In this document: one piece after another, positions 1 through 6,599 of the stretch
Position numbering within the stretch: position 1 is the first letter of the stretch
Layout of the letters: every line of letters begins with the position of its first letter
IMG/VR virus record: IMGVR_UViG_3300028612_002641
Source of the DNA: a virus
DNA length: 6,599 nt
Reading direction: 5' to 3' (one strand)
Position numbers and translations under genes: made by a program
Notes under the pieces: generated by a model
What the model saw: only the letters and a program-made list of their open reading frames with translations
The model's database searches: none
Told to the model about the DNA's origin: nothing

Positions 1-40
1 CAATCAGGTTGTATGGCTTCATTTCTGGCTCCTCAGCGTT

Positions 41-113
41 TGTCTAATGATGCTTGACAACCGCAAAACCCTCAATGTCTAATGCCGATATACATGTCAA
101 GTCTCATTAGACA
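41..113. promoter_or_regulatory. Operator cluster: three copies of the 9-mer TGTCTAATG (41-49 direct, 76-84 direct, 105-113 inverted)
   Basis: The 9-mer was read directly at all three positions. 75-84 (ATGTCTAATG) and 105-114 (CATTAGACAT) form a perfect 10-bp inverted repeat. 41-59 and 95-113 form a 17/19 inverted repeat. The cluster lies between the leftward repressor gene and the rightward operon, and copy 2 overlaps the candidate -10 box. Confidence 0.6.
54..83 (+). promoter_or_regulatory. Candidate sigma70-type rightward early promoter
   Basis: A perfect TTGACA at 54-59 is followed by an 18-nt spacer and TCTAAT at 78-83 (5/6 to TATAAT). It sits upstream of the first + strand ORF at 152. 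Confidence 0.5.
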
Positions 114-151
114 TACGGAAGTCAACTCGACCACTTCCAAGGGGGAAGACC

Positions 152-256
152 ATGACCGAAAAGCAAATAATCCCTGCCGCGCTGCTTGCCTTCGCCATTT
201 CCGTAGTCGCTGCCGTCTACTTCGCGGCCAGCTACCTAGAGGGGTGCCCGGCATGA
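152..256 (+). CDS. 34-aa single-pass membrane peptide (MTEKQIIPAALLAFAISVVAAVYFAASYLEGCPA), first gene of the rightward operon
   Basis: The ATG at 152 follows a strong SD (AAGGGGGA, about 137-145) with a spacer of about 6 nt. The ORF has a hydrophobic core. Its TGA stop (254-256) overlaps the next ATG (253-255) as ATGA. It is too short for the ORF track. Confidence 0.5.
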   Translation: MTEKQIIPAALLAFAISVVAAVYFAASYLEGCPA

Positions 257-921
257 GCAAGCTACCCACACGCATCTGGAGAAACCGCCTTTTCTGCGCT
301 CACTGCTCCTTCGAGGTTTTCGATTCCCGCGCCTACTGCCTGAACCCACGATGTGTTGCTTTCATGCCCGAAGGGCATAACAGGCAGCAGGAAAGCGCCC
401 ATATCAAGCCCACAAGCCCTGATCTGCCGATACCGCGACCCCGTACGCATCCAGAGCCAAAACACCCCCAAAACAGCTCTCAGCGCTTTCTACGCCGTTT
501 TTCTGCGCCCTCGACCCTTTCAACCCCCAAAACCCTCTCTCGCGCCATGAAAAACCGCCTTTTAACGGCCTCTCAGCCTCTCGTACCGCTTTTTCCATGC
601 TCCGGCCCTTCAATCCGTTGCTTTTCACCATCATTTCCGTCTCTGCCTTGCCCTGCTACCTGCTCCAATCTCAACCCTAAACACCAACCCAAAATCCAAA
701 ATCTTTCTTTTCCCCTGGCCTATGTCCCTTCCCCCAAGGTGGCCGGGGTTTTTTCTTCCCCTTCATCCGCTTCTGCCTTTCGGTTCGTTCGGTGGGTGAA
801 TTTGGTAGGGGCGGTCCTTGTAACACCGCCCCTTTGTCCCATGGGTGGGACTTTTCGTACAAAAAATGATCAGGGCCACTGTTTTTCTGTCCAGTGCTTT
901 GGGGGTCCTAATGCTTATTGA
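253..921 (+). CDS. Hypothetical protein with an N-terminal CxxC...CxxxxC zinc-ribbon-like motif; the Pro/Ser-rich remainder is of doubtful coding status
   Basis: This is the same frame as track ORF 82..921. The ATG at 253 is coupled to the upstream ORF by an ATGA overlap, with GAGGGG 8 nt upstream. Residues 15-34 read C-AH-C...C-LNPR-C. Beyond about residue 55 the frame runs through a pyrimidine tract where stop codons are rare in every frame, so openness there is weak evidence for coding. Confidence 0.3.
   Translation: MSKLPTRIWRNRLFCAHCSFEVFDSRAYCLNPRCVAFMPEGHNRQQESAHIKPTSPDLPIPRPRTHPEPKHPQNSSQRFLRRFSAPSTLSTPKTLSRAMKNRLLTASQPLVPLFPCSGPSIRCFSPSFPSLPCPATCSNLNPKHQPKIQNLSFPLAYVPSPKVAGVFSSPSSASAFRFVRWVNLVGAVLVTPPLCPMGGTFRTKNDQGHCFSVQCFGGPNAY
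400..790 (+). other. C-rich, G-poor pyrimidine tract (possible intergenic/origin region or rut-like leader)
   Basis: My hand count for 421-780 gives about 146 C against about 49 G in 360 nt, and 661-720 contains only 3 G. The flanking genes show no such skew. Confidence 0.7.
808..855 (+). terminator. Two tandem hairpins, each followed by a T-run, just upstream of rep (attenuator/terminator or ssDNA origin hairpins)
   Basis: GGGGCGG (808-814) pairs with CCGCCCC (826-832) around an 11-nt loop, followed by TTT. GTCCCA (836-841) pairs with TGGGAC (846-851) around a 4-nt loop, followed by TTTT (852-855). Confidence 0.3.
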
Positions 922-1936
922 TTGGCTCACCATCCGAGTCTCTTATGACTCATTGAATGATGACGCCCTAAAGGTTGTTTTGGCCTATGGGGATCGTGTT
1001 CAACGTATCGACGCTAAAACAGGTGAACTTCGTTGGGAAACTGCTGCTTGGGATTCAATCAGATCAGATACCCACGCCATTAGTGTCAAAGCTGGTGGTT
1101 CTGAACTCTGGATACAGGGAAGTCCTGCTCGAATCATCGCCCAGGGTGATGCTGTCTTTGGCTCAGGTGCCAGCCAAGCCCTTGATATTAGTGGTTGCAT
1201 AGAACGAATGACCGCTTTCGTAGGTTCTATGCTGGGCGTTTCTCTCCCTGATCCATCCCCATGGATCGTTTCACGTGCTGATATCACTGAAAACTTACGC
1301 CTTGCAGATCATGCTCAGGTCCGCCAAGCCCTATCCATTCTTCGTGATTGTGAAGGTGGTCGTTATAGGGTCAGCCAGCAAGCAGGTGACACCGTCTACT
1401 GGGGTGGTAAATCAAAACACCGACGTGGCAAGGCATACGCTAAAGGCCCACACCTAACCCACATCATGAAAAAACCGGATTACTCCGGTTATCCCTATAC
1501 CCCAGAACAAATTTCAGATGCTCATCAATTATTACGACTAGAACTGACACTAGCCCGCGAATGGTTTTCGCGTAATGACTGGAAAACAGTGACACCGGCC
1601 CACCTTAAAAGTGAATGGGATGATTATTTCGGTCGGATGATCGGAGGTGCAGAGATGAAAACAGAAACCGATTTGAAACAGAAAGTAATGGCCGCTGCAA
1701 CAACTGAAGGTCAGGGCAGAGCTGCTATTGGATGCTGGGCACTAATTCAATCTCAAGGTTGGGAATCTGCTCGTGAGATGCAGTCCAGGACAACATGGTA
1801 CAGAAATTTAAAGATTCTCCGGGCTGCTGGTCTCGGTGATGCCGATCTTTCCCGTGGTCAGATCGTCCAGCTACGTCGTCGCGTTATGGAATGTCAAACA
1901 GTCACTAGCTGGGAACAACTAGCACGTTCTGCATAA
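911..1936 (+). CDS. Rolling-circle replication initiation protein (pII/RstA-like, Rep_trans/Phage_CRI-type)
   Basis: The track ORF is 845..1936. I prefer the ATG at 911 because it is preceded by TGGGGGT 5 nt upstream and gives an N-terminus MLIDWLT, typical of these Reps. Position 845 is GTG and 866 has no SD, and both would add a signal-peptide-like extension. The motifs LWIQGSPARIIAQGDAVFGS and KAYAKG (candidate catalytic Tyr) resemble filamentous-phage and plasmid initiators as I recall them. Confidence 0.75.
   Translation: MLIDWLTIRVSYDSLNDDALKVVLAYGDRVQRIDAKTGELRWETAAWDSIRSDTHAISVKAGGSELWIQGSPARIIAQGDAVFGSGASQALDISGCIERMTAFVGSMLGVSLPDPSPWIVSRADITENLRLADHAQVRQALSILRDCEGGRYRVSQQAGDTVYWGGKSKHRRGKAYAKGPHLTHIMKKPDYSGYPYTPEQISDAHQLLRLELTLAREWFSRNDWKTVTPAHLKSEWDDYFGRMIGGAEMKTETDLKQKVMAAATTEGQGRAAIGCWALIQSQGWESAREMQSRTTWYRNLKILRAAGLGDADLSRGQIVQLRRRVMECQTVTSWEQLARSA
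1655..1936 (+). CDS. Candidate in-frame internal translation product of rep (pX-like, 93 aa)
   Basis: A perfect GGAGG at 1643-1647 lies 7 nt upstream of the in-frame ATG at 1655. In Ff phages, gene X is produced by exactly this kind of in-frame restart inside gene II. Confidence 0.35.
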   Translation: MKTETDLKQKVMAAATTEGQGRAAIGCWALIQSQGWESAREMQSRTTWYRNLKILRAAGLGDADLSRGQIVQLRRRVMECQTVTSWEQLARSA

Positions 1937-1938
1937 GA

Positions 1939-1982
1939 GAGAGGGGGATAGGGCCGCGCGCGCGCGGCACGACCCCCCTCTC
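1939..1982. repeat. GC-rich compound palindrome/hairpin between rep and the ssDNA-binding gene
   Basis: The outer 9-bp stem pairs GAGAGGGGG (1939-1947) with CCCCCTCTC (1974-1982). The inner 16-nt GCCGCGCGCGCGCGGC (1953-1968) is a perfect palindrome containing (CG)6 at 1955-1966. No T-run follows it. Confidence 0.8.
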
Positions 1983-2004
1983 AAATCAACCGAGGAGAAA
2001 ACCA

Positions 2005-2313
2005 ATGTTGGAAATTGAACTCAACACCAATGACTGTCAGATCGAAACCCGCATGATCAACGGGAAAAACGGCCAACGCACCATCCACGAACAACAGGCC
2101 TACTTCCACACCGGAGGCGCTTACCCGACCCCGTTCAAGCTCTCAATCCGCAACGCTTCGGAAGCTTACCCCTCCGGGAAGTACACCCTTCACCCGTCCA
2201 GCTTTCAGGTTAACCAGTTCGGCGGCCTCGAGCTCAACCGTTTTGAAATGCGCCTTGTGCCGATCAAGGCACCCGCACAAGCGGTCCCCCAGAAAACCGC
2301 CTCAAGTAGTTAA
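2005..2313 (+). CDS. ssDNA-binding protein (gene V-like)
   Basis: GAGGAG at 1992-1997 lies 7 nt upstream of the ATG. The 102-aa product sits immediately after rep. Its pattern (NGKNGQ...EQQAYFH...YPSGKYTL...GGLEL) resembles the small OB-fold gene V / Pf3-type binding proteins as I recall them. Confidence 0.65.
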   Translation: MLEIELNTNDCQIETRMINGKNGQRTIHEQQAYFHTGGAYPTPFKLSIRNASEAYPSGKYTLHPSSFQVNQFGGLELNRFEMRLVPIKAPAQAVPQKTASSS

Positions 2314-2327
2314 TGGGGTAATTAACA

Positions 2328-2408
2328 ATGACTGATCCCGGCCCATGGCTCTATTTCTTCGTGATGCTCTCCGCTCTCTCGGTCCTCTTCTTCAAGGGGG
2401 CCTCATGA
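2328..2408 (+). CDS. 26-aa hydrophobic peptide (MTDPGPWLYFFVMLSALSVLFFKGAS); pVII/pIX-like minor coat or PfsE-like small membrane protein
   Basis: The ORF is not in the track because it is under 60 aa. Its TGA stop (2406-2408) overlaps the ATG at 2405 of the next ORF as ATGA. It has a single hydrophobic helix, and its SD is weak (GGGG, 9 nt upstream). Confidence 0.4.
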   Translation: MTDPGPWLYFFVMLSALSVLFFKGAS

Positions 2409-2632
2409 GCAACATGATTGCGATATGTGACGGGGCTTGGATTGAGAACATCGCGGGTGCCCTCGAATGCGACGGCACCCTGATGCAGGTGGAGGACAGC
2501 TATTTTAAGTGGCTCCCTTCACTGACCTACGAGGACGCAAATGAACTCCTCGTAGCAATTGGTGCGCTCTACGCCACGGTATTCATTTACCTGCTAGTAG
2601 CGCGTTTCATTAACGACCAGAAACCCGACTAG
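2405..2632 (+). CDS. 75-aa membrane-anchored protein, probable minor virion/assembly protein
   Basis: This is the frame of track ORF 2345..2632. I prefer the ATG at 2405, which has AAGGGGG 5 nt upstream and an ATGA overlap with the preceding small ORF. The ATG at 2345 has no SD. A C-terminal TM helix (LLVAIGALYATVFIYLLVARFI) is present, and the gene lies directly upstream of the coat gene. Confidence 0.6.
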   Translation: MSNMIAICDGAWIENIAGALECDGTLMQVEDSYFKWLPSLTYEDANELLVAIGALYATVFIYLLVARFINDQKPD

Positions 2633-2641
2633 GAGCATCCC

Positions 2642-2770
2642 ATGGATACTACCGCAGTTGTTGGCGTACTGGATGGAGGCTTGGTAGCTATCGCTGCCGT
2701 CGGCGGCTCGCTGCTGGCACTGAACTCCACCCGCGCCGTTTGGAACGCCGTTCGCGGCTTCATCAAGTAA
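2642..2770 (+). CDS. Major coat protein (pVIII-like), 42 aa, no cleavable leader
   Basis: AGGAG at 2631-2635 lies 6 nt upstream of the ATG. The product is MDTTAVVGVLDGGLVAIAAVGGSLLALNSTRAVWNAVRGFIK, with an acidic N-terminus, a hydrophobic core and a basic C-terminus (R31, R38, K42). A strong terminator follows, as after gene VIII in Ff. The ORF is too short for the track. Confidence 0.8.
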   Translation: MDTTAVVGVLDGGLVAIAAVGGSLLALNSTRAVWNAVRGFIK

Positions 2771-2776
2771 CAGACT

Positions 2777-2798
2777 GGCCCCTTCGGGGGCCTTTTAC
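2777..2798 (+). terminator. Rho-independent terminator after the coat gene
   Basis: GGCCCC (2777-2782), a TTCG tetraloop and GGGGCC (2787-2792) are followed by TTTTACTT. Confidence 0.85.
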
Positions 2799-2815
2799 TT
2801 CCTGAGCAACCCACT

Positions 2816-4261
2816 ATGAATTACTTCACACGCCAGCTAATCCGTGCCTTGGAAAACCGGCTGTTCCGCCAGCTCGCCTACTACATCATAGCCGCGGCAA
2901 TCGCCTTGCTCGGCTTGATCGCGAACACAGCACTCGCCGCAACAGTAGAGGATCCCCAGGCGACACCGGGAACATACTGCACCCTCCCAAATGGCTGTGA
3001 AGCTTCAAGCTCAGATCCGCGTTACGATACTCAAGAAGACTTCGTAAATGGCTGGTGCGGTAACGACTTCAACCCGCCGTCAAACTCAACTGCCCATTCG
3101 TGCACCACGGTAACAGTTGACAATAGATACTACGCCGTTGGCCGCTGGTGCCGTTCGATACACACAGCAACCGGCCTTCCATTCCAGCGCTCATACTCAA
3201 CTGGCCCACTAACTGGCATCTGCGTTTTCTCCGACGAAGCGCCCACCTGCAACATCCCCGAAGGAACAGAGCAGAGACTCGAAACTTCCCTATCCCTTAC
3301 ACAGGTGTGCTTCTCTAACTGCATCTTCGATAGCCCAAAGAAACAGATTGGAGGCTACGGTGCTGACGGAAGTCTCCGATGGTTCGCAGACTACACAAGC
3401 ACAGGAGAGTACTGCGACGACCCTAACGGCGATTCATCCCGCCCATTCGACGATTTCACAGATGACGACGACTGTTACATTGGCATAAATGGCAAAAAGT
3501 ATTGTGGTGTCCCGAACAACAGCCCGTGCCCTAACTACATCATGGTGGACGGCAAAAAGTACTGCCAGACAGCCGAAGAAGGGGAAAACCCAGTCGACTC
3601 AGACGGTGACGGCTCACCTGACGGAGAAGACCCAGACCCAACAAATCCCGATACTGACGGAGACGGTGCCCCAGATGGTAACGACCCAGACCCTACAAAT
3701 CCGGATACTGACGGCGACGGCATACCAGACGGCGAAGACCCAGACAATGACAACAACGGCATTCCCGACGACGAAGAAGGCGACGGCCCCGCCTCAGAAT
3801 ACACATCAGGCACCTGCAACCCAGGCACCCAGATACAAGAGCCGCAATGCAGCTCAGAACTAGATGCCGTCCAGTGCGCGATATACCTCAATAACTGGCA
3901 CCACCGCTGTGACCAAAAACAGCAATACACAGACCTCTACGGCACGGAACAAGAAAGAGAAGAGGCCGCATTACAGGGCAACGAATACCTAGACCCAGAC
4001 AGCACGGAAAACCAACTCCCGTCACCCTCAGGTGACAATGTAGAAACCATCAACTTTTCCGATACGGTCTCATCCCTCGATGACTCCGGGTTCCTCTCCG
4101 GCTCCTGCCCAGGCGACATTTCTGTAGGAGTCCTGAGTACTTCCATCACCTTCTCATTTGGCCCCGTTTGCCAGCTTCTAGAAAACATCCGCCCGATATT
4201 TATAGCCCTCGGCTGGTTCGCTGCAGCACTGATCCTCGGCCGTTCAATGACAGGAGCTTAA
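2816..4261 (+). CDS. Adsorption / minor coat protein (pIII-like), 481 aa
   Basis: This is the largest ORF and sits in the pIII position. It has an N-terminal signal/anchor ending ...NTALA-ATVEDP, Cys-rich N-terminal domains, a central Asp-rich repeat linker and a C-terminal hydrophobic anchor (IFIALGWFAAALILG). Confidence 0.75.
   Translation: MNYFTRQLIRALENRLFRQLAYYIIAAAIALLGLIANTALAATVEDPQATPGTYCTLPNGCEASSSDPRYDTQEDFVNGWCGNDFNPPSNSTAHSCTTVTVDNRYYAVGRWCRSIHTATGLPFQRSYSTGPLTGICVFSDEAPTCNIPEGTEQRLETSLSLTQVCFSNCIFDSPKKQIGGYGADGSLRWFADYTSTGEYCDDPNGDSSRPFDDFTDDDDCYIGINGKKYCGVPNNSPCPNYIMVDGKKYCQTAEEGENPVDSDGDGSPDGEDPDPTNPDTDGDGAPDGNDPDPTNPDTDGDGIPDGEDPDNDNNGIPDDEEGDGPASEYTSGTCNPGTQIQEPQCSSELDAVQCAIYLNNWHHRCDQKQQYTDLYGTEQEREEAALQGNEYLDPDSTENQLPSPSGDNVETINFSDTVSSLDDSGFLSGSCPGDISVGVLSTSITFSFGPVCQLLENIRPIFIALGWFAAALILGRSMTGA
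3596..3787 (+). repeat. In-frame Asp-rich repeats (DPDPTNPDTDGDGxPDGx), thrombospondin-type-3-like calcium-binding motif
   Basis: Two near-identical 54-nt (18-aa) units lie at 3629-3682 and 3683-3736, flanked by degenerate copies (DSDGDGSPDGE, DPDNDNNGIPDDEEGDG). Confidence 0.8.
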
Positions 4262-4264
4262 AAA

Positions 4265-4567
4265 ATGCCACTACCCGTAATAGCAGGCATAGGCGCTTTC
4301 ATCTTCGGTAGAACACTGCTATCCGTCGCCGCAAGAATCTTTATCTCATTAGGCATTGGTTTCACCGTATTTCAGGGGGTAAACCTCGGCTTTTCTGCAC
4401 TCACAGACCTTGTTTACCAGTCATTTAACGGGCTTCCATCAACGATACTTTCCCTGATAGGCCTCTCTGGCATCGACGTCTTCATATCCCTTGTTTTGTC
4501 TGCCTACGCCGCTGCACTAACGCTGAAAGGCATCAGCGGCACAATCAAACAAATGAGGTTTAAATAA
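4265..4567 (+). CDS. pVI-like minor coat / membrane protein, 100 aa
   Basis: AGGAG at 4252-4256 lies 8 nt upstream of the ATG. The product is strongly hydrophobic with multiple TM segments. It lies between the pIII-like and pI-like genes, and its stop overlaps the next start as TAATG (4565-4569). Confidence 0.65.
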   Translation: MPLPVIAGIGAFIFGRTLLSVAARIFISLGIGFTVFQGVNLGFSALTDLVYQSFNGLPSTILSLIGLSGIDVFISLVLSAYAAALTLKGISGTIKQMRFK

Positions 4568-5688
4568 TGTTCTGGATAGTCACCGGCGCCCCGGGAAGCT
4601 CAAAAACCCTGAACATGATTTCAATGTTCAAAACCGTGAAAGACCGCCCGATATACTTCCACGGCATCGAGCTAACAGAGGAGGGCAGACGCACCCTTAA
4701 CTGGGTAGAACTAAACAAAGACCAGGCCTACGAGTGGCATGAACACGTGCCCCACGGAGGCATATTCATCCTTGACGAAGCACAAAAAATCTTCCCCGTT
4801 AAATCGTCATCATCCCCAGTTCCCCCCGGCTTGACAGAGCTCGAAACACACCGCAAATCCGGACGAGACGTATGGTTCCTCTCACAGCACCCAATGCTCC
4901 TCCACTCCCACGCCCGGAAAATCTGCAACCAGCACTACCACTACTCACGGCCCTTCAACACTGGCAAACCGTACCGCTATCACTCGGGGTCAGGCTTCGT
5001 CGATCCCAACGACAGAAAGGCCCTTAGATTTGAGTGCGTAAAAACGAAAGTCCCCCTGGACACATCAAGCTACCCGCTTTATGTATCGGCTGAAGTCCAC
5101 ACCCACGAAAAGAAAATGCCGGGGAAAATCAAACTGCTCTACATGCTCCCCATAATGGCAGTTCTTTTCGGCTACCTCGGCTTCAAATTCCTCTCCCCCT
5201 CAGACGAAGAACAGACCGACCGAGCCGCGTCAACCGCTGCTACACAGCGAGAAAAACCAGATGGAGGCTTTTTCGCAGTCCCCTCTATTGCACAGCGCGA
5301 ACAGATCTCATGGGCAGAATCTCTACGCCCTGAAATCAACGGCATCCCATACACAGCGCCGCTATACCGCGACGAAGCTACCAAGGTCTCTTCAGTCCCC
5401 CGCATAGCCGCCTGTGTCGCCTCTAAGAAGCGTTGCCAGTGTTTCACCCAGCAGGCCACCCCGATCGCCGGCATCAGCGATCAGGTGTGCCGGCATAACG
5501 TCAAAAATGGCCATTTCGACCACATGTACCCGGAGAACAGAGGAGAAAGAGAGAAGGGCAGGTCCTCGAAAATTCAGGATCATGAAGACCGTCCAGACAC
5601 CCCAGAAACACCCCAAAGCACATCTCTGGCCCGCCTCCAGCGTGCTATCAAAATCACCCAGGAAACCCGGTTTTCCGCCCTCGACTAA
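4567..5688 (+). CDS. Assembly ATPase, pI / Zot (zonular occludens toxin-like) family, 373 aa
   Basis: An N-terminal P-loop GAPGSSKT (residues 7-14) is followed by a Walker B-like GGIFILDEAQ. A single TM helix (LLYMLPIMAVLFGYLGFKFL, about residues 190-209) precedes a C-terminal Cys-containing periplasmic domain. The position after pVI is canonical. Confidence 0.9.
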   Translation: MFWIVTGAPGSSKTLNMISMFKTVKDRPIYFHGIELTEEGRRTLNWVELNKDQAYEWHEHVPHGGIFILDEAQKIFPVKSSSSPVPPGLTELETHRKSGRDVWFLSQHPMLLHSHARKICNQHYHYSRPFNTGKPYRYHSGSGFVDPNDRKALRFECVKTKVPLDTSSYPLYVSAEVHTHEKKMPGKIKLLYMLPIMAVLFGYLGFKFLSPSDEEQTDRAASTAATQREKPDGGFFAVPSIAQREQISWAESLRPEINGIPYTAPLYRDEATKVSSVPRIAACVASKKRCQCFTQQATPIAGISDQVCRHNVKNGHFDHMYPENRGEREKGRSSKIQDHEDRPDTPETPQSTSLARLQRAIKITQETRFSALD

Positions 5689-5740
5689 ACACAACATCTA
5701 GTGCACCTGGTAGCGAGGATCTGCACAAGATGTTGTGTTT
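5687..5740. terminator. Long imperfect hairpin between convergent genes (bidirectional terminator and/or packaging-signal candidate)
   Basis: AAACACAACATCT (5687-5699) pairs with AGATGTTGTGTTT (5728-5740), 13 bp. After one A/A mismatch, GTGCA (5701-5705) pairs with TGCAC (5722-5726). CCT (5706-5708) with AGG (5716-5718) is also possible. The arms abut the stop codons of both convergent genes, and T-runs follow the stem on both strands. Confidence 0.45.
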
Positions 5741-6066
5741 TAGAAATCCATCACGAACTGTGCCGGTTTAGCCCTGAGTCGTTCCAGCTCCCGGCGCAGT
5801 TGCCTCACCGCCCACAAGCTCTTGACGTCTTCCGCCCGATACTCGTTGCCGTCTGGATCTATCAGCAGCGGGCCATCTACGCGCCATCCTTTCCAGCTTT
5901 CGTGATTCGTAGGCAAACGGCCAGCCCTGTGCAGGCTGACCAGTTGAGTTATGTGTGGGGGTGCAATGCCGGTTCTGAGGTATCGACGTATTGTCGATGG
6001 GTGACGGTAGGTGATCCGGGAGAGTTCGTTAACTGAGAGGCCGAAAGCAACATCGTTGAAGGTCAT
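5740..6066 (-). CDS. 108-aa HTH DNA-binding phage regulatory protein (possibly DUF3653-like)
   Basis: The ORF is in the track. An N-terminal HTH-like segment (LSVNELSRITYRHPSTIRRYLRTG) is followed by a W-x-GW-x-x-DG-x-L-x-x-P-DG pattern. It lies 18 nt downstream of the repressor gene on the same strand. No clear SD is present. Confidence 0.6.
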   Translation of the reverse strand: MTFNDVAFGLSVNELSRITYRHPSTIRRYLRTGIAPPHITQLVSLHRAGRLPTNHESWKGWRVDGPLLIDPDGNEYRAEDVKSLWAVRQLRRELERLRAKPAQFVMDF

Positions 6067-6084
6067 TCACACATCACAGCAAGC

Positions 6085-6477
6085 CTAAAACCCCAATCTT
6101 GCCCGCTGCCGACGCAAACCGTCTATTGAACATAATATACAGAGTTTATCCGCTACCTCTGACCAATAGGGGATAGCTATTAAACCAAAAACCGTTGCAG
6201 CAGAGTGCGTTACCGCTTGAAATCGGCGTTTCCAAACCTGCAAGCCCTCCTCGTCGTGCGAGCGTTCTGCTTGCGCGATCTTGCAGATAGCAACAGCCTC
6301 CGCCGGGTCCATCCCGATCACCTCAGCAATCGTCCAGGCGTTTTCAACACTGAGGCTCCCGCCGTGCTTAACCGCCGAAATAGCACCCCTTGTAAGCCCT
6401 AGCTCCTTCGCTACTGCGTTGTCGCTCCTAAGCCCTTTTTTCTGCTTGTACTGCTCAATCAGGTTGTATGGCTTCAT
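6085..6477 (-). CDS. XRE/Cro-CI-type HTH repressor, 130 aa
   Basis: The ATG at 6477-6475 follows GAGGAG (complement of 6484-6489) with a 6-nt spacer. The HTH reads NAVAKELGLTRGAISAVKHGG. The gene is divergent from the structural operon and adjacent to the repeated operator 9-mers. Confidence 0.8.
   Translation of the reverse strand: MKPYNLIEQYKQKKGLRSDNAVAKELGLTRGAISAVKHGGSLSVENAWTIAEVIGMDPAEAVAICKIAQAERSHDEEGLQVWKRRFQAVTHSAATVFGLIAIPYWSEVADKLCILCSIDGLRRQRARLGF
6125..6156 (-). other. dif-like candidate XerCD recombination site (attP) inside the repressor 3' end
   Basis: The minus strand reads GTAGCGGATAA-ACTC-TGTATA-TTATGTTCAAT. TGTATATTATGTTCAAT matches the E. coli dif central region plus XerD arm (TGTATA TTATGTTAAAT) at 16/17. 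The 11 nt immediately adjacent do not resemble the XerC arm. A XerC-arm-like 11-mer (8/11 to GGTGCGCATAA) lies 4 nt further out. Confidence 0.6.
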
Positions 6478-6599
6478 TTCTGGCTCCTCAGCGTTTGTCT
6501 AATGATGCTTGACAACCGCAAAACCCTCAATGTCTAATGCCGATATACATGTCAAGTCTCATTAGACATACGGAAGTCAACTCGACCACTTCCAAGGGG
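6456..6599. repeat. Terminal redundancy (exact copy of 1-144), most likely the overlap of a circular assembly
   Basis: Comparing the two ends base by base shows 144 identical nt. The repeat spans the 5' end of the repressor gene and the control region, so it is a permutation artefact and not a biological LTR. Confidence 0.95.

Follow-up and report, generated by a model that had tools for sequence, protein, structure and literature searches.

A C-rich tract upstream of rep in a dif-integrating Thalassospira inovirus is probably the disordered coding tail of an accessory protein and lies just 5' of a candidate (+) strand origin

The window (the whole stretch of DNA analysed, 6,599 nt) is the circular genome of an inovirus of Thalassospira that integrates at dif. 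A dif-like attP is located at 6125-6152, and the prophage junctions sit at ATTTAACATAATATACA. The genome encodes no integrase and carries a Zot-like pI as well as a divergent HTH repressor gene (6085-6477). These features are shared with XerCD/dif inoviruses of the CTXphi / VGJphi type, from which the window differs in its gene content upstream of rep. The probable early promoter (Table 1), which the consensus promoter scan did not list, is flanked by inverted-repeat operators (37-59 / 95-117) and would transcribe a small hydrophobic ORF, ORF 253-921, and rep. Within the C-rich tract of ORF 253-921, the same scan found no sigma-70 promoter on the + strand. The rep gene was assigned by profile matches to Pfam PF05144 (E = 1.3e-19, alignment from residue 3) and PHROG 702 (E = 1.6e-41), and the nearest Rep among GenBank phages in a protein search shows 24% identity. 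No GenBank phage matched the window at the DNA level, no relatives of the C-rich tract were found among GenBank phages or plasmids, and a literature search on Thalassospira filamentous phages returned nothing relevant.

Table 1. Features of the early region, from the probable promoter to rep
Feature	Coordinates	Strand	Description
Early promoter, probable	54..83	+	TTGACA, 18 nt, TCTAAT; read from the sequence
Small hydrophobic ORF, 34 aa	152..256	+	ATGA overlap between its stop and the next start codon
ORF, 222 aa	253..921	+	Holds the entire C-rich tract, reads through the hairpins, stops 8 nt inside rep
Hairpin A	364..378	+	ATGCCC-GAA-GGGCAT; at the boundary of variable head and conserved tail; encodes M-P-E-G-H
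Block C	478..500	+	Encodes SQRFLRRF; sole AlphaFold2-predicted helix of the tail
Block D	541..573	+	Encodes RAMKN; last conserved block before the indel hot spot
Lineage-specific in-frame segment	574..706	+	Net 132 nt, 44 codons; A27 C53 G13 T40
Block E	707..745	+	Encodes FP(P/L)AYVPSPKV; conserved, 3' of the hot spot
HP1	807..833	+	9-bp stem 807-815 / 825-833; 9-nt loop CCTTGTAAC 816-824
HP2	836..851	+	6-bp stem, 4-nt loop
Third small hairpin and rep Shine-Dalgarno	877..905	+	Hairpin CACTG...CAGTG 877-896; GGGGG 901-905
rep	911..1936	+	Phage_CRI / gene II-type rolling-circle initiator; profile matches

The tract attracts attention through its composition. Positions 421-780 contain A66 C146 G49 T99 (C:G of 3:1 over 360 nt), and the line 661-720 holds 3 G; the C and G counts and the 3-G line given in an earlier, sequence-only reading of this DNA were exact. 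With C at 30.4% and G at 22.7% genome-wide, the C excess has a binomial p of 2.6e-5 and the G deficit one of 9.6e-6. In 421-780 the (C-G)/(C+G) skew is 0.50, compared with a mean of 0.127 (sd 0.10, maximum 0.30) in 95 other 360-nt windows, corresponding to z = 3.6. The 200 nt at 501-700 have a minimum free energy of -15.0 kcal/mol (genome mean -51.1, sd 10.8), the weakest window in the genome. Nowhere else is the genome as skewed or as poor in structure as in 421-780, in line with the earlier remark that no other part looks like it. It had also been noted that the tract lacks the hairpin richness of the Ff intergenic region, which agrees with RNA 400-800 folding no better than its shuffles (z = 0.22); neither strand matched an Rfam family at E <= 1. 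By codon position, C makes up 39% (position 1), 41% (position 2), and 34% (position 3) of the tract. The lack of any excess at position 3 is the pattern that Pro, Ser, Thr, and Leu codons would produce.

Frame 1 stays free of stops over 58-921, and its TGA at 919-921 overlaps the rep start (ATG at 911), as first described. The scarcity of stop triplets in 420-840, put at about eight over three frames by the same reading, was also borne out, with 5 and 2 stops in frames 2 and 3. A GAGGGG Shine-Dalgarno lies 8 nt before the ATG at 253, and relatives keep both this element and the ATGA junction with the upstream ORF. Among 15 non-redundant relatives, frame +1 contains no stop in 15/15 and each of the other five frames contains 2-8, in a set where several members were located via predicted proteins, which favours intact frames and may therefore introduce an ascertainment bias. 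The composition by itself also promotes open frames: in L021 and L023, frame +3 is likewise open over 150-162 codons. Scans of genome contigs with 17-mers gave mostly chance matches and only two real loci, L072 and L101 (both Thalassospira), and in a 20-mer scan of metagenomes four of 17 loci were real.

Length variation respects the same frame. All eight length differences in landmark spacing (hairpin A to HP1) are divisible by 3, among them +36, +132, +165, +9, +12, +105, and -36 nt, and the distance from the hairpin A ATG to rep+15 is 409, 421, 457, 562, 679, or 832 nt, each equal to 1 modulo 3. Indel phase had been proposed as a check of the non-coding interpretation, and it goes against that interpretation. 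Over the 18 loci with both landmarks, hairpin A and block D are 180 nt apart in 17 (183 nt in the diverged first copy of L173), while the 117 nt between hairpin A and block C are fixed in all but one locus. Furthermore, the same tail is joined in frame, at an invariant M38, to no fewer than four unrelated N-terminal modules, and in the relatives that carry it the tail ORF ends at, or a few nucleotides from, the rep start. The lone phase exception is L101, whose hairpins are duplicated over 56 nt so that the ORF is cut short before rep; if this copy is viable, read-through to rep is not obligatory.

Selection at the codon level is weak among close relatives. Here, frame-1 dN/dS is 0.64-0.83, about the same as in frame 3, and that of rep is 0.05. 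Over a 64-codon core compared in eight more distant pairs, frame 1 gave 0.55-0.87 and the other two frames 0.75-1.75, with frame 1 lowest in six of the eight, tied in one, and beaten in one. The dN/dS check, also suggested earlier, leans towards coding in the distant pairs and is equivocal among the close ones. Variable columns are distributed almost evenly over codon positions 1, 2, and 3 (49, 47, and 62 per 100), third positions being more variable than the first two (62% vs 48% of columns). Synonymous variation is seen at 39% of the codons with an invariant amino acid in the tract ORF as opposed to 93% in rep, which suggests that conservation acts partly on nucleotides or, alternatively, that recombination was recent. 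An overlapping or antisense gene was rejected as the source of this constraint after frame and start-codon checks: none of the other frames stays open throughout the relatives, and a start codon is lacking from the longest antisense stretch.

In distant homologues, on the other hand, motifs such as SQRFLxRF and PRPR are kept via synonymous changes. SQRFL(R/H)RF, for example, is written TCT CAG CGC TTT CTA CGC CGT TTT in the window and TCC CAA CGG TTC CTC CAC CGT TTC in L180. The corresponding block C is variable at 1 of 23 bases in 15 close relatives, and distant homologues keep its peptide with six synonymous changes. AlphaFold2 assigns block C a pLDDT of 65-76 and places the helix at residues 75-83.

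The extreme composition is largely due to the segment at 574-706. With a C:G of 4:1 it forms the most C-rich and least structured core of the tract, and among the loci for which DNA was available it is present only in L021/L022, L023, and L024. It is absent from L001, L004, L005, L007, L008, and L009 and from most protein homologues. The skew of the tract is 0.14-0.26 in 12 relatives without the segment and 0.35-0.39 in the window lineage, where the segment's flanks have also lost G relative to other relatives.

The predicted protein combines a zinc-ribbon-like head (residues 1-37, CxxC...CxxxxC) with a tail rich in Pro, Ser, and Arg, for which AlphaFold2 predicts disorder. The mean pLDDT is 48.8, which, taken together with the close-relative dN/dS, agrees with the original impression of an atypical, low-complexity product. 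Pfam, PHROGs, NCBIfam, and PDB sequences yielded nothing significant for ORF 253-921, the best sub-threshold matches being zinc-ribbon ribosomal proteins at E ~0.4. Disordered tails can carry short linear motifs, such as the QL[SD]LF peptides that bind the beta-clamp. The tail of ORF 253-921 resembles such tails in being Pro/Ser-rich, in having in-frame indels at one hot spot and short motifs among fast-evolving spacers, and in its low AlphaFold2 confidence. Distant homologues have ELQGDLF or ELQLDLF at the hot spot; the ORF of the window lacks the ELQGDLF motif.

The same DNA carries elements that appear to act as nucleic acid. Compensatory changes preserve the 6-bp stem of hairpin A in all relatives (ATGGCC...GGCCAT in some of them, ATCGCC...GGCGAT in L010). 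They include a synonymous Gly third base as well as amino-acid changes and mark hairpin A, as judged from these sequences, as an element maintained at the nucleic-acid level. Two hairpins had been reported within 808-855, towards the 3' end of the ORF, and two were indeed found at 807-851. DNA 790-915 folds with z = -2.7, and BLAST identity over the hairpin region is 91-96% even where Rep identity is only 48-65%. The stem of HP1 covaries and GTAACAC is invariant, while HP2 shows compensatory changes in five of six pairs. For HP1 and HP2 together, 96.9% of cells pair, eight of the 15 pairs are compensatory, and 0/500 shuffles reach the observed score.

These properties are most likely those of an Ff-type (+) strand origin core that is recognized by the Phage_CRI Rep encoded downstream. 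The M13 core is nicked by gIIp in the loop of its first hairpin (D), and the gIIp footprint extends over the second (PMC5405960). By analogy, HP1 is probably the nick-site hairpin and HP2 probably the Rep-binding part of the core. The Rep proteins belong to the same family (Phage_CRI), and in both systems adjacent hairpins precede rep, with a stem of 8-9 bp and a loop of 9-11 nt followed by a second short hairpin. The two systems differ in loop sequence (yCyTGTAAC as against GTTCTTTAATA in M13) and in position. The window hairpins are embedded in an ORF, 60-104 nt from the rep start, whereas those of M13 belong to a non-coding region of 508 nt, where ~225 nt separate the nick site from gene II. 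On their 5' side the window hairpins are preceded by unstructured coding sequence, in contrast to the packaging-signal and (-) origin hairpins of Ff. The sequence-only reading had taken the window hairpins for attenuators with T-runs, and HP2 followed by TTTTCG is indeed flagged as terminator-like in the window. The T-run is not conserved, however, since relatives continue with CTCTCC, TTCCAC, TCAGCC, GGAGTC, TAACCA, or AAAACT, and, as in the M13 origin core, an invariant loop is enclosed by covarying stems. The proposal that the C-rich tract itself is the origin is not sustained either, as the origin-like element lies 3' of it.

Taken together, the observations are best explained, with a probability that we put at about 0.6, by the C-rich tract being coding sequence, namely the disordered, Pro/Ser-rich C-terminal part of a 222-aa accessory protein, and by the hairpins forming the (+) origin core. 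The protein would be encoded between the immunity/early-promoter module and rep in marine, dif-integrating inoviruses of Thalassospira and would consist of a small interchangeable N-terminal module and a conserved motif tail (MPEGHNRQQE, LPxPRPR, SQRFLRRF, RAMKN, FPPAYVPSPKV), with freely evolving spacers between the motifs. Its unusual composition would stem mostly from the 44-codon segment at the tail hot spot, which in other relatives is occupied by unrelated segments or by none, and the same DNA would carry hairpin A and the hairpin pair. Because the ORF reads through the hairpins and stops 8 nt inside rep, ribosomes are probably passed to rep by translational coupling. Composition, maintained frame, indel phase, lineage-specific segment, hairpin covariation, motif conservation through synonymous change, and predicted disorder are observed, whereas translation of the ORF, origin function of the hairpins, coupling to rep, and the role of the protein are inferred.

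A comparable double use of bases is found in phiX174, whose rolling-circle origin lies within gene A, the initiator gene itself. There, as proposed here, an origin is placed in translated sequence and the same bases serve as codons and cis element, which matches the synonymous-site constraint in the tract ORF. In the window, by contrast, the candidate origin occupies the 3' end of the gene that precedes the initiator gene.

Other explanations of the tract draw on parts of the same evidence. It is unlikely, although conceivable, that the frame is translated while the peptide is irrelevant, and that ribosome passage through 364-910 is what is selected. Such passage would cover the C-rich mRNA, melt the hairpins in the transcript, and deliver ribosomes to rep by termination-reinitiation, nucleotide conservation then coming from cis-acting DNA elements. 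This would account for frame and indel phase being strictly kept despite a close-relative dN/dS near 1 and for the unusually conserved synonymous sites. In L012/13 and L016-L019, moreover, unrelated upstream ORFs cross the hairpins in the same frame and terminate where rep begins, as do short dedicated ORFs in L002/L003, and L003 has a GGGGGAGG Shine-Dalgarno for its ~37-codon leader ORF. In L015 and L020, however, no ORF start is evident from which the hairpins would be read, the common frame over the hairpins is in part a consequence of their conserved sequence, and the tail motifs are kept by distant homologues in other prophage contexts for which no downstream Phage_CRI rep was called in the DNA retrieved. 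A role of 400-806 as the intergenic equivalent (a (-) origin, packaging signal, or origin enhancer), with the frame as a by-product of C-richness, is quite unlikely. The stop-free frame in all relatives, the in-phase length differences, the heads fused in frame, and the peptide motifs maintained through synonymous change weigh against it and against the non-coding leader proposed earlier. In addition, most relatives do without the 133 nt that are richest in C, and the tract shows no excess structure, unlike the Ff packaging signal and (-) origin. What such a role would explain are the near-invariant nucleotide blocks among variable spacers, the preservation of hairpin A by compensation even at amino-acid cost, the nearly fixed spacing of blocks C and D from hairpin A, the constrained synonymous sites, and the position of the tract, since the (-) origin of Ff lies just 5' of the (+) origin hairpins (PMC5405960).

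The rut-like character of the tract, already pointed out in the sequence-only reading, is real in terms of composition: the roughly 80 nt or more of unstructured RNA, rich in C and poor in G, that a rut site calls for are present (C:G of 3:1 over 360 nt and 4:1 in 574-706) in the least structured part of the genome, upstream of rep on the same transcript, and the flanks of the segment are G-depleted in the window lineage. In this lineage, ~450-780 might allow Rho to terminate before rep when translation of ORF 253-921 falters, with the hairpins at 807-851 as pause sites, and Ff provides a precedent in the rho-dependent terminator of the intergenic region preceding gene II (PMC4276942). The likeness to this terminator consists in the rut-like composition and the lack of structure; the Ff signal, on the other hand, lies in untranslated RNA after gene IV, whereas the tract is inside a maintained ORF and its strong form is absent from most relatives. 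We consider such a sensor very unlikely, because ribosomes would mask a rut site in a maintained and presumably translated frame, the strong skew is limited to four known loci (0.14-0.26 in relatives), and the C enrichment is no weaker at codon positions 1 and 2 than at position 3. As the frame is kept, the skew is lineage-specific with its most C-rich 133 nt missing from most relatives, and the hairpins are origin-like, neither a rut site nor attenuators are supported as conserved functions. Composition, unstructured RNA, open frame, and hairpins of the sequence-only reading stand, and its non-coding leader, attenuators, tract origin, and, as a conserved function, rut site are not supported. 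Both views could be joined in a dual use, in which a disordered-protein gene holds the origin and hairpin A in its codons and the C-rich insert forms a Rho-dependent checkpoint of this lineage. This is highly improbable, but if it were true, rep would be transcribed only while the upstream ORF is translated, and replication would be tied to the state of translation in the host.

For the most part the finding is ordinary, and it leaves the current understanding of filamentous phages unchanged. It illustrates how a conspicuous bias in the base composition of a small phage genome can have an ordinary basis, here probably disordered coding sequence enlarged by a lineage-specific segment rather than a special RNA signal, and it offers an example of coding sequence that also bears selected nucleic-acid hairpins. 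By-products are a candidate (+) origin (807-851) and a dif-like attP (6125-6152) for uncultivated Thalassospira inoviruses, together with an uncharacterized early-protein family with conserved short motifs.

With regard to the source of the 133-nt segment, local alignment to its flanks and to the rest of the genome on both strands was no better than for shuffles, and no copies elsewhere were found in IMG/VR (20-mer scan), plasmids, or phages. A MITE-like mobile insertion was rejected on these grounds. The first ~30 nt of the segment resemble the hot-spot segment of L006, a similarity that 3 of 300 shuffles score as well.

The C-rich, G-poor tract upstream of rep (421-780) is best regarded as mostly ordinary, a low-complexity coding segment that belongs to an accessory gene and adjoins a probable Ff-like origin. 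The sequence-only reading, which had proposed a non-coding leader with a Rho utilisation (rut) site, attenuator hairpins, or an origin, is only partly supported. Its base counts proved exact and its compositional anomaly was confirmed: 421-780 contains 146 C against 49 G, and one 60-nt line has 3 G. With a skew of 0.50, this stretch exceeds the other 360-nt windows of the genome by 3.6 sd, and the tract is the least structured genome part, with an MFE of -15.0 kcal/mol for 501-700 against a mean of -51.1 (sd 10.8) for 200-nt windows; the RNA of 400-800 folds no better than shuffles. Frame 1 is stop-free over 58-921 and terminates only after rep has begun (911), although C-rich composition by itself reduces the stop-codon frequency. 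Two tract motifs of the ACCCCCAAAAC type (464-475 and 523-536) show 86-92% complementarity to 893-906 (TGCTTTGGGGGT), the region of the rep Shine-Dalgarno sequence, and could on this basis engage in long-range anti-SD pairing; no conservation of these motifs was apparent in relatives in an alignment judged by eye.

Features of the phage genome (window coordinates)
Feature	Position	Remarks
ORF containing the tract	253-921	222 aa; GAGGGG Shine-Dalgarno; ATGA overlap with preceding small ORF
Hairpin A	364-378	ATGCCC-GAA-GGGCAT, 15 nt, inside coding sequence
rep	911-1936	Phage_CRI replication initiator
ssDNA-binding protein gene	2005-2313	gene V-type
Small coat-like ORFs		between ssDNA-binding and pIII-like genes, in gene order
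pIII-like gene	2816-4261	
pVI-like gene	4265-4567	
Zot/pI gene	4567-5688	
DUF3653 gene and HTH repressor		strand opposite to the other listed genes
dif-like attP	6125-6152	ATTGAACATAA-TATACA-GAGTTTATCCG

Several lines of sequence evidence indicate that the reading frame of ORF 253-921 is under selection. Its Shine-Dalgarno sequence and ATGA overlap are both kept in relatives, and frame +1 contains no stops in 15 of 15 non-redundant relatives (other frames, 2-8 each), a count that may be biased towards intact frames, several relatives having been located through predicted proteins. Indel phase, proposed earlier as a check on coding, favours a maintained frame: the spacing between nucleotide landmarks differs in eight cases, each time by a multiple of 3. 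At least four unrelated N-terminal modules (three zinc-ribbon and two non-ribbon types) are joined in frame to one common tail at an invariant Met. Furthermore, the motifs MP.GH, PRPR, SQRFL.RF, and PRAM(K/N)N are conserved in distant homologues despite synonymous codon change; two of these homologues lie in early regions of other prophages, where the DNA retrieved had no Phage_CRI rep call further downstream.

The dN/dS check gave a mixed answer. Over a 64-codon core in eight pairwise comparisons, frame 1 yielded 0.55-0.87 versus 0.75-1.75 for shifted frames, but among close relatives the tail reached 0.64-0.83, compared with 0.05 for rep (rep dS about 1). Variable columns by codon position are nearly flat in the tail (49, 47, and 62 per 100) versus 37%, 22%, and 88% in rep. 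AlphaFold2 gave a mean pLDDT of 48.8 with a single short helix, at SQRFLRRF, and the product had no significant match to Pfam, PHROG, or NCBIfam families or to PDB sequences. The evidence is therefore against an ordinary globular protein gene, and we read the tail as disordered, with short motifs and free spacers. Judging from its position and motifs, the protein may be an accessory factor in replication or regulation. Synonymous variation occurs in 39% of amino-acid-invariant tail codons versus 93% in rep, a constraint for which no alternative or antisense ORF accounts.

Part of the tract is specific to a lineage. Six of the 20 relatives recovered via Rep in IMG/VR align to 363-573 and then straight on from 707; the window is therefore longer by a net 132 bases, located at about 574-706 (A27 C53 G13 T40). 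This segment is otherwise common only to the related loci L021/L022, L023, and L024, and no source for it was detectable. The skew of the tract is 0.14-0.26 without the segment versus 0.35-0.39 with it. At the same site, between the conserved blocks D (541-573, RAMKN) and E (707-745), other relatives carry unrelated segments of +36 nt (L006) and +165 nt (L171/L177), and the neighbouring interval shows length changes of +9, +12, +105, and -36 nt. Recombination is rampant here and segment types are incongruently distributed, which makes comparisons of tract and rep divergence rough. The L171 segment (~2900-3085) includes an inverted repeat that is perfect over 26 nt (GTCTCTGTTTCCCCAAACGGAGAGCG ... 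CGCTCTCCGTTTGGGGAAACAGAGAC). In L173 (2600-3431), the tail module is partially duplicated in tandem and in frame (375 nt), MPEGH...RAMKN occurring twice and the first copy having diverged. In distant homologues (proteins P0025-P0040; loci L006, L010, L180, and L181), ELQGDLF/ELQLDLF, with synonymously varying codons, occurs at the hot spot (~window 574) and resembles the beta-sliding-clamp-binding motif QL[SD]LF; neither the window nor the most common short class of relatives has it.

The hairpin pair at 807-851 (HP1, 807-833; HP2, 836-851) is clearly selected as nucleic-acid structure. BLAST identity is 91-96% where Rep identity is only 48-65%, 96.9% of cells are paired, compensatory change affects 8 of 15 pairs, the first-loop GTAACAC never varies among relatives, and none of 500 shuffles reached the observed hairpin score. 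The M13 (+) origin core has the same layout, with an 8-bp stem and 11-nt loop followed immediately by a second hairpin; in M13 the gIIp nick falls in the first loop, and the protein covers the second hairpin as well (PMC5405960). Given this layout and the same-family Rep encoded shortly 3', 807-851 is most simply read as a (+) origin core, probably nicked in loop 816-824. The L024 prophage matches window positions 1-799 and 895-1754 at 100% identity but lacks 800-894; this 95-nt deletion (junction 3718/3719, GTG microhomology at its ends) removes both hairpins, and the copy may be replication-defective. In L101 (Thalassospira xianhensis contig71, reverse-complement 5291-5402), a 56-nt tandem duplication of the HP1-HP2 unit, with a single base difference between its copies, puts the upstream ORF out of frame, the stop falling in the second TGTAAC. 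Both rearrangements fit a recombinogenic origin. A third small hairpin (877-896, CACTG...CAGTG; CACTGT...ACAGTG in relatives) lies immediately 5' of the rep Shine-Dalgarno sequence.

An origin-like element thus exists, but just 3' of the C-rich tract rather than within it, and the most C-rich part of the tract is dispensable in relatives. The proposed attenuators are not supported: the T-run after HP2, which gives the hairpin its terminator-like look in the window, is missing from most relatives. A rut site in this lineage is a minor possibility: in physical terms the tract fits, and a Rho-dependent terminator precedes gene II in Ff phages (PMC4276942), but the tract lies inside a maintained ORF, its strong skew is lineage-specific, and codon positions 1 and 2 show C enrichment equal to that of position 3.

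Hairpin A is also clearly selected as nucleic-acid structure, its perfect 6-bp stem being maintained in every relative by compensatory changes. Several relatives have ATGGCC...GGCCAT, with a Pro-to-Ala change paired with a synonymous Gly change, and L010 has ATCGCC...GGCGAT, pairing being preserved despite Met-to-Ile and His-to-Asp; loops are GAA, GCA, GTA, AAA, or TCA. It could serve complementary-strand priming, protein binding, or as an RNA element.

An early promoter near 54-83 would deliver a single message carrying the small ORF, ORF 253-921, and rep. Between the early ORFs and the repressor gene, nested inverted repeats at 37-117 (GTCTAATG / CATTAGAC), likely operators, surround this probable promoter (TTGACA-18 nt-TCTAAT). 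In tail-bearing relatives the upstream ORF reads across the hairpins and terminates a few nt at most from the rep start, as do unrelated or short dedicated upstream ORFs in several others (exceptions: L015, L020, and L101). Because upstream ORFs end at the rep start across relatives, translational coupling to rep is suggested.

The window is a filamentous phage, with a circular genome of 6599 bases as written, a 144-nt terminal redundancy included. The dif-like site, together with four prophage copies (L021, L024, L171, and L175) in which unrelated host DNA stops exactly at ATTTAACATAATATACA, indicates integration at dif through XerCD, the window being the excised circular form. No GenBank phage is similar at the DNA level, and among isolate genomes only those of Thalassospira tepidiphila and T. 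xianhensis carry the tract (protein P0006 also bears a Thalassospira name). Strong hairpins directly after zot/pI (5685-5743, ~25-bp stem, -28 kcal/mol) and between rep and the ssDNA-binding gene (1939-1982, GC-rich, -33 kcal/mol) are candidates for a packaging signal, terminator, or (-) origin. Asp-rich tandem repeats (DPDPTNPDTDGDG.PDG) at window positions ~3595-3790, in the putative adsorption protein encoded by the pIII-like gene, look like calcium-binding thrombospondin-type-3-like repeats.

Follow-up and report, generated by a model that had tools for sequence, protein, structure and literature searches.

A dif-like half-site in the repressor gene of an integrase-less inovirus and its probable use in integration at host dif

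The stretch of DNA analysed here (6599 nt; 'the window') most probably represents the episomal form of a temperate inovirus without an integrase, whose attachment site would be integrated at the chromosomal dif site by the XerC and XerD recombinases of the host. The same event would shorten the phage repressor and displace a neighbouring xafT-like gene. We assign a probability of about 0.85 to this reading. Judged from its sequence, the attP is a double-stranded half dif: it comprises the 6-bp centre and a XerD arm matching at 10 of 11 positions, and it has no recognisable XerC arm. The evidence comes from the placement of this half-site in frame within the repressor gene, from related prophages bounded by hybrid dif sites, from an empty host site and from the conservation of the site at the codon level in homologous repressors.

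Organization of the phage genome

With positions 1-144 repeated at 6456-6599, the window corresponds to a circularly permuted genome of 6455 bp. Its gene order is that of an inovirus: a Phage_CRI replication protein, an ssDNA-binding protein, small coat proteins, a 481-aa pIII-like protein, a DUF2523 protein and a Zot-like protein. A preliminary description of this DNA had stated that no integrase is encoded; in agreement with this, Pfam assigns none of the nine main ORFs to a recombinase family, and two further ORFs have no match in PHROGs. Comparison of the whole genome with deposited phages by megablast gave no match, and tblastn with the Zot-like protein retrieved only relatives below 33% identity. 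The features at the end of the genome that concerns us are the following.

5687..5740: 19-nt inverted repeat I8, 95% complementary, between the convergent zot-like and xafT-like genes
5740..6066, minus strand: gene for a DUF3653 protein (Pfam PF12375) of 108 aa, candidate Xer activation factor (XafT-like)
6085..6477, minus strand: repressor gene, 130 aa, with an XRE-type HTH, a hydrophobic segment at about residues 86-102, the dif-coded CILC and a 14-aa tail
6478..6599, continuing into 1-151: control region preceding the repressor gene, which separates the repressor module from the divergent replication module

The repressor carries an N-terminal Pfam HTH_3 domain (E 5e-6) and belongs to PHROG 638, transcriptional regulator (E 2e-20). 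The control region contains 23-nt inverted repeats (I2/I4, at 6492-6514 / 6550-6572 and 37-59 / 95-117), which we infer to be operator-like. Repeat I8 is probably a bidirectional terminator; a stretch homologous to the I8 region also follows the xafT-like gene in L015, one of the related prophages described below.

A half dif site in frame with the repressor

On the minus strand, positions 6125-6141 read TGTATATTATGTTCAAT, which matches 16 of the 17 positions of the dif centre and XerD arm (TGTATA followed by TTATGTTAAAT). It is the sole match to centre plus XerD arm in the window when up to three mismatches are allowed, and none of 200 dinucleotide-preserving shuffles of the window contained any such match. 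The site and its surroundings can be divided as follows.

6125..6135, minus strand: XerD-binding arm of attP, TTATGTTCAAT, identical to TTATGTTAAAT at 10 of 11 positions; mismatch at plus-strand position 6128
6136..6141, minus strand: central (crossover) region TGTATA, the same in attP, in both prophage junctions and in the empty attB
6142..6152, minus strand: XerC-arm register, CGGATAAACTC, non-canonical and constrained only as coding sequence
6088..6129, minus strand: codons 117-130 (SIDGLRRQRARLGF), lost from the repressor upon integration, as seen in relatives

The 17-mer is read in frame as the repressor codons Cys113-Ile-Leu-Cys116-Ser117-Ile118 (TGT ATA TTA TGT TCA ATA). Its one base that deviates from dif, at plus-strand position 6128, is the middle base of the Ser117 codon TCA, and an A at this place in the coding strand would give TAA. 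Two statements of the preliminary description, namely that a 16/17 dif match lies in frame in the repressor gene and that its single mismatch removes a stop codon, are therefore borne out.

Related prophages lie between hybrid dif sites

A protein search with the repressor retrieved forms of 130-131 aa and forms ending exactly at ...CILC. The short forms (three of 116 aa, one annotated with 151 aa) are encoded on contigs longer than the phage genome, and the prophage homologues P0004, P0006, P0013 and P0017 end at Cys116. The closest prophage found is L008; the window aligns with it over 4919 of its 6455 nt (71-83% identity), and the repressors of the two are 89% identical. Its xafT-side junction consists of ...GATACGCATAA, TGTATA and TTATGTTCAAT, in this order, and continues into the tail codons and the next phage gene. 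Its repressor-side junction consists of CGGATAAGCTC (also given as ...GCGGATAAGCTC), TGTATA and TTATGTTAAAT and continues into host DNA; the TAA within the host arm stops the repressor at residue 116.

The same pattern is found in L005, L009-L013, L015-L017, L023, L026 and L027, and both junctions could be read in L005, L008, L009, L015, L016, L023 and L026. On the xafT-like side, the phage arm stands beside a host XerC arm at position 3647 of L008, 4243 of L015, 6369 (minus strand) of L005 and 3329 of L026. Altogether, at least eight different host flanks are represented among the prophages at hybrid dif sites. All eight free forms have a sense codon (TCA or CAA) at the stop position, and every prophage repressor-side junction has TAA there; for prophage L005, with both junctions, the free form is also available (L004). 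In the more distant lineage L009-L013 the phage arm is TTATGTCAAAT, so that a different substitution removes the same stop. The window is colinear with the prophages, the alignment breaking at 6141 and at about 6114-6123, and the tail codons are located at the prophage end opposite the repressor.

The preliminary description had predicted prophages between hybrid dif sites that encode a repressor lacking its last 14 residues. Such prophages exist among the relatives, with a repressor of exactly 116 aa whose TAA is supplied by the host XerD arm. Integration elsewhere, which that description had regarded as incompatible with its claim, was not encountered: the search yielded no relatives at non-dif positions. 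These hybrid junctions belong to relatives whose repressors are 63-89% identical to that of the window; they are found in Alcanivorax-type and marine contigs, and the search results contained no prophage of this exact phage. The pattern scan of metagenomes also yielded about 15 loci that are unrelated sequences or chance matches.

An uninterrupted attB, AACTACGCATAATGTATATTATGTTAAAT, is present in the complete genome of an Alcanivorax (L021; CP121315.1) between TetR and RND-efflux genes, and these are the genes that flank the L015 prophage. The host of L015 is itself Alcanivorax as judged by its ScpB, which shares 98% identity with the ScpB of Alcanivorax sp. NBRC 102024, and the left flanks of L008 and L015 are 85% identical. 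On the basis of the 28-bp sequence and the empty site, the host target is identified as chromosomal dif. A scan of genome contigs with very degenerate patterns, chosen from the repressor alignment, gave at least three loci; one of these was useful, a free form from Thalassospira tepidiphila. Among the matches listed, this 7.5-kb contig of a T. tepidiphila assembly is the closest free relative, its repressor being 94% identical.

Constraint on the site at the codon level

Synonymous variation was analysed in 11 sequences that had been retrieved by protein similarity only, the site being placed by its protein motif. None of the four codons TGT ATA TTA TGT varies, in comparison with 26 of 29 other codon columns of invariant, degenerate residues that vary synonymously (hypergeometric probability ~9e-4, computed by hand). 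In a set of 16 sequences, synonymous variation was observed in 14 of 14 other columns and in 0 of 4 site codons. The preliminary description had proposed to check whether the 17-mer is conserved beyond what the amino acid sequence requires; for the site codons it is, as their neighbours vary freely.

A profile search of 1.84 billion representative proteins was then used for a census of homologues, of which 166 were examined. The motif C[I/V]LC is present near the C-terminus in 64 of them, as CILC in most. In 24 of the 64 the protein ends directly after the motif. The remaining 40 extend beyond it, the motif being followed by Gln in 17, Lys in 14, Ser in 8 and Glu in 1; each of these residues is one base change away from TAA. 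Hence, the mismatch always falls within the TAA triplet and has arisen in at least four ways. At the second position past the motif, 38 of the 40 extended proteins have Ile or Met.

These data leave a negligible probability for the 17-mer being a coding coincidence, i.e. a required Cys-Ile-Leu-Cys motif that happens to resemble dif, or an inert scar. CxxC motifs can indeed be functional and CILC is invariant as protein, but the codons are invariant as well, in spite of being 2-, 3-, 6- and 2-fold degenerate. Moreover, prophage edges coincide exactly with the site in at least eight host contexts and an empty dif is found at that place, so that the junction data already refute this explanation.

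The XerC side of the site

In the XerC register, the 11 nt CGGATAAACTC agree with the host arm GATACGCATAA at about 2 of 11 positions by eye. In the preliminary description a XerC-like arm had been located further out, and the site had been likened to attP sites of the CTX type. The sequence in question, GTAGCGGATAA, is present at 6146-6156 (minus strand), where ACTC separates it from TGTATA, i.e. 4 nt too far out. Its role as an arm is unsupported, since it varies or is absent among relatives: it reads GTGGTCGATAA in L015 and CTCACCAATCA in L009, with changes like those of codon third positions. Across the wider repressor family, the residues before CILC show no conservation.

In CTXphi-type integration the packaged strand folds, inverted half-sites pair and XerC alone exchanges one pair of strands; applied to the window, GTAGCGGATAA would be the XerC arm. 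The double-stranded site does lack a canonical XerC arm, and GTAGCGGATAA, shifted by 4 nt, matches the E. coli XerC arm at 8 of 11 positions. We nevertheless regard this reading as very improbable. The displaced arm is unconserved, and the family's residues there are variable. Neither a second XerD arm nor a XerC-arm-plus-centre occurs beyond chance in the whole genome with at most 2-3 mismatches, the packaged (plus) strand around the site folds no better than shuffled sequences (z = -0.06), and a gene of a Xaf-type factor adjoins the site. A hairpin attP of the CTX type was rejected on account of the missing second inverted site, the shuffle-level folding and the lack of conservation of GTAGCGGATAA, and the analogy drawn earlier falls with it. 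Nor is there a VGJphi-type attP with both arms, as the window has no XerC arm in register.

The C-terminal tail: function or by-product

The tail of the repressor is always 14 aa long in the window's subfamily and ends in AR/AK-x-x-F (...ARLGF in the window). Among extended homologues its length is variable (median 20 aa, range 9-51), close to the expectation of 16-22 aa for random read-through. However, none of the 40 tails is shorter than 9 aa, versus 21-29% expected by chance, and 38 of the 40 have a net positive charge, versus 67-77% for random read-through (binomial P ~2e-5 to 3e-3, the sequences being not fully independent). Since simulated random read-through is also usually basic, the basicity of the tails lends weak support to a function. 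By itself the tail may do little, because its middle is poorly conserved and its lengths resemble those of random read-through.

It could be argued that the site is an attP and that the dependence of repressor length on integration is neutral, a by-product. The tail lengths and the basic character of random ORFs would suit such a reading. So would the fast, mostly non-synonymous divergence of the tail's middle, and the AF2 model of the repressor, which is confident for residues 1-72 only and has low confidence for residues 96-130. In addition, recombination places the least constraint on the outer five positions of the XerD arm. Still, all 40 extended homologues keep the frame open by one of four substitutions that lie inside the TAA triplet, and none has a mismatch elsewhere in the arm. 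The absence of very short tails, the excess of positive charge and the fixed length and ending of the tail in the window's subfamily also argue against neutrality, which we therefore consider unlikely, though well worth keeping in view.

The adjoining DUF3653 gene

The 108-aa protein encoded next to the repressor gene scores 33.7 bits for PF12375, above the Pfam cutoff of 22.4 (E 4e-8), and its N-terminal HTH gives only a sub-threshold match of the MerR type; the homologue in L009 has a weaker match to the domain. In the TLCphi protein XafT, DUF3653 is the domain that activates XerD independently of FtsK (PMC6744903, PMC9226527), and XafT also helps imperfect sites to form synapses; VGJphi makes use of a related factor, XafV. 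Genes with this domain adjoin attP in many IMEXs, and the window shares further features with these elements: it has no recombinase of its own, it has a dif-like attP and its relatives reside between hybrid dif sites. The protein has no relative among deposited phages by tblastn and nothing meaningful was retrieved from the PDB by sequence search, so the putative Xer-activating role is assigned from the DUF3653 domain alone. Both this gene and the published repressor truncation of phiRSS0 (see below) had been overlooked in the preliminary description.

The xafT-like gene lies on the same strand as the repressor gene, 18 nt downstream of its stop codon, and starts 59 nt from the XerD arm. A scan for promoters detected no promoter-like site. 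In the prophages the xafT-like gene is terminal, at the end opposite the repressor; integration thus parts it from the repressor promoter.

Mosaicism at attP

Identities between relatives change abruptly at the site:

Window versus L002: repressor side 97%, tail/xafT side 74%
L015 versus L026: repressor side 93%, tail/xafT side 75%
L005 versus L026: repressor side 66%, tail/xafT side 82%

The window, L001 and L002 align with full identity up to and including ...TTCAATAGAC, directly after which their identity collapses. Conversely, identical tails are joined to repressors only 56-63% identical to one another. Such discordance across the site fits repeated exchange of modules at attP.

Proposed mechanism

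Sequence comparison with the relatives shows the two products of a crossover in or next to TGTATA: one junction is composed of the host XerC arm, TGTATA and the phage arm, and another of the phage side, TGTATA and the host XerD arm. The former, a 27/28 dif, probably still serves the cell. At the latter, the TAA of the host arm ends the repressor at residue 116, and the same crossover carries the 14 tail codons and the xafT-like gene about 6.4 kb away from the repressor promoter. In the episome, the spacing of the repressor and xafT-like genes suggests that they are co-transcribed, and the Xaf protein may activate XerD without FtsK and so drive integration, as in TLCphi. The central regions being identical, the junctions are the same for XerC-first and XerD-first exchange; a XerD-first order is suggested by TLCphi, whose attP has the opposite arm degenerate. 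In the lysogen, the xafT-like gene would be cut off from its promoter and presumably silent, and the junction without a XerC arm may resist FtsK-driven excision; each of these changes would make lysogeny more stable. The two lengths of repressor may differ in activity or stability, as has been proposed for phiRSS0 and shown for BPs.

A broader proposal is that attP half-sites made of centre and XerD arm form a widespread, undescribed class and a dif-based, integration-dependent switch that locks in lysogeny. C[I/V]LC repressors make up at least 64 clusters at 50% identity; even so, we hold this generalization to be possible but doubtful. If it is true, such half-sites are carried in frame by inovirus repressors of beta- and gamma-proteobacteria, and only integrated phages make the short repressor, the stop being given by the host XerD arm. 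The crossover that does so would also disconnect the gene of a Xer activation factor from its promoter, and the switch would explain the choice between episomal replication and integration.

Comparison with known systems

The arrangement by which integration truncates a repressor at attP is already published for phiRSS0 of Ralstonia solanacearum, and the window adds another case. In phiRSS0, attP (dif) lies within the ORF13 repressor, and a new stop created by integration shortens the protein from 156 to 130 aa (Yamada 2013, PMC3816273). Different roles were suggested for the two forms (Yamada 2013, PMC3816273; also Askora & Yamada 2015, PMC4471427). By BLASTP, ORF13 is 29% identical to the window's repressor (E 1e-10) over residues 12-128, which include ...ILC-K/S-I; given this full-length alignment, the window can be considered a distant member of the phiRSS0 module family. 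The phiRSS0 site reads ...TTT ATC TTA TGT AAA ATA..., with the arm TTATGTAAAAT and Lys in place of the stop. Thus, both phages lack an integrase and have attP in the 3' end of the gene with one arm base changed inside TAA (TTATGTAAAAT versus TTATGTTCAAT), and in both a stop made by integration shortens the repressor (in the case of the window, as seen in its prophage relatives). They differ in host (a beta-proteobacterium for phiRSS0, marine gamma-proteobacteria for the window's relatives), in the centre (…TTTATC versus TGTATA) and in the length of the tail (26 versus 14 aa). In phiRSS0 the tail is overlapped by a convergent small ORF, and a scan of its ORFs revealed no DUF3653 gene detectable with Pfam, whereas a co-directional DUF3653 gene follows in the window.

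Four points are new relative to phiRSS0: the repressor/attP pattern is general, CILC is always followed by a residue one base change away from TAA, an absent XerC arm is combined with a DUF3653 factor, and integration splits the repressor gene from the xafT-like gene. A feature noted only once, in phiRSS0, is thereby extended to a broad family of inoviruses, marine ones among them, in which host dif sequence forms part of a phage gene whose stop codon is supplied by the host arm.

With respect to mechanism, the nearest IMEXs are those of the XafT type. Like the window, TLCphi, a satellite phage of Vibrio cholerae, has a double-stranded dif-like attP with one bad arm and a DUF3653 gene beside it (PMC6744903, PMC9226527), and, as in the window's relatives, one of its junctions after integration is a good dif and the other is defective; the defective junction of TLCphi limits FtsK-driven excision (PMC6744903, PMC9226527). 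The arms are reversed, however: TLCphi combines a canonical XerC arm with a degenerate XerD arm, and its xafT flanks the XerC side of attP, whereas in the window the xafT-like gene flanks the XerD side. In addition, the TLCphi attP has not been reported as intragenic, whereas that of the window lies inside the repressor gene. We do not file the window as TLC-type, because the opposite arm is degenerate. TLCphi is the model for studying how Xer recombination escapes FtsK control, and natural attP sites that lack the XerC arm and are paired with a DUF3653 factor constitute its mirror image.

In layout, the window also resembles the RstR-attP-XafT module of Vibrio CTX-I inoviruses, where a repressor and a xafT-like gene likewise flank attP and become the terminal genes of the prophage; hosts and sequences differ, and the paper on this module makes no mention of a stop codon or truncation. 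CTXphi and VGJphi are, like the window, filamentous and devoid of an integrase, and both use XerCD at dif. CTXphi needs a folded ssDNA attP formed from two inverted sites, which the window does not have. VGJphi has both arms, a 7-bp centre and a XerC-first exchange aided by XafV, whereas the window lacks the XerC arm.

Finally, in mycobacteriophage BPs attP also lies inside the repressor gene and the prophage repressor is C-terminally shorter (PMC4557955). The form of gp33 is coupled to the integration state, with 103 aa in the prophage versus 136 aa otherwise; the long form is degraded via an ssrA-like tag and the prophage form is stable and active (PMC4557955). BPs is unrelated to the window in phage type and host, and it uses its own tyrosine integrase and a tRNA-type attB, whereas the window has no integrase and would rely on dif and the XerCD of the host. 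If the two forms of the window's repressor differ in function, the window would represent a second, independently evolved integration-dependent immunity, built on the recombinase system of the host and not on a phage integrase.

Genome form and features of the window

An exact direct repeat is found at the two termini of the window, which is a circularly permuted genome of 6455 bp. This terminal repeat is consistent with assembly from an episome or a virion; alternatively, the window may represent a tandem prophage instead of an assembly of episomal or virion origin. The features considered here are as follows.

1-144 and 6456-6599: direct repeat, 144 nt
37-59 / 95-117 (= 6492-6514 / 6550-6572): inverted repeats, 23 nt, separating the repressor module from the divergently oriented replication module
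253-921: 222-aa ORF, 5' of the replication gene
1937-1982: G+C-rich palindrome (GAGAGGGGGATAGGGCCGCGCG/CGCGCGGCACGACCCCCCTCTC), immediately 3' of the replication gene
3595-3756: tandem repeats, 3 x 54 nt, inside the pIII-like ORF 2816-4261
6171-6222: hydrophobic segment (repressor residues ~86-102), following the HTH and preceding the CILC encoded by dif

The 23-nt inverted repeats, which include TGTCTAATG...CATTAGACA and show 87% complementarity, are probably repressor operators, and the palindrome could serve as terminator, origin or packaging hairpin. The 54-nt repeats code for Asp/Gly/Pro-rich units (DSDGDGSPDGEDPDPTNP...) that resemble calcium-binding thrombospondin-type-3-like repeats; no match to these units was found in Pfam. 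The 222-aa ORF combines a Cys-rich N-terminus (CAHC...C..PRC) with a long low-complexity Pro-rich region and is kept in relatives (e.g. at 656-1168 of the related locus L005); a family search with it gave no match.

Relatives and variation at dif

The closest free form among the matches listed is L018 (Thalassospira tepidiphila MCCC 1A03514 contig20, 7458 bp), a separate small contig of an isolate assembly, whose repressor is 94% identical to that of the window. This assembly is from an alphaproteobacterial isolate, and all prophages found are on Alcanivorax-type or other marine contigs; Thalassospira could be the true host of L018, or the contig could be carry-over from co-culture. The metagenome scan for the pattern xxTC TGTATA TTATGTnnAAT also matched about 15 unrelated loci (L024, L028-L029, L031, L035-L037, L039-L047), several of them with non-TAA arms (CAA, AAA, TGA). 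Other IMEX families may account for some of these loci, as junctions or attP sites; others may be matches by chance.

Host sequences next to the prophages were also compared. Two different phages, at L026 (9591) and L027 (1324), have one common host flank (AGGAGATATCGCGATAATATC...), whereas their repressor-side sequences differ; they are independent integrations at the same dif. L009 and L011 contain the same type of prophage and have a chemoreceptor gene in common on their host sides (compared over 8082-10041 of L009 and 757-949 of L011), but genes for a CoiA_N-like protein and a hydrolase lie between prophage and chemoreceptor gene in L009 and are absent from L011, so that gene content beside dif is variable. 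In L014 (region 2550-6402) the repressor-side junction of the prophage has a variant arm, TTATGTTAATA. A pair of tyrosine-recombinase genes together with a DUF6262 gene, forming a recombinase-trio-like element, comes directly after this arm, so that a second mobile element adjoins the prophage at dif.

The repressor and its sister subfamily

The 17-residue hydrophobic segment is common to the repressors of the window, L030, L034, L038 and the Ralstonia inovirus phiRSS0 (ORF13), with Kyte-Doolittle means of 1.45-2.2. It resembles a helix for membrane spanning or oligomerisation; such a helix is unusual in phage repressors. The CILC of the repressor is also a CxxC motif.

Longer tails (26-35 aa) are found in the CILC/ILC repressors of a sister subfamily, encoded in the following regions.

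L030, 6140-6784: repressor region
L038, 91-775: repressor region
L048 (phiRSS0), 6431-7151: repressor region

Unlike the window, with its co-directional DUF3653 gene, this subfamily, phiRSS0 included, has in its place a convergent conserved small ORF (conserved residues …HYWHLR.ARG.D.AR…EKKRL…; no Pfam family), which overlaps the tail codons in L030 and phiRSS0 and merely adjoins the repressor in L038.
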